In this document: in pieces, positions 1 through 64,000 of the stretch
Layout of the letters: every line of letters begins with the position of its first letter
How positions within the stretch are numbered: the stretch's first letter is position 1
NCBI RefSeq assembly: GCF_041248615.1
Contig: NZ_CP158426.1
Length of the DNA stretch: 64,000 nucleotides
Direction: 5' to 3' (one strand)
Source: Escherichia coli
GTDB taxonomy: Bacteria > Pseudomonadota > Gammaproteobacteria > Enterobacterales > Enterobacteriaceae
Program-made: the position numbers and the translations under genes
The notes under the pieces: model-generated
What the model was told of the DNA's origin: nothing
What the model saw: the letters and a program-made list of their open reading frames with translations, nothing else
Databases searched by the model: none

Positions 1-11147: not shown

Positions 11148-11384
11148 TTTTTTTGTATACCCTTCCGTTATAATAATTTTCAAATTTATAAATCTGATTG
11201 TTCTGAAATATGTTTAAGACTCTTTAATCTTCTTCTTACTTTAGTGAGTAAAATTCTCTGAATATTTGACAGCTAGTTGCCTGATTTTAAATGCCTTATA
11301 ACAATTGGCAGTATTCTTATTTGTCAATTATAAAAATAGCAACCAGACTTAATAAGTCAAACCAAACGCAATTAAGGAGTCAGT

Positions 11385-11777
11385 ATGAAATTTCAGGCCA
11401 TTGTATTAGCAAGTTTTCTTGTCATGCCTTATGCGTTGGCAGATGACCAGGGCGGATTAAAACAGGATGCAGCGCCACCGCCGCCTCATGCAATAGAAGA
11501 TGGCTATCGCGGAACCGATGATGCAAAAAAAATGACCGTTGATTTCGCAAAAACCATGCATGATGGCGCTTCGGTTTCACTACGCGGTAATTTGATTTCT
11601 CACAAAGGAGAGGACCGTTACGTTTTTCGCGATAAGAGCGGTGAAATTAATGTTGTTATTCCTGCGGCAGTCTTTGATGGACGAGAAGTTCAGCCGGACC
11701 AGATGATCAACATTAGCGGCAGTCTGGATAAGAAAAGCGCGCCGGCCGTCGTTCGGGTCACTCATTTGCAGAAATAA
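11385..11777 (+). CDS. ydeI: YdeI, periplasmic OB-fold (BOF/YgiW family) stress protein
   Basis: 130-aa ORF with signal peptide and AAGGAG RBS; recognised as YdeI. Confidence 0.8.
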
Positions 11778-12031
11778 AAATAAATTAGCCTGATGGCCTG
11801 AACTACTGGGCCATTAGGGTATTGGGTTATGCTATTTGTCATCCTTTTAATTGCGATAATGCAGGCTTAATTTACAGAATTAAACACTTTTTTATCTGCT
11901 GATTTTGTTTCAAATCACAATGTTATCTCAGAGATGACTCATAACTTCGGATTTCTATGAAAATATTGACGTAATTTTGCTTTTCTCCCGTTAGAATAGC
12001 GCGCACAAGGAACTGTGAAAAAGGAGTGGCA

Positions 12032-12943
12032 ATGATCAAGAAGACAACGGAAATTGATGCCATCTTGTTAAATCTCAATAAGGCTATCGATGCCCACTAC
12101 CAGTGGCTGGTAAGTATGTTTCACAGCGTGGTCGCGAGAGATGCCAGTAAGCCAGAAATAACGGATAACCATTCTTATGGACTGTGCCAGTTTGGTCGGT
12201 GGATTGATCATCTGGGGCCACTCGATAACGATGAATTACCTTATGTTCGGCTAATGGATTCTGCCCATCAACATATGCATAACTGTGGTCGGGAATTAAT
12301 GTTGGCTATTGTTGAAAATCACTGGCAGGACGCGCATTTCGACGCCTTTCAGGAAGGGTTGCTTTCTTTTACTGCGGCATTAACCGATTACAAAATTTAT
12401 TTGCTGACGATCCGTAGCAATATGGATGTTTTGACGGGATTGCCGGGTCGTCGGGTTCTTGATGAATCCTTTGATCATCAGTTACGCAACGCTGAGCCTC
12501 TGAATCTTTATTTAATGTTGTTGGATATTGACCGATTTAAATTGGTTAATGATACCTACGGGCATTTAATCGGCGATGTAGTATTACGCACCCTGGCAAC
12601 TTACTTAGCCAGTTGGACGCGCGATTACGAAACGGTTTATCGCTACGGTGGCGAAGAATTTATCATTATTGTCAAAGCGGCTAATGATGAAGAAGCATGT
12701 CGTGCAGGTATCAGAATTTGCCAGTTAGTCGATAACCATGCCATCACACATTCTGAAGGGCATATCAACATTACCGTGACAGCAGGTGTCAGTCGCGCAT
12801 TTCCTGAAGAGCCTCTGGATGTGGTCATTGGAAGAGCAGACCGGGCAATGTATGAGGGTAAGCAAACCGGAAGAAATCGCTGCATGTTTATTGACGAACA
12901 AAATGTGATTAACCGAGTTTCAGCTCCGTTTAACATTCATTGA
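12032..12943 (+). CDS. dgcZ: zinc-sensing diguanylate cyclase DgcZ
   Basis: ORF track 12026..12943; ATG at 12032 after AGGAG; GGDEF domain with RYGGEEF active-site motif. Confidence 0.9.
   Translation: MIKKTTEIDAILLNLNKAIDAHYQWLVSMFHSVVARDASKPEITDNHSYGLCQFGRWIDHLGPLDNDELPYVRLMDSAHQHMHNCGRELMLAIVENHWQDAHFDAFQEGLLSFTAALTDYKIYLLTIRSNMDVLTGLPGRRVLDESFDHQLRNAEPLNLYLMLLDIDRFKLVNDTYGHLIGDVVLRTLATYLASWTRDYETVYRYGGEEFIIIVKAANDEEACRAGIRICQLVDNHAITHSEGHINITVTAGVSRAFPEEPLDVVIGRADRAMYEGKQTGRNRCMFIDEQNVINRVSAPFNIH
12916..12933 (+). promoter_or_regulatory. PhoP-box-like direct repeat (GTTTCA-N5-GTTTAA) at the 3' end of dgcZ; candidate mgrR promoter element
   Basis: GTTT cores spaced 11 bp apart, about 30-40 bp upstream of the inferred sRNA start. 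Confidence 0.3.
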
Positions 12944-12964
12944 GAAAACTGATGCTACTGTGTC

Positions 12965-13065
12965 AACGATCCGTTATCAGTGCAGGAAAATGCCTGTTAG
13001 CGTAAAAGCAAAACACAAATCTATCCATGCAAGCATTCACCGCCGGTTTACTGGCGGTTTTTTTT
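12965..13065 (+). ncRNA. mgrR: candidate MgrR small RNA (PhoP-regulated, Hfq-dependent) ending in an intrinsic terminator
   Basis: position between dgcZ and mgtS matches the known locus; plus-strand terminator 13040..13065 (CCGCCGG-TTTA-CTGGCGG plus T8); 5' end not determined. Confidence 0.4.
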
Positions 13066-13070
13066 CGCCG

Positions 13071-13112
13071 TCATAAAAATCAGGCCCCTTGTACACAACT
13101 GTAACAAGGGGC
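13071..13112 (-). terminator. Rho-independent terminator of mgtS
   Basis: 10-bp stem GGCCCCTTGT/ACAAGGGGCC followed on the minus strand by TGATTTTTAT. Confidence 0.5.
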
Positions 13113-13140
13113 CGGTTAGGTGAGGGATTATCTCCGTTCA

Positions 13141-13236
13141 TTAGTCATCCCATTTGTGGCTGAAATACGCGGCCAGAAAACCAGAAAATAAAATTATTCC
13201 CAGTACGGCCATAAAAACATTCATATTACCCAGCAT
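13141..13236 (-). CDS. mgtS: 31-aa inner-membrane small protein MgtS (YneM)
   Basis: below ORF-track size cutoff; hand translation gives MLGNMNVFMAVLGIILFSGFLAAYFSHKWDD with GGAGGG RBS. Confidence 0.75.
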   Translation of the reverse strand: MLGNMNVFMAVLGIILFSGFLAAYFSHKWDD

Positions 13237-13362
13237 TATTTCCCTCCGTTTATGGTGTGGTGTGTTTCCTCGCTTACCTTAATTTTCATCTCAATGAGAA
13301 AGATATTAGCAGAGGTAACCTAAACGAAGGATGAATTAAATCTTTATTGTGTTCGACTTAAA

Positions 13363-14550
13363 TCAACAAAGCGCGGGCTGCCCCCACGGTCTTGCACGAA
13401 TTCCTTTTAACATCAGCACCCACGCAGCAATGATCACCAACGCTAAGATGATAAACAGCGAGAAAGGCGGCAGACTGGTAAGCACTATGCCACTCACTAA
13501 TGGGTTAATCGCCGCACCAAGCCAGCCTAAAGACTGAGCGGAAAAATAGCTGGCTTTCATTCCTGGCGGCGCAATATGGTCAATCAACATATACTCGCCC
13601 GGCGCATAAATGATTTCACCGACAGTAAATACCGCAGCTGACATACCCCACAATAGCAGGCTGTTGCCGGAAAAAATAAAACCAACCAGACCGATGACGA
13701 AACAGAGGGTGCCTGCTGTCATCAGCGCGCGGATGTTAGCCGGGTTAAGTCGGCGTCCCACGGAATATTGCAACGTAACTACCATGGCAGCATTAACCGG
13801 AAGAACAACCGCAACCACCTTTTCGGCAAAATCACCATCAGCAATCACCATCACATATTGTGAAATGCATGAAGCAAATGCGCCGCTAACAAAGGAAGCC
13901 AGAAAACCAGAGCAGGTAAACCACAACAGTGCTTTATCTTGTAATAAAACTTTCGGCGACCAGACACTGCCTGTTTCCGTGGCGATGATTTTCTCGCTGC
14001 GCTTTACCCAAATTTGAATGAAAAGCATGGGAAACGCGGAACAGATAGCTGCCAGCCAGAAGGGCAGATTGATGCTCTGCATCACCAACAGCGTGCCGAG
14101 CGGCGGACCGATGGTCCAGCCAATGTTTAGCATGGTGTAGTTGATTGAGAAGATTTTCGTTTTGCTGGTGGACGAAAGATTGTCGGCAAACCAGGCTTTC
14201 AACACGGTAGCAAAAACGGAATAGGCGCAGTTAATAAGGGCAAAAAAGAGCACCACCAGCGTCACGTTATTCACTAAAGGAATGGCAATAAAACCACTGG
14301 CGAAGGCGGTAATTGCCAGTAACATATAGCGTTTCTTGTCGAACTTATCCGCCAGGATACCAAAACCGAGGCTAAAAACGACGCCAATAGTGAGCGCAAT
14401 TGTCATCGCATAACCGATTAGATTGACACTCAGGTTGTACTGGCGACTCAAGTAAATGGTCATAAACGGCAGCGTAGCGCCGCGTCCGATGGTTAATAAC
14501 AACGACGAGGTAAGAAGGGCGCTGGTAGAGCGTCGTAGGGATAAGTTCAT
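13363..14550 (-). CDS. ydeE: MFS efflux transporter YdeE (dipeptide exporter)
   Basis: 395-aa ORF with 12 predicted TM segments; recognised as YdeE. Confidence 0.85.
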   Translation of the reverse strand: MNLSLRRSTSALLTSSLLLTIGRGATLPFMTIYLSRQYNLSVNLIGYAMTIALTIGVVFSLGFGILADKFDKKRYMLLAITAFASGFIAIPLVNNVTLVVLFFALINCAYSVFATVLKAWFADNLSSTSKTKIFSINYTMLNIGWTIGPPLGTLLVMQSINLPFWLAAICSAFPMLFIQIWVKRSEKIIATETGSVWSPKVLLQDKALLWFTCSGFLASFVSGAFASCISQYVMVIADGDFAEKVVAVVLPVNAAMVVTLQYSVGRRLNPANIRALMTAGTLCFVIGLVGFIFSGNSLLLWGMSAAVFTVGEIIYAPGEYMLIDHIAPPGMKASYFSAQSLGWLGAAINPLVSGIVLTSLPPFSLFIILALVIIAAWVLMLKGIRARPWGQPALC

Positions 14551-14744
14551 TTGTCTGTCCGGCAGTGCGTTTCGTTATGTTTTGTTTTAGAGATGTAAAG
14601 AAATAGCATGGCAAAAATCCGAAGTATAGCGACTTATTTGCGCATTAATGCCGTCGTAATCGGCGACTAACGAATCAACTGTTAAAGAAAAGTAAATTCA
14701 GCTAAGTTGATTGCTTACAAAAGATGAAATTCAGAGGCGGTAGA

Positions 14745-15644
14745 ATGTCGCGAAAAGATGGGGTGTTGGCGCTACTGGTAGTGGTCGTATGGGGGCTAAA
14801 TTTTGTGGTCATCAAAGTGGGGCTTCATAACATGCCACCGCTGATGTTGGCCGGTTTGCGCTTTATGCTGGTTGCTTTTCCGGCTATCTTTTTTGTCGCA
14901 CGACCGAAAGTACCACTGAATTTGCTGCTGGGGTATGGATTAACCATCAGTTTTGCGCAGTTTGCTTTTCTTTTTTGTGCCATTAACTTCGGTATGCCTG
15001 CTGGACTGGCTTCGCTGGTGTTACAGGCACAGGCGTTTTTTACTATCGTGCTTGGCGCGTTTACTTTCGGTGAGCGACTGCATGGCAAACAATTGGCGGG
15101 GATCGCCTTAGCGATTTTTGGCGTACTGGTGTTAATCGAAGATAGTCTGAACGGTCAGCATGTGGCGATGCTCGGCTTTATGTTGACCCTGGCGGCAGCA
15201 TTTAGTTGGGCGTGTGGCAACATCTTCAATAAAAAGATCATGTCGCACTCAACGCGTCCGGCGGTGATGTCGCTGGTAATCTGGAGCGCTTTAATCCCAA
15301 TCATTCCCTTCTTTGTTGCCTCGCTGATTCTCGATGGTTCCGCAACCATGATTCACAGTCTGGTTACTATCGATATGACCACCATCTTGTCTCTGATGTA
15401 TCTGGCGTTTGTGGCGACAATTGTTGGTTATGGGATCTGGGGGACGTTACTGGGACGCTATGAAACCTGGCGGGTTGCACCGTTATCGTTACTGGTGCCC
15501 GTAGTAGGACTGGCAAGTGCGGCACTATTGTTGGATGAACGCTTAACGGGTCTACAATTTTTCGGGGCGGTGCTCATTATGACCGGGCTGTATATCAATG
15601 TATTTGGCTTGCGGTGGCGTAAAGCGGTAAAGGTTAGAGGCTAA
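14745..15644 (+). CDS. eamA: cysteine/O-acetylserine exporter EamA (DMT superfamily)
   Basis: ORF track 14724..15644; ATG at 14745 gives the 299-aa MSRKDGVLALL start. Confidence 0.85.
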   Translation: MSRKDGVLALLVVVVWGLNFVVIKVGLHNMPPLMLAGLRFMLVAFPAIFFVARPKVPLNLLLGYGLTISFAQFAFLFCAINFGMPAGLASLVLQAQAFFTIVLGAFTFGERLHGKQLAGIALAIFGVLVLIEDSLNGQHVAMLGFMLTLAAAFSWACGNIFNKKIMSHSTRPAVMSLVIWSALIPIIPFFVASLILDGSATMIHSLVTIDMTTILSLMYLAFVATIVGYGIWGTLLGRYETWRVAPLSLLVPVVGLASAALLLDERLTGLQFFGAVLIMTGLYINVFGLRWRKAVKVRG

Positions 15645-15650
15645 ACCATA

Positions 15651-15690
15651 CGCACAGAATGTGATGTCAGCACTCTGTGCGTCTGCTTTT
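15651..15690 (+). terminator. terminator-like hairpin after eamA (GCACAGA...TCTGTGC followed by a T-rich tract)
   Basis: read directly; approximate coordinates. Confidence 0.35.
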
Positions 15691-16387
15691 ATCGCGGGAA
15701 AAAGTACTTTACCTGGAACTCGAAAATATTGCTGTAAAGTAACGAATAATCCAGCGGAATAGAGTTACTGTCCACAGCCTGGGTCTGAATTTTAAGTATG
15801 GGATCCCGTGGGCTGATCCGTAAAATACTGGCGATTTCTGGGGTAGGAAAAGTAGGGGAGAAAGTTTCAAAGGTGCCAATGATTTTGATCCCGCATTCGT
15901 TCTCAATATACGAAAATTTGGATTTTTGCATATGTGCTACGGTTAAATCAGGAAAACGTGCCACTGACATCCACGTTTCTTCTAATTGTGCTGCATTATC
16001 CTCAATGAATCGCAGTCTCTTTATGTAATAAACCTGCTCACCAGTCACTAAATTCAGCTCAGTCGCAATAGGGGGAGAAGCATCCTGCACTTCAAATTTC
16101 ATAATCTGACTTCCTGCCTCCTTGCCGCTTTTATGCGCAATTTCACTGAAGCTGTTCATGTGATCAATGTGTGCAACAAAATTCTTTTTTTGAATATATG
16201 TTCCTGAACCATGCTTTCTATGAATAATTCCTTCGCCTTCCAGCAAGGATAATGCCTTACGCAGGGTATTACGCGAAACATTATAACGAACAGCGAGTTC
16301 AGCTTCTGACGGCAACAAATCACCAACATGCCATGAATAGCCATTGATCTCGGATTTAAGTAAGCGGGCAATCTTTTGAAAAATCAC
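15689..16387 (-). CDS. GntR/HutC-family regulator (HTH plus UTRA domain), bgcR-like
   Basis: 232-aa ORF, probably GTG-initiated; HTH near residues 25-60; divergent from the PTS genes. Confidence 0.7.
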   Translation of the reverse strand: MIFQKIARLLKSEINGYSWHVGDLLPSEAELAVRYNVSRNTLRKALSLLEGEGIIHRKHGSGTYIQKKNFVAHIDHMNSFSEIAHKSGKEAGSQIMKFEVQDASPPIATELNLVTGEQVYYIKRLRFIEDNAAQLEETWMSVARFPDLTVAHMQKSKFSYIENECGIKIIGTFETFSPTFPTPEIASILRISPRDPILKIQTQAVDSNSIPLDYSLLYSNIFEFQVKYFFPR

Positions 16388-16585
16388 TTTTGCACCTTTT
16401 AAGAGCCATTGAAAACAAGGAGTTGAGTCCTGATTGGTTTATCGTATGGTCGAGTCGTTTAATTATCACCCTGATGTTGAACAACTTTAGTGCTGTATTA
16501 CTGTGATCAATGTACCAGGACGTATAGCTACTGCGGGATATGATATTTACACAATGTAATCTGTTATATACCAGTAAGGGAAAAT

Positions 16586-16897
16586 ATGAAAAAGATATTG
16601 TTAGTTTGCGCTGCGGGCATGTCAACCAGTATGCTGGTTAAACGTATGATTGATCATGCTAACGCTATTTCACTTGAAGTTAATATTTCCGCATTGGCGA
16701 TTGCAGAGGCTAAAGGGAAAATTAAAAATAACGAAGTTGACGTTGTTTTACTTGGCCCGCAAGTTCGCTTTCAGAAACCAGAGATTGAAGCTGTTGCACA
16801 GGGGAAAATGCCTGTAGCTGTTATCGAGATGAAAGACTATGGCACCATGAACGGACAGGCAGTTCTTGAATTTGCGATGAAACTACTGCAAGAGTAA
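16586..16897 (+). CDS. PTS lactose/cellobiose-family EIIB component
   Basis: 103-aa ORF; N-terminal KILLVCAAGMSTS phospho-cysteine motif. Confidence 0.8.
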   Translation: MKKILLVCAAGMSTSMLVKRMIDHANAISLEVNISALAIAEAKGKIKNNEVDVVLLGPQVRFQKPEIEAVAQGKMPVAVIEMKDYGTMNGQAVLEFAMKLLQE

Positions 16898-17010
16898 GAA
16901 TCTAATATTATTAAACTATTACCTGAACTAACTTTTCACACATCATAAAATGGATATGGCATACATGCTTTATTGGGATGTATAAATATCCAGAACAACA
17001 GGTATAAAAA

Positions 17011-18333
17011 ATGGGATTAATGACCTCATTCGAACGTGGAATGGAACGTTTTCTTGTTCCAGTTGCTATCAAGTTAAACTCACAAAAACATGTTGCAGCG
17101 GTGAGAGATGGATTCGTTTTTACGTTTCCAATTATCATGGCAAGCTCATTAATTATATTAATTAACTTTGCCATATTATCGCCCGACGGCTTTATTGCCG
17201 GGCTGCTGCATCTGAACCGCGTTTTCCCCAACCTTGAAAAAGCACAAGCTATTTTTACTCCGGTAATGAATGGCTCTGTAAATATCATGTCAATTATGAT
17301 TGCTTTCCTGGTCGCCAGAAATATGGCGATTAGCTATGAGCAAGATGATCTTTTATGCGGATTAACGGCAATAGGAGCATTTTTTATTGTTTATACGCCA
17401 TATCAGATGATAGATGGGCAAGCATTCCTGACGACCAAATATCTCGGCGCACAGGGGTTGTTTGTTGCTGTTATCGTTGCATTAATCACCAGTGAAATAT
17501 TTTGTCGCTTAGCTCGAAACCCAAAAATCACCATAACGATGCCGGCAGCTGTACCTCCTGCGGTATCGCGTTCATTTAAAGTTTTATTGCCAATATTTTT
17601 TGTCATGGTGTTCTTTTCCGCACTTAATTATTGCCTGACACTGATATCCCCGGCAGGATTAAACGATCTCATTTACACATTAATCCAGACGCCGCTCAAA
17701 CATATGGGAACGAATATCTTTGCGGTAATTATCCTGGGGGCTGTGGGTAATTTCCTGTGGGTGCTGGGGATCCACGGACCTAATACCACCTCGGCAATTC
17801 GAGAAACTGTTTTTTCTGAGGCTAATCTGGAGAATCTCTCCTGGGCCGCTCAACACGGCACTACCTGGGGCGCGCCATATCCGATTACCTGGACTTCTAT
17901 TAATGATGCATTCGCCAACTGCGGCGGTTCAGGTATGACGTTGGGGTTATTGTTGGCTATTTTTATCGCGTCTAAGCGTGCGGAATACCGTGATCTGGCA
18001 AAAATGTCGTTTATCCCCGGTATTTTCAATATCAATGAACCGATAATGTTCGGCCTTCCTATTGTACTTAACCCCATCATGATGGTGCCGTTTATTCTGG
18101 TTCCCATTGTTAACTGTGCCATTGGTTACTTCTTTGTTTCGATGGAAATTATTCCACCGGTTGCTTATGCCGTGCCCTGGACTACGCCCGGACCTTTAAT
18201 TGCTTTCCTCGGAACCGGGGGAAACTGGTTGGCGTTACTGGTGGGTTTTTTATGTTTAGGTGTGGCGACAATGATCTATTTACCTTTTGTTATTGCCGCC
18301 AACAAGGTCAATAACATGACAACTAACGGATAA
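17011..18333 (+). CDS. PTS lactose/cellobiose-family EIIC permease
   Basis: 440-aa polytopic membrane ORF typical of cellobiose-type EIIC. Confidence 0.8.
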   Translation: MGLMTSFERGMERFLVPVAIKLNSQKHVAAVRDGFVFTFPIIMASSLIILINFAILSPDGFIAGLLHLNRVFPNLEKAQAIFTPVMNGSVNIMSIMIAFLVARNMAISYEQDDLLCGLTAIGAFFIVYTPYQMIDGQAFLTTKYLGAQGLFVAVIVALITSEIFCRLARNPKITITMPAAVPPAVSRSFKVLLPIFFVMVFFSALNYCLTLISPAGLNDLIYTLIQTPLKHMGTNIFAVIILGAVGNFLWVLGIHGPNTTSAIRETVFSEANLENLSWAAQHGTTWGAPYPITWTSINDAFANCGGSGMTLGLLLAIFIASKRAEYRDLAKMSFIPGIFNINEPIMFGLPIVLNPIMMVPFILVPIVNCAIGYFFVSMEIIPPVAYAVPWTTPGPLIAFLGTGGNWLALLVGFLCLGVATMIYLPFVIAANKVNNMTTNG

Positions 18334-18360
18334 TCCCATTTACACAGGAAGGAGATGTTG

Positions 18361-18672
18361 ATGTTTGCAGATGAAGAACTTGTTATGGAGTTACTGATCA
18401 ACGCGGGACAGGCACGTTCTGATGCGATGGAAGCCATACGTTGTGCCGGGCAAAAAGACTGGCAGGGCGCAACTCAGCTAATGGCCAGTTCGGAATTAGC
18501 CTGTCTTCAGGCACATAAGATTCAGACCGCGTTAATTAGTCAGGATGAAGGTTGTGGCAAAATAGAAGTTAATTTAATTCTGGTTCATGCACAGGATCAT
18601 TTGATGAATGCAATATTATGCCAGGATTTAGCCAGGGAAATTATTTCATTAAGAAAAGAGCTCCATGCCTGA
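18361..18672 (+). CDS. PTS lactose/cellobiose-family EIIA component
   Basis: ORF track 18355..18672; ATG at 18361 has better spacing from GGAG; about 103 aa, EIIA-Lac-like. Confidence 0.75.
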   Translation: MFADEELVMELLINAGQARSDAMEAIRCAGQKDWQGATQLMASSELACLQAHKIQTALISQDEGCGKIEVNLILVHAQDHLMNAILCQDLAREIISLRKELHA

Positions 18673-18724
18673 TTTTTTCCTCCAGTGCGATAGCTGGAGG
18701 AAATTATTACACTCTTAAGGATAA

Positions 18725-22845
<4,121 letters not shown>

Positions 22846-22875
22846 TGAGACTTCAGGAAGATATTACGGAGATAT

Positions 22876-22897
22876 CAGGCTCTGTGATCAGAGCCTG
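22876..22897. terminator. perfect 9-bp hairpin (CAGGCTCTG-TGAT-CAGAGCCTG) between the GH1 remnant and marB
   Basis: read directly; no strong T-tract, so role uncertain. Confidence 0.35.
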
Positions 22898-22904
22898 ACA
22901 ATAA

Positions 22905-23123
22905 CTACATAGCGTGTTGATTATAATAGGGCACGCCGAGCGCATCCGACTTATCACTGCCAGTACCCATGTGATTTAAATCAAACGGTGGTTGTTCCTG
23001 CGATGGGGGAACAACCACGACATTGGCACAGGAAGTAACAACCGGCTGCGTGGTTTGTTCCGCAATGCCCTGCGTGGAAAAGAGAATAAACGCAGCTGCT
23101 ATTGCGGATAAAAGTGGTTTCAT
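22905..23123 (-). CDS. marB: multiple antibiotic resistance protein MarB (periplasmic)
   Basis: 72-aa ORF with signal peptide; recognised as MarB. Confidence 0.85.
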   Translation of the reverse strand: MKPLLSAIAAAFILFSTQGIAEQTTQPVVTSCANVVVVPPSQEQPPFDLNHMGTGSDKSDALGVPYYNQHAM

Positions 23124-23154
23124 GATTGCCTCAGTGACGTTGTCACGTTATCAA

Positions 23155-23538
23155 CTAGCTGTTGTAATGATTTAATGGATGTAAAAAGCGCGATTCGCCC
23201 TGCATATTGGTCATCCGGTATTTATGTGGCGGAACATCAAAGTAATTTTTGAAGGTTCGGGTCAGAGTTTGTTGCGACTCGAAGCCATATCGTTCTGCCA
23301 GATAGAGTATCGGCTCGTTACTTTCCTTCAGCTTTTGCGCGATTTCCGTCATCTTACGGCTGCGGATGTATTGGCCTAATGAATGACCGGTTTCTTTTTT
23401 AAACATCCGTTGCAGGTGCCATTTAGAGTAACCCGAACGCTCTGACACTTTCTCCAGTGACAGTGGCGATTCCAGGTTGTCCTCGATCCAGTCCAAAATG
23501 CTATGAATGGTAATAGCGTCAGTATTGCGTCTGGACAT
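23155..23538 (-). CDS. marA: AraC/XylS-family transcriptional activator MarA
   Basis: ORF track 23155..23544; ATG at 23538 gives the 127-aa [22 protein letters not shown] start. Confidence 0.9.
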
Positions 23539-23558
23539 CGTCATACCTCTTTTTTTGT

Positions 23559-23993
23559 TTACGGCAGGACTTTCTTAAGCAAATGCTCAAGTGTTGCCAC
23601 TTCGTCCGCCGTCAGGTTTTTTGTTAATTCTTGATGCAGGTCCTGGCCAACTAATTGATGGCATTGTTCACATATTGCCGCGCCGCTGGTGGTAAGTTTT
23701 ACCAGTACGCCGCGCTTGTCATTCGGGTTCGGCAACCTTTCCACCCAGCCTTTACAGACCAGGCGATCCAGCATACGGGTCAGCGCCCCCAGGTCGACCG
23801 ATAACACTCTTTTCAGTTCAACCGGAGTAATACACGCCGCGCAGCGGATAGAGCAGAGCACCTTAAACTGTGCCGCGGTAATATCCAGCGGAGACAGATA
23901 CTCGTTAAGCAGGCGATCTTTCTTCTGATTAACCATATGGATTAAGCGACCCAATGGAATAATTTCATTGAACAGATCGCTGGTACTTTTCAC
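23559..23993 (-). CDS. marR: repressor MarR (carries K62R, G103S, Y137H relative to the K-12 sequence as I recall it)
   Basis: 144-aa ORF, GTG-initiated; residues counted directly from the translation. Confidence 0.9.
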
Positions 23994-23998
23994 ATTAG

Positions 23999-24045
23999 TT
24001 GCCCTGGCAAGTAATTAGTTGCAGGGGATAATATTGCCCAGGCAA
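23999..24045. promoter_or_regulatory. marO: two MarR operator palindromes (TTGCCCTGGCAA at 23999..24010; TTGCCCAGGCAA at 24034..24045)
   Basis: both palindromes read directly immediately upstream of marR. Confidence 0.7.
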
Positions 24046-24067
24046 GTATAAGTCAAATGAATGAATT

Positions 24068-24092
24068 GACCGATGCCACGTTTTGCTAAATC
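24068..24092 (-). promoter_or_regulatory. marbox (MarA/SoxS/Rob binding site) upstream of the marRAB promoter
   Basis: minus-strand GATTTAGCAAAACGTGGCATCGGTC matches the marbox as I recall it. Confidence 0.6.
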
Positions 24093-24204
24093 GGTTCAAG
24101 TTTTGGTCAGTGCGATGCAAGGCTAGCTAAAGAGTGACACTTTATCGTTGTTTACCCCTTATACTTTTCGCTGATAACCCAGATACACAGGATAACAACC
24201 ACCA

Positions 24205-24870
24205 ATGTTAGATTTATTTAAAGCAATTGGCCTGGGGCTGGTGGTGTTACTACCGTTAGCTAACCCATTAACAACTGTCGCGTTATTTCTTGGCCTGGCA
24301 GGCAACATGAACAGTGCCGAACGTAATCGTCAGTCGTTGATGGCCTCGGTGTACGTCTTTGCCATCATGATGGTGGCGTATTACGCCGGGCAACTGGTGA
24401 TGGATACATTTGGCATTTCGATTCCCGGTCTGCGAATTGCAGGCGGCTTAATCGTCGCGTTTATCGGTTTTCGGATGCTCTTTCCGCAACAGAAAGCAAT
24501 TGATTCACCGGAAGCGAAAAGCAAGTCGGAAGAGCTGGAAGATGAACCCAGCGCCAATATTGCTTTTGTACCACTGGCAATGCCAAGTACCGCCGGTCCG
24601 GGAACCATAGCGATGATTATTAGCTCGGCGTCCACAGTGCGTCAGAGTTCAACCTTTGCTGATTGGGTACTGATGGTTGCGCCGCCGCTGATCTTTTTCC
24701 TGGTGGCGGTTATTTTGTGGGGAAGTCTACGCAGCTCTGGCGCAATTATGCGGCTGGTGGGTAAGGGGGGCATTGAAGCGATCTCCCGTCTGATGGGATT
24801 CCTGCTGGTATGTATGGGGGTGCAGTTTATTATTAACGGCATCCTGGAAATCATTAAAACGTACCACTAA
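24205..24870 (+). CDS. marC: inner-membrane protein MarC (UPF0056/MarC family)
   Basis: 221-aa membrane ORF divergent from marRAB. Confidence 0.9.
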
Positions 24871-24892
24871 AAAAGGCCCGAATGGGCCTTTC
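24871..24892. terminator. bidirectional intrinsic terminator between convergent marC and sotB
   Basis: AAAA-GGCCC-GAAT-GGGCC-TTT read directly. Confidence 0.5.
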
Positions 24893-24894
24893 AA

Positions 24895-26085
24895 CTATTG
24901 CGTCTGTTCTTCGAGTGTCACTGGCCAGCGGCGGAAAATGATGATTGACCATATTAACGCGGCAAAAGCAGGCACCGCGCCCACATAACCAATCATCGAC
25001 ATTGACCAGTGCAGACTGACCTGATTACCTACCAACGCACCCGCGCCGATTCCAATATTAAATATCCCGGAGAATAGCGCCATCGCGACGTCGGTAGCAT
25101 CTGGTGCCAGCGCCAGCACTTTAACCTGCATACCAAGCCCGATGATCATCATCGCTATCCCCCAGAAAATACTCAGCACCCCGAGGTGTATTTCACTGTT
25201 CGCCGCAGGTAGCAGCAGTGCCAGGCACACCAGCAACAGCGCAATCGCCGTACTTACCAACGCAGACGCATACTGATTACCCAGTTTACCGAAAATCACG
25301 CTGCCAATAATGCCCGCACCACCGAGTAATAACAGTAATGCCGTGGCAAAGTTGGCGCTGAATCCCGCAATGTTTTGCACAAAAGGCTCGATATAGCTGT
25401 ATGCCGTGTAATGGGCGGTGACAACCACCACAGTTAACAAATAAATGCTCATCAATGCCGGGCGGCGGAATAATAGCGGGAGGCTTTTCAGCGAACCGGA
25501 ATGCTCACTGGGCAGTAAGGGAAGTAACTTAATCAGGCACAAAAGGGTGATAAGCGCCCCGATACCAATCGCGAAGAAGGTCATTCGCCAACCGAAATAC
25601 TGCCCCACAATGCGCCCGAGAGGTAAACCTAAGACCATCGCCAGTGCAGTACCGGTGGCAATTAAACTCAATGCCTGTGCTCGCTTCCCGGCCGGAGCCA
25701 TACGGATCGCCAAAGACGCCGTAATCGACCAGAAAATCGCATGTGCAAAAGCCACACCAATGCGACTGATCACCAGAACGGTAAAACTCCACGATAAAAA
25801 CGACAGTACGTGGCTGGCAATAAACACCACAAACAGGCAGATCAGTAATTTGCGCCGTTCAACCTGGCTGGTCATTAACATAAAAGGCAATGACATTAGC
25901 GCTACTACCCATGCGTAAATGGTCAACATAATGCCGACCTGAGCGGTTTGCATGTGAAAACTTTGCGCAATGTCAGAGAGCAGGCCAACTGGGACAAATT
26001 CGGTGGTGTTGAAGATGAAGGCGGCGACTGCCAGCGTAACGACCCGTAGCCACGCCACTTTGCGGGAAACAGTGTTTGTTGTCAT
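24895..26085 (-). CDS. sotB: MFS sugar efflux transporter SotB
   Basis: 396-aa 12-TM ORF recognised as SotB (YdeA). Confidence 0.85.
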
Positions 26086-26234
26086 AACAGATTATCGGGT
26101 GAGTTGCGAAAAAGTGATGAAATGATCTTAAAACGGTTAATGATGTGAATACAATGCATTTGTGATCTGGATCGCGTTTTCCGTTTCTCTGACGCTGATT
26201 CTTTCACGCGTCAGAGAGTCGGTCACATCACGGT

Positions 26235-27350
26235 TTAATAACGTTCAGGGAGGTCTGGCGTTTTGGAGGTTGCGGGTATAGGTGGTCTGACAGGGGAGCG
26301 AGGCCTGTTTTTCACCAGGTCTTCATGAGTAACTTTTGGCGGCGTTTCATTTTTTACAAAAAGTTTGAGGGTCTTGCACGCCATATGTTTGATAATTTTA
26401 TCATCACTTAATGATGCTGGCATCAACACGTCAATCAAATCACTTTCATTGGGATTCATAAATTGGTGATAGTGCAATAACATATTGGCGAAAAATAAAA
26501 ATAAGTCCTGAAAATGTGGAAAATCTTGTTCTGCTAAAATGGATAAAAAGCAGATGCAGACTTCGGGTAGTACATGTTTGTTAGAACCTAGTGAATCCAT
26601 CAGACTTTGCAATAAATCCTCTTTTAATTCGCTGTCCGTTATGTCGAGAATAGCGGTGAGCAAGTTAGGTTCTTTATTCCCGAACCATCTGTGAACCTCA
26701 GAGTTATTCCATAATCGGGGGAGTATGACAAAATTACCGCGAGAGATAAAATTCAGGACAAGCAAATCAAACTGGCGTAAGTAATCTGCAGCGGTATGGT
26801 GATCCGGATGCAGGGGTTCAATATGTGGCGTATGCGCTCTTTTGATAGGAACGCCAGGGTTGATCATTGGAAATTGTTCAATAAAATCATTCAGAAACAG
26901 AAAGAGTACACGCTCGACGCCGGTCTGAAATACGCGCCCCATAGTGACAGGCTTTGGGTTGGGAGCGCAAAAAATATTAATTTCCCCATCATGGCGGAAA
27001 TTATCTAAATAAATAGGGCTTAAATTTATTACTACCTGAAATTCAATATTTTCTTTGTGTCTTCCATTCCTGGCAGGATAAGTGAGTTTAAATTGAACTT
27101 TTTCATTGTATAGCGTGTCGTTACCCCGGAAAGAGGTTCTCTGAATATATGATAAGTTATCAAGGTTATTAAATATCTTTTTTGTGGCTGAGCTGATGTT
27201 TAAAGACGTACGCCACTCTTCATCACATATTATTGTACTTAGCGCATCAATAAAATCCTTTAAAACTTCTTTTACCTGAGGTGCAATATTACGAACGGGA
27301 AAATCATCAGGAAGAGATATGTAATTGCTGATGCTTACTGGCGTAACCAT
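26235..27350 (-). CDS. yneK: uncharacterized protein YneK
   Basis: 371-aa ORF; identified by position and length; no recognisable domain. Confidence 0.7.
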   Translation of the reverse strand: MVTPVSISNYISLPDDFPVRNIAPQVKEVLKDFIDALSTIICDEEWRTSLNISSATKKIFNNLDNLSYIQRTSFRGNDTLYNEKVQFKLTYPARNGRHKENIEFQVVINLSPIYLDNFRHDGEINIFCAPNPKPVTMGRVFQTGVERVLFLFLNDFIEQFPMINPGVPIKRAHTPHIEPLHPDHHTAADYLRQFDLLVLNFISRGNFVILPRLWNNSEVHRWFGNKEPNLLTAILDITDSELKEDLLQSLMDSLGSNKHVLPEVCICFLSILAEQDFPHFQDLFLFFANMLLHYHQFMNPNESDLIDVLMPASLSDDKIIKHMACKTLKLFVKNETPPKVTHEDLVKNRPRSPVRPPIPATSKTPDLPERY

Positions 27351-27433
27351 ATTTGCCCCATATAGTCATAAGTCATCGGAGCATCACTATATAGAGCATA
27401 TTAGCCGCAAGAACTATCAAAAATAGCTCATTG

Positions 27434-28309
27434 CTAACTCTGTTTTGCCGAGTCAGACACATCCAGTAGTTGAATAAATGCCTCAAGCGGACGCGTTTTT
27501 GCACCGCGACGCCAGACCAGCCATGTTGTTAACCAACGCCATTGCTCAGCTAACGGCCACGCCTCAACCTGGTGATGCCCCGGCATACTTTCCAGCATAG
27601 AGCGCGGAATAAGCGCAATACCTGCTCCTGCGACCACACAGGCCAACATTCCGTGATAAGACTCCATCTCATGGATAGTTCCCGGAGCGGCACCGTCAGC
27701 ATGAAACCAGCTCTCGAAGTGGCGACGATACGAACAATTGGCGCGGAAGGCATAAATGTTACTGCCATTAACCTGACTGGCGCGGGTTACTGGCGCATGT
27801 CCTTGTGGCGTGACGATCATCAGCTCCTCGCGGTACACCGGTATCCCGTCAATGGCAGTATGGTTAATGGGCCCATCAATAAACGCTGCATTCAGTTTTC
27901 CCTCCAGCACACCTTCCAGCATAGTGCCGGAAGGGCCGGTGGAAAGTGAAAACTGAATTTTGGGATAACGACGGTTAAATTCCGCCAGCGTGGCCGGAAT
28001 GCGCACTGCAGCGGTGCTTTCCAGCGAACCAAGAGAAAATAAACCTTGCGGCTCATCGCCAGCGACAACGCTCCGCGCTTCATCCACTAACGCGAGAATT
28101 TGTTGGCTATAGCGTAAAAAGTTATGCCCGGCAGGCGAGAGACGTAAACGCTGATTCTCGCGAATAAACAGATCAACCCCCAGTTCTGTTTCCAGCTGGC
28201 GTAGACGGGTAGTGAGATTCGACGGCACGCGATGCACTTTTGCTGCAGCCTGGGTAATGCTGCCAGCTTCGGCAACCGCGTTGAACATCTCCAGTTGGGT
28301 CAGATCCAT
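27434..28309 (-). CDS. yneJ: LysR-family transcriptional regulator YneJ
   Basis: 291-aa ORF with N-terminal LysR HTH; divergent from sad. Confidence 0.8.
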
Positions 28310-28409
28310 GGCATTCTCAATTCGTGAATAAGTGGCTTAATATTATTCATTTTCAAGCAAGAGTAAATCTGCGTATATTTTTACCATAACCCATAAAGGA
28401 GATACCCCG

Positions 28410-29798
28410 ATGACCATTACTCCGGCAACCCATGCAATTTCGATAAATCCTGCCACTGGTGAACAACTTTCTGTGCTGCCGTGGGCTGGCGCTGACGATA
28501 TAGAAAACGCACTTCAACTGGCGGCAGCAGGCTTTCGCGACTGGCGCGAGACAAATATAGATTATCGTGCTGAAAAACTGCGTGATATCGGTAAGGCTCT
28601 GCGTGTCCGTAGCGAAGAAATGGCGCAAATGATCACCCGTGAAATGGGCAAACCAATCAACCAGGCGCGCGCTGAAGTGGCGAAATCGGCGAATTTGTGT
28701 GACTGGTATGCAGAACATGGTCCGGCAATGCTGAAGGCGGAACCTACGCTGGTGGAAAATCAGCAGGCAGTTATTGAGTATCGACCGTTGGGGACAATTC
28801 TGGCGATTATGCCGTGGAATTTTCCGTTATGGCAGGTGATGCGTGGCGCGGTTCCCATCATTCTTGCAGGTAACGGCTACTTACTTAAACATGCGCCGAA
28901 TGTGATGGGCTGTGCACAGCTCATTGCCCAGGTCTTTAAAGATGCGGGTATCCCACAAGGCGTATATTGCTGGCTGAATGCCGACAACGACGGCGTCAGT
29001 CAGATGATTAAAGACTCGCGCATTGCTGCTGTCACGGTGACCGGAAGTGTTCGTGCGGGAGCGGCTATTGGCGCACAGGCTGGAGCGGCACTGAAAAAAT
29101 GCGTACTGGAACTGGGCGGTTCGGATCCATTTATTGTGCTTAACGATGCCGATCTGGAACTGGCGGTTAAAGCGGCGGTAGCCGGACGTTATCAGAATAC
29201 CGGACAGGTTTGTGCAGCGGCAAAACGCTTTATCATCGAAGAGGGAATTGCTTCGGCATTTACCGAACGTTTTGTGGCAGCTGCGGCAGCCTTGAAAATG
29301 GGCGATCCCCGTGACGAAGAGAACACTCTCGGACCAATGGCTCGTTTTGATTTACGTGATGAGCTGCATCATCAGGTGGAGAAAACCCTGGCGCAGGGTG
29401 CGCGTTTGTTACTGGGCGGGGAAAAGATGGCTGGGGCAGGTAACTACTATCCGCCAACGGTTCTGGCGAATGTTACCCCAGAAATGACCGCGTTTCGGGA
29501 AGAAATGTTTGGCCCCGTTGCGGCAATCACGATTGCGAAAGATGCAGAACATGCACTGGAACTGGCTAATGATAGCGAGTTCGGCCTTTCAGCGACCATT
29601 TTTACCACTGACGAAACACAGGCCGGACAGATGGCGGCACGTCTGGAATGCGGTGGGGTGTTTATCAATGGTTATTGTGCCAGCGACGCGCGAGTGGCCT
29701 TTGGTGGCGTGAAAAAGAGTGGCTTTGGTCGTGAGCTTTCCCATTTCGGCTTACACGAATTCGGTAATATCCAGACGGTGTGGAAAGACCGGATCTGA
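28410..29798 (+). CDS. sad: NAD+-dependent succinate-semialdehyde dehydrogenase Sad (YneI)
   Basis: 462-aa ALDH-family ORF; catalytic region VLELGGSDP and the Cys-containing segment GQVCAAAKR. Confidence 0.9.
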
Positions 29799-29861
29799 CG
29801 CTACATATTCAGCTCTGATATACTCGCAGGTCTTTTCAGACCTGCGGTCCAGGAGTAGAAA

Positions 29862-30788
29862 GTGGCAGTCGCCATGGATAATGCAATTTTAGAAAACATC
29901 TTGCGGCAAGTGCGGCCGCTCATTGGTCAGGGTAAAGTCGCGGATTATATTCCGGCGCTGGCTACGGTAGACGGTTCCCGATTGGGCATTGCTATCTGTA
30001 CCGTTGACGGACAGCTTTTTCAGGCCGGAGACGCGCAAGAACGTTTTTCCATTCAGTCTATTTCCAAAGTGCTGAGTCTCGTTGTCGCCATGCGTCATTA
30101 CTCCGAAGAGGAAATCTGGCAACGCGTCGGCAAAGATCCGTCTGGATCACCGTTCAATTCTTTAGTGCAACTGGAAATGGAGCAGGGTATTCCGCGTAAT
30201 CCGTTTATTAATGCCGGTGCGCTGGTGGTCTGCGATATGTTGCAAGGGCGATTAAGCGCACCACGGCAACGTATGCTGGAAGTCGTGCGCGGCTTAAGCG
30301 GTGTGTCTGATATTTCCTACGATACGGTGGTAGCGCGTTCCGAATTTGAACATTCCGCGCGAAATGCGGCTATCGCCTGGCTGATGAAGTCGTTTGGCAA
30401 TTTCCATCATGACGTGACAACCGTTCTGCAAAACTACTTTCATTACTGCGCTCTGAAAATGAGCTGTGTAGAGCTGGCCCGGACGTTTGTCTTTCTGGCT
30501 AATCAGGGGAAAGCTATTCATATTGATGAACCTGTGGTGACGCCAATGCAGGCGCGGCAAATTAACGCACTGATGGCGACCAGTGGTATGTACCAGAACG
30601 CGGGGGAGTTTGCCTGGCGGGTGGGACTACCGGCGAAATCTGGCGTTGGTGGCGGTATTGTGGCGATTGTTCCGCATGAAATGGCCATCGCAGTCTGGAG
30701 CCCGGAACTGGATGATGCCGGTAACTCGCTTGCGGGCATTGCTGTCCTTGAACAATTGACGAAACAACTAGGGCGTTCGGTTTATTAA
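29862..30788 (+). CDS. glsB: glutaminase 2 GlsB (YneH)
   Basis: 308-aa ORF; serine-dependent glutaminase motifs (SISKV, NAGA). Confidence 0.9.
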
Positions 30789-31147
30789 TGCAGTCTCTCG
30801 ATCCACTCTTCGCGCGTTTATCCCGTTCAAAATTTCGCTCTCGGTTTCGTTTGGGCATGAAAGAGCGTCAGTATTGTCTGGAGAAAGGCGCGCCAGTCAT
30901 CGAACAACATGCGGCGGATTTTGTCGCTAAACGTCTTGCTCCGGCATTACCGACTAATGACGGTAAGCAAACCCCCATGCGCGGGCATCCGGTGTTTATC
31001 GCTCAGCACGCCACTGCAACCTGTTGTCGCGGTTGTCTGGCTAAGTGGCATAACATTCCGCAGGGTGTTTCGTTAAGCGAGGAACAACAACGTTATATCG
31101 TGGCGGTAATCTATCACTGGTTGGTTATACAGATGAATCAGCCATGA
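30788..31147 (+). CDS. yneG: DUF4186-family protein YneG
   Basis: 119-aa ORF; start codon overlaps the glsB stop (TAATG), suggesting translational coupling. Confidence 0.75.
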   Translation: MQSLDPLFARLSRSKFRSRFRLGMKERQYCLEKGAPVIEQHAADFVAKRLAPALPTNDGKQTPMRGHPVFIAQHATATCCRGCLAKWHNIPQGVSLSEEQQRYIVAVIYHWLVIQMNQP

Positions 31148-31285
31148 TAATTGCGGAAAACGATAAAATAGCATTCCCAGGATATCTTTATTTGCCGCCG
31201 CTGTCAGCGAACATGCTATCCTTTATAAGAATTTACTTATTACGTTGAGATAATTGCCACCCGCAATTGTATGGACAGATAATTA

Positions 31286-32704
31286 ATGCATGTACAGCCC
31301 ATTTCAACTTTCCGTTTGTTCCAGGAAGGTCATCTGCTACGTAATAGCATCGCTATTTTTGCGCTAACCACGCTGTTCTATTTCATTGGTGCAGAGTTAC
31401 GGCTGGTTCACGAACTTTCTCTTTTCTGGCCGCTGAATGGCGTAATGGCGGGGGTGTTTGCCCGCTATGTCTGGCTTAATCGGCTGCATTACTATGCGAT
31501 CAGTTATGTGGCGATGCTGGTTTATGATGCCATAACCACCGAATGGGGGCTGGTTTCACTGGCTATCAATTTCTCCAATATGATGTTTATTGTTACCGTC
31601 GCCTTACTGGTCGCGCGGGATAAGCGTCTGGGGAAAAATAAGTACGAACCAGTAAGTGCCTTACGGCTATTTAATTACTGTCTGATTGCCGCATTATTAT
31701 GCGCTATTGTCGGGGCGATTGGTTCGGTCAGTATTGATAGTCTGGATTTCTGGCCTTTGCTTGCGGACTGGTTCAGTGAGCAATTCTCAACGGGCGTGTT
31801 GATCGTGCCTTGTATGCTGACGTTGGCTATTCCGGGAGTGCTGCCGCGCTTTAAAGCAGAACAGATGATGCCCGCCATCGCGCTTATTGTGTCGGTTATT
31901 GCCTCGGTAGTCATTGGCGGAGCGGGGAGTCTGGCGTTCCCACTGCCTGCATTAATCTGGTGTGCAGTGCGCTATACGCCGCAGGTAACATGTCTGTTGA
32001 CCTTTGTCACCGGTGCGGTGGAAATCGTACTGGTGGCAAATTCGGTGATTGATATCTCGGTCGGTTCGCCGTTCTCCATTCCGGAAATGTTCTCCGCACG
32101 TCTCGGTATTGCCACGATGGCGATATGCCCAATTATGGTTTCTTTTAGCGTGGCAGCGATCAATTCGCTAATGAAGCAAGTTGCGCTGCGAGCCGACTTT
32201 GATTTTCTGACTCAGGTTTACTCACGGTCCGGTCTTTATGAGGCGCTGAAAAGTCCATCGCTGAAACAGACACAACATCTGACTGTCATGCTGCTTGATA
32301 TCGACTATTTCAAAAGTATTAACGATAACTATGGACATGAATGTGGCGATAAAGTGTTAAGCGTGTTTGCAAGGCATATTCAGAAGATTGTCGGTGATAA
32401 GGGGCTGGTGGCACGAATGGGCGGCGAAGAATTTGCTGTTGCAGTGCCGTCGGTGAATCCTGTCGATGGTCTGCTAATGGCGGAAAAAATCCGTAAAGGC
32501 GTTGAACTGCAACCATTCACCTGGCAACAAAAAACGCTTTATCTCACGGTAAGTATTGGCGTCGGTAGTGGTCGCGCATCGTACCGAACGCTGACCGATG
32601 ACTTTAATAAATTGATGGTCGAAGCCGATACGTGTCTGTATCGCTCGAAGAAAGATGGGCGCAACCGTACCAGCACTATGCGTTACGGTGAGGAAGTTGT
32701 CTGA
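31286..32704 (+). CDS. dgcF: membrane-anchored diguanylate cyclase DgcF (YneF)
   Basis: 472-aa ORF; N-terminal multi-TM region plus C-terminal GGDEF domain with RMGGEEF motif. Confidence 0.8.
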   Translation: MHVQPISTFRLFQEGHLLRNSIAIFALTTLFYFIGAELRLVHELSLFWPLNGVMAGVFARYVWLNRLHYYAISYVAMLVYDAITTEWGLVSLAINFSNMMFIVTVALLVARDKRLGKNKYEPVSALRLFNYCLIAALLCAIVGAIGSVSIDSLDFWPLLADWFSEQFSTGVLIVPCMLTLAIPGVLPRFKAEQMMPAIALIVSVIASVVIGGAGSLAFPLPALIWCAVRYTPQVTCLLTFVTGAVEIVLVANSVIDISVGSPFSIPEMFSARLGIATMAICPIMVSFSVAAINSLMKQVALRADFDFLTQVYSRSGLYEALKSPSLKQTQHLTVMLLDIDYFKSINDNYGHECGDKVLSVFARHIQKIVGDKGLVARMGGEEFAVAVPSVNPVDGLLMAEKIRKGVELQPFTWQQKTLYLTVSIGVGSGRASYRTLTDDFNKLMVEADTCLYRSKKDGRNRTSTMRYGEEVV

Positions 32705-32877
32705 CATCTTTATTCATTCACAGCGATTTTAACGGAATGTGTTCTACCACTTTATTGAGCGAATAAAAGGCGTAGTTCCTCGATTAAACCATGATCCGCG
32801 CCACACTTTTCTCATAAAACTGCTCATTAATCATCAGGAGTTGATCAAAACAGGGGTTCGGTGTATTAAAGTTTGCT

Positions 32878-32904
32878 AACCTGTCGTACCAATTCAAACA
32901 GGTT
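32878..32904. promoter_or_regulatory. inverted repeat AACCTGT-N13-ACAGGTT containing GTACCAATT, upstream of uxaB; candidate ExuR/UxuR operator
   Basis: read directly about 30-55 bp upstream of the uxaB start; ExuR control of uxaB is established but this site is inferred. Confidence 0.3.
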
Positions 32905-32931
32905 GTATGACTAATCAGAAGGGAACCCATT

Positions 32932-34383
32932 GTGAAAACACTAAATCGTCGCGATTTTCCCGGTGCACAGTATCCAGAACGTATCATTCAGTTTGGTGAA
33001 GGTAACTTCCTGCGCGCCTTTGTTGACTGGCAAATCGATCTCCTGAATGAGCACACCGATCTGAATTCTGGCGTGGTCGTTGTTCGTCCGATTGAAACTT
33101 CATTCCCACCGTCACTGAGCACACAGGATGGTCTGTACACCACCATTATCCGTGGCCTGAATGAGAAGGGTGAAGCGGTCAGCGACGCGCGTCTGATTCG
33201 CTCGGTTAATCGTGAAATCAGCGTCTACAGTGAATTCGATGAATTCCTGAAACTGGCGCACAATCCGGAAATGCGCTTTGTTTTCTCTAACACCACCGAA
33301 GCGGGTATCAGCTACCATGCGGGCGATAAATTCGATGACGCGCCGGCTGTAAGTTATCCGGCAAAACTGACCCGTCTGCTGTTCGAACGTTTTAGCCATT
33401 TCAACGGTGCGCTGGATAAAGGTTGGATCATCATCCCGTGTGAGTTGATCGACTACAATGGCGACGCGTTGCGTGAACTTGTGCTGCGCTATGCGCAAGA
33501 GTGGGCACTACCAGAAGCATTTATTCAATGGCTGGATCAGGCTAACAGCTTCTGTTCTACGCTGGTGGACCGTATCGTTACCGGCTATCCGCGTGATGAA
33601 GTGGCTAAACTGGAAGAAGAACTGGGTTATCACGATGGTTTCCTCGACACCGCTGAACACTTTTACCTGTTTGTGATTCAGGGGCCGAAATCCTTAGCGA
33701 CTGAACTGCGTCTGGACAAATATCCGCTCAACGTGCTGATTGTTGACGATATTAAACCGTATAAAGAACGCAAAGTGGCAATACTCAACGGTGCGCACAC
33801 CGCGCTGGTGCCGGTGGCGTTCCAGGCAGGGCTGGATACCGTAGGTGAAGCGATGAACGATGCTGAAATTTGCGCATTCGTTGAAAAAGCCATCTACGAA
33901 GAGATTATTCCGGTACTGGATTTGCCTCGTGATGAACTGGAATCTTTCGCCAGTGCAGTCACCGGACGTTTCCGTAATCCGTACATCAAGCATCAGCTGC
34001 TGTCTATCGCGCTTAACGGTATGACCAAGTTCCGCACCCGTATCCTGCCGCAGCTGCTGGCAGGGCAGAAGGCAAACGGCACACTTCCGGCGCGCCTTAC
34101 TTTCGCATTAGCGGCATTGATTGCGTTTTATCGCGGTGAGCGTAATGGAGAAACATATCCGGTACAGGACGATGCCCACTGGCTGGAACGTTATCAGCAA
34201 CTCTGGAGCCAGCATCGTGACCGTGTTATCGGCACCCAGGAGTTGGTAGCGATTGTGTTGGCAGAAAAAGACCACTGGGAGCAGGACCTGACGCAAGTGC
34301 CTGGTCTGGTCGAGCAGGTGGCTAATGACCTGGATGTGATTCTCGAAAAAGGAATGCGCGAAGCTGTACGTCCGTTGTGCTAA
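32932..34383 (+). CDS. uxaB: altronate oxidoreductase (tagaturonate reductase) UxaB
   Basis: 483-aa ORF, GTG-initiated; mannitol dehydrogenase-family motifs; recognised as UxaB. Confidence 0.9.
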
Positions 34384-34390
34384 TACTCTG

Positions 34391-34418
34391 AACCCGGTTT
34401 CGACCGGGTTTCTTATTT
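34391..34418 (+). terminator. Rho-independent terminator after uxaB
   Basis: CCCGGT-TTCG-ACCGGG stem followed by TTTCTTATTT. Confidence 0.55.
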
Positions 34419-34579
34419 CACTATATTAGTTACAACATTCTATGTACCTTTATCATTAACGGGTGCCATATGCCACACCTGTAAATGTTGTAAGCTTGTA
34501 GGTAATTTGTACGTAGCGTCTTGAGAATGTGATCGTAATCACGTTTAATAGGGCGACTTTTCCACGCCTGAAGATAACC

Positions 34580-35494
34580 ATGATTGTTCGTCCACAACAA
34601 CACTGGCTGCGCCGTATTTTTGTCTGGCATGGCTCAGTATTATCCAAGATGTCCTCGCGCTTACTACTCAATTTTCTCTTTTCTATCGCTGTTATTTTCA
34701 TGCTGCCCTGGTACACGCATCTGGGCATCAAATTCACCCTCGCACCGTTCAGCATTCTCGGTGTCGCCATCGCCATTTTTCTTGGTTTTCGTAATAATGC
34801 CGGGTACGCCCGTTACGTTGAAGCGCGAAAACTTTGGGGGCAGTTGATGATTGCCTCACGGTCGTTACTGCGGGAGGTAAAAACGACATTGCCGGATTCG
34901 GCAAGTGTAAGGGAGTTTGCCCGGCTGCAAATTGCCTTCGCCCATTGTTTACGCATGACATTACGCAAACAACCACAGGCGGAAGTACTGGCTCAATATC
35001 TCAAGACGGAAGATCTTCAGCGAGTACTGGCTTCGAACTCTCCAGCTAACCGTATCTTGTTAATAATGGGGGAGTGGTTGGCGGTTCAGCGCCGCAATGG
35101 ACAGCTTTCAGATATCCTGTTTATTAGCCTCAACGATCGGCTTAACGATATTTCAGCGGTTCTGGCAGGCTGCGAGCGCATTGCCTATACGCCAATTCCC
35201 TTTGCCTACACCCTGATTTTGCATCGTACCGTTTATCTGTTTTGTATCATGCTGCCGTTCGCGCTGGTCGTGGACCTGCATTACATGACGCCTTTTATCT
35301 CTGTGCTGATTTCCTACACTTTTATTTCGCTGGATTGTCTGGCGGAAGAACTGGAAGATCCCTTCGGTACTGAAAACAATGATTTACCGCTGGATGCCAT
35401 CTGCAACGCTATTGAAATTGACCTGTTACAGATGAACGATGAAGCAGAAATTCCAGCAAAAATTCTTCCCGATCGTCATTACCAGCTGACGTAA
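34580..35494 (+). CDS. yneE: bestrophin-family anion channel YneE
   Basis: ORF track 34529..35494; ATG at 34580 gives the 304-aa MIVRPQQHWLRRIF start; TM-rich N-terminal half. Confidence 0.8.
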   Translation: MIVRPQQHWLRRIFVWHGSVLSKMSSRLLLNFLFSIAVIFMLPWYTHLGIKFTLAPFSILGVAIAIFLGFRNNAGYARYVEARKLWGQLMIASRSLLREVKTTLPDSASVREFARLQIAFAHCLRMTLRKQPQAEVLAQYLKTEDLQRVLASNSPANRILLIMGEWLAVQRRNGQLSDILFISLNDRLNDISAVLAGCERIAYTPIPFAYTLILHRTVYLFCIMLPFALVVDLHYMTPFISVLISYTFISLDCLAEELEDPFGTENNDLPLDAICNAIEIDLLQMNDEAEIPAKILPDRHYQLT

Positions 35495-35497
35495 GAT

Positions 35498-36256
35498 TTA
35501 CTCCGTACGCCGGGCAACAATAAACAGACGCGGAAATGCCAGCAGTATCTCTCCGTTCTCTTGCAGTGGATACTGCTCTTCCAGCATCTGATGGTAGCGC
35601 GTAAGAAAATGCTGCTGTTCGCTCTCGGTCAGATCCTGTAACCACGGACGTAATCCAGTGGCGGTCACCCAATCGATAATCGCCTGGTGCGACGGCATCT
35701 GGTGATAGTAGGTGGTTCGCCAGATATCGACCTCACATCCGGCTTCGCTCAAAATATCGTAGTAAGCATGAACGCCAGCCAGCGGCTCACGCCCGCGATC
35801 CGGGTAGTTTTGTTCCCAGGCAACTTCGCGCATGAGCACATGGGTCGGCTCCAGCCAGTTATCTGGCATCTGTACTGCCAGCACGCCCTGCGGATTAAGT
35901 AAAGAAACCAGATGAGGGAACAATTCGTAGTGGTCGGGCAGCCATTGCAGTGAGGCATTAGCAAAAATCAGATCGAGTGCCTGTTCCGGTTGCCAGTTGC
36001 GGATGTCTGCTTCCACGAACTGGCAGTCTGGCAAAGCACTGCGCGCTTCAGCAATCATCGCCGGAGACGAGTCGATGCCTGTTATCCTGGCCGCAGGCCA
36101 ACGTTGATGCAGCAGGGCGGTGCTGTTACCTGGGCCACAGCCAAGATCGGCAACGTATTCGATATTCTCCAGCGGCACTCTGGCAAGTAGCTCCACCGCC
36201 GGACGCGATCGTTCAGCGGCAAAGTGCAGATATAAAGAGGGGTTCCAGTCAGACAT
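35498..36256 (-). CDS. tam: trans-aconitate 2-methyltransferase Tam
   Basis: 252-aa ORF; SAM-binding motif DLGCGPG. Confidence 0.9.
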
Positions 36257-36312
36257 TTTTTTACTCCCGTCAGCGCGTTACCCCAATTGTAGATAAAATT
36301 GATAAATTCGCC

Positions 36313-36603
36313 TCACGGCATCAACCCATTGAACAGACGTTTTTTACGCGGCCCGGTCATTAAAGCTTCCAGTTTCGCGACACAGGTTTTGTAGTGGGGC
36401 GTGGTTTTATGGAACGCCACTGCGTCTTCATCTTTATAGGCTTCGTAGATAAAAAAGCGCGAATTCACTTCCGGGTCCTGTAAGACATCGAAGCGCAAAT
36501 TGCCTTCTTCCTGTACCGAGCCCAGGTGGTTCTGGCGAAAAACTTCGATAAACTCGTCAACCTTGTCTTCATGAACGTTAATTTCAACCAGTGTGACGTG
36601 CAT
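36313..36603 (-). CDS. lsrG: (4S)-4-hydroxy-5-phosphonooxypentane-2,3-dione isomerase LsrG
   Basis: ORF track 36313..36639; ATG at 36603 gives the 96-aa [10 protein letters not shown] start; ABM-type fold. Confidence 0.9.
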
Positions 36604-36625
36604 GTTTCTTCTCCTTAATCCGCAG

Positions 36626-37501
36626 TTACTGTTTTTCACTCAGATAGAGTTCATATGCCCGATCAGCCGTTTCGTTATGGTGTACTACCGCCTGTACGGC
36701 TTTCATCATCGCCACCGGATGGTCAGACTGGAAAATATTACGCCCCATATCCACACCAGAAGCGCCCTGATCGATAGCCTGCCAGCACATTTCCAGCGCC
36801 TCGCGCTCCGGTAATTTTTTACCGCCAGCAATAACAATGGGTACCGGACATCCGGCAACAATCCGTTCAAAACCTTTATCGACATAATAGGTTTTGATAA
36901 TTTGCGCCCCCATTTCAGCGGCGATTCGAGTCGCGAGCGAGAAATAACGCTGATCGCGCACCATATCTTTGCCCACGCCAGTCACGGCCATGGTCGGCAT
37001 TCCCACTTTCATTCCGGCATCAACCAGCTGAATAATATTTTTGATCGACTGATGTTCATATTCGCTGCCGATATAAACCTGCGCCGCCACCGCGCAACTG
37101 TTCAGGCGCACGGCGTCCTCCATCGATAACGCCACGGCTTCATTACTTAATTCCGCCAGAATAGAGTTCGCACCAGACGCCCGCAGTACCACCGGCCTAT
37201 TGGTCGCCGGGGGGACTACGCTGCGCAAAATACCGCGCGTACACATTAATACATCGGCATGTTCAAACAGCGGGGTGATATTTATATCAATGCGTTCAAG
37301 TCCGGTAGTCGGCCCCTGAAAATATCCATGGTCAAAGGCCAGCATCACGGTTTTACCCGTTTTCGGATTAAATATCCGCGATAAGCGTGACTGCATTCCC
37401 CAATCCAGTGCACCGCAACCTTTCAGGGTAAAAGGGATATTTTGTTGCGGTTGATCGGTACGAAAATCTTTACCATCTTTAATATCATCTAAATCTGCCA
37501 T
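36626..37501 (-). CDS. lsrF: 3-hydroxy-5-phosphonooxypentane-2,4-dione thiolase LsrF (class I aldolase fold)
   Basis: 291-aa ORF recognised as LsrF. Confidence 0.9.
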
Positions 37502-37527
37502 AACTTACTCCGGTTAAGTAATGCACA

Positions 37528-38550
37528 TCAGAAATCGTATTTGCCGATATTCTCTTTGTTGAATATCACGCGCTCCGGTAACAGTACGATGCCATTACCA
37601 TCCGCTTCGTAGTCATAGCCCTGAACGCTGTTTGGCGAGACTTCCACCTGACCTACGCCCTGGATATCCAGCTTGTCGCCCGTTTTCATTGATCCTTTTT
37701 TCAATAATGCATCCGCGACATACACTGAAATTTTGCCTTGCTGAACCACATCCCACAGGCCAAATTCTTTCACCGTGCCGCGTTCCACATATGGACGCAT
37801 CACGTTTGGCGTACTGAATCCGACAATCGCAACTTTGTCATTTTTCAGGTTTTCTGCGGCTTGTGCGGCAGCGGGCAGGGCATTGGCATCGGGGGCGATA
37901 ATGGCGTCGAGATCGCTATACGCTTTTAATATTCCTTCTGCGGTTTGTAACGATTTAGTGGCATCGTTATAGCCAAACTGCGTAGTGACAATTTCCCAGC
38001 CTCGATGCTCTTTGGCGATTTTCGCTTTCGCTTCTTTCACCCACTGGTTTTGGTCCGTAACGGTGGGGCTTGAGTAGAAAAAAGCGACTTTGGCTTTGTC
38101 TTTATTCACCTGACGCGCCGCCATATCCACCAACATACCTCCCAACTGGGCGGGCGTTCCCTGATTAATGTAGTAAGAGCGGCACTCCGGTTTAGTATCA
38201 GAGTCCCAGGTCAGCACTCTCACACCACGTTGCATGGCGCGTTTCAGTGCCGGACACAAGCCATCAGGCGAAACCGCAGAAACGATAATGGCGTTATAAC
38301 CTTGATTGACGAAGTTATTAATCAACTGTACCTGACCAGAAACACTGGGTTCTGTCGGCCCGTCGTAGGTCACATCAACGCCCAGCTCTTTACCCGCTTG
38401 TTGTGCGCCGTTGCCACCGCTGGTAAAAAATCCCACGCCAACCAGTTTGGGAATAAATGCAATACGCTCTGCGGCCTGCACATTCATAGAGATTGCGGCA
38501 ATGCCAAGCGCGCTAAGTAAGGCGATTTTCTTAAAGCGATGAAGTGTCAT
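37528..38550 (-). CDS. lsrB: autoinducer-2 periplasmic binding protein LsrB
   Basis: 340-aa ORF with signal peptide; type I periplasmic binding fold. Confidence 0.9.
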
Positions 38551-38561
38551 GAAGATATCCT

Positions 38562-39554
38562 TTATGGCAATGGGTTATTGGCCCGACGCGCCAGCCACTC
38601 TTTAATTTGCTGGCGATGCAGGCTAACGGAACGACCTACGACAACGACGATAAGTAGCGCACCGGAAAGGGCGCTGGACACCTGATTTGGCACTCCTGCC
38701 ATTTGCAAACCTTGTTGCAAATATCCCACTAATAAAACCGCAATGGCGGTGCCGATAATGGAACCGGAACCACCATAAATATTGGCACCGCCGAGCACCA
38801 CGGCGGTGATGGCGGGCATCAGAAATGACGCACCGAGATCGGAACGTGCTGAACCAAAATACGATACCAGCAGCACAGCGGCGACCGCAGATGCCAGACC
38901 CGTCATGGCATAGAGCGCACACAAGGTGCGGTTAACTGGAATCGCGCTATAAACCGCCACACGCGGGCTTTGCCCAATTAAAAACACGTTACGTCCGGCA
39001 TGGGTTTTATGCAGCCAGAGCCAGAAAACGAGGAGACATATCAGGAAGATAATCAGCGGAACAGGGAGTCCCAGCACATCCAGGTTAGCGAAATCTGTAA
39101 ACGCCATCGGGAATCCACCAATACCTTCGTACCCCGTCGCTCCGGCCATCCCGGAAAGCAGCAGGGCGCTTCCGGCAAACAGATACAGCGTGCCAAGCGT
39201 AATCACCAGCGGGTTAACTTTGGTATAGATAATTAATCCGGCGTTGATCAACCCGCACAATGCGCCGAGCAGTAAGGTCAGAAGAATCGCCAGCGGCATC
39301 GGCACACCACTTTGAAACAGTACGCCCAATGCAATGGCGCAGAGGCCGATAGTCGAACCAAACGAAATATCGATCCCACCACTGACAATCACCATCGTCA
39401 GCGGTAGGGCGACAATGCCAATGCAGATAAAGTCACTGGTGCTGAACAGCAACATATTGAGATCTAACATCCGCGGGTTAATTACACCAAATGCAACAAT
39501 CTCAATAACGAGCAGTGCGGCAAGAGCCAGTTCCCAACCGTAGCGAATACGCAT
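38562..39554 (-). CDS. lsrD: AI-2 ABC transporter permease LsrD
   Basis: 330-aa multi-TM ORF; start overlaps the lsrC stop by 1 nt. Confidence 0.9.
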
Positions 39555-40582
39555 TACGCGGCCTCCCGTTTTTTACCTGACGAAGCGGGTTTAACGGATG
39601 GCGGTGGCATCATAAAGCGGGCATATTTTTGCCGCCGTAGATTACGTTCCAGCGCACAACGCAGGCGTCCATCAAACACCAGCACCGCCAGCAGAACCAG
39701 GCCCGCGATAAAATCATTCCACCATGCCGGAATGCGCAACAGCACCAGTACACTATCGATCTGCGTCAGGAACCATGCGCCGAGTACCGCACCGATGATC
39801 GCGCCGGAACCGCCGAGCAAACTAATGCCGCCCAGCACGCAGGCTGCAATTGCTTTCATCTCCAGCCCGGTACCGGTCTGGTTGGGGATAAAACCAATCT
39901 GCGAAGCAAACACAATCCCCGCCAGTGCCGCCATGCAGCCGTTCAACGAAAATGCCACAATGCGAATGGCTTCCGTACGAACGCCCAGTTGACGAGCGCC
40001 CTGTAAATTATCGCCCGTGGCATAAAAACTGCGTCCAAACGCCGTCTTTGCCAGCAGCCAGGCCATAAATGCCACCAGAATTATCGTCAACCAACCAATC
40101 GCGGAAACGCCAAACAGCAGCGGGGCGGAGAGTTGTTTCAGTTCGGCGGGTAATCCCTCAATCCATTTACCGCCAGTCCACAGCAACATGATGCCTCTGT
40201 ACAACCCTAACGTGCCAAGGGTGGCGACAATGGCAGGGATCTTTAGCCACGCGACCAGGACACCGTTAAAAAATCCCGCGAGCAAACCAAGCAGTAAAGT
40301 CGCGACACAAGCAACAGGTAGTGAATACCCCGCGTTCAGTAACATCCCCAATAGCACCGCGCACATTCCGGTAATCGAACCTACCGAAACATCGATATTG
40401 CGCGTGAGCATCACCAGCGTCGCGCCCATTGCCAGCAGGATCAGGATTTGCGCGCTGCTATAAACCATGGTCAGCGTTTGCATACTTAAATACTGGCGGT
40501 CGAGAAAACCGGGTAATACAAACAGCAGCACCACCGCCAGCAGTGCCGTGATTTCACGGTTGTTCTGAATAAATTTCAGCAT
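39554..40582 (-). CDS. lsrC: AI-2 ABC transporter permease LsrC
   Basis: 342-aa multi-TM ORF; overlaps the lsrA 3' end by 7 nt. Confidence 0.9.
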
Positions 40583-42111
40583 GACGCCTCCTGACGCTGA
40601 CTATCGCCGAAGGCAACGCGCATAATGGTCTCGACATTAATATCGCGTCCGGTCAGTGCAGAGTGGGCAATTTCGCCCTGATGCATCACATATACGCGAT
40701 CTGCCATCAGTTCGATCTCTTCCAGATCAGAGGAGATAAGCAGCACTGCCACATTCTGTGCGGCGATGCTGCGCAACAGCTGGTAGATATCATTACGGGC
40801 TGAGACATCCACGCCGCGCGTCGGCTCATCGACAATCAATACTTGGGGCGAGGCTTCCAGACATTTGGCAATCAGGATTTTTTGCTGGTTGCCGCCGGAT
40901 AAGGTCCGCGCAGCTTGTTCCGGTTGGTTAAATTTAATATTCAGCGCCCGACGATAACGTTCCAGTGTGGCGTTATCTTTCGCGGTTTTCGCCCAGAATC
41001 CACGAAGGTTATGAGTAAGGGCGCAGACATTCCAGGCCAGCGAAGCATCGAGATTCAGTCCGGATGACTGGCGATCTTCCGGCAGATAAACCAGACCGCG
41101 CAGTAAACGTTCTCCAGTGGATAATTTATTGATCTCTTTACCATTCAGCATAATGCGTCCGCCACGCAAAGTACGCAGACCATAGAGCGTCTCGGCCAGT
41201 TCTGTGCGTCCGGCTCCCACCAGCCCAGCCAGGCCCAGAATTTCTCCGGCATTGAGCGTCAGGCTGACATTCCTGAAACCTTCGCCGGTCAGATTTTCCA
41301 GTGTCAGCACTGGCGTTCCGGCGGCATGTTGTGGGCGGTTGCCAGGTAATTCCAGCCATAATTTTTGGCTGGCAGAGAGCGATTTTTCCCGTAGCGCTGG
41401 CGTAATGGCCTGAATAATGTCGTCGGTAGACAGTTCGCTGGTTTTGCCGCTTAAGGCGATGGTTCCGTCGCGCATCACGCTAATTCGGTCGGCAATCTGG
41501 CGAATTTCCGGCAGCTTATGCGAGATAAAAACAATACCCACGCCAGTAGCAAGCAGCTCCCGCAAGCGAATAAACAAACGTTCGGTTTCGGCGGGAGTAA
41601 GCGAGGCGGTAGGTTCATCGAGGATCAGAATTCGCGAATCGCGCATCAGGCCGCGGAGGATTTCCACCATTTGGCGATCGGCAACATCCAGCGATCCTGC
41701 CAGACTATGCAGATCAAACTGGCAGCCCAGCGCCGCCAGTAAGTTATTCATTTTCTGTATGGAGAGCTGTTTTTTTGCCAGACCAAACAGGATGTTTTCT
41801 TTTATCGACAGGCTTGGAAAAAGCAGCGGTTCCTGGGGAACGAGATAAATGCCCAACTGATGAGCATGAACTGGCGTTAATCTGGTGTAGTTGTTGCCCC
41901 CAATCTCCAGCGTACCGCTATCAGCAGGGGTAATACCGGCAATAATCTTCATTAACGTCGATTTACCGGCCCCATTGCCGCCGAGCAGGGCGTGGACCTC
42001 CCCCTGATGCAACGTAAAATCGATGCCTTTCAGGACATTAACCCCTGAATACTGTTTATAAACCGAGCGGGCGCAAAGTAGCGGTAACGCGCGGGTATCA
42101 CTCGTTTGCAT
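40576..42111 (-). CDS. lsrA: AI-2 ABC transporter ATP-binding protein LsrA (duplicated ABC domains)
   Basis: 511-aa ORF with two Walker A motifs (GGNGAGKST and GLVGAGRTE). Confidence 0.9.
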
Positions 42112-42359
42112 ATTTCCCCCGTTCAGTTTTGCAGGTGAGTTTTGAACAAATGTATTTCTGCTTTTAATTTGTTCATAACCTTAGGTGGACATTGCACATA
42201 TTTCCGACGAATAGATCACAATTTATGCTATTTTGATTTTCACGGTTGCGTTTGTTCATGCTCGTAGAGTCAAACTGCGGTTGCCATCACAGATATAAAT
42301 GCGCAATAACTGAACAATTGCATTAAAGATTTAAGTATGTTCAAAGTGAAGAATGAATT
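42112..42359. promoter_or_regulatory. divergent lsrA/lsrR control region; inverted repeat TGAACAAAT-N15-ATTTGTTCA at about 42143..42175 and further TGAACA-like half sites
   Basis: repeats read directly; LsrR and cAMP-CRP control is established for this locus but individual sites here are not verified. Confidence 0.45.
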
Positions 42360-43313
42360 ATGACAATCAACGATTCGGTAATTTCAGAACAGGGAATGTG
42401 TGAAGAAGAACAGGTCGCGCGGATTGCGTGGTTTTACTACCACGACGGGCTGACCCAGAGTGAGATCAGCGATCGTCTCGGCCTGACCCGTTTGAAAGTG
42501 TCGCGATTACTGGAGAAAGGGCATCAATCCGGCATTATTCGCGTACAGATTAATTCTCGCTTTGAAGGCTGTCTGGAATATGAAACACAATTACGTCGTC
42601 AGTTTTCGCTGCAACATGTCCGGGTGATCCCAGGGCTTGCGGATGCTGATGTCGGCGGGCGACTAGGGATAGGCGCGGCGCATATGTTGATGAGTTTACT
42701 TCAACCACAACAGATGCTGGCGATTGGTTTTGGCGAGGCAACCATGAATACGCTGCAACGCTTAAGTGGTTTTATTTCGTCGCAGCAAATTCGCCTGGTC
42801 ACGCTCTCCGGTGGCGTCGGTTCTTATATGACGGGTATCGGACAGCTTAACGCGGCGTGCAGTGTGAATATTATTCCGGCTCCGCTGCGGGCATCCTCCG
42901 CTGACATTGCCCGTACGCTAAAAAATGAAAATTGCGTCAAAGATGTTCTGTTAGCCGCGCAAGCAGCGGATGTGGCGATTGTCGGCATTGGGGCCGTGAG
43001 TCAACAAGACGACGCGACGATCATTCGCTCCGGTTATATCAGCCAGGGCGAACAGTTAATGATTGGCCGAAAAGGGGCGGTTGGCGACATCTTAGGCTAC
43101 TTTTTTGATGCAAAAGGTGACGTTGTCACGGATATCAAAATACATAACGAACTGATTGGCTTACCTTTAAGCGCGCTGAAGACCATTCCCGTCCGGGTTG
43201 GCGTAGCAGGGGGAGAAAATAAAGCCGAAGCCATTGCCTCTGCAATGAAAGGCGGTTATATCAACGCACTGGTTACCGATCAGGACACAGCAGCGGCGAT
43301 TTTAAGTAGTTAA
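42360..43313 (+). CDS. lsrR: transcriptional repressor LsrR (SorC family)
   Basis: 317-aa ORF recognised as LsrR. Confidence 0.9.
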
Positions 43314-43391
43314 ATTTGCATGACCTTATTACCGGGAATGATGGAGAACGTACAGAGGAACAGACAGAACGCATAAGCCGAGGATAATCTA

Positions 43392-44984
43392 ATGGCTCGA
43401 CTCTTTACCCCTTCAGAATCAAAGTATTACCTGATGGCGCTGGATGCAGGTACCGGAAGTATTCGGGCTGTGATATTCGACCTGGAAGGCAATCAAATAG
43501 CCGTGGGACAGGCGGAGTGGCGGCACCTGGCAGTACCGGACGTTCCTGGTTCTATGGAATTTGATCTCAACAAAAACTGGCAACTGGCGTGTGAGTGTAT
43601 GCGCCAGGCGCTGCACAACGCCGGCATAGCCCCGGAGTATATCGCTGCCGTTTCGGCATGTTCGATGCGTGAAGGCATTGTTTTATATAACAATGATGGA
43701 ACACCGATCTGGGCCTGCGCCAATGTGGATGCCAGAGCGGCGCGCGAAGTTAGCGAACTTAAAGAACTGCACAACAATACCTTTGAAAACGAAGTTTATC
43801 GCGCCACCGGACAAACGCTGGCTTTAAGCGCTATTCCCAGATTACTTTGGCTGGCGCACCATCGTTCTGATATCTACCGACAGGCGTCGACCATCACCAT
43901 GATCAGCGACTGGCTGGCCTATATGCTCAGCGGCGAACTGGCGGTGGATCCCTCTAACGCTGGCACCACGGGACTTCTTGATCTAACCACCCGTGACTGG
44001 AAACCTGCATTGCTGGATATGGCCGGACTGCGGGCCGATATTCTTTCTCCTGTCAAAGAAACCGGCACATTGCTGGGCGTGGTAAGTTCACAAGCGGCGG
44101 AACTCTGCGGTCTGAAGGCGGGCACTCCGGTGGTCGTTGGAGGAGGCGACGTGCAACTTGGTTGCCTTGGGTTAGGCGTTGTCCGTCCGGCACAAACCGC
44201 TGTTCTTGGCGGCACATTCTGGCAGCAAGTTGTAAACTTAGCCGCGCCGGTGACAGACCCAGAAATGAACGTGCGCGTTAATCCTCATGTTATTCCTGGC
44301 ATGGTACAAGCTGAATCTATAAGCTTTTTTACCGGACTCACCATGCGCTGGTTCCGCGATGCTTTCTGTGCCGAAGAAAAACTGATTGCCGAACGTTTAG
44401 GCATCGACACCTATACGCTGCTTGAAGAGATGGCAAGTCGGGTGCCGCCTGGGTCGTGGGGCGTAATGCCGATATTCTCCGACAGAATGCGCTTTAAAAC
44501 CTGGTATCACGCTGCGCCTTCCTTTATTAATTTGTCTATTGATCCGGATAAATGTAACAAAGCGACATTGTTCCGTGCGCTGGAAGAAAATGCGGCGATA
44601 GTATCAGCGTGTAACTTGCAGCAAATCGCTGATTTCTCGAATATTCATCCTTCATCGTTAGTCTTTGCAGGCGGAGGTTCAAAAGGGAAATTATGGAGTC
44701 AAATTCTCGCTGATGTCTCGGGATTACCCGTCAATATTCCGGTGGTCAAAGAAGCCACTGCATTAGGATGTGCCATTGCAGCTGGCGTCGGTGCCGGAAT
44801 TTTTTCATCAATGGCAGAAACCGGAGAACGCCTGGTTCGCTGGGAACGGACGCACACACCAGACCCGGAAAAGCATGAACTTTATCAGGATTCACGCGAT
44901 AAGTGGCAGGCAGTTTATCAGGATCAGCTGGGGCTGGTTGATCACGGGCTGACGACGTCGTTATGGAAAGCGCCTGGGTTATAG
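43392..44984 (+). CDS. lsrK: autoinducer-2 kinase LsrK (FGGY carbohydrate kinase family)
   Basis: 530-aa ORF recognised as LsrK. Confidence 0.9.
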
Positions 44985-44992
44985 TTTCATTG

Positions 44993-45028
44993 ACAGCCAC
45001 ATCATGATGACCGTGGCTGTTAGTTTTT
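44993..45028 (+). terminator. terminator-like hairpin after lsrK (ACAGCCAC...GTGGCTGT then TAGTTTTT)
   Basis: read directly; loop is long but contains a nested TCATGA palindrome. Confidence 0.4.
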
Positions 45029-45513
45029 GAGTATTGGTATTCTCATTTCCCTTCTTTTAGAGCTGGTTTGTTAAATGCCAGCTTGCAGATTCATCGTTCC
45101 ATCGCCAGTAATATATTCAAGGGGAAATTGCTATTTTTCTTAAAATATTAAGCATAACCCTTATTTTATAGCGAATATTCCTAAAGGCACAAATGAATGA
45201 AAAAGAGTTTTAATAGAGTTCTTTTTTAGCAATTAATGCTATTCTTTGTTAAATATGATGATGGTAATTTTCTTATTAAAAGAAACATTTTTCTTATTAA
45301 GCAACAATAACTCATGGTTCATTTTTAAATAAAATAAGAACTATGCAATTTTTAATTTATCAATTCGAAAGTATTAGCAAATTAGCCAAATTGACACCTT
45401 CCCACCTCCAACCAACACTCAATACAGACCTCTGACAATTTAATAAGTTTCATTTTTAATGTCTGACGACTCATCTCTTTCGTGGCTGTATTGTTTGTAT
45501 ATGGAGCGTTTAT

Positions 45514-48500
45514 ATGAATAGAATCTATCGCGTGATATGGAATTGCACCCTACAGGCATTTCAGGTCTGCTCGGAATTAACTCGCAGGGTAGGTAAAACA
45601 TCGACGGTTAATTTGCGTAAATCCTCTGGGCTGACAACGAAATTCAGTAGATTGACGCTGGGTGTTTTGCTGGCACTAAGCGGTTCAGCGTCTGGTGCGA
45701 GTCTGGAAGTTGATAATGATCAGATTACCAATATTGATACTGATGTTGCTTATGATGCCTACCTGGTTGGCTGGTATGGCACTGGAGTGCTTAATATTTT
45801 GGCTGGCGGTAATGCCTCCTTAACCACTATTACTACCAGCGTCATTGGTGGTAATGAGAACTCGAAGGGCACCGTTAATGTTTTGGGTGGCACCTGGCGA
45901 TTGTATGATAGCGGAAATAATGCAAGGCCTTTAAATGTGGGCCAATCCGGAACGGGGATGCTGAATATTAAACAGAAGGGGCACGTTGATGGAGGCTATT
46001 TAAGATTAGGTACTCAAGCTGTAGGCGTCGGGATGGTTAATGTTGAGGGAGAGGACTCGGTTCTGACGACGGAGTTATTCGAAATAGGTAGCTATGGCAC
46101 AGGTTCATTAAATATTACGGATAAGGCTTATGTCACGAGTTCAATCGTCGCCATTTTAGGCTATCAGACGGGCAGTAATGGCCAGGTTGTCGTTGAAAAG
46201 GGCGGTGAGTGGCTAATAAAAAATAACGATTCCTCAATTGAATTTCAAATTGGTAATCAAGGAACTGGGGAAGCGACTATTCGCGAGGGTGGGCTGATTA
46301 CGGCTGAAAATACGATTATCGGTGGCAATGCCACCGGTATCGGAACCCTGAATGTGCAGGATCAAGACTCTGTCATCACGGTACGCAGACTCTATAATGG
46401 ATATTTCGGTAATGGCACAGTCAATATTTCCAATAATGGACTGATTAATAATAAAGAATATTCATTGGTGGGCGTTCAGGACGGTTCCCACGGTGTCGTC
46501 AACGTGACTGATAAAGGGCATTGGAATTTCCTCGGAACGGGCGAAGCTTTCCGCTATATCTATATCGGTGATGCTGGCGATGGTGAACTTAATGTCTCGA
46601 GTGAAGGCAAAGTAGATTCGGGAATTATCACTGCGGGGATGAAAGAAACAGGCACAGGCAACATTACTGTTAAGGATAAGAACTCCGTTATCACTAATCT
46701 CGGAACTAATCTTGGTTATGACGGCCACGGCGAAATGAATATCAGTAATGAGGGGCTTGTTGTCAGCAACGGAGGAAGTTCACTCGGTTATGGAGAAACC
46801 GGCGTCGGGAAGGTTAGCATCACCACGGGGGGGATGTGGGAGGTCAATAAGAATGTCTATACCACCATTGGTGTTGCGGGCGTCGGAAACCTCAATATTA
46901 GCGATGGCGGTAAGTTTGTATCGCAAAATATTACTTTTTTGGGCGATAAAGCAAGCGGTATCGGCACACTGAACCTGATGGATGCGACATCATCGTTCGA
47001 TACTGTAGGTATCAATGTCGGTAATTTTGGTAGCGGCATCGTAAATGTCAGTAATGGTGCCACCCTTAATTCAACGGGCTATGGATTTATCGGAGGAAAT
47101 GCCTCCGGTAAGGGGATAGTTAATATTTCAACGGATAGTCTCTGGAATTTAAAAACGTCATCTACTAACGCCCAATTGCTACAGGTCGGTGTATTAGGCG
47201 CGGGTGAACTGAATATTACCACCGGAGGTATAGTTAAAGCGCGTGATACACAAATAGCTCTCAATGACAAAAGTAAGGGCGACGTGCGGGTGGATGGGCA
47301 GAACTCTCTTCTTGAAGCATTCAATATGAACGTAGGGACGACAGGCACGGGTACGTTAACCCTGACGAATAACGGTACGCTGAATGTCGAAGGTGGAGAG
47401 GTTTACTTAGGTGTTTTTGAGCCTGCTGTAGGAACGCTAAACATTGGTGCTGCTCACGGTGAGGCGGCGGTAGATGCCGGGTTTATCACCAACGCGACGA
47501 AAGTAGAGTTTGGCTCTGGCGAAGGTGTTTTTGTCTTTAATCATACTAATAACAGTGATGCCGGCTACCAGGTCTATATGCTGATTACAGGTGACGATAA
47601 AGACGGAAAAGTGATCCATGATGCAGGCCATACGGTGTTCAATGCAGGGAATACTTATAGCGGTAAAACGTTGGTCAATGACGGCCTCCTGACCATTGCG
47701 TCTCATACGGCAGATGGGGTAACGGGCATGGGTTCGAGTGAAGTAACCATTGCAAACCCCGGTACGCTCGACATTCTCGCATCAACGAACAGTGCAGGAG
47801 ATTACACGCTGACCAATGCGCTCAAAGGCGATGGCTTGATGCGAGTGCAGCTGTCATCCTCCGACAAAATGTTTGGCTTTACCCATGCAACAGGAACTGA
47901 ATTCGCCGGTGTTGCCCAACTGAAAGACAGTACCTTCGCACTGGAACGCGACAACACCGCTGCGCTTACTCACGCGATGCTGCAGTCTGACAGTGAAAAT
48001 ACCACATCGGTAAAAGTGGGAGAGCAATCCATTGGTGGACTAGCCATGAATGGCGGTACGCTCACTTTCGATACGGATATACCTGCTGCGACGCTTGCGG
48101 AGGGATATATCAGCGTCGATACACTGGTTGTCGGCGCGGGTGACTACACCTGGAAAGGCCGTAACTATCAGGTAAACGGGACGGGCGACGTGCTTATCGA
48201 CGTGCCTAAACCGTGGAATGATCCCATGGCGAATAACCCTCTGACGACGCTCAATTTGCTGGAACACGATGATAGCCATGTCGGCGTTCAACTGGTGAAG
48301 GCGCAAACGGTTATTGGGTCGGGTGGCTCATTAACGTTACGTGATTTACAGGGCGACGAGGTGGAAGCGGACAAAACGTTACATATTGCACAAAACGGGA
48401 CAGTGGTCGCCGAGGGTGATTATGGATTCCGCCTCACGACCGCACCTGGTGATGGTTTGTATGTTAACTATGGGCTGAAAGCGCTGAACATCCATGGTGG

Positions 48501-50934
48501 GCAAAAGCTGACGTTAGCCGAACATGGCGGAGCCTATGGCGCAACGGCCGATATGTCGGCAAAAATCGGTGGTGAAGGGGATCTGGCAATCAATACGGTG
48601 CGACAGGTTTCGCTTTCTAACGGTCAGAACGACTATCAGGGGGCAACCTACGTTCAGATGGGGACATTACGTACCGATGCGGATGGCGCGCTGGGCAATA
48701 CTCGGGAACTGAACATCAGCAACGCGGCCATCGTCGATCTTAATGGATCGGCCCAGACGGTAGAGACATTCACCGGGCTGATGGGTTCGACTGTTTTGTT
48801 TAAAGAGGGGTCGCTGACGGTAAATAAAGGTGGGATCAGTCAGGGTGAACTGACAGGTGGCGGAAACCTGAATGTTACAGGGGGAACGCTGGCTATCGAG
48901 GGGCTTAATGCACGCTACAATGCGTTAACCAGCGTTAGCCCAAATGCGGAAGTCAGCCTCGATAATACGCAGGGGTTAGGCAGAGGAAATATTGCCAATG
49001 ACGGTCTGTTAACGCTAAAAAACGTGACTGGCGAACTGCGCAATAGCATAAGCGGGAAGGGTATCGTGAGCGCAACCGCCAGGACAGATGTAGAGCTGGA
49101 TGGCGATAATAGCCGCTTTGTGGGGCAATTCAACATTGATACAGGCAGCGCGCTCAGCGTCAACGAGCAGAAAAACTTGGGTGATGCTTCCGTTATCAAT
49201 AATGGCCTGCTCACCATCTCCACTGAGCGTAGCTGGGCGATGACGCACAATATCAGCGGTAGCGGTGATGTGACAAAACTGGGTACCGGGATCCTGACTC
49301 TTAACAAAGATTCCGCGGCGTATCAGGGTACGACGGATATCGTGGGTGGTGAAATTGCTTTCGGTTCCGACTCTGCCATTAATATGGCAAGTCAGCACAT
49401 TAATATCCATAACAGCGGTGTGATGTCGGGAAATGTCACCACTGCAGGTGATGTGAACGTTATGCCAGGGGGGACACTGCGTGTCGCTAAAACCACTGTC
49501 GGCGGTAACCTGGAGAATGGTGGCACGGTTCAAATGAACAGCGAAGGGGGGAAACCGGGGAATGTACTGACCGTTAACGGTAACTATACCGGAAACAATG
49601 GCCTGATGACGTTCAACGCGACGCTGGGCGGCGATAATTCGCCCACCGATAAGATGAACGTGAAAGGCGATACCCAAGGGAATACTCGCGTTCGGGTTGA
49701 TAACATTGGCGGCGTCGGTGCACAAACGGTCAACGGTATTGAACTCATTGAGGTCGGCGGTAATTCTGCAGGTAACTTCGCGCTGACCACCGGAACTGTC
49801 GAAGCTGGGGCTTACGTCTACACGCTGGCTAAAGGGAAGGGGAATGACGAGAAAAACTGGTATCTGACCAGTAAATGGGACGGCGTAACGCCAGCGGATA
49901 CACCCGATCCCATCAATAATCCCCCTGTTGTGGATCCGGAAGGCCCATCAGTTTATCGCCCGGAGGCCGGAAGCTATATCAGCAACATTGCCGCAGCCAA
50001 CTCGCTGTTTAGCCATCGCTTACACGACCGTCTGGGTGAGCCGCAGTATACAGATTCACTGCATTCTCAGGGTTCGGCAAGCAGTATGTGGATGCGTCAT
50101 GTCGGAGGGCACGAACGTTCAAGGGCCGGTGACGGTCAGCTAAATACTCAGGCTAACCGCTATGTATTGCAGCTAGGCGGCGATTTGGCGCAGTGGAGTA
50201 GCATCGCGCAGGATCGCTGGCATCTCGGCGTCATGGCAGGCTATGCCAATCAGCACAGTAATACTCAGAGTAATCGTGTGGGTTATAAATCGGATGGGCG
50301 CATCAGCGGGTACAGCGCTGGGATTTACGCGACCTGGTATCAGAACGATGCGAATAAGACCGGCGCTTATGTTGACAGCTGGGCGCTGTATAACTGGTTT
50401 GATAACAGCGTCAGTTCCGATAACCGTTCTGCTGACGACTATGATTCTCGCGGTGTGACGGCCTCTGTTGAGGGTGGGTATACCTTTGAAGCGGGAACAT
50501 TTAGCGGCAGCGAAGGGACGCTGAATACCTGGTACGTCCAGCCACAGGCGCAAATCACCTGGATGGGTGTGAAAGATTCTGACCATACCCGGAAAGACGG
50601 AACACGCATTGAAACGGAAGGCGACGGAAACGTGCAAACGCGACTTGGGGTGAAAACCTACCTGAACAGTCATCACCAGCGTGACAATGGTAAACAGCGT
50701 GAGTTCCAGCCTTACATTGAAGCGAACTGGATCAACAACAGCAAAGTCTACGCCGTGAAGATGAATGGTCAAACCGTAAGCCGTGATGGTGCGCGTAATC
50801 TCGGTGAAGTACGTACCGGGGTTGAGGCGAAAGTAAATAACAACCTTAGCCTGTGGGGGAATGTCGGTGTGCAACTAGGTGATAAAGGCTATAGCGATAC
50901 TCAGGGCATGCTGGGTGTGAAATATAGCTGGTAA
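45514..50934 (+). CDS. type Va (AIDA-I-like) autotransporter adhesin, intact 1806-aa ORF
   Basis: extended signal peptide MNRIYRVIWNCTLQAFQV...; long passenger with repetitive G-T-G-x-L-N-I beta-helix units; C-terminal barrel ending YSW. Confidence 0.8.
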   Translation: MNRIYRVIWNCTLQAFQVCSELTRRVGKTSTVNLRKSSGLTTKFSRLTLGVLLALSGSASGASLEVDNDQITNIDTDVAYDAYLVGWYGTGVLNILAGGNASLTTITTSVIGGNENSKGTVNVLGGTWRLYDSGNNARPLNVGQSGTGMLNIKQKGHVDGGYLRLGTQAVGVGMVNVEGEDSVLTTELFEIGSYGTGSLNITDKAYVTSSIVAILGYQTGSNGQVVVEKGGEWLIKNNDSSIEFQIGNQGTGEATIREGGLITAENTIIGGNATGIGTLNVQDQDSVITVRRLYNGYFGNGTVNISNNGLINNKEYSLVGVQDGSHGVVNVTDKGHWNFLGTGEAFRYIYIGDAGDGELNVSSEGKVDSGIITAGMKETGTGNITVKDKNSVITNLGTNLGYDGHGEMNISNEGLVVSNGGSSLGYGETGVGKVSITTGGMWEVNKNVYTTIGVAGVGNLNISDGGKFVSQNITFLGDKASGIGTLNLMDATSSFDTVGINVGNFGSGIVNVSNGATLNSTGYGFIGGNASGKGIVNISTDSLWNLKTSSTNAQLLQVGVLGAGELNITTGGIVKARDTQIALNDKSKGDVRVDGQNSLLEAFNMNVGTTGTGTLTLTNNGTLNVEGGEVYLGVFEPAVGTLNIGAAHGEAAVDAGFITNATKVEFGSGEGVFVFNHTNNSDAGYQVYMLITGDDKDGKVIHDAGHTVFNAGNTYSGKTLVNDGLLTIASHTADGVTGMGSSEVTIANPGTLDILASTNSAGDYTLTNALKGDGLMRVQLSSSDKMFGFTHATGTEFAGVAQLKDSTFALERDNTAALTHAMLQSDSENTTSVKVGEQSIGGLAMNGGTLTFDTDIPAATLAEGYISVDTLVVGAGDYTWKGRNYQVNGTGDVLIDVPKPWNDPMANNPLTTLNLLEHDDSHVGVQLVKAQTVIGSGGSLTLRDLQGDEVEADKTLHIAQNGTVVAEGDYGFRLTTAPGDGLYVNYGLKALNIHGGQKLTLAEHGGAYGATADMSAKIGGEGDLAINTVRQVSLSNGQNDYQGATYVQMGTLRTDADGALGNTRELNISNAAIVDLNGSAQTVETFTGLMGSTVLFKEGSLTVNKGGISQGELTGGGNLNVTGGTLAIEGLNARYNALTSVSPNAEVSLDNTQGLGRGNIANDGLLTLKNVTGELRNSISGKGIVSATARTDVELDGDNSRFVGQFNIDTGSALSVNEQKNLGDASVINNGLLTISTERSWAMTHNISGSGDVTKLGTGILTLNKDSAAYQGTTDIVGGEIAFGSDSAINMASQHINIHNSGVMSGNVTTAGDVNVMPGGTLRVAKTTVGGNLENGGTVQMNSEGGKPGNVLTVNGNYTGNNGLMTFNATLGGDNSPTDKMNVKGDTQGNTRVRVDNIGGVGAQTVNGIELIEVGGNSAGNFALTTGTVEAGAYVYTLAKGKGNDEKNWYLTSKWDGVTPADTPDPINNPPVVDPEGPSVYRPEAGSYISNIAAANSLFSHRLHDRLGEPQYTDSLHSQGSASSMWMRHVGGHERSRAGDGQLNTQANRYVLQLGGDLAQWSSIAQDRWHLGVMAGYANQHSNTQSNRVGYKSDGRISGYSAGIYATWYQNDANKTGAYVDSWALYNWFDNSVSSDNRSADDYDSRGVTASVEGGYTFEAGTFSGSEGTLNTWYVQPQAQITWMGVKDSDHTRKDGTRIETEGDGNVQTRLGVKTYLNSHHQRDNGKQREFQPYIEANWINNSKVYAVKMNGQTVSRDGARNLGEVRTGVEAKVNNNLSLWGNVGVQLGDKGYSDTQGMLGVKYSW

Positions 50935-50941
50935 ACCGTAT

Positions 50942-50970
50942 AAGCCGCATGTCGAAGATGCATGCGGCTT
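50942..50970. terminator. perfect 10-bp hairpin (AAGCCGCATG...CATGCGGCTT) downstream of the autotransporter
   Basis: read directly; no T-tract, so may be a stabiliser rather than a terminator. Confidence 0.35.
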
Positions 50971-51009
50971 AATATTGCCGACTTCAAACGACTTTTAAAT
51001 CCTCCTTTT

Positions 51010-51123
51010 TATCCGCGATCGCGGATATCGCAGCGTTTATCCCGTAGAGCGGATAAGATGTGTTTCCAGATTGACTTTATCCTCACTAAAGGATAAAACT
51101 GATAATATCCCCTTGAGCGGATA
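51010..51123. promoter_or_regulatory. four HipB operators, TATCC-N8-GGATA (about 51010..51027, 51038..51055, 51078..51095, 51106..51123)
   Basis: all four palindromes read directly upstream of hipB; matches the established hipBA operator architecture. Confidence 0.8.
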
Positions 51124-51144
51124 AATTTGCTGTGGACGTATGAC

Positions 51145-51411
51145 ATGATGAGCTTTCAGAAGATCTATAGCCCAACGCAATTAGCGAATGCAATGAAACT
51201 GGTTCGTCAGCAAAATGGCTGGACGCAGAGCGGGCTGGCGAAAAAAATCGGCATTAAGCAGGCGACAATTTCCAATTTCGAAAACAACCCTGACAATACC
51301 ACGCTGACGACATTTTTTAAGATTTTACAGTCGCTTGAACTCTCAATGACGCTATGCGACACGAAAAATGCCTCGCCAGAATCAACAGAACAGCAAGATC
51401 TGGAGTGGTAA
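51145..51411 (+). CDS. hipB: antitoxin HipB (Cro/C1-type HTH)
   Basis: ORF track 51127..51411; ATG at 51145 gives the 88-aa MMSFQKIYSPTQ start. Confidence 0.9.
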   Translation: MMSFQKIYSPTQLANAMKLVRQQNGWTQSGLAKKIGIKQATISNFENNPDNTTLTTFFKILQSLELSMTLCDTKNASPESTEQQDLEW

Positions 51412-52733
51412 TGCCTAAACTTGTCACTTGGATGAACAACCAGCGGGTAGGCGAGTTAACGAAGTTAGCCAATGGCGCGCACACCTTTAAGTATGCACCG
51501 GAGTGGTTAGCCAACCGTTATGCCAGACCGTTATCACTTTCGCTGCCATTGCAGAGGGGGAATATCACCTCTGATGCTGTATTTAACTTCTTCGATAACC
51601 TGCTACCCGATAGCCCGATTGTACGTGACCGGATCGTTAAACGTTATCATGCTAAATCCAGACAACCGTTTGATTTATTGTCAGAAATAGGGCGAGATAG
51701 CGTTGGTGCCGTAACGTTATTACCCGAAAATGAAACCATAACGCGCCCGATAATGGCATGGGAACAGCTCACTGAAGCCAGGCTTGAAGAAGTATTAACG
51801 GCTTATAAAGCAGATATCCCTCTGGGCATGATTAGAGAAGAAAATGACTTTCGCATCTCGGTTGCTGGCGCGCAGGAGAAGACAGCGCTGCTCAGAATAG
51901 GCAATGACTGGTGCATTCCGAAAGGAATAACGCCGACGACGCACATCATTAAATTACCGATTGGCGAAATCAGGCAGCCCAATGCGACGCTCGATCTCAG
52001 CCAAAGCGTTGATAATGAGTATTACTGTCTGCTGCTGGCGAAAGAACTTGGGTTGAATGTGCCGGACGCAGAAATCATTAAAGCGGGAAATGTGCGCGCG
52101 TTAGCGGTCGAACGTTTTGACAGGCGTTGGAATGCTGAGCGAACGGTTTTACTTCGCTTGCCACAGGAGGATATGTGTCAGACATTCGGTTTACCTTCAT
52201 CGGTGAAATATGAATCAGATGGAGGCCCAGGCATCGCGCGGATCATGGCTTTTTTGATGGGGTCCAGCGAGGCGCTGAAAGATCGCTATGATTTTATGAA
52301 GTTTCAGGTGTTCCAGTGGTTGATTGGCGCAACGGATGGCCATGCAAAAAACTTCTCCGTATTTATTCAGGCTGGCGGCAGTTATCGACTCACGCCATTT
52401 TACGACATCATTTCAGCATTTCCGGTATTGGGTGGCGCAGGAATACACATCAGCGATCTCAAACTGGCAATGGGGCTTAACGCATCCAAAGGCAAAAAAA
52501 CGGCAATCGATAAAATTTATCCGCGACATTTTCTGGCGACAGCAAAGGTGCTGAAATTTCCGGAAGTGCAGATGCATGAAATCCTGAGTGACTTTGCCAG
52601 AATGATTCCGGCAGCACTGGATAACGTGAAGACTTCATTACCGACAGATTTTCCGGAGAACGTGGTGACGGCAGTTGAAACCAATGTGTTGAGGTTGCAC
52701 GGCCGGTTAAGCCGAGAATACGGTATTAAGTAA
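51411..52733 (+). CDS. hipA: serine/threonine kinase toxin HipA
   Basis: ORF track 51354..52733; ATG at 51411 overlaps the hipB stop by 1 nt (TAATG); 440 aa; residue 22 is Gly. Confidence 0.9.
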   Translation: MPKLVTWMNNQRVGELTKLANGAHTFKYAPEWLANRYARPLSLSLPLQRGNITSDAVFNFFDNLLPDSPIVRDRIVKRYHAKSRQPFDLLSEIGRDSVGAVTLLPENETITRPIMAWEQLTEARLEEVLTAYKADIPLGMIREENDFRISVAGAQEKTALLRIGNDWCIPKGITPTTHIIKLPIGEIRQPNATLDLSQSVDNEYYCLLLAKELGLNVPDAEIIKAGNVRALAVERFDRRWNAERTVLLRLPQEDMCQTFGLPSSVKYESDGGPGIARIMAFLMGSSEALKDRYDFMKFQVFQWLIGATDGHAKNFSVFIQAGGSYRLTPFYDIISAFPVLGGAGIHISDLKLAMGLNASKGKKTAIDKIYPRHFLATAKVLKFPEVQMHEILSDFARMIPAALDNVKTSLPTDFPENVVTAVETNVLRLHGRLSREYGIK

Positions 52734-53131
52734 GATATGGGGTTTTGGTCGTTGTTAATGAGCAGGACAATCATGACCGCCAACGACTGGATTCTCCCTT
52801 GGTTTATGTTGGTGCGCATAATGTATATTATGTTAAATGTGGTGGGTTTGTTCTTAAGTTCATGTGTTCCGCTCTTTCAGTAGCTTAACTGATGAATCAG
52901 TCAGCAGCTCTTGCCGTGCAAGCTACGCGGCGGTTCGTACCAGATTGGCCACCTCCATCTCCTGGTTCGCTTTCCCCTCCCCCCGGTAAACCTCACCCAA
53001 CGTTAATTAATGATGTCAGTATGTGGGCGCTATCCTTGTATGTAAAATCCACTGACGATTACGCCCATCTGTGAAAAAAAACTCACAATGCCATTCGATG
53101 CATCTCCATACTGAACGAGGCGTTATCGTCT

Positions 53132-54031
53132 TTATCGCCCCGTAGTGGATATCAGAAAATCAATCAGGGCCTTCACTCTTTTCGTTTTACCCGCGTTTTT
53201 GGGGTAATAGAGATACACTGGCGGGTAGGTTTTCCAGTATCTCTCCATCACCGGAATAAAGCGCTCCCTGTCCGGCTGTAACTGCCAGACAGGCTCAAAC
53301 AAGCGCCCAATTCCCAGCCCGTTACGGATCCCGTCTGCCATAACGTCAATATCGTTGCTGATTAACTGCCCCGGCATCTCAACGGTCAACTGCTCACCGC
53401 GATCGTTCAGGAGCAGCGGAAGGATGCGGTTGTTGGTGATAAAACGGTAACCAATCAGCTGGTGATGACAGAGATCTGCCGGCACTTCAGGCGTTCCATG
53501 TCGGGAGAGATACGCTGAGGATGCATATAATCCTTCACGAAACGGTTTCATTAACGGTCGGGCCACCACCCCTCCCTCAAGAATATCGCCAAAACGGATC
53601 CCCAGATCAAAACGCTCTTTGATGATATTCACGGTACCGTCGTAGACCGAAATTTCTAACTGTATACCCGGATATTGCTGACAGAATTCTGCCATCGCAG
53701 GCTTAAGAATTAACAGGTAGGCAAAACGCGAGAGCGTAATTCGCACCATCCCAGAGGGCTCCTGATGCTGGTCGCGAATGCTTTCAAGTGAGTTTTCCAG
53801 CGACTCCACCGCCGCAGCGGTCTGTTCCAGCAATAATTGACCGGTTTCCGTCAGCTCTATACGGCGGGTCGTACGCACAAAAAGCGGATGGCCGATATAC
53901 TCTTCCAGCAGCTTTAGTGCATTGCTGACGGAGGGAGGCGTAATTTCCAGTTTCCTTGCGGCTGCCGAAATATTGCCCTCCCGCGCAATGCTCTGGAAGA
54001 TGCGAATCTGGTTATAAAGAGCGTTATTCAT
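53132..54031 (-). CDS. LysR-family transcriptional regulator (island-encoded)
   Basis: 299-aa ORF; N-terminal HTH (ISAAARKLEITPPSVSNALKLLEE); divergent from the enzyme run. Confidence 0.8.
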   Translation of the reverse strand: MNNALYNQIRIFQSIAREGNISAAARKLEITPPSVSNALKLLEEYIGHPLFVRTTRRIELTETGQLLLEQTAAAVESLENSLESIRDQHQEPSGMVRITLSRFAYLLILKPAMAEFCQQYPGIQLEISVYDGTVNIIKERFDLGIRFGDILEGGVVARPLMKPFREGLYASSAYLSRHGTPEVPADLCHHQLIGYRFITNNRILPLLLNDRGEQLTVEMPGQLISNDIDVMADGIRNGLGIGRLFEPVWQLQPDRERFIPVMERYWKTYPPVYLYYPKNAGKTKRVKALIDFLISTTGR

Positions 54032-54166
54032 AATGTTTTCCTAAGCAATTCTCGCCTGATTATTAAGTACAGTCTAAAAATGCTTAAGTCAATGACCCTC
54101 TAATCTTCCTGAAATACGCCTCTTATACTTTAGTCTCTTTCTACTACGACCTGAGTTCAGGAGACT

Positions 54167-54478
54167 ATGATGCGAATTTTATGTCTGGATATCCCTGCCC
54201 CTGGAGCATCGCTGGAGAAATATGCTCCGCACCTCAACGCTGAAGCGCTGCACGCCTGGGGATTGTATAAATCAGGCTTCATCCGCGACATCTACTTCCG
54301 TCAGGACAGACCTGGCGTCGCTATTTTTCTTGAATGTGACTCTGTCGATGAAGCGATGAACGTTATGGCCGAATTCCCGTTGGCAAAAGCAGGCTTACTA
54401 AGCTTCGAGTGTATACCGCTTGGCTCCTTTATTAACTGGGAAAATCTCTTCGCCGATGAATTTAAAAATAAAGAGTGA
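54167..54478 (+). CDS. small alpha+beta barrel protein, muconolactone isomerase/Dabb-like (tentative)
   Basis: 103-aa ORF with AGGAG RBS; family assignment from pattern resemblance only. Confidence 0.45.
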   Translation: MMRILCLDIPAPGASLEKYAPHLNAEALHAWGLYKSGFIRDIYFRQDRPGVAIFLECDSVDEAMNVMAEFPLAKAGLLSFECIPLGSFINWENLFADEFKNKE

Positions 54479-54486
54479 GGACCGAT

Positions 54487-55179
54487 ATGAAACCTGCATA
54501 TAAACCAGTGCTATGTGTCGTTTCCAGCCATCCGATTAAAGGCGCATCCGGTGTACCAACCGGTTTTTTCCTGGCCGAGCTGACTCATCCGCTGAAAGTA
54601 CTGGAAGATGCCGGAATAAAAACAACAATAGCCAGTATTCGCGGGGGGCAGCCACCGGTGGATGGATTTGACCTCAGCGACCCTGTTAACGCCTGGTACT
54701 GGAACGAAACCGATTTTCAGCAGCGCCTGGCAACAACACCTGCGTTATCCGAGCTGAAAGGTGCCGATTACAGCGCAGTTTTCTTTGCAGGTGGTCATGG
54801 GACCATGTGGGATTTCCGTGATAATCAGGATGCCCAGCGTATTATCCGCGAAGTGTATGAAAGTGATGGGATTGTCTCAGCCGTCTGCCACGGGCCTGCG
54901 GCATTGGTTGACGCAAAACTCAGTAGCGGCGAATACCTGATAAAAGGGAAAAATGTGGCGGCCTTTACCAACAAGGAAGAGGAAGAAGTTCACACAACAG
55001 ATGTGGTTCCCTTCCTGCTTGAAACCGCACTTCGCGAGCATGGTGCGCTTTATCATGAAGCTCCAAACTGGTCTGAAAACGTGGTTACCGACGATCGCCT
55101 TATCACGGGGCAGAAGAATCCCGCTTCAGCACATGGGGTTGGTGTGGCGCTGTTAAATGCACTCCGCCGGACAGCTTAA
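54487..55179 (+). CDS. DJ-1/PfpI-family protein (class I glutamine amidotransferase-like fold)
   Basis: ATG at 54487 after GAGG; nucleophile-elbow motif AVCHGPAAL; about 230 aa. Confidence 0.75.
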   Translation: MKPAYKPVLCVVSSHPIKGASGVPTGFFLAELTHPLKVLEDAGIKTTIASIRGGQPPVDGFDLSDPVNAWYWNETDFQQRLATTPALSELKGADYSAVFFAGGHGTMWDFRDNQDAQRIIREVYESDGIVSAVCHGPAALVDAKLSSGEYLIKGKNVAAFTNKEEEEVHTTDVVPFLLETALREHGALYHEAPNWSENVVTDDRLITGQKNPASAHGVGVALLNALRRTA

Positions 55180-55252
55180 TTAATTCATCGTTACTCACCT
55201 TACTTGGCCGGTTTAAGTCAGCCACGATCCGGCCTTTTTTCAGGAGCTGAAT

Positions 55253-56200
55253 ATGAAAACACTACCTCCAGTCGCACTAGGTACATGGTCCTGGGGCACA
55301 GGCTTTGCCGGCGGCGACACCGTCTTTGGTAATCATCTTTCTGATACTCAGATGGCAGAAGTGTTCACTGCGGCCATGAGTAAGGGCCTCAATCTCTGGG
55401 ATACCGCAGCAGTATATGATATGGGGAGTTCCGAGACTGCGCTGGGAGCATTAGTCCGTCAGTTTCCCCGCGAGAACATAATTTTATCCACCAAATTCAC
55501 GCCGCAGATTGCGGACAAGCAGTCTGCGCAGCCTGTCAGCGATATGCTTGAGGCCAGCCTTGGGCGCCTGGGCGTGGACGCGATTGATATCTACTGGATC
55601 CATAATCCCCTCGACGTCGAAAAATGGACACCAGGACTGATCCCACTTTTACAAAGCGGTAAGGTAAAACGCGTAGGTGTTTCCAACCACAATCTGGCAC
55701 AAATCAGACGCGCCAATGAAATCCTTAACGCTTCCGGTTATTCCCTCAGTGCAGTACAAAATCACTACAGCCTGCTCTATCGCGCTTCTGAAGAGGCCGG
55801 GATCCTTGATTATTGCCGACAAAATAACATCACGTTCTTTGCTTACATGGTCCTGGAGCAAGGCGCGCTCAGTGGTCGTTATGATTCAAATCATCCCATG
55901 CCTGCCGGGAGTGGCCGGGCCGAAAGTTATAACGCAGTACTGCCGCAGATAGAAAGACTAACCGCCGCCATGAAAAAAATGGGAGCCGAAAGGAATGCCA
56001 GCGTGGCACAGATAGCCATCGCATGGGCTATTGCGAAAGGTACCCTTCCCCTCGTTGGTGCGACTAAAGTCCATCACGTTCTGGACGCCGCCTGCGCTTC
56101 AGACATCCAGTTACGCGATGAGGAAATCATTCTGCTGGAACAACTCGCCGCAGAGACCAGAGTGGATACACGAGGCGCCTGGGAAAAACCGATGGTGTAA
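55253..56200 (+). CDS. aldo-keto reductase
   Basis: 315-aa ORF; AKR hallmarks (LWDTAAVYD, IYWIHNP). Confidence 0.8.
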   Translation: MKTLPPVALGTWSWGTGFAGGDTVFGNHLSDTQMAEVFTAAMSKGLNLWDTAAVYDMGSSETALGALVRQFPRENIILSTKFTPQIADKQSAQPVSDMLEASLGRLGVDAIDIYWIHNPLDVEKWTPGLIPLLQSGKVKRVGVSNHNLAQIRRANEILNASGYSLSAVQNHYSLLYRASEEAGILDYCRQNNITFFAYMVLEQGALSGRYDSNHPMPAGSGRAESYNAVLPQIERLTAAMKKMGAERNASVAQIAIAWAIAKGTLPLVGATKVHHVLDAACASDIQLRDEEIILLEQLAAETRVDTRGAWEKPMV

Positions 56201-56302
56201 AGCCCGTCCGGAACAGACTGTCATGAATGACACACACGAACGGGCTGTTCCGGGTGATTCTAATCTGTATCACTTTTACTGCTTTGTATGAATGGTGAGA
56301 AT

Positions 56303-56890
56303 ATGAAAATCATTTGCCTCGAAGAAAATTATCTCGACAGCGAGTTAGGGCGAGCGTGTATGCCTGTTGCGCTTGAGCAGGCACCTTTCCTTGGCGACTG
56401 GGGGAAAACCGTCGCTGATGGTCATAATCCTGACCGACTCCCCAGCGCAGAGGTCAACTCCAGGCTTTCTATGTTTGCCTGGGGCTGGCATCACGAAGCG
56501 GGGATCCATTTGTTGCGGCTGATGTTATCGGGCGCATTTGATAAATATCCCAACCTGCAGGTAATCAGTGGCCACTGGGGGGAGATGTTACCCTTCTGGC
56601 TCCAGCGTCTTGATGACAGACTACCACTGGCTGCAACGGGTCTGTCACGCACGCTAACGAGAACCTTCAAGGAACACGTTTACGTTACCCCGTCAGGTAT
56701 GCTGACACTGCCGCACTTCAAGTTTATCTACGAGTTAATGGGGGCAGAAAGGATCCTATTCTCCGTCGATTATCCCTATCAGACCCTGGACGGTGTAAAA
56801 ACCTTTATAGACAGTCTGCCCGTCAACAAGGCTGAAAAAGAGGCCATCGCATTTCGCAATGCAGAACGTTTACTGGGCATCACGGCGTAG
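56303..56890 (+). CDS. amidohydrolase-2 family protein, apparently N-terminally truncated (possible pseudogene)
   Basis: only ~195 aa; has C-terminal-half motifs (SGHWGE, FSVDYPY) but lacks the N-terminal HxH metal-binding region. Confidence 0.5.
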   Translation: MKIICLEENYLDSELGRACMPVALEQAPFLGDWGKTVADGHNPDRLPSAEVNSRLSMFAWGWHHEAGIHLLRLMLSGAFDKYPNLQVISGHWGEMLPFWLQRLDDRLPLAATGLSRTLTRTFKEHVYVTPSGMLTLPHFKFIYELMGAERILFSVDYPYQTLDGVKTFIDSLPVNKAEKEAIAFRNAERLLGITA

Positions 56891-57040
56891 TTCACGGGTT
56901 CGTGATGACCGGTACAATGAGAACAGTTGACCATTATTAGTTTTTGTCTAAAAGTGAATAAGTCTTTACTGCTCTAAAAAAAATAATGGTGTCACTCTAT
57001 ACTGGGTTAAACATTCACCAAATATATTTAACTCATTGAA

Positions 57041-57613
57041 ATGAAAAATATCCTTATTGTTTCAGGCCATCCTGAGCTTACCCATTCCGTCGCCAATGCC
57101 ACGATCCTTGATGAAGTGGAGACCGCCCTTCCTGATGTTGAGATTCGTCGTCTGGACAGGCTCTATCCGGATGGCAAATTCAACATCGCGGCGGAGCAGG
57201 AAAGCCTGCTCAGGGCCGATGTGATTGTCTGGCAGTTCCCTTTTTCCTGGTATGGGCTGCCAGGATTAATGAAAAAATGGCTGGACGAGGTCTTTGTTCA
57301 CGGCTTCGCGCATGGCTCAACGGCGAAACTGGGCGGTAAAAAGCTGATCCTCTCCTTTACAACGGGAGCGCCAGAGGAGCTCTATACCGTCGACAGTTTC
57401 TTTGGCCATACCATTGAAGAGTATCTAATTCGGTTCGAGACCACAGCAAAACTGTGCAATCTTGAGCTGCTGGAGCCGGTTTATACCTGCGGTATCAGCT
57501 ATGCCGATCGGGATGCCGACAAACTCGCGCAGCAAAAAACGCTTGCCCGGGAACACGCTTCAAGGCTTGTCGATCTGCTCAATTCCGTCGTGAATAATCC
57601 AGAGGGAGAATAA
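57041..57613 (+). CDS. flavodoxin-like fold NAD(P)H dehydrogenase (quinone), KefF/MdaB-like
   Basis: 190-aa ORF; N-terminal ILIVSGHP motif. Confidence 0.7.
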   Translation: MKNILIVSGHPELTHSVANATILDEVETALPDVEIRRLDRLYPDGKFNIAAEQESLLRADVIVWQFPFSWYGLPGLMKKWLDEVFVHGFAHGSTAKLGGKKLILSFTTGAPEELYTVDSFFGHTIEEYLIRFETTAKLCNLELLEPVYTCGISYADRDADKLAQQKTLAREHASRLVDLLNSVVNNPEGE

Positions 57614-57615
57614 CA

Positions 57616-64000: not shown

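What the first reader, a model, noticed from the sequence alone, without database searches (positions are those of the whole stretch)
12916..13236. Unannotated small-gene pair between dgcZ and ydeE: MgtS (31 aa) and candidate MgrR sRNA
A 96-nt minus-strand ORF, absent from the ORF track, encodes MLGNMNVFMAVLGIILFSGFLAAYFSHKWDD with a strong RBS and its own terminator, matching the Mg2+-responsive small membrane protein MgtS. Between it and dgcZ, a plus-strand intrinsic terminator ends a ~100-nt stretch preceded by a PhoP-box-like direct repeat, consistent with the PhoPQ-dependent sRNA MgrR.
Basis: partly seen in the sequence, partly recalled or inferred. Interest (0 to 1): 0.45.

Follow-up and report, generated by a model that had tools for sequence, protein, structure and literature searches.

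The report
Known E. coli mgrR–mgtS magnesium-stress locus

Summary
The observation and the interpretation both hold. The 96-nt minus-strand ORF at 13141..13236 encodes a peptide identical to E. coli K-12 MgtS (NCBIfam equivalog, 80.6 bits against a cutoff of 35). The plus-strand stretch 12968..13065 is the 98-nt sRNA MgrR. It is 97/98 identical to K-12 gene b4698, on the same strand as dgcZ and convergent with mgtS. Rfam RF01407 (STnc560) matches it at 281.9 bits against a gathering score of 55.

Both genes have the same promoter layout, conserved in Escherichia, Citrobacter and Salmonella: a PhoP box, 12 nt, then TGnTAnnnT.

- The genes are unannotated only in automatic annotations. K-12 RefSeq annotates mgrR, mgtS and mgtT.
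It overlaps the mgtS stop, runs through the mgtS terminator and lies 29 nt antisense to MgrR.
The better-positioned, conserved box is 12927..12943.

One strain-specific detail: a minority allele (149 of 5,426 complete genomes) at 12921 removes the K-12 dgcZ stop. DgcZ gains 7 residues, and its new stop lies inside the mgrR PhoP box.

Novelty: already known. Interest is low.

The parts
12032..12943 (+). dgcZ (diguanylate cyclase DgcZ), 303-aa allele. It is 7 codons longer than K-12 because 12921 is C (TCA) instead of A (TAA). The new stop, TGA 12941..12943, lies inside the mgrR PhoP box.
   Evidence: NCBIfam NF007380, 521 bits. RefSeq annotates 912 nt in the 100%-identical strain TUM14771 against 891 nt in K-12. 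Alignment. Allele counts: 149 against at least 5,254 genomes.
12916..12921 (+). Upstream PhoP half-site-like hexamer AGTTTC (AGTTTA in K-12), 11 bp before the central half-site. Only the GTT is conserved across genera.
12927..12943 (+). Conserved PhoP box of the mgrR promoter, CGTTTA-ACATT-CATTGA, ending 12 nt upstream of the -10 hexamer.
   Evidence: (C/T)GTTTA is invariant and CATTG nearly invariant in 20 loci of Escherichia, Citrobacter and Salmonella. The layout is the same as at the mgtS promoter. PhoP dependence of mgrR comes from the literature. Assignment of these bases as the binding site is an inference.
12953..12961 (+). Extended -10 element of mgrR, TGcTACTGT. The hexamer TACTGT is at 12956..12961, and the transcription start follows 7 nt later at 12968.
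   Evidence: Sequence. TG and TA..T are conserved. The 5' end comes from the K-12 annotation.
12968..13065 (+). MgrR sRNA, 98 nt. It has a 5' hairpin (12972..13002), an invariant single-stranded core (about 13003..13038) and a Rho-independent terminator (13039..13058 plus U8).
   Evidence: Mapped from K-12 b4698, 97/98 identical. Rfam RF01407, 281.9 bits. Fold. Structure kept in 94% of cells across 15 distinct sequences, 100% in the terminator.
13037..13141 (-). mgtT, 34 aa (MNGDNPSPNRPLVTVVYKGPDFYDGEKKPPVNRR). Its ATG overlaps the mgtS stop (TAATG). The frame runs through the mgtS terminator hairpin, and its last 29 nt are antisense to the MgrR 3' end.
   Evidence: ORF. RefSeq annotation in TUM14771 and in K-12 (b4775). 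Detected as a protein and placed in an operon with mgtS in the literature. Frame length is not conserved outside Escherichia, and there is no codon-position bias.
13073..13113 (-). Intrinsic terminator of mgtS: hairpin 13113..13083, then UGAUUUUUAU.
   Evidence: Fold with z = -3.8. Conserved, with compensatory stem changes, and with a stronger U-tract in Citrobacter.
13141..13236 (-). mgtS (formerly yneM), a 31-aa single-pass inner-membrane protein.
   Evidence: ORF. NCBIfam NF033842, 80.6 bits against a cutoff of 35. Identical to K-12. 31 aa in all 18 loci that carry it. Codon-position diversity is 0.054/0.028/0.22, a coding signature.
13239..13244 (-). Shine-Dalgarno sequence of mgtS: GGAGGG (GGAGGC in K-12; the difference is at 13242).
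13303..13311 (-). Extended -10 element of mgtS, TGCTAATAT. The predicted transcription start is near 13296, giving a 5' UTR of about 60 nt.
   Evidence: Conserved as TGCTA(A/C)TAT across genera. The transcription start is inferred from spacing and was not measured here.
13321..13337 (-). PhoP box of the mgtS promoter, AATTCA-TCCTT-CGTTTA, 12 nt upstream of the -10 hexamer.
   Evidence: Conserved as (A/G)(A/G)TTCA-N5-(C/T)GTTTA in Escherichia, Citrobacter and Salmonella. PhoQP-dependent transcription comes from the literature.
13363..14550 (-). ydeE (MFS efflux transporter), the downstream flanking gene.
   Evidence: NCBIfam NF007472, 796 bits. RefSeq annotation.

Best explanation
The region is the E. 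coli PhoQ/PhoP-controlled mgrR / mgtS-mgtT locus, lying between dgcZ and ydeE.

**How it works**
- When Mg2+ is low, phosphorylated PhoP binds a PhoP box that takes the place of the -35 element at two convergent promoters.
- On the plus strand this drives the 98-nt Hfq-dependent sRNA MgrR (12968..13065). Its invariant single-stranded core base-pairs with target mRNAs such as eptB and represses them, which changes LPS modification.
- On the minus strand it drives mgtS-mgtT.
- MgtS (31 aa, one transmembrane helix) binds and stabilises the Mg2+ importer MgtA. It also acts on the phosphate transporter PitA. Together these raise intracellular Mg2+.
- mgtT (34 aa) is translated from a start codon that overlaps the mgtS stop. 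It has no known function.

**What was shown here and what was not**
- Shown here: gene identities, boundaries, strands, promoter and terminator anatomy, and conservation.
- Taken from the literature: PhoP dependence, Hfq dependence, and the targets eptB, MgtA and PitA.
- Inferred: which bases PhoP contacts, and the mgtS transcription start.
For: **Identity**
- The 601-nt query is 100% identical to an E. coli chromosome, and the locus is present in 5,416 of 5,426 complete genomes.
- K-12 annotates mgtS b4599, mgtT b4775, mgrR b4698 and dgcZ b1535 in exactly this arrangement.
- The window differs from K-12 at 3 of about 414 aligned bases.
- Rfam RF01407 matches at 281.9 bits against a gathering score of 55.
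- NCBIfam MgtS equivalog matches at 80.6 bits against a cutoff of 35.

**Anatomy**
- A terminator with a U8 tail ends MgrR.
- MgrR hairpins are kept across 15 distinct sequences.
- The PhoP box + 12 nt + extended -10 layout is conserved at both promoters across three genera.
- mgtS shows a third-codon-position substitution bias.

**Function, from papers**
- mgrR-lacZ and yneM-lacZ fusions are PhoP-dependent (PMC3536696).
- MgrR is a 98-nt sRNA that represses eptB. MgtS is a 31-aa protein needed for MgtA accumulation. [quoted passage not shown]
- mgtS-mgtT is described as a PhoQP-dependent operon (PMC11429745).
- The MgtT protein was detected (bioRxiv 10.1101/511675).

**Target pairing**
- The best predicted duplex of the MgrR core with the eptB leader covers the eptB start codon, at -18.7 kcal/mol.
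Against: Nothing contradicts the identification. The weak points are these.
- PhoP-box matches are degenerate. Matches of that quality are not enriched in the window.
- Covariation in MgrR is thin because the species sampled are close relatives: 2 pairs have double changes, and 25 of 500 shuffles reach the observed score.
- The eptB duplex is only marginally better than controls, which reach it 4-7% of the time.
- No expression data for this particular strain could be examined.
- The primary MgrR and MgtS papers (Moon & Gottesman 2009; Wang 2017; Yin 2019) are not held in the library. Their content is cited second-hand.
Confidence: 0.97

Rival explanations
1. The plus-strand RNA is not an independent PhoP-driven sRNA in this strain. 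Instead it is mainly the 3' UTR of dgcZ. There is no terminator between the dgcZ stop (12943) and the MgrR terminator, so dgcZ transcripts would end at 13065 and could be processed to an MgrR-like fragment.
For: The only plus-strand terminator between 12700 and 13500 is the MgrR terminator. In this allele the dgcZ reading frame even runs into the PhoP box.
Against: - The -10 element, PhoP box and 5' end are conserved in Citrobacter and Salmonella, where the upstream sequence is unrelated to dgcZ.
- Published mgrR-lacZ fusions carrying only the promoter up to +10 are PhoP-dependent.
- The two routes are not exclusive. dgcZ read-through probably adds a longer transcript without replacing the sRNA promoter.
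Confidence: 0.02
2. The A->C change at 12921 turns the upstream half-site AGTTTA into AGTTTC. In this lineage it weakens or abolishes PhoP activation of mgrR, so the sRNA gene is present but poorly induced.
For: - The K-12 allele gives a 10/12 match to the PhoP consensus over 12916..12932. The window allele gives 9/12.
- The C allele is rare, at 149 of 5,426 genomes.
Against: - The sixth base of that half-site is not conserved in other genera, where C, T and G all occur. Some Citrobacter carry the same AGTTTC or GATTTC.
- Another Escherichia representative has T at this position.
- The invariant central half-site, the promoter-proximal half-site and the -10 element are untouched.
Confidence: 0.08
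3. The small ORFs and hairpins are chance features of an intergenic region, with no genes there.
For: Short ORFs of 20-40 aa are abundant on all six frames here: 73 ORFs in 4.5 kb.
Against: Curated family hits lie far above threshold. The sequence is identical to experimentally characterised K-12 genes. mgtS has a coding-type substitution pattern. The literature supports both genes.
Confidence: 0.005

Closest known systems
E. coli K-12 mgrR (b4698), which corresponds to Rfam RF01407 'STnc560' (the Salmonella name; the equivalence is from my own knowledge and was not confirmed in the held papers)
   Same: Same position between dgcZ and mgtS, same strand relation, and same 98-nt length. 97/98 nt are identical. 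The terminator and the invariant core are the same.
   Different: One substitution at nt +4: C here, T in K-12. C is also the Rfam consensus base. The Rfam model (214 nt, hit at 12934..13147) is much wider than the RNA. It also covers the promoter, the mgtS terminator and most of mgtT, so its hit boundaries are not the RNA ends.
E. coli K-12 MgtS (YneM, b4599; NCBIfam NF033842)
   Same: Identical 31-aa sequence. Same genomic context, same PhoP-box promoter layout and same terminator.
   Different: Non-coding differences only. The Shine-Dalgarno sequence is GGAGGG rather than GGAGGC (13242). One base differs in the spacer of the PhoP box (13331 A against C in K-12).
E. coli K-12 MgtT (b4775)
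   Same: Identical 34-aa sequence and the same TAATG stop/start overlap with mgtS.
   Different: Nothing differs within E. coli. Across genera the frame is 9 to 66 aa long, so it behaves like a young or lineage-restricted ORF.
Canonical PhoP-activated promoters (PhoP box (T/G)GTTTA-N5-(T/G)GTTTA at the -35 position, as described for E. coli in PMC7667037)
   Same: A direct repeat with 11-bp periodicity replaces the -35 element, 12 nt upstream of the -10, at both mgrR and mgtS.
   Different: - Both boxes are degenerate: one good half-site (C/TGTTTA) and one weak one (CATTGA at mgrR, AATTCA at mgtS).
- The good half-site is promoter-distal at mgrR and promoter-proximal at mgtS.
- mgrR has a possible third half-site further upstream.

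Membership tests
MgtS (NCBIfam NF033842, equivalog) | Score above the curated cutoff over the full 31-residue profile | tested here: met
   80.6 bits against a cutoff of 35, residues 1-31 of 31.
MgtS (NCBIfam NF033842, equivalog) | Sequence identity to the experimentally characterised K-12 protein, and 31-aa length | tested here: met
   Identical to the K-12 translation. 31 aa in all 18 loci that carry it.
MgtS (NCBIfam NF033842, equivalog) | Single hydrophobic transmembrane segment | tested here: met
   Read directly from the sequence: VFMAVLGIILFSGFLAAYF (residues 7-25) is uninterrupted hydrophobic sequence flanked by polar ends. Membrane localisation is reported.
MgtS (NCBIfam NF033842, equivalog) | PhoQP-dependent, low-Mg2+-induced expression; stabilises MgtA | not testable with these tools
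   Literature only. A conserved PhoP-box promoter was found here.
MgrR sRNA (Rfam RF01407 STnc560; K-12 b4698) | Covariance-model score above the gathering threshold | tested here: met
   281.9 bits against 55, E = 1.8e-64, full model length.
MgrR sRNA (Rfam RF01407 STnc560; K-12 b4698) | Orthologous position and strand: between dgcZ and mgtS, convergent with mgtS | tested here: met
   K-12 coordinates map to 12968..13065 on the plus strand.
MgrR sRNA (Rfam RF01407 STnc560; K-12 b4698) | Hfq-type sRNA architecture: Rho-independent terminator with a long U tail and a single-stranded seed region | tested here: met
   8-bp GC-rich stem plus U8. A 37-nt unpaired core is invariant across genera. 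Note that the probe lay inside this core, which forces part of the invariance.
MgrR sRNA (Rfam RF01407 STnc560; K-12 b4698) | Secondary structure supported by covariation | tested here: inconclusive
   94% of cells are paired and 2 pairs have double changes, but 25 of 500 shuffles reach the score. The sequences are too similar.
MgrR sRNA (Rfam RF01407 STnc560; K-12 b4698) | Base-pairing with the eptB translation-initiation region | tested here: inconclusive
   The best duplex pairs MgrR nt 54-72 with eptB -11..+8, at -18.7 kcal/mol. 4-7% of controls do as well. Repression is reported in the literature.
MgrR sRNA (Rfam RF01407 STnc560; K-12 b4698) | PhoP-dependent transcription | not testable with these tools
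   Literature. A positionally conserved PhoP box was found, but the motif match alone is at chance level.
MgtT (K-12 b4775) | ORF with its ATG overlapping the mgtS stop, 34 aa, identical to the K-12 protein | tested here: met
MgtT (K-12 b4775) | Conserved as a protein (purifying selection) beyond Escherichia | tested here: not met
   Frame length ranges from 9 to 66 aa. Codon-position diversity is 0.116/0.226/0.208, with no third-position excess. The test uses a small sample of 8-13 codons.

The most novel reading that the evidence does not exclude
mgtT may matter as a cis-acting translated element rather than as a protein.

- Full-length mgtT can be translated only from transcripts that read through the mgtS terminator.
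- Ribosomes entering mgtT through the TAATG overlap would cover the 5' arm of that hairpin (codons 9-13).
- mgtT translation could therefore suppress termination and extend the mgtS transcript antisense into the 3' end of MgrR.
- That would create the RNase III-dependent signal published at the position equivalent to window 13066. It would couple MgtS/MgtT translation to MgrR processing or stability.
- The dgcZ stop-loss allele of this lineage adds a further possibility, also untested: ribosomes and dgcZ transcription now run into the mgrR PhoP box.
Probability: 0.08. Interest if true: 0.5.

Novelty: already known. Interest (0 to 1): 0.08.

Why it matters
For the scan, the result matters mainly as a calibration point. 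PGAP lists mgtS and mgtT but no mgrR.

Biologically the locus is textbook material for the PhoQ/PhoP low-Mg2+ response: LPS modification through MgrR and eptB, and Mg2+ import through MgtS and MgtA.

The only points not obviously in the literature are small.
- mgtT shows no protein-level conservation outside Escherichia, although its start codon is conserved.
- Both promoters share one conserved PhoP box + 12 nt + extended -10 design.
- In 2.7% of complete E. coli genomes, a lineage allele lengthens DgcZ by seven residues and places its stop codon inside the mgrR PhoP box.

Tried and rejected
- **Primary papers.** I tried to read Moon & Gottesman 2009 (PMID 19889087 / PMC2841474), Wang 2017 (PMC5465934) and Yin 2019 (PMC6351178). 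None is held. The published PhoP-box coordinates for mgrR could therefore not be checked, and function is cited from secondary papers.
- **STnc560 = MgrR.** I searched for a paper that equates the two names and found none in the library. The equivalence rests on the Rfam hit coinciding with K-12 b4698 and on my own knowledge.
- **PhoP consensus scan.** The window-wide scan shows that the motif alone is uninformative at 3 mismatches or fewer. I rejected it as stand-alone evidence.
- **Covariation test of MgrR.** It was underpowered. The exact-match probe used for the genome scan retrieved only close relatives (Escherichia, Citrobacter, one Salmonella). It also forced invariance of 21 nt of the core.
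- **eptB duplex prediction.** It was only marginally significant.
- **Chance ORF, and 'dgcZ 3' UTR only'.** I considered and rejected both readings; see the rival explanations.
- **dgcZ and MgrR in the literature.** A search for a dgcZ/ydeH-MgrR link listed no paper on dgcZ read-through into mgrR. One listed paper holds both terms (PMC8545128), and I did not open it.
Full report
**1. What is in the sequence**

Between two long ORFs lies a 420-bp intergenic region (12944..13362).
- The upstream ORF is 12032..12943 on the plus strand. It matches the NCBIfam DgcZ equivalog at 521 bits.
- The downstream ORF is 13363..14550 on the minus strand. It matches the YdeE equivalog at 796 bits.

GGAGGG sits 5 nt before its ATG.

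On the plus strand, a GC-rich 8-bp stem (13039..13058) followed by eight T's is the only terminator-like site in 12700..13500 on that strand.

**2. Identity**

A 601-nt query around the finding is 100% identical to an E. coli chromosome, strain TUM14771. The locus is present in 5,416 of 5,426 complete E. coli genomes.

RefSeq annotates dgcZ, mgtT, mgtS and ydeE in that strain. In K-12 MG1655 the curated record has:
- mgtS, b4599, at 1622646..1622741 (+)
- mgtT, b4775, at 1622741..1622845 (+)
- mgrR, b4698, at 1622817..1622914 (-)
- dgcZ, b1535, at 1622960..1623850 (-)

The window is the reverse complement of that arrangement and aligns without gaps.
- mgrR therefore maps to 12968..13065 on the plus strand. 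It is 98 nt long and 97/98 identical to K-12.
- mgtS maps to 13141..13236 on the minus strand.
- mgtT maps to 13037..13141 on the minus strand.

Independent family tests agree.
- Rfam RF01407 (STnc560, Hfq-binding RNA) matches 12934..13147 at 281.9 bits against a gathering score of 55. It is the only Rfam hit in the 64 kb.
- The peptide matches the NCBIfam MgtS equivalog at 80.6 bits against a cutoff of 35.

The Rfam model is 214 nt long. It also spans the promoter, the mgtS terminator and most of mgtT, so its hit boundaries are not the RNA ends.

**3. Anatomy of the two promoters**

I retrieved 20 loci from one-genome-per-species collections with a 21-nt probe from the MgrR core. They come from Escherichia (coli clade representative, albertii, whittamii), about 14 Citrobacter species and Salmonella enterica subsp. 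arizonae.

For mgrR, the alignment shows this conserved block:
- (C/T)GTTTA-N5-(C/T)ATTG(A/G), at window 12927..12943
- then 12 nt
- then TGnTA..T, the extended -10 (window 12953..12961)
- then the annotated 5' end, 7 nt later, at 12968

An upstream GTT, 11 bp before the central half-site (window 12916..12921, AGTTTC), is partly conserved. It may be a third half-site.

For mgtS, the alignment of upstream regions shows the mirror-image arrangement:
- (A/G)(A/G)TTCA-N5-(C/T)GTTTA, at window 13337..13321 on the minus strand
- then 12 nt
- then TGCTA(A/C)TAT, at 13311..13303

This predicts a transcription start near 13296.

As a bare motif these boxes are weak. The window holds 183 sites with 3 or fewer mismatches to KGTTTA-N5-KGTTTA, against 163 +/- 12 expected. 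The case for PhoP control therefore rests on three things: position, cross-genus conservation, and published genetics. The published evidence is as follows.
- mgrR-lacZ and yneM-lacZ fusions follow PhoP levels (PMC3536696).
- mgtS-mgtT reporter activity is PhoQ-dependent (PMC11429745).

**4. The RNAs and proteins**

*MgrR.*
- It folds into a 5' hairpin, a long unpaired core and the terminator, at -25.9 kcal/mol with z = -2.5.
- Across 15 distinct sequences, 94% of cells stay paired. In the terminator the figure is 100%.
- Only two pairs show double changes, and 25 of 500 shuffles reach the covariation score.
- Structure is therefore preserved, but the covariation test is underpowered.
- The core's best predicted duplex with the K-12 eptB leader covers the eptB start codon: MgrR nt 54-72 with eptB -11..+8, at -18.7 kcal/mol.
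- That agrees with the published repression of eptB. It is only marginally better than controls, which reach it 4-7% of the time.

*MgtS.*
- It is 31 aa in all 18 loci that carry it.
- Its substitutions concentrate at third codon positions: diversity 0.054/0.028/0.22.

*The mgtS terminator.*
- The hairpin spans 13113..13083 and is followed by UGAUUUUUAU, with z = -3.8.
- It is conserved, with compensatory TTGT/ACAA <-> TTGC/GCAA changes.
- Citrobacter has a stronger U-tract.

**5.

- The 34-aa ORF at 13037..13141 (minus strand) starts at an ATG that overlaps the mgtS stop (TAATG).
- It runs through the terminator hairpin and ends 29 nt inside the antisense of MgrR.
- The protein was detected by tagging after ribosome profiling (10.1101/511675).
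- It is induced by low Mg2+, is not membrane-associated, and has no deletion or overexpression phenotype (PMC11429745).
- In my comparison the ATG overlap and roughly the first 13 codons are kept in all loci. The frame is 9 to 66 aa long outside Escherichia and shows no third-position bias: 0.116/0.226/0.208.
- Conservation therefore looks nucleotide-level, not protein-level.
- Because the mgtT stop lies beyond the terminator's U-tract, full-length MgtT needs read-through transcripts. Those transcripts are antisense to the MgrR 3' end.
- A published RNase III-dependent site at K-12 1622816 maps to window 13066, next to the MgrR 3' end. The authors attributed it to antisense transcription (PMC5371410).
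- This supports the speculative cis-element reading in the novel case. I did not test it.

**6. Strain-specific differences from K-12**

- *12921, C for A.* The K-12 dgcZ stop TAA becomes TCA. DgcZ becomes 303 aa (+SAPFNIH), and its new stop TGA (12941..12943) lies inside the mgrR PhoP box. It also changes the upstream half-site AGTTTA to AGTTTC.
  - The C allele is in 149 of 5,426 complete genomes. The A allele is in at least 5,254.
  - A divergent Escherichia representative has T (TTA, also no stop).
  - That base is not conserved in other genera, and some Citrobacter have the same hexamer. I therefore think loss of PhoP control is unlikely (rival 2, probability about 0.08).
- *12971, C for T.* This is nt +4 of MgrR. 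C is the Rfam consensus base.
- *13242.* The mgtS Shine-Dalgarno sequence is GGAGGG rather than GGAGGC.
- *13331.* One base differs in the spacer of the mgtS PhoP box.

**7. Verdict**

The finding is real and correctly interpreted, and the locus is already known in detail. Nothing in the anatomy departs from the K-12 locus except the minor allelic points above. Novelty: already known. Interest: low.

Noticed in passing
window 12920..12943: dgcZ stop-loss allele. 12921 is C (TCA) where K-12 has A (TAA), so DgcZ is 303 aa instead of 296 aa (+SAPFNIH). Its new stop TGA (12941..12943) sits inside the conserved mgrR PhoP box. The C allele is in 149 of 5,426 complete E. coli genomes. A divergent Escherichia representative (L010) has T (TTA), which also removes the stop.
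   Followed up: yes
window 61087..61103 (+) and 62093..62109 (-): The only zero-mismatch PhoP-box consensus in the 64 kb is TGTTTAGTCGCTGTTTA. A -10-like CATAAT follows 11 nt later. The box lies about 275 nt upstream of a FimA-like major-subunit gene (ATG at 61379) of a yde/F9-type chaperone-usher fimbrial operon. A 1-mismatch box lies between the subunit and chaperone genes. The upstream box region is present in 4,775 of 5,426 genomes. It stays a perfect consensus match (GGTTTA variant) in a K-12-like strain, where the subunit gene is deleted. A literature search for F9 fimbriae + PhoP returned 5 papers. I opened none; no title or abstract start indicated such a link.
   Followed up: partly
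L006 (SMXE01000224.1, labelled MAG: Caldithrix sp.), whole locus: This contig begins inside mgrR. Over the mgrR-mgtS region it matches K-12 at the three positions where K-12 differs from the window (12971, 13242, 13331). It is almost certainly E. coli contamination or mis-binning in that metagenome-assembled genome.
   Followed up: partly
L021 (CAAEVH010000055.1, labelled uncultured Raoultella sp. MAG): The mgrR-mgtS region is nearly identical to Citrobacter braakii (L013), so the taxonomic label of the MAG contig looks wrong.
   Followed up: no
L012 (Citrobacter amalonaticus), region downstream of mgrR: mgrR, with its promoter and terminator, is present, but no mgtS follows it. The sequence after the MgrR terminator is unrelated. 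The sRNA and the small-protein gene are therefore not always linked.
   Followed up: no
window 12944..13065 (+): No terminator lies between the dgcZ stop and the MgrR terminator. dgcZ transcripts in Escherichia probably carry the whole MgrR sequence as their 3' UTR. In Citrobacter and Salmonella the sequence upstream of mgrR is unrelated to dgcZ.
   Followed up: partly
window about 13060..13085 compared with loci L003..L022: Most Citrobacter species carry a 35-45-nt insertion between the MgrR terminator and the mgtS terminator that Escherichia lacks. In Escherichia the two convergent terminators are only about 17 nt apart. This is what allows the mgtT frame to reach into the MgrR antisense.
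   Followed up: no
window 61000 region compared with NZ_CP128875.1: The window is 100% identical to strain TUM14771 around the finding. It is not collinear with that genome 48 kb away, where coordinates are offset by about 880 nt. The window's source strain is therefore related to TUM14771 but not identical.
   Followed up: no

Follow-up and report, generated by a model that had tools for sequence, protein, structure and literature searches.

A natural marR allele, with R62 probably inherited by descent in phylogroup D, in an intact Escherichia coli mar locus

The marR gene within the 64-kb stretch of Escherichia coli DNA analysed here (the window) is very probably an intact, ordinary marR that carries a natural allele of phylogroup D, with marO unaltered and R62 acquired by descent, a reading to which we assign a probability of about 0.88. 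Its product differs from K-12 MarR by K62R, G103S and Y137H (hereafter the trio), three changes that are natural polymorphisms with no evidence of causing resistance. R62 is the sole lineage-informative residue of the three. These variants are already known and nothing about them is new here; the only useful correction concerns reference bias and the lineage to which the allele is assigned.

Results

The marR coding sequence

MarR is the repressor of marRAB, and salicylate or Cu(II) oxidation of Cys80 releases it. In the window the gene occupies 23559..23993 on the minus strand, where the list of open reading frames gives a 144-aa frame with a GTG start that is intact and full length, and the plus-strand reading of the same interval is riddled with stop codons. 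By every testable criterion the gene is E. coli marR. The protein scores 319 bits against the NCBIfam MarR equivalog NF008565 (cut-off 240) with coverage of residues 1-144 of 144, and it aligns to the wild-type chain of PDB 3VOE (E=8.5e-92) with differences at 62, 103 and 137 alone, Cys80 being kept. The gene order is that of the mar locus, with marC, marO and marR-marA-marB in succession and with sites I and II in marO as in K-12, and both the AlphaFold2 model and the 3VOE match display the winged helix-turn-helix fold, flanked by dimerisation helices at the N and C termini. Around mar, 17 kb of the window, a nearby IS element included, match NZ_LT599825.1 at 100% in one piece; this record, the chromosome of the E. 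coli isolate NRZ14408, encodes the identical protein, WP_000843422.1, annotated marR.

Compared with K-12 MG1655 (NC_000913.3), the coding sequence carries 9 nt differences, exactly three of which alter the protein. Codon 62 (23808..23810, minus strand) is AGA for Arg where K-12 has AAG and most other lineages have AAA, both for Lys; codon 103 (23685..23687, minus strand) is AGC for Ser in place of GGC for Gly; and codon 137 (23583..23585, minus strand) is CAT for His in place of TAT for Tyr. A first-pass annotation made from the DNA alone, which named no strand, had counted R62, S103 and H137 in the translation, and the alignments to MG1655 and 3VOE confirm all three; K-12 itself has K62, G103 and Y137, so the objection that it might share the window's residues falls away. 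Chance is of no concern, because the allele was read directly and is common to hundreds of genomes.

The mar operator and neighbouring genes

The regulatory elements of marRAB all lie on the minus strand and are unchanged. The marO MarR-binding site II, assigned as such from what is established about marO, is at 23994..24013, site I at 24028..24048 overlaps the -10, the promoter -35 hexamer TTGACT is at 24051..24056, and the marbox, the site for MarA/SoxS/Rob, is at 24073..24092. The marbox, the -35 and both binding sites have the same sequence as in K-12 and five other lineages, and the -10 is identical to that of K-12, which bears out the earlier statement that the operator palindromes and marbox are intact. 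Across the 211-nt marC-marR intergenic region only three SNPs separate the window from K-12 (24147, 24110 and 24106), all of them upstream of the marbox. Those at 24147 and 24110 are private to the window strain among the seven lineages compared, and that at 24106 is common to all non-K-12 strains compared; 24110 is 18 nt and 24106 is 14 nt upstream of the marbox, where reports place an accessory Fis site. The spacer between marR and marA (23539-23558) measures 20 nt in the window versus 19 nt in K-12, O157 and O26, because its A run is A7 rather than A6. Three B2 strains have a 20-nt spacer too, but with ACGAAAAAAG, that is, G then A6.

The flanking mar genes differ in how far they have diverged from K-12. 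Neither marA (23155..23538, minus strand) nor marC (24205..24870, plus strand, divergent from marR) shows any residue change, and marB (22905..23123, minus strand) encodes S5L, L12F, A17T, V20I and H44Q, a difference at 5 of 72 residues that per residue is far above that of MarR, MarA or MarC. Clinical isolates with K62R bear this same five-change MarB set, and a table in the same study has K62R travelling with that set and with SoxR T38S/G74R (PMC8597741), an association that indicates a lineage haplotype.

Directly downstream of marB, an IS3-family (IS2-like) element at ~21090-22420, with transposase ORFs at 21100-22005 and 21963-22373 on the minus strand, interrupts a family-1 glycoside hydrolase (6-phospho-beta-glucosidase) gene. 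The closest IS-free relatives are only 983 bp shorter than the window across this region, homology to the intact glucosidase gene of ABU 83972 restarts at 22421, and nothing matches to the left of the IS, so the insertion seems to have brought with it a deletion of ~350 bp. NZ_LT599825.1 is the only complete genome that matches across the IS in one piece. Between eamA and marB lies a ~7-kb cluster (15689-22848) comprising a GntR regulator, PTS IIB/IIC/IIA, a carbohydrate porin and the GH1 glucosidase. This cluster is absent from K-12, E2348/69, ST131 strain 4993 and O157:H7 Z903, in which eamA comes directly after marB, and is apparently present in ABU 83972 and O26:H11, in which a 6-phospho-beta-glucosidase gene, not eamA, follows marB; given this distribution, its presence does not track phylogroup. 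Elsewhere in the window, positions 45514-50934 hold a 1,806-aa ORF annotated ‘ECSE_1600 family autotransporter’, past which come hipBA (51.1-52.7 kb) and then a run of genes for oxidoreductases and aldo-keto reductases, all of them unrelated to the marR finding.

Population frequency of the three residues

The frequency of each residue was estimated in 5,426 complete E. coli genomes with a 104-nt synthetic query built from three short marR pieces, each with one variant codon at its centre. With a megablast word of 28 nt a piece matches only where the genome has the window allele, and the unequal lengths of the pieces allow the percentage of query coverage to reveal which alleles are present. 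At least one piece matched in 4,224 of the 5,426 genomes, almost always as S103 together with H137, and all three matched in 265 (4.9%), counts in which alleles with an extra nearby SNP are missed by the short pieces. The corresponding figures for the K-12 alleles were 1,405 genomes for any piece and 1,091 for all three, and G103 with Y137 is a minority state of about 1,180 genomes (~22%) that includes K-12. S103/H137 is the majority state of the species, in ~78% of complete E. coli genomes, and K-12 is the outlier. The full trio had been described as common; at 4.9% of complete genomes, that description does not hold.

The 30-nt piece centred on codon 62 fails in many K62 genomes, which have AAA and nearby synonymous SNPs, and the absence of a match is not proof of K62; marR was therefore translated directly from genomes of B2, B1 and E. 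Relative to K-12, MarR has S3N, G103S and Y137H in E2348/69 (B2), V84I, G103S and Y137H in O157:H7 Z903 (E), and G103S and Y137H in ST131 strain 4993 (B2), ABU 83972 (B2) and O26:H11 (B1). All five translated genes encode K62 as AAA, which places the AGA of the window one step from the common codon, where the AAG of K-12 suggests two.

We also looked up the exact protein sequences of all eight combinations of residues 62, 103 and 137 in a collection of 15 billion proteins. The window haplotype (R62/S103/H137), its K62/S103/H137 counterpart and the K-12 haplotype (K62/G103/Y137) were each found on at least 1,000 contigs, K62/G103/H137 on 758 and K62/S103/Y137 on 515, and the remaining R62 combinations on 13 (with G103/H137), 12 (with G103/Y137) and 9 (with S103/Y137). 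The rarity of these last three beside the window haplotype indicates that R62 is nested almost exclusively in an S103/H137 background, and the fairly common K62/G103/H137 and K62/S103/Y137 proteins indicate that positions 103 and 137 are not strictly linked. In a whole-gene search the R62 allele proved nearly invariant in nucleotides, as a single origin would predict. Salmonella MarR has K62, D103 and Y137, and close Escherichia outgroups group with E. coli MarR in one cluster at 90% identity.

Conservation, structural position and function

Across 80 clusters of MarR orthologues (69-99% identity, 144 columns), column 137 is the most variable of all, with an entropy of 2.61 bits, and column 103 is the third most variable, with 2.31 bits, versus a median of 0.48 bits; judged by this variation, both positions are clearly tolerant of change. 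Column 62 holds Lys in 75 of the 80 clusters, Thr in 4 and Arg in 1. K62R is the only change of the trio at a constrained site, yet it conserves charge. In the AlphaFold2 model of the window protein (mean pLDDT 81), which has helices at 57-64 and 68-80, wing strands at 84-88 and 96-100, and terminal helices, R62 falls within helix 57-64, the first of the two that form the helix-turn-helix, S103 where helix 102-124 begins, directly past the wing, and H137 in the C-terminal helix 129-142. A literature search on the structural role of MarR K62 yielded nothing relevant.

The simplest reading of the gene is that it encodes a normally functioning repressor, as predicted from its sequence: the protein would bind sites I and II of the unchanged marO and repress marRAB like its K-12 counterpart. 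S103 and H137 are simply the residues of the species majority, and their positions are among the most variable in MarR. The window marR bears none of the truncations, frameshifts, deletions or disruptive substitutions that define resistance mutants, because the frame is intact at 144 aa, two of the changes fall at hypervariable positions (103 and 137) and that at 62 is conservative. Neutrality of the trio is supported indirectly, by the variability of columns 137 and 103 and by a published isolate. The stool isolate ZE72, which carries the trio, has a levofloxacin MIC of 0.016 µg/mL, equal to that of MG1655, and in the same study G103S and Y137H showed no association with the level of resistance; that study also cites Komp Lindgren et al. 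[quoted passage not shown] Another study classes S3N, K62R, G103S and Y137H as changes that clinical isolates commonly carry and for which no rise in efflux has been demonstrated (PMC8597741).

We considered whether any of the substitutions, with K62R the most plausible candidate, might instead weaken MarR repression and so contribute to the multidrug resistance of NRZ14408, an isolate that is carbapenem- and colistin-resistant according to the title of a paper. Two surveys list the trio changes as inducing AcrAB-TolC overexpression, without allele-specific tests (PMC7546912, PMC8976530), and the trio carriers listed include many multidrug-resistant clinical clones; K62 is moreover conserved among orthologues and lies within the helix-turn-helix, where a quantitative effect on DNA binding is conceivable. 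Set against this, the allele is fixed and near-identical in nucleotides across natural lineages from humans, dogs, gulls, cattle and water, the trio isolate ZE72 is as levofloxacin-susceptible as MG1655, and Lys to Arg retains the charge and has a natural precedent in another orthologue. S103 and H137 are ruled out as resistance mutations by the ~78% of genomes that have them, and for K62R the earlier verdict cited from Komp Lindgren et al. points the same way. We therefore regard a resistance-causing effect as improbable. Also improbable is a subtler effect, in which K62R, by replacing a conserved Lys of helix 57-64 in the helix-turn-helix, may slightly shift operator affinity or inducer sensitivity and thereby alter the basal or inducible mar response of phylogroup D clones; if true, such an effect could favour the repeated rise of ST38 and ST405 as multidrug-resistant lineages. 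An ordinary, functional marR remains the preferred reading, and the initial view that the trio consists of natural polymorphisms rather than resistance mutations, to be told apart from true marR resistance mutations, is upheld.

Lineage of the R62 allele

The literature citing NRZ14408 gives neither a sequence type nor a phylogroup for it, and the genome was therefore typed in silico with the Clermont primers. The markers used were chuA, arpA, yjaA and the group-E-specific arpA; TspE4.C2 offers no discrimination between D and E. In NZ_LT599825.1, chuA lies between yhiD and dctR and yields an in-silico amplicon of 288 bp, and arpA, annotated espL4, is full length, adjoins aceK and gives a 400-bp amplicon. 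The search of the chromosome for Clermont markers found yjaA absent, a call that was made because yjaB lies only 115 bp from the 5S gene (rrf), and the group-E-specific arpA (ArpAgpE) primers both mismatch the chromosome at their 3'-terminal base. The in-silico amplicons of 288, 400 and 301 bp all match the published scheme. The resulting profile, arpA and chuA positive, yjaA negative and group-E arpA PCR negative, is that of phylogroup D, and NRZ14408 types in silico as D; a B2 strain would be arpA negative, chuA positive and usually yjaA positive, a pattern from which this genome departs in being arpA positive and yjaA negative.

Other carriers of the trio agree with this assignment. YDC107 is O102:H6, ST964 and phylogroup D (PMC6035167), WCHEC96200 is ST405 and phylogroup D (PMC5762679), and 28Eco12 and 266917_2 are both ST38 (PMC6963479), a sequence type assigned to phylogroup D (PMC7546912). 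R62 is thus a marker of phylogroup D as far as sampled: of the 265 trio genomes just a handful have an established phylogroup, and published typing covers four listed carriers. Taken together with the haplotype counts, this suggests that R62 arose once, by AAA to AGA on an S103/H137 background, and would since have been passed by descent in D lineages, among them ST38, ST405, ST964 and that of NRZ14408. Of the earlier proposal that the trio serves as a lineage marker, the part concerning R62 stands, and the part concerning S103 and H137 does not, since these are the majority state and occur in B2, B1, E and D alike.

The first-pass annotation had placed the trio in B2-type and extraintestinal isolates, and had itself suggested phylogroup typing of the genome, which, as D, speaks against that placement. 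A MarR haplotype typical of B2 or of extraintestinal pathogenic E. coli (ExPEC) would draw on the fact that B2 strains have G103S and Y137H, two of the trio, and that, of the six reference strains compared, the B2 strain ABU 83972 has the K62 allele closest to that of the window, at 4 nt. All three B2 strains (E2348/69, ST131 strain 4993 and ABU 83972) nevertheless keep K62, the trio carriers with a documented type all belong to phylogroup D, and the source strain, with a full-length arpA beside aceK and no yjaA, does not fit B2 as the Clermont scheme defines it. S103 and H137 are also found in B1 (O26) and E (O157), and, being the species majority, G103S and Y137H mark no ExPEC lineage. On the strains sampled, a trio characteristic of B2 or ExPEC is accordingly very improbable, and descent within phylogroup D is the reading that we retain. 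That the three differences are sequencing or assembly errors in one genome is excluded, since other, independent complete genomes share this marR at 100% identity, the same alleles recur together in 265 genomes and the exact protein is found on at least 1,000 contigs.

Discussion

These observations are of practical, not biological, value. Reports of G103S and Y137H as marR ‘mutations’, some of which credit them with up-regulation of efflux, arise only because K-12, the usual reference strain, bears the minority residues. Knowing that S103/H137 is the state of ~78% of genomes, and that K62R marks descent in phylogroup D, should help keep these changes off lists of resistance mechanisms and free attention for true marR lesions, for example a frameshift, a deletion or a disruptive substitution within the DNA-binding domain.

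Three known systems place the window marR in context. The first is the mar locus of K-12. MarR of K-12 (P27245; PDB 1JGS, 3VOE, 5H3R) and of the window are alike in length, GTG start, 141 of 144 residues and Cys80, and the two loci are alike in operon layout (marC divergent, then marO and marR-marA-marB), in sites I and II, in the promoter and in the marbox. What sets the window apart from K-12 is R62, S103 and H137 in MarR, an additional A between marR and marA, the three intergenic SNPs that precede the marbox and 5 changed residues in MarB. The second is the majority allele WP_000843419.1 (K62/S103/H137), found in ST131, ABU 83972 and O26:H11, which has S103 and H137 in common with the window protein and differs from it by a single residue, K62R (AAA to AGA); at the nucleotide level the B2 copies of this majority allele are 4-5 nt from the window marR. 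The third comprises the clinical loss-of-function mutants, which carry frameshifts, deletions of the Δ97-107 type or substitutions in the DNA-binding domain such as A70E, and which surveys that compare with K-12 likewise call ‘marR mutations’. In contrast to these mutants, the window marR is full length and in frame, with two of its changes at hypervariable positions, and its allele is passed down through whole lineages instead of emerging in single resistant isolates.

Follow-up and report, generated by a model that had tools for sequence, protein, structure and literature searches.

A predicted ExuR/UxuR-type operator box over the extended −10 and start site of uxaB in Escherichia coli, and an inverted repeat best explained as a by-product

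Regulators of the FadR subfamily of the GntR family are winged-helix dimers that bind a short GT...AC dyad and are released by small molecules, the box of FadR itself being TGGTnnnACCA-like. Genetic evidence for control of uxaB by ExuR reportedly dates from the 1980s, and comparative genomics is said to have predicted the ExuR/UxuR boxes in 2000; the consensus of Rodionov 2000 reportedly agrees with AAATTGGTATACCAATTT. A published biosensor (PMC8092373) employed this sequence as its UxuR site, and published biosensor work also found that ExuR operators repress well both between the −35 and −10 elements and downstream of the −10. The uxaB gene has been reported in published work to be ExuR-repressed and hexuronate-induced. 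ExuR control of uxaB is already known biology, and the useful outcome of the present analysis is a promoter map, in which a predicted operator at 32878–32895 lies over an extended −10 and the transcription start site (TSS), with a stronger box at −196.

The window analyzed here is the whole 64-kb stretch of DNA, which belongs to the E. coli chromosome: the 1 kb around the feature under study matches 5,417 of 5,426 complete E. coli genomes. The initial annotation had singled out an inverted repeat, AACCTGT-N13-ACAGGTT, about 30–55 bp upstream of the uxaB GTG, and had read it as operator-like because it encloses an ACCAATT-type half-site of the kind associated with ExuR/UxuR. The repeat is there as described, with perfect 7-bp arms (AACCTGT at 32878–32884 and ACAGGTT at 32898–32904) and a 13-nt spacer at 32885–32897, CGTACCAATTCAA, which contains GTACCAATT. 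Since uxaB starts at the GTG at 32932, the repeat (32878–32904) lies 54 to 28 nt upstream of it, in agreement with the distance and the downstream gene originally given, and it sits in the 227-bp intergenic region between a dgcF-like diguanylate cyclase gene and uxaB (Table 1). The upstream diguanylate cyclase open reading frame encodes 472 aa in this window, and the matching genomes annotate it as sensor-domain-containing; the annotation of K-12 dgcF gives 948 bp (315 aa). The flank 3′ of the diguanylate cyclase stop, to about −130 of uxaB, differs from that of K-12, where the stretch between the dgcF stop and about −130 carries a hairpin-like GGAAAAGGCGTTTTTCC.

Table 1. Features of the uxaB promoter region, in window coordinates
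Feature	Sequence	Position	Strand	Remarks
Diguanylate cyclase gene (dgcF-like), upstream of uxaB		31286–32704		
Upstream ExuR/UxuR-type box	AATGTGTTCTACCACTTT	32736–32753	.	−196 to −179 relative to the GTG; highest score in the window
Most conserved upstream block	TTGATCAAAACAGGGGTTC	32841–32859	.	also given as TTGATCAAAACAGGGKTTC; TTGATCAAAAC 98% identical
Extended −10	TGcTAACCT	32874–32882	+	TG at 32874–32875, hexamer TAACCT at 32877–32882
Predicted ExuR/UxuR-type operator box	AACCTGTCGTACCAATTC	32878–32895	.	18-bp pseudo-palindrome, axis 32886.5; spanning −14 to +4 with the published TSS as +1
Left arm of the repeat	AACCTGT	32878–32884	.	degenerate left half of the predicted ExuR box; overlaps the −10 hexamer; −14 to −8
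uxaB TSS		32892	+	published coordinate, converted; 40 nt upstream of the GTG
Right arm of the repeat	ACAGGTT	32898–32904	.	outside the predicted ExuR box; +7 to +13 of the transcript; in the conserved leader block
Leader block	CAGGTTGTATGACTAAT	32899–32915	+	near-invariant; +8 to +24
Shine-Dalgarno sequence of uxaB	AAGGGA	32919–32924	+	sequence reading; G at 32922 invariant in the alignment
uxaB (tagaturonate reductase / altronate oxidoreductase)		32932–34383	+	GTG start as annotated

We scanned the K-12 hexuronate regulatory regions with the consensus, which gave one box each upstream of uxaC, exuT, exuR and uxuR and two upstream of uxuA. Those at uxaC (AAATTGGTGTGATAACTT), exuT (AACTTGTCATACAACTTT) and exuR (tATTTGTTATACCACTTT) all recur at equal positions when the uxaC-exuT-exuR locus is compared in Enterobacter, Yersinia, Serratia and Pantoea; being conserved across five species, these three boxes were validated as phylogenetic footprints. 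A position weight matrix (PWM) was trained on the uxaC, exuT, exuR, uxuA and uxuR boxes, which were chosen by consensus scanning and conservation rather than as footprinted sites, and the uxaB sites were left out of the training. With this matrix the box beginning at 32878 scores 14.1 bits and ranks second among the ∼64,000 positions of the window, the next best score being 11.1 bits. A score of at least 14.1 bits has a probability of 1.2e-5 per position, or 0.0025 expected matches in the 227-bp intergenic region. The training sites score between 14.1 and 22.4 bits, which puts the uxaB box at the bottom of their range, and its 12 of 18 matches to the consensus, with 3–4 of 9 positions matching in the left half, place it at the weak end of the family. 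The box combines the left repeat arm, AACCTGT, with the ACCAATT-containing spacer, and its right half reads TACCAATTC.

For conservation we collected 80 uxaB loci from Enterobacteriaceae with 83–98% protein identity, 67 of whose upstream regions were aligned. The aligned position of the box (−53 to −58 from the start codon) reaches at least 9 bits in 73 of 81 Enterobacteriaceae genomes, and ACCAAT (32888–32893) is 97% identical across the aligned promoters. The form that the uxaB box takes in most other genera, AAGTTATTACACCAATCT, matches the E. coli uxaC box AAGTTATCACACCAATTT at 16 of 18 positions. The part of the initial annotation that placed an ACCAATT-type half-site of an ExuR/UxuR operator just 5′ of uxaB is thus borne out by score, rank and conservation, and 32878–32895 is quite probably an ExuR/UxuR-type operator (GntR family, FadR subfamily) on the uxaB promoter. 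A full-text literature search with the site sequence returned AFLP papers only, because CGTACCAATTC is the core of an EcoRI AFLP primer.

Compared with the operators of the hexuronate regulon (uxaCA, exuT, exuR, uxuAB and uxuR), the uxaB box shares their length of 18 bp, their pseudo-palindromic form of the AAATTGGTATACCAATTT type, their location in a hexuronate gene promoter and their conservation across Enterobacterales. The closest resemblance is to uxaC, whose box differs from the uxaB box of other genera at 2 of 18 positions, and at both promoters a half-site (ATAACTT / AAGTTAT / AACCTGT) doubles as the extended −10, TGATAACTT at uxaC and TGCTAACCT at uxaB, although the two overlaps have opposite orientations relative to the box. 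What sets the E. coli uxaB box apart from the regulon is its degenerate left half, AACCTGTCG, together with the lowest score of the set. The position also varies between promoters, since at exuT a CRP site and the −10 flank the box, while the uxaB box lies over the −10 and the start. In K-12 the CRP-like TTTGTGATGGCTCTCACCTTTT at exuT is directly 5′ of the ExuR box and well conserved in all five species, and a CRP-like TTATTGATCTAACTCACGAAA is found upstream of the uxaC box. Relative to FadR operators, the AAAT/ATTT flanks of the uxaB box and its regulon membership point to ExuR/UxuR at the DNA level. In its placement over the −10 and +1 the uxaB box resembles lac O1 and the synthetic ExuR biosensor promoters, with the mechanism at uxaB suggested by position, and beside occluding operators of the lac O1 type uxaB has what may be an auxiliary box upstream, at −196.

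The position of the box relative to the promoter follows from published mapping, in which the uxaB TSS at 1608744 (U00096.2) is listed as an 'experimentally validated TSS' (Peano et al. 2015, PMC4447067, Table 1) and the −10 is given as CTAACCT, in the region AAGTTTG-CTAACCT-GT.. (Table S3 of the same paper). The offset from U00096.2 to NC_000913.3 is 1976 here and was tested on lpp, whose listed TSS falls, with this offset, 38 nt 5′ of the lpp ATG. The lpp leader is 38 nt long. K-12 and the window are identical in sequence around the uxaB TSS, the box at 32878–32895 corresponding to K-12 1610717–1610734 and the one at 32736–32753 to about 1610859–1610876. The extended −10 pattern TGnTAnnnT is invariant, being present in all 67 aligned promoters and in all 81 scanned genomes, and its hexamer ends 9 nt before the TSS, a spacing on the long side. 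A scan of the promoter region gave no canonical sigma-70 −35/−10 pair, which fits an extended −10, activator-assisted promoter. A different promoter that would transcribe the left arm, TTGATC-N17-TATTAA (32841/32864), was set aside, as its −10 varies even among E. coli genomes.

Overlapping the −10 and the TSS, the box extends from −14 to +4, where promoter-blocking repressors classically sit. A repressor dimer bound there would stop RNA polymerase from recognizing the −10 and opening the DNA, and a hexuronate-derived inducer that binds ExuR would release the repressor. The uxaB box may also be bound by UxuR, a paralogue whose motif is essentially identical. We infer this occupancy by ExuR, and the occlusion of the −10 and start, from the position of the box together with what is known of the exu regulon and of FadR-subfamily GntR regulators.

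The box at 32878 is not the strongest in the window. The −196 box scores 19.2 bits, ranks first in the 64 kb (P = 2.5e-7 per position) and begins 31 nt past the diguanylate cyclase stop. The working operator could accordingly be sought at 32736–32753, with the −54 box as a weak or non-functional look-alike that is conserved via the −10 and start region, as might be expected from the 19.2 bits against 14.1 and from the coincidence of the left half of the −54 box with a −10 that would be conserved regardless. We consider this very unlikely, since the best-kept part of the −54 box, ACCAAT, is downstream of the −10 and without promoter role, and since a site 156 bp 5′ of the TSS cannot alone block polymerase. 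The phylogenetic distributions also argue against it: the upstream box is found at −196 to −217 only in Escherichia and Citrobacter and is elsewhere missing or displaced, several other genera having weaker boxes at −128 to −141, as opposed to a −54 box in 73 of 81 genomes. At 156 bp from the TSS, where it would not block polymerase by itself, the −196 box is more likely an auxiliary operator, a plausible role beside the predicted operator at −54. A further ExuR-like 18-mer, GAAGTTGTCTGACATCTT, at 32693–32710 (9.9 bits, rank 5 in the window), spans the diguanylate cyclase stop codon 43 nt 5′ of the −196 box, and a similar box occurs at one other compared locus.

The inverted repeat itself fares differently from the half-site that it encloses. 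Perfect inverted repeats with 7-bp arms and spacers of 0–20 occur 160 times in the 64-kb window, where Markov-1 simulations average 96.6, and a spacer of exactly 13 is found in 12 of the 160; across the window, AACCTGT/ACAGGTT is not clearly more than chance would provide. Its conservation is poor. All seven complementary pairs are kept in 4 of the 67 aligned promoters, and most promoters retain 2–3 of the seven. Covariation between the arms, assessed over the 67 promoters by paired cells, compensatory changes and a covariation score, was not clearly above shuffled controls; further pair types were marginally above them (16 of 500 shuffles), and sliding the arm partners by one column gave a score of 0.090 vs 0.095 for the true pairing. 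The left arm becomes AAGTTAT in most genera and the right arm stays constant as CAGGYT, complementarity of the arms being confined to the Escherichia/Citrobacter/Intestinirhabdus lineage. Among natural variants of Escherichia the right arm changes from A to G at 32898 and 32900 with the left arm constant. With the dyad so poorly kept in the alignment and the right arm varying alone in Escherichia, we regard the repeat as a lineage-specific feature rather than a conserved element.

These data bear directly on the idea that the repeat is the operator, that is, that a dimeric regulator, ExuR or another, binds AACCTGT and ACAGGTT, 20 bp apart, around the TSS. The perfect arms reach p = 0.05 locally, for the longest-arm statistic of the 70-bp promoter region against dinucleotide shuffles, the repeat axis at 32891 adjoins the TSS at 32892, and dyads on the same axis are found in genomes of the C. 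amalonaticus group (6 bp) and in Intestinirhabdus (11-bp arms). All of this would fit such an operator, but the arms are unlike the ExuR half-site, their axis is 4.5 bp off the conserved box axis (32891 against 32886.5), and the distance from CTG to CAG among such dyads ranges from N14 to N22, unlike a fixed dimer. In addition, the left arm changes against a constant right arm in most genera without covariation, and the Escherichia variants break Watson-Crick pairs in the right arm while the left arm is constant. An operator formed by the dyad thus appears even less probable than one at −196, and the original reading of AACCTGT-N13-ACAGGTT as an operator does not stand, with its axis displaced, its right arm outside the box and its pairs conserved in so few promoters. 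The best explanation is that the inverted repeat is a by-product, its left arm supplied by the predicted operator and the −10 and its right arm opening the leader block. Eye-catching as it is, the repeat should not be annotated as an operator.

Least probable of all is that the repeat acts as a hairpin on stability, termination or translation, whether in the uxaB leader RNA, in RNA reading through from the diguanylate cyclase gene or as a DNA cruciform. The minimum-free-energy fold does use the repeat, the folding z of −66 to −21 averages −1.24 over 69 distinct orthologues, the A-to-G changes at 32898 and 32900 keep G·U pairs while a C-to-T change at 32885 adds a pair, and a scan 3′ of the upstream gene found no intrinsic terminator. 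However, the TSS at 32892 falls inside the loop and hence between the arms, so that the left arm (−14 to −8) is not in the uxaB transcript, and in E. coli the z is only −0.65 to −1.2 (−0.65 for the RNA fold of 32870–32950). The repeat lacks a U-tract and does not overlap the Shine-Dalgarno sequence, RNAalifold found no conserved structure in the orthologous leaders, no covariation of the pairs was found, and there was no Rfam match. In roughly half of the genera no repeat exceeds chance, and the negative mean z is itself partly what a palindromic operator would be expected to produce.

As for protein sites of other families, a CRP or FNR site at the repeat was rejected on its spacing, TGT-N13-ACA instead of TGT-N10-ACA, and the best matches in the intergenic region to the CRP (TGTGA-N6-TCACA) and FNR (TTGAT-N4-ATCAA) consensus are weak and lie outside the repeat.

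Several other lineages carry repeats of their own in this promoter. The repeat of Enterobacter, Lelliottia and Silvania is TGATAAG-N13-CTTATCA, its axis no more than 0.5 bp from that of the ExuR box. In Klebsiella it is AACCTGA-N20-TCAGGTT, K. indica shows a repeat with arms of 9–10 bp, and Intestinirhabdus has AACCTGTTGGA-N4-TCCAACAGGTT, with 11-bp arms on the E. coli axis. These repeats are located around −59, around −62 or at −54, and their left arm always overlaps the −10 region. Across 27 genus representatives, p was below 0.05 in 5, with a median of 0.27 and about half showing nothing above chance; Fisher's combined p over the 27 genera was 0.001, a value driven by two outliers and computed over lineages that are not independent. 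Given the repeats of other lineages, selection for dyad symmetry could conceivably extend to some degree past the 18-mer.

The promoter alignment contains four conserved blocks, at 32841–32859, 32874–32882, 32888–32893 and 32901–32911, the last of which belongs to a leader block that is more conserved than the operator box. Within it GGYTGTATGAC (32901–32911, +10 to +20) is 94% identical over 67 genomes, and TGTATGAC (32904–32911) is present in 74 of 81. The core of the leader block, GTTGTATGAC, is identical to the core of the exuT box; a second canonical ExuR box at 32899–32916, which would share this core, was rejected at a PWM score of 0.1 bit (rank 212). The block also contains AGG-N4-ATG, whose ATG at 32907 is the start of an out-of-frame mini-ORF of variable length, with 31 codons in E. 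coli and 3–12 in other genera. The near-invariant leader block and the independently built lineage repeats that link the −10 to it are clues to a second control element, which might be an auxiliary, non-canonical ExuR/UxuR half-operator or a device based on the leader and mini-ORF, though we hold such an element to be rather unlikely.

At the other end of the promoter, the centre of the most conserved upstream block (32841–32859) is 29.5 bp 5′ of the start of the −10 hexamer, which corresponds to the geometry of a class-II activator (−41.5). The block holds an 8-bp palindrome, TTGATCAA, that includes a GATC site. An FNR ChIP peak has been reported at the uxaB promoter in published work. As candidates for TTGATCAAAACAGGG, KdgR, CRP and FNR sites were all weak, with 9/21, 9/22 and 3–4/10 mismatches respectively and hundreds of equal matches in the window, and the literature searched yielded no link between KdgR and uxaB. 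A sigma-54 promoter, suggested by a gSELEX peak at 1,608,732, was likewise rejected, as no GG-N10-GC element was seen in the sequence. Published peaks that fall at about 32860–32905 (1608732–1608774 in U00096.2) include those of FNR (ChIP) and of ArcA (ChIP, persisting aerobically), and the same uxaB promoter also has published peaks of the sigma-S holoenzyme (ChIP-seq) and of the sigma-54 holoenzyme (gSELEX).

Follow-up and report, generated by a model that had tools for sequence, protein, structure and literature searches.

The question raised by the lsrA-lsrR locus of Escherichia coli is how a single repressor, LsrR, reads the 248 bp that separate two divergent genes (positions 42112-42359 of the window, by which we mean the whole 64,000-nucleotide stretch of E. 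coli DNA analysed). A preliminary description of this region had pointed out a long inverted repeat with arms 15 nt apart and further TGAACA-type elements, considered them plausible LsrR boxes, and suggested that their spacing might inform how the repressor bridges the two promoters. We conclude, with a probability of about 85%, that these 248 bp form the already known regulatory region of the lsr system for AI-2 uptake and that they carry two direct 33-bp LsrR operators, each most likely bound by an LsrR tetramer. To judge by its position, the inverted repeat itself is one of the two LsrR sites already known between lsrA and lsrR.

The flanking genes were assigned by their protein families. 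LsrA matches NCBIfam NF011967 at 954.8 bits (cutoff, 586), and the RefSeq annotation of the identical region agrees; LsrR matches NF011947 at 618.3 bits (cutoff, 486) and is near-identical to the proteins in PDB entries 4L5I and 4GO1. lsrR is followed by lsrK and lsrA by lsrCDBFG, all of them NCBIfam equivalogs scoring far above cutoff. The intergenic region is found at 95-100% identity in 4176 of 5426 complete E. coli genomes, and it agrees with that of K-12 MG1655 in length, gene order, and 244 of 248 bases (98.4%). The four differences from K-12 lie at 42278, 42302, 42307, and 42335, the last being position 25 of the operator next to lsrR. The features of the region are collected in Table 1.

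Table 1. Genes, operators, CRP sites, and candidate promoter elements of the lsrA-lsrR locus (window coordinates)
Feature	Coordinates	Strand	Sequence or identity	Remarks
lsrA	40576..42111	-	AI-2 ABC transporter ATPase	First gene of lsrACDBFG
lsrA ribosome-binding site	42116..42121	-	CGGGGG	5-10 nt upstream of the lsrA ATG; CCNCCG invariant across genera
Box A	42143..42175		TGAACAAATGTATTTCTGCTTTTAATTTGTTCA = TGAACA-N21-TGTTCA	LsrR operator adjoining lsrA
Candidate lsrA -10	42178..42183	-	TAAGGT	TAnnnT pattern conserved immediately upstream of box A
CRP site I (candidate)	42202..42223		GATCACA on +, = AATTGTGATCT on the lsrA strand	Centre at intergenic 101.5
Box M relic	42226..42258		TGCTATTTTGATTTTCACGGTTGCGTTTGTTCA	83 bp from box A; right arm TTTGTTCA at 42251-42258
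CRP site II	42273..42294		TGCGG-N6-TCACA at 42276-42291	Centre at intergenic 172.5
Box R	42311..42343		TGAACAATTGCATTAAAGATTTAAGTATGTTCA	LsrR operator adjoining lsrR; direct copy of box A
Candidate lsrR -10	42313..42318	+	AACAAT	Invariant; inside the left arm of box R
lsrR	42360..43313	+	SorC/DeoR-family repressor	Binds the boxes
lsrK	43392..44984	+	AI-2 kinase; makes the inducer phospho-AI-2	NCBIfam NF008187, 1001.6 bits

All of the elements singled out in the preliminary description are present where it had put them (TGAACAAAT, ATTTGTTCA, TGAACAATTG, and TTTGTTCA); however, they are not loose half-sites but parts of two full 33-bp operators, boxes A and R, and of the relic of a third, box M. 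The arms of box A are TGAACAAAT (42143-42151) and ATTTGTTCA (42167-42175), with 15 nt between them, and a repeat search extends them to 13 nt at 92% complementarity (42139-42151 and 42167-42179). TGAACAATTG (42311-42320) belongs to box R, where it is paired with a TGTTCA at 42338-42343 that the earlier reader had missed. Boxes A and R are 73% identical, lie in the same orientation with their starts 168 bp apart, and conform to the consensus TGAACAAWTGYRTT-N12-WTGTTCA within the frame TGAACA-N21-TGTTCA. Their plus-orientation scores are well above their minus-orientation scores, so that the boxes are direct copies of an asymmetric unit and not true palindromes; across genera, complementarity of the arms is kept for the outer 6-7 nt only, and the arms of 9-13 nt are local to Escherichia.

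These elements cluster much more densely than chance would allow. Of the 46 TGAACA/TGTTCA hexamers of the 64-kb window, five fall within the 248 bp, where about 0.17-0.18 would be expected (Poisson P, ~1e-6), and the exact pattern TGAACA-N21-TGTTCA occurs twice in the window, at boxes A and R only, against an expectation of ~2e-5 matches in the region from its own base composition. Several short two-copy repeats were also recorded (CATATTTCC, GTGAAGAA, AGAACAGG, and TTGATTTTCA/TGACAATCAA) and were treated as chance. The direct repeat CATATTTCC (42109-42117 and 42197-42205) and the inverted repeat TTGATTTTCA/TGACAATCAA (42233-42242 and 42361-42370) do not form conserved blocks in the cross-genus alignment and are therefore probably fortuitous.

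Footprints of the lsrA-lsrR region were reportedly published by Xue et al. in Cell Research in 2009. The later study of Hauk et al. (2016, NAR; PMC5137460) places the p-lsrR-box between -237 and -197 relative to the lsrA start codon; this interval converts to 42308-42348 and encloses the whole of box R (42311-42343), so that for this box the comparison with a published site bears out the suggested role in LsrR binding. The sequences AACAAT and AAGATTTAA, which are essential for LsrR binding according to Xue et al. 2009 as relayed in PMC5137460, lie inside box R at positions 3-8 and 16-24, respectively. Among the selected error-prone-PCR up-mutations of Hauk et al., most are at -214 to -208 (PMC5137460); these are box R positions 9-15, that is, the inner TG..TT element that is invariant across genera, and the conservation of this element explains why the up-mutations cluster there. 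The published order of features, p-lsrR-box, CRPII, CRPI, p-lsrA-box (Figure 2 legend, PMC5137460), is also the order found here, and CRPI is reported to adjoin TGTGCAAT (PMC5137460), which is located at 42191-42198 on the minus strand; together these leave box A as the sole candidate for the p-lsrA-box. The identification of box R with the published, mutationally defined p-lsrR-box is firm. Box A would be the p-lsrA-box, a positional assignment made from relative order and conservation and not from a base-by-base coordinate match.

The literature consulted on the K-12 region describes the boxes by AACAAT and AAGATTTAA, not as TGAACA-N21-TGTTCA, and mentions no central site. LsrR footprints have also been reported at cys promoters of avian pathogenic E. 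coli (APEC) (PMC13393413, PMC12798060). The motifs given there (NNNTTTTNN--NNNTTTTNN; TCCG, GGAAAA) bear no resemblance to TGAACA-N21-TGTTCA, which counts against our reading of the operator.

Conservation was followed in another 35 lsr loci, drawn from about 20 Enterobacterales genera, whose LsrR proteins are 63-97% identical to that of the window. The divergent lsrA/lsrR arrangement is kept in all 35. Box A is present in every one of them, and both boxes are intact with an invariant N21 in 32 of the 35, so the alignment of relatives that the preliminary description had proposed comes out in favour of LsrR boxes. The length of the N21 spacer is constant although its 21 inner bases diverge. 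An alignment of 16 sequences has as its invariant positions the outer hexamers, TG at box positions 9-10, and TT at 13-14, and further the lsrA ribosome-binding site, GATCAC at 42214-42219, and TGTGG-N6-TCACAG at 42276-42292. The motif co-occurs strictly with lsrR.

The three loci that depart from this pattern do so at box R, which is missing in Photorhabdus (L031) and Morganella (L033) and truncated in L030 but present in all the others. L031 and L033 carry box A and a central box 83 bp apart, and in both, box A gets its highest score when read in the opposite direction. L030, a metagenome contig encoding P0020 and labelled E. coli by one source, has a box A ending in TGTTCT and keeps the left half of box R (TGAACAATTGTTTTCA), the right arm being lost. 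A further locus, that of Buttiauxella sp. A111 (L024), has a 123-bp insertion between the boxes, with the core GTGAATCCCCTGGAGCTTACTCAAGTAAGTGACTGGGGTGAACG, which brings the distance from A to R to 285 bp; this core presumably resembles an ERIC/IRU repeat.

Two cAMP-CRP sites lie between the boxes. The core of CRP site II matches the consensus at 8 of 10 positions here and at 9 of 10 in K-12, and it is conserved across genera; the base at 42278, C in the window and T in K-12, changes its left half from TGTGG to TGCGG and accounts for the weaker match. For CRP site I, only the GTGATC half is strong and invariant across genera (GATCAC, 42214-42219), the other half-site is poor, and the 16-mer falls below the 7-of-10 core threshold; its assignment is accordingly that of a candidate and is partly an inference. 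The CRP sites of this region have been reported to be conserved. A scan of the region with sigma-70 and terminator consensus sequences returned no promoter and no terminator, so the promoter hexamers were placed by conservation and by their distance to the CRP sites. The candidate lsrA -10 rests on the invariant alignment columns T71, A72, A66, and A67; it would put the lsrA start near 42171, so that CRP I would be centred at about -41.5 and box A would span roughly -4 to +29. Likewise, the candidate lsrR -10 would put the lsrR start near 42325; CRP II would then be centred at -41.5, and box R would span roughly -14 to +19. This placement fits reports in the literature that CRP activates and LsrR represses in both directions.

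The same placement bears on a published mutant. Hauk et al. ascribed the up-mutation of TGTGCAAT to TGTACAAT (42191-42198, minus strand) to a putative CytR site (PMC5137460). The mutated sequence contains TACAAT, which agrees with the -10 consensus at 5 of 6 positions, the key A and the final T among them, and a C-to-T mutant nearby yields TGTAAT. A -10 hexamer created or improved upstream of box A would be a simpler account of this mutation than CytR, and it would explain why LsrR control is retained in the mutant.

How LsrR might occupy such a box is suggested by its homologue DeoR. Both are SorC/DeoR regulators sharing an R..VSRLL recognition helix; both have the tetramer as the DNA-binding unit and a phosphosugar effector at the dimer-dimer interface. 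The Bacillus subtilis DeoR operator, ATTGAACAAAATTTCAATTACCAATTTACATATGTTCAA, is bound as a full operator only, neither half being bound, by a preformed tetramer (PMC11229326), and the DNA-binding domains of a DeoR dimer are about one turn apart (Soltysova et al. 2024, NAR; PMC11229326; PDB 8R7Y). The DeoR operator and the LsrR boxes are alike in their outer TGAACA...TGTTCA and in having a strong left and a weak right half. Residues 21-70 of LsrR align with DeoR, and LsrR R44 and R49 fall opposite DeoR R34 and R39, which contact bases; here we infer a 5-residue offset between the alignment and the numbering of the PDB chain. The arms of an LsrR box are 27 bp apart from centre to centre, which is too far for the two HTH units of one dimer, and the two arms must therefore be read by different dimers. 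Searches for inner half-sites, with a partner hexamer after either 2 bp or 4 bp, gave no palindrome that is well conserved, and there was no LsrR-DNA structure among the PDB sequence matches.

The two systems also differ. The DeoR spacer is N24 whereas that of LsrR is N21, so that the LsrR operator is 3 bp shorter; an LsrR box is thus taken to work like the DeoR operator, with a geometry that is not copied directly. In addition, DeoR has a single operator, at -60 to -21, whereas LsrR has two or three copies at a divergent promoter with CRP sites. A more distant parallel is B. subtilis CggR (SorC/CggR), whose tetramer sits on a 45-bp two-half operator along one face of the DNA and is split by its effector; unlike LsrR, it has another DNA-binding domain, G-rich direct repeats, and two dimers that bind cooperatively.

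These comparisons suggest the following mechanism. One LsrR tetramer, a dimer of dimers, would most likely occupy each box, the first dimer reading the well-conserved left half and the second mainly the outer TGTTCA of the right half, and the two weak dimer contacts would sum by avidity. Box A would cover the start of the lsrA transcript, and box R would overlap the lsrR promoter. According to the EcoCyc summary of Wu 2013, LsrR is active as a tetramer, which would be disrupted when AI-2 binds; the binding of LsrR and its release by phospho-AI-2 are likewise taken from the literature. Phospho-AI-2 made by LsrK would thus break the tetramer, and with the avidity lost, both promoters would open, the two cAMP-CRP sites between the boxes, each about 41.5 bp from one candidate start, supplying the activation. 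The suggestion that the N15 spacing reflects a bridge between the promoters finds no support; the 27-bp distance between the arms matches a tetramer operator of the SorC/DeoR type at one site, and because this spacing fits a single tetramer, the long repeat is most likely one operator.

TTTGTTCA, one of the elements noted at the outset, is the right arm of a third, central box that has degenerated in Escherichia. Escherichia keeps only this arm and TG at box positions 1-2 and 9-10, the left arm being TGCTAT, and GTTCA of the right arm is invariant in all 16 aligned sequences. As a full operator, the central box of E. coli was rejected, its score being at background (P, 0.1-0.3). In other genera it was sought with a matrix that took in no other boxes than A and R and excluded those of the genus being scored, and it was found 82-84 bp from box A in 13 lineages (P ≤ 0.012, mostly ≤ 0.005). 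At 83 bp and in the same orientation as A, box M occurs in Citrobacter, Izhakiella, Kluyvera, an uncultured Enterobacteriaceae genome, Superficieibacter, Serratia sp. H1w, Mangrovibacter, and Edwardsiella; in the leave-one-genus-out set, P is ≤ 0.012 in every locus with box M and ≤ 0.002 in all but one. An independent later set gave box M at 82-84 bp, with P ≤ 0.005, in Salmonella, Pantoea ananatis, Serratia fonticola, Brenneria, Photorhabdus, Morganella, and L030. The layout is exact in Salmonella enterica (L029), whose boxes start at intergenic positions 36, 119, and 202, each 83 bp from the next, with scores of 36.6, 24.1, and 39.7 bits in that order; its box M is TGAATAAATGAATTTTTAGATGATAAATGTTCA (intergenic 119-151). 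All three Salmonella boxes are strong, the middle one falling little short of the outer pair. The matrix scan gave no central box in Buttiauxella, Atlantibacter, Enterobacter cancerogenus, or Sodalis. No description of a third LsrR site was found in the accessible part of the literature, and one may already be on record; literature searches for Salmonella ChIP motifs or an entry in RegPrecise returned nothing useful. The phased three-box layout is possibly new, and it would be the sole such point besides the explicit definition of the 33-bp operator.

Could the repeats serve another purpose than LsrR binding? We give almost no credence to the idea that the inverted repeat acts as a nucleic acid structure, either a hairpin in the lsrA leader RNA or a DNA cruciform. 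A start near 42171 would place box A in the transcript, and the leader could then fold into a hairpin (stem, 9 bp; loop, 15 nt; -12.3 kcal/mol); however, this fold is weak (z = -1.8, with 9 of 200 shuffled sequences folding equally well), and the leader has no Rfam match. Beyond the outer 6-7 nt, pairing is not kept across genera (among box A sequences, complementarity falls to 25% at pair 8 and to 7% at pair 10), the arms show no compensatory changes, and the same motif recurs in boxes R and M, which stand in other transcript contexts. Recognition of the TGAACA/TGTTCA elements by a regulator other than LsrR, for instance CRP or CytR, is also very unlikely. The right arms are weakly CRP-like, matching 7 of 10 core positions at 42162-42177 and 42330-42345, but better and separately conserved CRP sites exist between the boxes. 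The sequence ATTGCATT in box R, which we take as a point for CytR, matches 7 of 8 positions of the CytR half-site GTTGCATT. This half-site is quoted in Hauk 2016 (PMC5137460); the CytR-like sequence is not conserved, however, the TTGCATT of box R being TTGTGTT in most genera. The strict association of the motif with lsrR, its match to the half-site of the homologous DeoR together with the conservation of the DNA-contacting residues in LsrR, and the published mutational data that tie box R to LsrR (PMC5137460) all argue against a reader other than LsrR.

An alternative that keeps LsrR but changes its arrangement has one assembly holding boxes A and R, and M where present, with the DNA looped over 83 or 168 bp, either by giving one dimer of a tetramer to each box or by contacts between tetramers on separate boxes. 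Mutations in box R raised expression in the lsrA direction in 12 of 14 selected clones (PMC5137460), and box R is about 140 bp upstream of the candidate lsrA start; the effect could, however, stem from de-repression of the divergent lsrR promoter. The spacings are close to whole helical turns at 10.5 bp per turn (168 bp, 16.0 turns; 83 bp, 7.9 turns; also 85 bp), the A-to-M distance is 82-84 bp in every locus carrying M, and insertions or deletions between the boxes are nearly absent across genera, although column identity averages only 69%. On the other hand, loci without M have A-to-R distances of 163, 165, 167, or 168 bp, a spread of half a helical turn, one Buttiauxella strain tolerates the 123-bp insertion, and Photorhabdus and Morganella manage without box R. 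The DeoR crystal, in which a single tetramer holds two separate half-operator duplexes, offers a precedent for sharing, but in solution DeoR does not bind half-operators (PMC11229326). Moreover, a DeoR-type tetramer would spend all four of its DNA-binding domains on a single box, and the fixed N21 and the retention of both arms in every box would be unneeded if each box took one dimer only. No paper on looping by LsrR was found in a literature search. We regard a shared assembly as unlikely and prefer one tetramer per box.

The lac O1-CAP-O3 region has two operators about 8-9 turns apart with a CRP site between them, and there the bend introduced by CRP favours the repression loop. The lsr region resembles it in having repressor operators about 8-9 turns apart with a CRP site in between; it is unlike lac in that the LacI tetramer gives one dimer to each operator, whereas LsrR probably commits four domains to one 33-bp box. 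A tentative proposal, which we consider rather less than an even bet, is an ancestral A-M-R array with steps of 83 bp (about 8 turns) and a CRP site in each interval, in which LsrR tetramers on the three boxes, aided by the bends of CRP, would assemble into a looped or stacked repression complex. With its start only 3 bp away from CRP I, box M could also hinder the activator. If this proposal is right, the array was simplified in different ways, to a half-site M in Escherichia, by loss of R in Photorhabdus and Morganella, and by loss of M in Buttiauxella, Atlantibacter, Enterobacter cancerogenus, and Sodalis; such lineages should then differ in the sharpness or the threshold of the AI-2 switch.

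For the window itself little depends on these assignments, the region being a well-studied promoter that has footprinted LsrR and CRP sites and is used in synthetic biology. The 33-bp TGAACA-N21-TGTTCA with its inner TG..TT is, however, a clearer definition of the operator than the short motifs of the literature. Since the third site is present in Salmonella and many other genera and largely lost in E. coli, the lsr promoters of E. coli and Salmonella may not be interchangeable models, and the operator definition and the third site could aid the engineering or modelling of the lsr switch.

Beyond lsrK, the window carries an intact open reading frame of 1806 codons (45514-50934), an ECSE_1600-family autotransporter according to the annotation of an identical genome, followed by hipBA and then by a SIR2-family gene; we take the K-12 counterpart of this lsrK-adjacent reading frame to be a pseudogene.

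Follow-up and report, generated by a model that had tools for sequence, protein, structure and literature searches.

The gene lsrK and the large autotransporter gene yneO are separated by a strongly AT-rich spacer of 529 bp in the 64-kb stretch of Escherichia coli chromosomal DNA analysed here (hereafter the window), which raises the question of what this spacer does for the adhesin gene that follows it. In the initial annotation, it was described as an AT-rich leader of about 500 bp with short direct repeats, of a composition typical of H-NS-silenced, horizontally acquired adhesin genes, which might carry the regulatory logic of the autotransporter gene. We consider it probable that the spacer is a composite regulatory region consisting of a terminator, an H-NS-silenced promoter island and a conserved proximal promoter, in which the repeat is incidental. 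The features on which this reading is built are collected in Table 1.

Table 1. Features of the lsrK-yneO spacer and its flanks (positions in the 64-kb window)
Feature	Position	Strand	Remarks
lsrK (autoinducer-2 kinase)	43392-44984		5′ flank of the spacer
Spacer, lsrK stop to yneO ATG	44985-45513		529 bp
Intrinsic terminator of lsrRK	44989-45028 (hairpin 44989-45024)	+	RNA fold
AT-rich, A-tract-dense core, predicted to be curved	45081-45425 (approximate)	none	Corresponds to K-12 promoter island 1596197_345 / H-NS-bound domain
Marbox core GCATTAATTGCTAAA	45225-45239 (20-bp marbox 45223-45242)	-	275-289 bp 5′ of the ATG, backward relative to yneO
Repeat TTTTCTTATTAA, copy 1	45268-45279	+	Variable copy; 9-11 of 12 bases matched in 8 of 10 alleles
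Repeat TTTTCTTATTAA, copy 2	45289-45300	+	Invariant in 10 of 10 alleles
H-NS-like motif TTGATAAATT	45354-45363	-	9 of 10 positions match the reported high-affinity motif TCGATAAATT
Candidate promoter TTGACA-17-AACACT	45391-45419	+	Predicted start near 45426; top sigma-70 matrix score, 10.4
Candidate promoter CTGACA-17-TTTAAT	45432-45460	+	Predicted start near 45467; predicted 5′UTR about 47 nt
Shine-Dalgarno GGAG	45503-45506	+	Sequence reading
yneO start codon ATG	45514-45516	+	Sequence reading
yneO, intact, ECSE_1600-family autotransporter	45514-50934	+	1806 aa; gene regulated by the spacer

Composition and variation of the spacer

The location given in the initial annotation was right, but the start at 45001 lies 16 bp within the true spacer. 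The yneO protein has Pfam matches to ESPR, Pertactin, AC_1 (autochaperone) and Autotransporter beta-domain. The gene has its K-12 orthologue in the pseudogene yneO (formerly ydeK/ydeU), and hipBA comes next downstream. Its open reading frame of 1806 codons is intact here and frameshifted in K-12, O157:H7 and ETEC H10407; the strains with measured H-NS and MarA binding are among those with a broken yneO. Using an 801-bp query made up of the spacer and its flanks, we found the lsrK-yneO locus in 4,229 of the 5,426 complete E. coli genomes, with less than 80% of the query covered in about 230 genomes. The locus is missing from the B2 strains CFT073, UTI89 and 536, from which the absence of ECSE_1600 has already been noted (PMC2608844). 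At the sensitivity of blastn, the spacer is single copy in each genome and has no paralogues, which rules out a paralogous copy or a mobile-element derivative. Neither the curated K-12 record nor any RefSeq record inspected has a feature annotated within it.

Among 100,044 species representatives, a degenerate-codon scan recovered no orthologues outside E. coli, its sole match being one E. coli contig. This contig of 25 kb (JARKOR010000214.1) is binned in a 'Candidatus Nanosynbacter sp.' MAG and holds lsrK-yneO DNA at 12860-13470, with a spacer roughly 95% identical to that of the window; it is almost certainly bin contamination. Insertion sequences were also seen at the locus. In strain NIPH17_0036 (NZ_AP024561.1, about 1806-3000), an IS5 copy sits inside the spacer in the same orientation as yneO, and its target, TTAA, is equivalent to window positions 45139-45142, about 375 bp 5′ of the yneO ATG. 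IS5 copies upstream of the H-NS-silenced operons bgl, flhDC and glpFK are known activators. In strain 100416 (NZ_CM128593.1), an IS1 follows lsrK directly and has replaced the start of yneO together with the entire spacer.

It is evident that the spacer was correctly described as strongly AT-rich. Its GC content is 30.8%, compared with 48.0% for the window, and it is the most AT-rich among about 20 non-coding gaps of the window. The core (45100-45399) has a GC content of 24.7%, and the lowest-GC 300-bp segment of the whole 64 kb (24.3%; mean 48.0%, sd 5.2) starts at 45101. The AT-rich block extends from about 45031 to about 45400, that is, over roughly 350 bp of 25-28% GC. A/T tracts occur at 41.6 per kb in the AT-rich core and at 15.8 per kb window-wide, a 2.6-fold difference, and TpA steps at 9.1 per 100 bp in the block versus 5.4 window-wide. 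A curvature model with approximate wedge parameters ranks the most bent 120-bp core fragment 83rd of 12,764 and predicts bend peaks near 45050, 45215 and 45385, all three in the top 1-5%. In a matrix scan of both strands, sigma-70-like sites with a score of at least 8 occur at 11.3 per kb versus 2.1 per kb window-wide, and those with a score of at least 6 at 30 per kb in the spacer block versus 10 per kb, so that the overall density is 3-5 times that of the window. The spacer shows the AT content over more than 200 bp and the predicted curvature and A-tracts of xenogeneic silencing targets, together with the exceptional predicted promoter density, over at least 300 bp and on both strands, of promoter islands. 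The AT-rich, foreign composition of the downstream gene that goes with xenogeneic silencing is absent from yneO, which has 50.1% GC and 51.6% GC3, on par with lsrK. The composition thus does not bear out the view that the adhesin gene was horizontally acquired; the AT-rich part is the spacer only, and silencing would be nucleated there alone.

Elsewhere in the window, 300-bp stretches with GC below 32% are found only at 11091-11470 and 61051-61430. The former lies in the dcp-ydeI spacer, adjoining a 2-oxo-tetronate isomerase remnant, and the latter is located 5′ of a fimA-like gene belonging to a cryptic fimbrial operon of the chaperone-usher class, as determined by coordinate mapping to TUM14771. 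Both are likely to be further H-NS targets. The strongest predicted curvature of the entire window is located downstream of yneO, in a 120-bp fragment of the hipB 5′ region (about 51281-51400; end-to-end/contour ratio 0.71).

We aligned ten alleles of the locus, from this window, FDAARGOS_1279, EC-10, EcPF15, Z1323, K-12, MS 196-1, O157:H7, H10407 and one MAG contig. The polymorphism figures refer to nine of them, because the lsrK end of the MAG contig is misaligned. Polymorphic columns make up about 14% of positions 45031-45300, 8% of 45301-45400 and 2.7% of 45401-45513, and account for 14.1% and 11.6% of the third codon positions in lsrK and yneO, respectively. The GC content of the core nevertheless stays between 24.7% and 28.2% across all ten alleles. 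A composition held steady while the columns vary as freely as third codon positions points to a constraint on composition rather than on sequence, and clear sequence constraint within the spacer appears to be limited to the proximal promoter/UTR and the terminator. Compared with the K-12-type alleles, differences number 28-34 over the 529 bp of the spacer, 2-6 over 385 bp at the 3′ end of lsrK and 11-14 over 387 bp at the start of yneO. The excess divergence of the spacer suggests either relaxed constraint or an old split into two spacer haplotypes.

Terminator, probable H-NS-bound island and candidate proximal promoters

A consensus promoter/terminator scan of the spacer gave no calls at all. 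The scan missed the lsrRK terminator because its 12-nt loop exceeds the 8-nt limit, and it rejected CTGACA-17-TTTAAT because this promoter lacks the key -11 A. Since the consensus rules exclude both the terminator and a published promoter, a matrix scan and direct folding were used instead. In the terminator, the core stem ACAGCCAC (44993-45000) is paired with GTGGCTGT (45013-45020) and followed by TTAGTTTTT. The fold has an energy of -17.4 kcal/mol (z = -3.8 versus shuffles), and none of the 46 positions is polymorphic among the nine alleles. This terminator argues against read-through from lsrK into the spacer. It was overlooked in the initial annotation, as were the marbox, the near-consensus H-NS motif and the conserved candidate core promoter.

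As for the proposed silencing by H-NS, the binding itself matches ChIP and SELEX data published for the K-12 orthologue, which is roughly 94% identical, and silencing would follow from it by inference. In K-12, genomic SELEX has assigned an H-NS site to the lsrK-yneO spacer (PMC3946193). This spacer is also one of 78 'promoter islands' (1596197_345, ydeK/lsrK; Panyukov and Ozoline 2013, PMC3661553) and carries the score 'A', which stands for H-NS binding in all three compiled ChIP data sets, those of Grainger, Kahramanoglou and Oshima (PMC3661553). At promoter islands, RNA polymerase is bound and open complexes arise, but little full-length RNA is made (PMC3661553). To obtain the coordinates of the island in this window (about 45081-45425), we took U00096.2 and U00096.3 to be offset by about 1,978 bp, a value that agrees with the hipB and ydeK SELEX peaks. 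All protein-binding data refer to K-12 or H10407 alleles, in which the spacer is 93-94% identical to this haplotype. H-NS binding and the promoter island at this locus are already published, and the finding is in this respect an ordinary one. In the literature, we found no expression value for yneO/ydeK in an hns mutant; for this strain, both the silencing of yneO and its promoter choice are inferred.

The spacer also carries, on the minus strand, a near match to the sequence that is said to be the high-affinity motif of H-NS, TCGATAAATT. Motifs of this class at no more than two mismatches occur at 1.9 per kb in the spacer, compared with 1.6 per kb. With no enrichment of the class, TTGATAAATT should be considered a lead only.

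Both candidate promoters, the 5′UTR, the GGAG and the ATG belong to a conserved proximal block (45385-45513), the last ~125 bp of the spacer. The TTGACA hexamer of the upstream candidate is invariant in all ten alleles. Both hexamers of CTGACA-17-TTTAAT are likewise invariant in 10 of 10 alleles, with one spacer base changed in the O157 allele. The latter, the only promoter prediction published for the yneO<lsrK spacer, is the best match under a genomic SELEX peak of the RpoD holoenzyme (Shimada et al. 2014, PMC3946193), and an RpoS-holoenzyme peak has been reported in the same spacer (Shimada et al. 2017, PMC5493296). As weak negative evidence, no entry for a ydeK start site is present in the supplementary files of Kim 2012 (PMC3415461). 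In a CpxR-overexpression microarray study, ydeK is listed in the CpxR-regulon table as up 2.2-fold, and the same paper allows that indirect effects may account for many genes that lack a CpxR box. A conserved C-rich, G-poor block, CCTTCCCACCTCCAACCAACACTCAATACAGACC (45398-45431, GC skew -0.30), interrupts the AT-rich tract between the two -35-like hexamers.

With its best promoter candidates in this proximal part, and predicted starts 47-88 nt before the ATG, the spacer is probably not a transcribed leader of 500 nt. A start very close to the ATG had been named beforehand as an outcome that would speak against the original reading, and it is to this short distance that the promoter predictions point. 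The predicted 5′UTRs are less structured than shuffled sequences (z = +1.0 and +1.8). A structured leader or riboregulator was sought as well; no Rfam family matches the spacer at E ≤ 1, two chance eukaryotic matches both falling outside it, and the 5′UTR folds are no more stable than those of shuffles.

In the composite region that we favor, the hairpin terminator would end lsrRK transcription at the upstream edge. The AT-rich block would then serve as a platform for the nucleation and spreading of H-NS, with curved, TpA-rich DNA nucleating the complex and its spread reaching the adjacent promoter. RNA polymerase may be trapped in this block at many weak sites without productive escape, which would leave yneO cryptic. 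The last ~125 bp would provide one or more functional core promoters, a short unstructured 5′UTR of 47-88 nt and a good Shine-Dalgarno sequence, and the marbox inside the silenced block would be bound by MarA, possibly also by SoxS or Rob. The earlier suggestion that the regulatory logic of the autotransporter gene lies in this spacer is supported.

The marbox and the 12-bp repeat

The 20-bp marbox, ATAGCATTAATTGCTAAAAA (45242-45223, minus strand), agrees at 12 of the 14 specified positions with the marbox consensus, reportedly AYnGCACnnWnnRYYAAAYn. Such a pattern alone is unremarkable, as 2.0 are expected by chance per 64 kb, and the weight of the site comes from binding experiments. In ETEC H10407, MarA ChIP-seq gave a peak at 1717096 with a MEME site, gcactaattgctaaa, centred at 1717112 and assigned to yneO (Sharma et al. 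2017, PMC5684230), and purified MarA binds the H10407 yneO fragment at 0.3 μM in a gel shift (PMC5684230). The H10407 15-mer GCACTAATTGCTAAA (1717104-1717118) lies in the spacer at 275-289 bp from the yneO ATG and aligns to 45225-45239, which confirms that the two sites are orthologous. They differ by one nucleotide, GCAT in this haplotype versus GCAC in H10407. The 15-nt core of this window is identical to the grxA/ybjC marbox, which is listed as '+++' (strong binding) (PMC5684230). Three polymorphisms were found in the marbox among the ten alleles, and each leaves the site compatible with the consensus. The locus combines an experimentally verified, strong MarA site with surrounding H-NS-bound DNA; the adhesin gene that follows is intact here and broken where binding was measured.

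It could be argued that this site drives a promoter just 3′ of it, within the AT-rich block. Transcription would then begin near 45275-45295 and, under mar/sox/rob stress, give yneO a leader of some 220-240 nt, the TATTAA of repeat copy 1 or 2 serving as the -10 element. We regard this as unlikely, even though the orthologous site is bound by MarA both in vivo and in vitro and remains consensus-compatible in all alleles. Class I marboxes lie backward at about -50 to -70, and class II marboxes lie forward, overlapping the -35 element. Relative to yneO the marbox runs backward, which is reportedly the class I arrangement, and -10-like elements follow 20-60 bp downstream (TGgTAATTT at 45262-45270 and TATTAA at 45274-45279 and 45295-45300). 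However, these elements at class I-like distances are weak, no good -35/-10 pair is present at class I or class II spacing (the best plus-strand score is 5.1), and the TATTAA of copy 1 is TATTGA in K-12-type alleles. The marbox is centred at about -193 and -235 relative to the two conserved proximal promoters. The commonness of marbox-like patterns also weighs against this promoter, as does the fact that MarA-dependent transcription of yneO was not reported by the authors of the ChIP study, whose supplement has no yneO entry (PMC5684230).

MarA bound at the marbox may relieve silencing as a counter-silencer, activate an internal promoter or do neither, the site then being non-productive. A fuller scenario, to which we give only a small chance, is that MarA (or SoxS/Rob) bound within the H-NS domain acts in one of the first two ways, so that marRAB, on sensing antibiotic or oxidative stress, would turn on a large AIDA-type adhesin wherever yneO is intact. 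In that scenario the changes specific to this haplotype, namely GCAT, the perfect second TATTAA-containing 12-mer and the better H-NS motif, would tune the switch. If MarA does relieve silencing, the multidrug-resistance regulon would be linked to surface adhesion.

The marRAB operon is found in the same window, on the minus strand at 22905-24090 (marR 23993-23559, marA 23544-23155, marB 23123-22905). Its own marbox, CCACGTTTTGCTAAA (24076-24090), is about 21 kb from the MarA site upstream of yneO. Just downstream of marB, an IS3-family element on the minus strand (about 21100-22373; orfA 21963-22373, orfB 21100-22005) splits a 6-phospho-beta-glucosidase gene (20420-21175 and 22339-22848) that is intact in TUM14771.

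The short direct repeats of the initial annotation are present as two exact copies of TTTTCTTATTAA, 21 bp apart from start to start, with no other mismatch-free occurrence in the 64 kb; they do not form an array of motifs. When the region was shuffled 2,000 times with its dinucleotides preserved, exact direct repeats of 12 nt or longer arose anywhere in it in 3.5-4.2% of the shuffles and within 50 bp in 0.45-1%. The pair is modestly above chance. A 21-bp tandem duplication was ruled out by direct reading of the sequence, as the similarity ends with the 12-mer and only 2 of the next 9 positions match. Copy 1 reads TTTTCTTATTAA in this window and FDAARGOS_1279, TTTTCTTATTGA in four alleles (EC-10, EcPF15, Z1323 and the MAG contig), TTTTCCTATTGA in K-12, H10407 and MS 196-1, and TTTTCCTACTGA in O157:H7. 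The 60-bp segment that holds the two copies is found unchanged in 240 of the 5,426 genomes, and the spacer haplotype at 99% identity or more in 243 genomes, 82% of the carriers being 90-95% identical. These counts indicate that the perfect repeat is a minority, lineage-specific state. Between the two copies lies an OmpR-like sequence, GAAACATTTT, which we do not claim as a site.

That the AT-rich 500 bp are a transcribed leader, in which the repeated TTTTCTTATTAA provides cis-regulatory sites for the adhesin gene, appears very improbable. The exact 12-mers do stand about two helical turns apart, an exact repeat this close is rare in the shuffles and copy 2 is invariant. Nevertheless, copy 1 is off by 1-3 positions in 8 of the 10 alleles, the DNA around the repeats evolves at the synonymous rate and the 60-bp allele is confined to 240 of the 5,426 genomes, findings that do not fit a functional motif. 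The position of the best promoter candidates and the lack of an Rfam family also tell against a leader, and the lsrK terminator would block read-through into it. The duplicated TTTTCTTATTAA may be better viewed as a by-product of low-complexity AT-rich DNA drifting under compositional constraint, in which point changes would have turned two similar 12-mers identical in this haplotype. Given the invariance of copy 2 and the probability of about 0.005-0.01 for a repeat within 50 bp, there may be a functional site at copy 2, and each copy holds a -10-like TATTAA.

The curated K-12 record includes recently discovered small proteins. A hidden small gene in the spacer, encoding a small protein or an sRNA and making the AT-richness incidental, is the least credible reading, since the 30-codon open reading frame at 45343-45435 (plus strand), despite spanning the conserved proximal part and having 3 of 6 substitutions synonymous among the alleles (by our own reading of the alignment), has no Shine-Dalgarno sequence, suffers a frameshifting 1-bp insertion in MS 196-1, is unannotated in that record and has no Rfam match.

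Comparison with known regulatory systems

The composite region shares parts with several systems. As in promoters of the mar/sox/rob regulon, a near-consensus 20-bp marbox is present, and MarA occupancy is proven at the orthologous H10407 site. In contrast to those promoters, the marbox is centred about 190-235 bp 5′ of the predicted starts, far outside the class I and class II positions; only weak promoter-like sites inside the island could bring it into such a position. The regulatory region of agn43 (Ag43) likewise belongs to an E. coli gene for a self-associating autotransporter of the AIDA type. Unlike that region, the spacer is devoid of GATC (0 in 529 bp, against a window mean of 3.5 per kb), which excludes phase variation of the Dam/OxyR type.

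With the promoters of H-NS-silenced adhesins, the locus shares an AT-rich, curved upstream region before a surface adhesin gene, H-NS binding being known from the K-12 orthologue. Cryptic chaperone-usher fimbriae and upaC are examples of this group, which is cryptic under laboratory conditions. It differs from them in that the body of yneO is not AT-rich. The importance of the spacer beyond annotation is small, and it may serve as a textbook-style case of a large adhesin gene being held silent in E. coli. In silencer DNA of this kind, selection seems to target the base composition and not the sequence, and eye-catching short repeats within it should accordingly be discounted.

The K-12 genes ycgV and yfaL are autotransporter genes too. 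Promoter islands have also been published upstream of both (PMC3661553). The island described by Shavkunov, Panyukov and Ozoline as 1596197_345 is the same, orthologous locus as the spacer studied here, with AT-rich DNA and dense, overlapping promoter-like sites; binding of RNA polymerase and H-NS with low productive transcription are published traits of the K-12 orthologue. Compared with the K-12 island, the spacer of this haplotype is 6-7% diverged, its core has a GC content of 24.7% rather than 27.9%, and the yneO gene downstream of it is intact rather than a frameshifted pseudogene.

Follow-up and report, generated by a model that had tools for sequence, protein, structure and literature searches.

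An intact allele of the yneO/ECSE_1600 autotransporter gene between lsrK and hipB in Escherichia coli

A described counterpart of the autotransporter reported here is ECSE_1600 of the commensal E. coli strain SE11. The SE11 genome paper (Oshima et al. 2008, PMC2608844) describes it as a protein of 1806 aa; SE11 and HS have it intact, MG1655, E24377A and O157 Sakai have truncated forms, and three B2 strains lack it. The intact 1806-aa form is already known, having been published in 2008 and its family named by NCBI; likewise, the pseudogene status in K-12 and O157 and the absence from B2 strains are already published, so they carry little weight as a discovery. No functional study came up in literature searches under yneO, ydeK, ydeU or ECSE_1600, or by locus, which yielded genome-scale tables only; the gene is unmentioned in a 2022 phylogenetic review of characterised autotransporters. 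No experimental report of its expression, surface display or adhesion was found in the literature searched.

The window analysed here is a stretch of 64,000 nucleotides of E. coli (contig NZ_CP158426.1). It contains one uninterrupted ORF on the plus strand at 45514..50934, which starts with ATG and encodes 1806 aa plus a stop. The translation has no internal stops; the chance of 1806 open codons in DNA of about 50% GC is (61/64)^1806, or about 1e-38. The protein matches the profile NF011422 (ECSE_1600 family autotransporter) along its whole length (residues 1-1806 against profile positions 1-1806 of 1806) with 4129.2 bits, above the curated cut-off of 2335 bits. The SE11 protein belongs to the same family and has the same length, with no difference of substance; the two can be regarded as alleles of one gene, a comparison made through NF011422 and the published length. 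A 100%-identical copy of the region lies in NZ_CP128875.1 and encodes WP_001327996.1.

The gene is flanked by lsrR/lsrK upstream and hipB/hipA downstream. An earlier note on this DNA had claimed a single intact ORF of 1806 aa between lsrK and hipB; the ORF listing, the stop-free translation and the flanking genes bear this out. The order lsrK, autotransporter gene, hipB, hipA is shared by the window, K-12 and all sampled genomes except O157-type strains, in which hipB is missing and hipA is truncated. Linkage to hipBA is retained in two divergent relatives (L018 and L019), and the position upstream of hipBA identifies the genes as orthologues by synteny. In these two relatives a Pmp3 gene lies between the autotransporter gene and hipB; no remnant of it was found in the window.

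In MG1655 the same locus, between hipB and lsrK, is occupied by the pseudogene yneO (b4696, 5422 bp), formerly annotated as ydeK and ydeU. It is 97.3% identical to the window gene at the nucleotide level, with one indel, and the two are equal in length bar one base. Compared with the window gene, its reading frame is broken at one point only: a poly-G tract at gene nt ~3955 has slipped by +1 G, which leads to a stop at codon 1326 and divides the copy into the old ydeK and ydeU ORFs. At this site (49468..49473) the window has a G6 tract followed by A, whereas MG1655 has G8 and intact sister alleles have G7. What K-12 carries as the pseudogene yneO (ydeK/ydeU) is thus present in the window as an intact allele. 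The earlier note was right that the K-12 locus is pseudogenised but not that only disrupted fragments are left there: the MG1655 copy is full length and differs in frame by a single extra G.

The protein is a classical type Va (AIDA-I-type) autotransporter. Its domains are, in order, an ESPR, a right-handed beta-solenoid of two modules and about 1270 aa, an autochaperone, a proline-rich and helical linker, and an AIDA-I-like barrel. The extended signal peptide (45514..45699) consists of the ESPR (PF13018, aa 1-47, E=8.3e-15) and a hydrophobic core, and thus provides an N-terminal Sec signal; a putative cleavage site near aa 62 (SGSASG/ASLEV) was set by eye from the translation. The passenger carries eight T5SS/PEP-CTERM-associated repeats (TIGR04393, 161 bits) plus PATR repeats, all of them degenerate and detectable at the protein level only: Tandem Repeats Finder reported none, and a DNA repeat search returned only one 16-nt pair. 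In the N-terminal passenger module (aa ~89-660, 45778..47493), motif scanning, TIGR04393 and the AF2 model agree on a series of degenerate rungs, about 22 in number and 24-26 aa long, each of which opens with GxGxLN(I/V); here AF2 predicts a beta-solenoid with pLDDT mostly above 90 in blocks of ten residues. The second module (aa ~661-1331, 47494..49506), delimited by homologue search, PATR repeats and the AF2 model, is common to many large autotransporters of other bacteria. A search of protein representatives gave 3045 relatives at E<=1e-3, most of which match query residues ~650-1200, and some giant relatives match in up to 23 stretches. Over aa 56-1255 the AF2 model has a mean pLDDT of 90.4 and is all-beta, with short strand triplets.

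The passenger is followed by an autochaperone domain (aa 1332-1438, 49507..49827), recognised as AC_1 (PF18883, aa 1332-1438, E=3.7e-26) and overlapping a Pertactin domain (PF03212, aa 1335-1452, E=1.6e-10); among known structures, those of the IcsA autochaperone (3ML3 and 5KE1) match it at E ~1e-17. Beta-helical passenger and autochaperone (AC_1, Pertactin, AF2, Foldseek) both precede the linker, as is typical of type Va proteins. The linker (aa 1439-1524, 49828..50085) comprises a proline-rich spacer and an alpha-helical part (PADTPDPINNPPVVDPEGPSVYRPEAGSY...RLHDRLGE), assigned from the translation and the alignment with 4MEE. The C-terminal outer-membrane beta-barrel translocator (50086..50931), supported by PF03797 (aa 1525-1784, E=4.6e-42), TIGR01414 (409 bits) and 4MEE, lies on the same polypeptide and ends in the aromatic motif KYSW. 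The earlier note had also predicted an extended signal peptide, a repetitive beta-helical passenger and a translocator barrel, and each is recovered: the ESPR at aa 1-47, the TIGR04393 and PATR repeats with the AF2 solenoid, and PF03797 with a 4MEE alignment that runs to the last residue. The legacy label 'Lipoprotein YdeK' does not hold; no cysteine occurs beyond residue 19, so the protein lacks a lipobox.

Among named autotransporters, AIDA-I is homologous in the autochaperone, linker and barrel (4MEE, E=5.7e-89 over aa 1345-1806), whereas its passenger is unrelated to that of the window protein at the sequence level. The AIDA-I model NF033176 matches only aa 1298-1805, that is, the C-terminal ~500 aa, with 354 bits against a cut-off of 1200. 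Pfam scans report no AIDA 19-aa repeat (PF16168) in the window protein, and no Aah-type heptosyltransferase or glycosyltransferase gene is annotated next to it in the 100%-identical record, where the neighbours are lsrK and hipB. With a score below the cut-off and neither 19-aa repeats nor an adjacent heptosyltransferase, the gene is rejected as an AIDA-I orthologue. For the translocator, the named family that comes nearest is Salmonella MisL (462 bits over aa 1480-1806; cut-off 1297); ShdA (218 bits; cut-off 2249) and YfaL/EhaC (199 bits, C-terminus only; cut-off 1459) score lower. All three score below their cut-offs, MisL and ShdA far below, with matches confined to the C-terminal translocator, and are rejected as equivalogs; the passengers of MisL and ShdA, which are ECM-binding colonisation adhesins, do not match that of the window protein. 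A family profile scan gave no sequence-level match of the passenger to any characterised adhesin passenger.

At the level of predicted fold, the best Foldseek matches of the passenger are Ag43 (4KH3, 7KOH, 7KO9, 7KOB) and TibA (4Q1Q), each with probability 1.0, E-values from 1e-6 to 6e-4 and sequence identity of 10-14%. TM-scores reach only 0.15-0.18 on the query and 0.30-0.56 on the target, as is expected when a solenoid of 1200 residues is compared with shorter ones. The window passenger is two to three times longer than those of Ag43 and TibA, which are self-associating autotransporters, and has rungs of about 25 aa rather than 19 aa. The Eha proteins of O157:H7 and the Upa proteins of CFT073 are likewise AIDA-I-type autotransporters in the broad sense; functional members of both groups have been cloned, from O157:H7 and from CFT073/B2 strains. 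The window gene is distinct from all of these; the O157:H7 copy of it is a frameshifted pseudogene, and in CFT073 and other B2 strains the locus does not contain the gene.

The spacer between lsrK and the autotransporter gene (44985..45513) is AT-rich (GC ~0.38-0.40, from the composition profile and the sequence) and is presumed to be a regulatory region and H-NS target. In K-12 an H-NS site is marked in the yneO-lsrK spacer (Shimada 2014, PMC3946193), and both H-NS and RpoS holoenzyme sites have been reported for this spacer. H-NS, acting through this AT-rich region, probably keeps the gene silent in laboratory culture. A sigma-70 promoter-like element, CTGACA-17-TTTAAT, lies at 45432..45460 (plus strand) and matches the reported constitutive RpoD promoter of K-12 yneO (PMC3946193). 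Direct motif search finds this element exactly once in the window, where chance would give 0.01 matches; the K-12 promoter motif is thus conserved upstream of the window gene, where it is a putative promoter. A scan with promoter and terminator consensus sequences gave counts not above shuffle expectation and no call in the upstream spacer. A Shine-Dalgarno sequence (GGAG, 45503..45506), read from the sequence, precedes the ATG by 7 nt.

The gene is common in E. coli genomes yet often lost. Of 30 genomes taken at even spacing from 5344 matching records of complete E. coli genomes, about 10 have an intact copy, 14 a disrupted copy and 6 no copy. Being disrupted or absent in about two thirds of the sampled complete genomes, it is dispensable. 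Lesions in the sample include nonsense mutations at codons 17 and 880, slips that add one G at three tracts, loss of one G, an 8-bp duplication, deletions, and insertions of IS2 and IS5. The intact state is nevertheless common in natural strains and not exceptional; two 90%-identity clusters of 1806-aa proteins comprise 18,868 and 5,726 sequences. Purifying selection acts on intact alleles: dN/dS is 0.12-0.15 in comparison with six intact E. coli alleles and 0.11-0.125 in comparison with two orthologues of 85-86% identity (dS 0.63-0.71), which are identical in length, with no indels.

From what is known of type Va secretion, the protein would be exported through Sec and its barrel inserted by BAM. 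The passenger would then be threaded outward C-terminus first while the autochaperone domain nucleates its folding, to give a long cysteine-free solenoid on the cell surface, rich in Gly, Thr and Asn. By analogy with the folds of Ag43 and TibA and with the translocators of MisL, AIDA-I and ShdA, the passenger may act in adhesion and/or cell-cell aggregation and biofilm formation, and the likeliest role is that of an H-NS-silenced, surface-anchored adhesin or aggregation factor. That the intact copy is a functional adhesin is plausible, with indirect support from the purifying selection and the fold similarity to Ag43 and TibA. Taken as a whole, an intact type Va allele of yneO/ECSE_1600 with an adhesion or aggregation role and probable H-NS silencing is a likely explanation of the locus. 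It would be different if the gene were cryptic and decaying, that is, silenced by H-NS, making no contribution to fitness in this lineage, and intact merely for want of a lesion. The independent lesions in about 14 of the 30 sampled genomes, the absence of the gene from 6, the reported H-NS site upstream in K-12 and the many singleton in-frame deletion variants all fit such decay. However, dN/dS is about 0.12 in every domain, whereas neutral decay would give a value near 1, and a length of 1806 codons is kept exactly relative to an Escherichia-like orthologue at dS ~0.7, a distance over which neutrality would accumulate indels; cryptic decay is thus unlikely. It is very doubtful that the passenger has an activity other than adhesion, such as that of an enzyme, a cytotoxin, or a phage or colicin receptor. 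A possible sub-domain at aa ~835-1055 of the model would agree with it, but there is no catalytic Pfam or NCBIfam domain, no match to PADLOC defence models and no serine-protease domain as in SPATEs, and the fold matches are to plain solenoid adhesins.

Poly-G tracts raise the question of phase variation, in which slipped-strand mispairing would switch the gene reversibly ON and OFF and the pseudogenes of K-12 and other strains would be OFF phases. The window gene has a frameshift-prone G7 homopolymer at 46827..46833 (gene nt 1314-1320), which is G8 in strain 2020N21-110, where the gene is annotated as frameshifted. At 49344..49351, a site with a G8 tract in most E. coli alleles, the window reads GGGTGGTG; three sampled genomes (L013, L017 and L023) have G9 frameshift variants. 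In keeping with switching, three of the nine distinct lesion types in full-length copies are +1 G slips at G7-G8 tracts (nt 1314, 3831 and 3955), these slips account for 6 of the 13 aligned disrupted full-length copies, and the tract at nt 3831 has been struck on at least two allele backgrounds. However, although tract length does change, the tracts are not conserved across alleles: two are interrupted by synonymous changes in the window allele, and G runs of 7 or more are missing from the divergent orthologues L018 and L019. Nor are long G runs clearly above the expectation from codon shuffles (P=0.05-0.6), given that 16% of the protein is Gly and that 53-58 codons are GGG. The K-12 lineage stably retains its frameshift, and some G9 calls may be homopolymer errors of long-read assemblies. 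In mismatch-repair-proficient E. coli, G7-G8 runs behave as mutational hot spots, not as fast switches. Phase variation based on the poly-G tracts is therefore largely rejected and considered highly improbable. In a related but distinctly unlikely scenario, the protein is a widely conserved gut-colonisation or aggregation adhesin of commensals which has been lost repeatedly in pathogenic and laboratory lineages (O157:H7, B2, K-12) by antagonistic selection, with the G7-G8 tracts as quasi-reversible switches; loss would then reflect selection against a surface antigen, such as that exerted by phages or the immune system, and the tracts would give population-level ON/OFF heterogeneity. The autotransporter ranks among the largest of E. 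coli; together with purifying selection where the gene is intact, set beside many independent inactivations, this makes it a reasonable candidate for studies of adhesion, biofilm formation and colonisation, and its gene is a useful marker of lineage-specific loss of surface proteins.

Some further features of the region can be mentioned. In the AF2 model, aa ~835-1055 have unusually long strands together with short helices. A permissive Rfam scan of 44000-52000 gave no match. ORFs of up to 236 aa on the opposite strand within the gene are taken as by-products of the long ORF. A stem-loop at 50941..50971 (plus strand), found by folding, starts 7 nt past the stop codon; it has a 12-bp stem and a 7-nt loop and is followed by UUAAUAUU. 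Its folding energy is -22.8 kcal/mol (z=-4.6), and none of 200 shuffles folds as well. The consensus terminator scan misses this hairpin because the U tract is imperfect; it is probably a terminator or an mRNA-end hairpin.

The autotransporter gene occupies 45514..50934 (+) and encodes 1806 aa from an ATG start. A Shine-Dalgarno sequence (GGAG) lies 7 nt 5' of the ATG, and 7 nt past the stop codon is a hairpin with a 12-bp stem (-22.8 kcal/mol, z=-4.6). The ORF listing agrees with the single ORF described in the earlier note, and the translation has no internal stops. Its neighbours are lsrR and lsrK on the upstream side and hipB and hipA on the downstream side, which places the gene between lsrK and hipB as claimed. 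The protein aligns with the NCBIfam model NF011422 (ECSE_1600 family autotransporter) over the full length of both and scores 4129 bits (cut-off 2335); PGAP gives the gene the same name in matching genomes. Megablast with 45000-51500 finds a match in 5341 of 5426 complete E. coli genomes, and one record (TUM14771, NZ_CP128875.1) is 100% identical across the searched 6.5 kb. An earlier genome paper lists ECSE_1600 as an intact autotransporter of 1806 aa that carries a pertactin motif: SE11 and HS have it, MG1655, E24377A and O157 Sakai have truncated versions, and CFT073, UTI89 and 536 lack it (Oshima et al. 2008, PMC2608844). A literature search under all names of the gene found no functional study, and the gene goes unmentioned in a 2022 review that classifies autotransporters of characterised function. 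The window gene is already known and ordinary: it is the intact form of an E. coli autotransporter that has been described before, is widely distributed and is functionally uncharacterised.

The protein has a complete type Va domain set. An ESPR at aa 1-47 (Pfam, E=8e-15) bears out the extended signal peptide noted earlier. Pfam also identifies PATR repeats in the passenger and, in a scan of the fragment from aa 901 onward, AC_1 (aa 1332-1438), Pertactin (aa 1335-1452) and the Autotransporter beta-domain (aa 1525-1784); the last of these, with the barrel-domain model TIGR01414 from NCBIfam, corresponds to the proposed C-terminal translocator. NCBIfam further detects eight T5SS/PEP-CTERM-associated repeats. 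The C-terminal 460 aa align to 4MEE, the solved structure of the AIDA-I transport unit, at E=5.7e-89; the alignment spans the autochaperone, helical linker and barrel up to the terminal KYSW, and IcsA autochaperone structures likewise match. The passenger (aa 63-1330) contains 16% Gly, 10% Thr and 9% Asn, and from aa 89 to ~660 it consists of ~22 degenerate rungs of 24-26 aa starting with GxGxLN(I/V). DNA-level repeats were not found in the gene. No cysteine occurs beyond residue 19, in conflict with the former 'lipoprotein YdeK' annotation.

The AlphaFold2 prediction for aa 56-1255, based on 36 aligned relatives, is a confident solenoid (mean pLDDT 90.4, pTM 0.71). It is composed nearly throughout of short beta strands in triplets; together with the rungs, this upholds the description of a repetitive beta-helical passenger. 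The top Foldseek matches in the PDB are Ag43 passengers (4KH3, 7KOH, 7KO9, 7KOB) and TibA (4Q1Q), followed by IcsA, pertactin, Hap and Hbp with non-significant E-values. At aa ~835-1055 (~48016-48678) the model's strands are unusually long (11-13 residues) and accompanied by short helices, and a conserved motif there, YGFRLTTAPGDGLYVNYGL, resembles the autochaperone motif AYVYTL...NWYLTS. These features suggest a capping element inside the passenger, between two of its modules.

With aa 56-1255 of the passenger as query, an exhaustive HMMER search yields 3045 proteins at E<=1e-3, of which 330 reach E<=1e-30; most matches lie at query residues 650-1200 (aa ~705-1255). Fragments aside, these relatives are 28-51% identical; they include giant proteins of up to 7700 aa, some of which match the passenger in up to 23 separate stretches. 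Five of the closest relatives were compared with the NCBIfam models; apart from generic translocator models, each matched the ECSE_1600 model alone, with a score under its cut-off. No named, characterised family therefore shares the passenger. Similarity to MisL, AIDA-I, ShdA and YfaL/EhaC is confined to the C-terminal translocator, with scores far under the cut-offs. Identity with any Eha or Upa protein is ruled out because the strains that those proteins come from either carry the gene as a pseudogene (O157:H7) or lack it (CFT073-type B2 strains). Family members in the database include fusions (P0059, P0073, P0072), two with an FGGY (lsrK-type) kinase domain at the N-terminus and one with HipA domains; presumably, deletions fused adjacent genes or frameshifts were bridged during annotation.

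MG1655 has the 5422-bp pseudogene yneO (b4696) at this position; compared with the window gene, it shows 144 substitutions and a single added base. This base is a G within a homopolymer that reads G8 in K-12, G7 in intact sister alleles and G6 then A in the window. Since this is the sole indel, the K-12 gene is full length with a single frameshift. Its first stop is at codon 1326, hence the old ydeK and ydeU ORFs. The earlier note was correct that K-12 has a pseudogene here, but not that it retains only disrupted fragments; apart from this correction, its observation is confirmed and its interpretation supported.

Distribution was assessed in 30 rows taken at even steps down a ranking of 5344 records; 22 were judged by annotation and sequence, and eight by coverage and listed annotated features. 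The gene is intact in ten rows (H1, H2, H5-H9, H16-H18), disrupted in 14 and missing in six, proportions which are rough given n=30, the over-representation of K-12 derivatives among complete genomes and the chance that some homopolymer indels are long-read assembly errors. The intact form is common, and the protein database agrees: two 90%-identity clusters of 1806-aa proteins comprise 18,868 and 5,726 sequences. It also contains many rare variants of 1440-1714 aa with in-frame deletions. In SE15 (L021, phylogroup B2; locus 6087-7419), the one gene-absent strain inspected, tam directly adjoins hipB; the autotransporter gene and the entire lsr (AI-2 uptake) operon are gone as a single ~14 kb block.

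Lesions in the disrupted rows (L numbers are loci from other genomes) include nonsense mutations at codon 17 (L005) and codon 880 (L009), a tandemly duplicated 8-bp segment at nt 3983 among O157-type strains (L002, L025), and loss of one G at nt 4656 (L024). Further disrupted rows have an IS2 insertion, an IS5 insertion, a 5' truncation or a barrel-only remnant. One G is gained in the nt 3955 tract in a K-12 derivative, in the G8 tract at nt 3831 in L013, L017 and L023, and in the G7 tract at nt 1314 in L022, although some homopolymer indels, such as those of L013, may be long-read assembly errors. Slips of this kind at G7-G8 tracts make up three of the nine distinct lesion types among full-length copies and explain six of the 13 aligned full-length disrupted copies, which could suggest a contingency locus with phase variation through poly-G tracts. 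However, the tracts lack conservation: two of them read GGGTGGTG and G6-A in the window allele, and the divergent orthologues L018 and L019 lack any G run of at least 7. Long G runs are not clearly in excess of codon-shuffle expectation (P=0.05-0.6), and there are 53-58 GGG codons per protein. They are most plausibly mutational hot spots of a glycine-rich gene. In L013 (strain PK5), where the gene is annotated as frameshifted, the extra G at nt 3830 is accompanied by loss of a G in another tract 205 nt downstream (nt 4035); this is either a compensated frameshift or two homopolymer sequencing errors.

The gene is under purifying selection. Against six intact E. coli alleles, dS is 0.07-0.10 and dN/dS 0.12-0.15; against the two 85-86%-identical orthologues (L018, 'Enterobacteriaceae bacterium G50', and L019), dS is 0.63-0.71 and dN/dS 0.11-0.125. 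By domain, dN/dS is <0.2 everywhere but in the signal peptide. Both orthologues have exactly 1806 codons and no indels. The low dN/dS and exact length therefore indicate that the gene is kept by selection where intact. In both of these divergent, Escherichia-like genomes hipBA again lies downstream, and a xanthine-dehydrogenase-like cluster is found upstream in place of the lsr operon. They also carry a gene for a 52-aa Pmp3-family membrane protein between the autotransporter and hipB (L018 11625-11783, L019 11621-11779); no remnant of it was found in the window.

In K-12, genomic SELEX studies have reported a sigma-70 promoter (CTGACA-17-TTTAAT) and an H-NS site in the yneO-lsrK spacer (PMC3946193), as well as an RpoS-holoenzyme peak in this spacer. 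The promoter motif is conserved in the window, where it occurs once (45432-45460) in a spacer of 38-40% GC. By analogy, the gene may be silenced by H-NS in the laboratory. From established type Va biology, Sec export would be slowed by the ESPR, the barrel would be inserted by BAM, and the passenger would be translocated C-to-N with folding nucleated by the autochaperone; the long solenoid would then be displayed on the cell surface. The passenger may act in adhesion and/or self-aggregation and in biofilm formation, as do Ag43, TibA, MisL and ShdA.

The AT-rich upstream spacer also holds an 18-nt imperfect inverted repeat (45152-45169 / 45329-45346; 83% complementary, 159 nt between arms), which may have arisen by chance. 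The autotransporter gene-hipB spacer contains four HipB operator sites (TATCC-N8-GGATA) within 51010-51123, with starts at 51010, 51038, 51078 and 51106. In the window strain, the interval from hipA to the fimA-like (yde) fimbrial operon (approximately 53132-61000) contains ~8 kb of genes encoding a LysR regulator, a type 1 glutamine amidotransferase, aldo/keto reductases, amidohydrolase fragments, a quinol monooxygenase and a carboxymuconolactone decarboxylase; the K-12 counterpart of this interval contains only the yneL pseudogene.

Follow-up and report, generated by a model that had tools for sequence, protein, structure and literature searches.

The closest described relatives of the gene studied here are LigW 5-carboxyvanillate decarboxylase (4QRN/4INF), gamma-resorcylate decarboxylase (gamma-RSD; 2DVT/4QRO) and 2,3-dihydroxybenzoate decarboxylase (6M53/7A19). 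In LigW and gamma-RSD, the aspartate of strand 8 is a metal ligand and also the proton donor. An intact homologue of the gene matched all three decarboxylases with E values of about 1e-41 to 1e-45, ACMSD and IDCase being more distant sequence matches than the LigW group. The intact homologue was modelled with AlphaFold from a 33-sequence alignment (pLDDT 89, pTM 0.90), and the model gave TM-scores of 0.80-0.85, normalised to the query, against the three decarboxylases. Common to all are the Glu(-x-His) of strand 1, the His of strand 5, a His after strand 6, and the Asp of strand 8. The metal ligands are Glu19, His188 and Asp314 in LigW, and Glu8, His10, His164 and Asp287 in gamma-RSD (PMC8187880). 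A HMMER alignment placed H185 of the intact homologue at the His of the LigW motif PLYIHP (His188), and D310 at the Asp of MDYPYQ (Asp314); it is precisely at the D310 column that 4qs5, the chain with the D314N mutation, departs from 4inf. The parent enzyme is a member of Amidohydro_2, in the branch that holds ACMSD, LigW and gamma-resorcylate decarboxylase, and this branch uses a Glu-x-His motif here and not His-x-His. A substrate cannot be transferred from the decarboxylases because identity to them is only about 30%, and none can be named from NCBIfam, since neither the intact homologue nor the remnant described below matched an equivalog.

The best match of all, in both sequence and fold, was PDB entry 3NUR, a putative amidohydrolase of Staphylococcus aureus from structural genomics. 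It aligned with residues 7-348 of the intact homologue (E = 1.3e-68), in an alignment that takes in the N-terminal FEEHY motif, and its TM-score to the model was 0.81 normalised to the query and 0.93 to the target. As no substrate has been assigned to 3NUR, it yields no functional name for the gene.

The copy described here lies in a 64,000-nucleotide stretch of Escherichia coli DNA, the whole of which is referred to as the window. About 150 residues from the middle of 3NUR have no counterpart in its ORF and, compared with the decarboxylases, the strand-5 His is deleted and the strand-1 His substituted. Sequence and modelling together make it very probable that the ORF is a non-functional remnant of a (beta/alpha)8-barrel metal-dependent enzyme of 344-349 aa, decayed by successive internal deletions. 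It is an ordinary decayed gene, and the sole curiosity is that the second deletion re-opened the frame.

Retained and deleted parts of the gene

The features of the locus are collected in Table 1. The original prediction had given the ORF about 195-200 aa, and both ends of that range were recovered, depending on which of two in-frame ATG codons is taken as the start. The second is the likelier of the two; it is the start of the RefSeq CDS WP_024190054.1 in a 100%-identical genome, and full-length Serratia and Pantoea homologues begin MKIICLEEHY, matching this codon. Motifs of the C-terminal half of amidohydrolase-2 enzymes, as originally reported, were confirmed by Pfam PF04909 (Amidohydro_2), which matched ORF residues 65-198 to profile positions 147-289 of 289 with 56.8 bits (cut-off 26.4); this profile skips the first 84 residues or more even in full-length homologues. 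The ORF is a homologous fragment of Amidohydro_2, and the complete domain is absent.

Table 1. Features of the island and of the amidohydrolase remnant, with positions in the window.
Feature	Position	Strand	Remarks
Island, LysR gene plus operon	52734-60944		Between hipA (51354-52733) and the C-terminal fragment of an AraC/yneL-like HTH gene (60741-60944), marked by RefSeq as missing its N-terminus
LysR regulator	53132-54031	-	Divergent from the operon
Operon gene 1, 103-aa protein		+	No Pfam match
Operon gene 2, DJ-1/PfpI protein		+	
Operon gene 3, aldo/keto reductase	55253-56200	+	
Intercistronic stem-loop	56205..56256	+	In the gap from the aldo/keto reductase stop (56198-56200) to the start of the amidohydrolase ORF; pattern search and folding
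Operon gene 4, amidohydrolase remnant ORF	56288-56890	+	200 aa in the ORF list
Shine-Dalgarno-like GGTGAG	56294..56299	+	3 nt upstream of ATG 56303; read from the sequence; conserved in L005 and L012
Remnant CDS, Amidohydro_2 (ACMSD/LigW-like decarboxylase branch)	56303..56890	+	195 aa from ATG 56303; 200 aa from in-frame ATG 56288
Retained N-terminal segment, residues 1-50 of the 349-aa parent	56288..56437	+	Gene nt 1-150; strand 1 with the Glu-x-His motif, here LEENY; DNA alignment to L004 and L005, protein alignment
Asn14 codon AAT	56327..56329	+	CAT (His14) in E. coli GN25 and in full-length homologues, where it encodes the second residue of the Glu-x-His metal motif
Deletion 1 junction	56437..56438	+	356 bp, gene nt 151-506; frameshift; absent from the window and KY1497, junction common to all other E. 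coli alleles examined
Surviving CTCCC between the two deletions	56438..56442	+	Gene nt 507-511
Deletion 2 junction	56442..56443	+	91 bp, gene nt 512-602; removes the strand-5 metal His of YLHPG; KY1497 and GN25 keep the 91 bp
Retained C-terminal segment, residues 202-349 of the parent	56443..56890	+	Gene nt 603-1050; strands 6-8, His245, Asp310
Operon genes downstream of the remnant		+	Flavodoxin-fold NAD(P)H oxidoreductase, second aldo/keto reductase, ABM-domain protein, CMD-family protein

A tblastn search of the window with a full-length protein (P0004) matched residues 1-59 at 86% identity and residues 202-349 at 94%. When the missing residues 51-201 and the whole intact protein were searched against all 64 kb, only the two retained segments matched. 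Rearrangement or relocation of the missing middle is thereby excluded, as there is no second site in the window, and the search for missing coding sequence just upstream of the ORF, which the original prediction had proposed as a check, likewise came back empty.

Alignment of the window with two full-length genes (L004 and L005) and with the E. coli KY1497 allele resolved the loss into a 356-bp gap, 5 nt, and a 91-bp gap. Together these remove 447 bp, or 149 codons, which puts the first 50 codons into one frame again with the last 148, and residues 51-201 of the parent are replaced by Leu-Pro in the window product. In the intact gene, the 8-bp sequence ATCCTGAC occurs as a direct repeat, one copy 3 nt and the other 5 nt ahead of a breakpoint of the 356-bp deletion; the gene reads CATAATCCTGACCGA/AGCC and GATCATCCTGACTATGA/CTCC at these points (the slash marks the breakpoint), each just past one copy of the repeat. 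Because this short repeat adjoins the breakpoints, an arrangement typical of slippage or illegitimate recombination, it suggests that replication slippage or illegitimate recombination at ATCCTGAC produced the 356-bp deletion. The 91-bp deletion has junctional homology of 1 nt at most.

In the model of the intact homologue, strands were found at residues 9-15, 83-88, 122-124, 152-155, 182-185, 241-243 and 280-282, with a short strand or bridge at residues 305-314 around Asp310. Residues 51-201 hold barrel strands 2-5 (residues 83-185) and their helices, and these four of the eight strands of a complete (beta/alpha)8 barrel are gone from the window protein. All 32 aligned homologues have lengths of 338-350 aa, in taxa that range from Enterobacterales to Xanthomonas and Pseudomonas; short forms were listed only as near-identical alleles, nearly all of them under the label E. 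coli, and the distinct short family that had been put forward as one option did not materialise. Four positions (E12, E13, H245 and D310) do not vary across the 32 full-length homologues, all of which also have H14 and H185.

E12, H245 (His96 of the window protein, 56573-56575) and D310 (its Asp161, in the motif SVDYPY; 56768-56770) survive in the window; position 14 is Asn there, and H185 is missing because it falls within the 91-bp deletion. The N-terminal metal-binding region, which the original prediction considered to be lacking, is present in altered form, since residues 1-50 are the authentic N-terminus and strand 1 carries the Glu-x-His motif as LEENY, with E12 kept and H14 changed (H14N). 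Its equivalence to the LigW and gamma-RSD ligands was taken from the 3NUR alignment and the motif pattern. Of the barrel, the 195/200-aa product would have only strands 1, 6, 7 and 8, and of the four metal ligands only two, and neither the barrel nor the metal site should form. Because half of the barrel and two of the four ligand residues are lost, as judged from sequence and model, an active enzyme is not credible, and we infer that the window copy cannot be a working member of the decarboxylase branch.

Alleles, constraint and alternative histories

Full-length homologues of 349 and 344 aa, 94-98% identical over the shared parts in a protein search, occupy the same operon with the same neighbours. 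The intact gene stands at the same operon position in L004-L006 and L012, and the protein clusters of the contigs with a full-length gene are named Enterobacter, Klebsiella, Pantoea and Serratia.

Among 5426 complete E. coli genomes, the locus is carried by 472, with 463 of these covering 80% or more of the query. The 356-bp piece had no megablast match in any of the 5426, and sensitive blastn with a full-length allele labelled E. coli reached 80% coverage in none of them, only the last 25% of that allele being matched. Every copy of the gene in complete E. coli genomes thus has the 356-bp deletion and is already broken. The 91-bp piece is kept in 462 of the 463, and the double-deletion allele is, by subtraction, present in one, which is a 100% match. 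In a larger protein collection, the exact 200-aa product was found on 608 contigs, the 195-aa call on 416, and the 187-aa single-deletion product on at least 999.

The single-deletion E. coli allele (WP_001322415.1, 51 aa, plus WP_023153757.1, 187 aa), of which KY1497 is an example, has the locus, left junction and H14N of the window allele and is 99.1% identical to it outside the 91-bp indel. It keeps the 91 bp and is left with two frameshifted ORFs, whereas the window allele, without them, has one of 195/200 aa. In KY1497 the two pieces are annotated as a 51-aa 'hypothetical protein' and a 187-aa 'amidohydrolase family protein'. The GN25 allele retains CAT (His14), but its C-terminal ORF is broken in two by another deletion, of 2 bp, and a split C-terminal ORF of this kind is annotated in about half of the sampled complete E. 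coli genomes; sister E. coli alleles carry independent extra lesions.

Substitutions between KY1497 and the window, both deleted alleles, were 6 non-synonymous to 1 synonymous. In the retained regions of intact genes the ratio was, for example, 9 to 19, with dN/dS of 0.13-0.16. The two ratios differ by Fisher's exact test (p = 0.027), on small counts; the comparison of the window with its closest intact relative, L004, gave 4 to 2, likewise a small count and not significant on its own (p = 0.17). These figures point to relaxed constraint on the deleted alleles.

The history proposed for the gene starts from an intact parent in fourth place in a LysR-controlled operon of redox and detoxification-type genes. 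The 356-bp deletion next to the ATCCTGAC repeat would have come first, removing codons 51-169 and shifting the frame. The H14N change would then have destroyed one metal ligand in a subset of alleles, after which the window lineage would have lost a further 91 bp, 5 nt downstream, and with it the strand-5 metal His, restoring the frame. This order of the two deletions is proposed because the window and KY1497 have the left junction, CTCCC and H14N in common. A metagenome contig (L015) with a 200-aa variant has a double-deletion junction identical to that of the window, and for this reason the 91-bp deletion is taken to have arisen once.

The case for a pseudogene is made up of the intact orthologue at the same operon position, the damage to conserved parts, the further lesions in sister alleles, and the relaxed constraint, the last on a small sample. 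Some observations pull the other way. An unbroken frame leads from a good start codon to the native stop, RefSeq treats the remnant as an ordinary CDS, the number of contigs with the exact 200-aa product indicates an allele that persists and could in principle be expressed, and the substitution counts are tiny, with that against L004 short of significance.

The same observations could be turned into a case for function. A distinct short protein might be made, for instance a 'half-barrel' that dimerises to a pseudo-barrel, or translation through the restored frame might relieve polarity on the four downstream genes. The frame does run from the native ribosome-binding site to the native stop in an allele found on about 600 contigs, and the single-deletion allele stops after 51 codons, leaving about 540 nt covered only by the internal 187-codon ORF, which could be polar. 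However, about one deletion in three would restore the frame by chance, and the allele has a single origin (the L015 junction being the same) and occurs in one complete genome with the locus against 462 that are frameshifted. Two of the four metal ligands and four of the eight strands are gone, the changes between deleted alleles are mostly non-synonymous, and short homologues were not found outside this clone. A functional short product or relief of polarity is therefore improbable. Little credence can likewise be given to selection for the 91-bp deletion itself, whether by suppressing Rho-dependent polarity and so restoring expression of the downstream oxidoreductase, reductase, monooxygenase and CMD genes, or through a role of its own for a half-barrel of strand 1 and strands 6-8.

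Still less probable is a one-step origin, in which a single 447-bp deletion would have removed the central part from a full-length ancestor, independently of the common 356-bp allele. The number of bases lost in all divides exactly by three, as such an event might give, but the window keeps CTCCC immediately to the right of the 356-bp junction, which a single event could match only with an identical 5-nt filler, and the left junction and H14N are those of the KY1497 allele.

Least tenable is the N-terminal truncation of the original prediction, with the 5' end lost and palindrome-bearing sequence in its place: Pfam sees only the C-terminal half of the domain and a motif-based reader would see no N-terminal match, but residues 1-50, the start codon, the ribosome-binding region and the upstream intergenic region are collinear with, and near-identical to, those of full-length loci, and the loss is internal, with both gaps inside the gene (56437/56438 and 56442/56443).

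RefSeq at present names the remnant, as well as the 51-aa and 187-aa pieces of the commoner allele, as ordinary proteins, and all three should instead carry a pseudogene-fragment flag. No complete E. coli genome among the 5426 searched appears to encode a working enzyme from this gene, and an amidohydrolase or decarboxylase step should not be counted for the hipA-adjacent island. The locus is a clean, small case of stepwise decay, and owing to the second deletion gene callers take a dead gene for a live one.

The upstream palindrome and the surrounding operon

A palindromic element upstream of the ORF had been taken as standing in place of coding sequence. That the region is non-coding was upheld (87-102 bp, with no tblastn match to the missing residues); that it replaces lost coding sequence was not, as intact operons normally carry the palindrome and it has no connection with the truncation. 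It consists of an inverted repeat, CCGGAACAG-N28-CTGTTCCGG, at 56208-56253, with perfect 9-bp arms (56208-56216 and 56245-56253), and this pattern was matched in none of 100 shuffles of the window. It begins 5 nt past the reductase stop, and its predicted fold (-21.2 kcal/mol, z = -2.27) is an inner hairpin closed by a stem of 12 pairs. L004 and L005, which have the full-length gene, show no difference from the window in the palindrome or in the rest of the upstream intergenic region. The Serratia ficaria locus has an A-to-G change in the stem, where a G.U pair preserves the pairing, and the loop differs at several positions; because the stem is maintained while the loop varies, a role in RNA is weakly favoured over a DNA-binding site. 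The Pantoea cypripedii locus (L013), which has another gene neighbourhood, lacks the upstream palindrome and was set aside in judging the stem-loop.

Several other identities were considered for the element. An intrinsic terminator was rejected, there being no T tract at the palindrome and no match to it in the terminator scan, and a REP-type dispersed repeat was rejected on its single occurrence in the window. No Rfam family matched the palindrome. The region was also compared with the 47-aa twin-arginine extension of the 391-aa variants described below, as a possible degraded signal peptide or N-terminal coding sequence, and no meaningful DNA or protein similarity was seen. The best reading, drawn from its sequence, is a conserved intercistronic stem-loop that may act in mRNA stability, processing or partial attenuation.

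The window is chromosomal, and isolate 362 (NZ_OW967178.1) has a 100%-identical stretch. The island there has hipBA on one side and, on the other, a truncated yneL-like HTH gene and then the fimbrial genes of the ydeS region. The original description of a decayed gene within an otherwise intact operon holds for the gene but not for the operon, from which a 952-bp deletion has removed two further genes. Compared with the Enterobacter-type and Serratia loci L004, L005 and L012, these 952 bp are absent at window positions 58636-58750, with the breakpoint at about 58649, in the interval from the second aldo/keto reductase gene to the ABM gene. They held a DUF1330 gene and all of a second flavodoxin-fold gene but about 90 bp at its 3' end, which are left.

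The full-length copy closest to the window allele, at 4214-5263 of L004, differs from it by 6 nt over the retained parts. It has Asn in place of the strand-5 metal His (YLNPG), and the aldo/keto reductase and ABM genes of the L004 operon are split, which indicates independent decay in another lineage. Across window positions 53104-60533 the operon is about 93% identical to that of L004, whereas within the amidohydrolase gene the two disagree at no more than 6 of the roughly 600 retained nt, which suggests a mosaic or recombinant history for this segment.

Another copy of the operon, about 92% identical and with a full-length amidohydrolase gene, was seen in L007-L011 (assemblies and metagenome scaffolds in clusters labelled E. 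coli and E. whittamii), either beside phage tail genes and a fragment of an integrase or among the genes of conjugative elements. The amidohydrolase of these copies has a 391-aa gene call, with a 47-aa N-terminal extension that carries a twin-arginine-like motif (PERRDLIKKG); the extension suggests that these variants are exported, as a prediction.

In KY1497, a fragment of an ISNCY transposase lies just upstream of the LysR gene. In the window, the translated products of the ABM-domain gene (58751-59476) and the CMD-family gene (59492-60295) have hydrophobic, signal-peptide-like N-termini (MKKTFMLLICMLISSPVFA... and MKSVLAAAAMSLVISDFANA..., respectively), and part of the chemistry of the operon may, by this prediction, be periplasmic.
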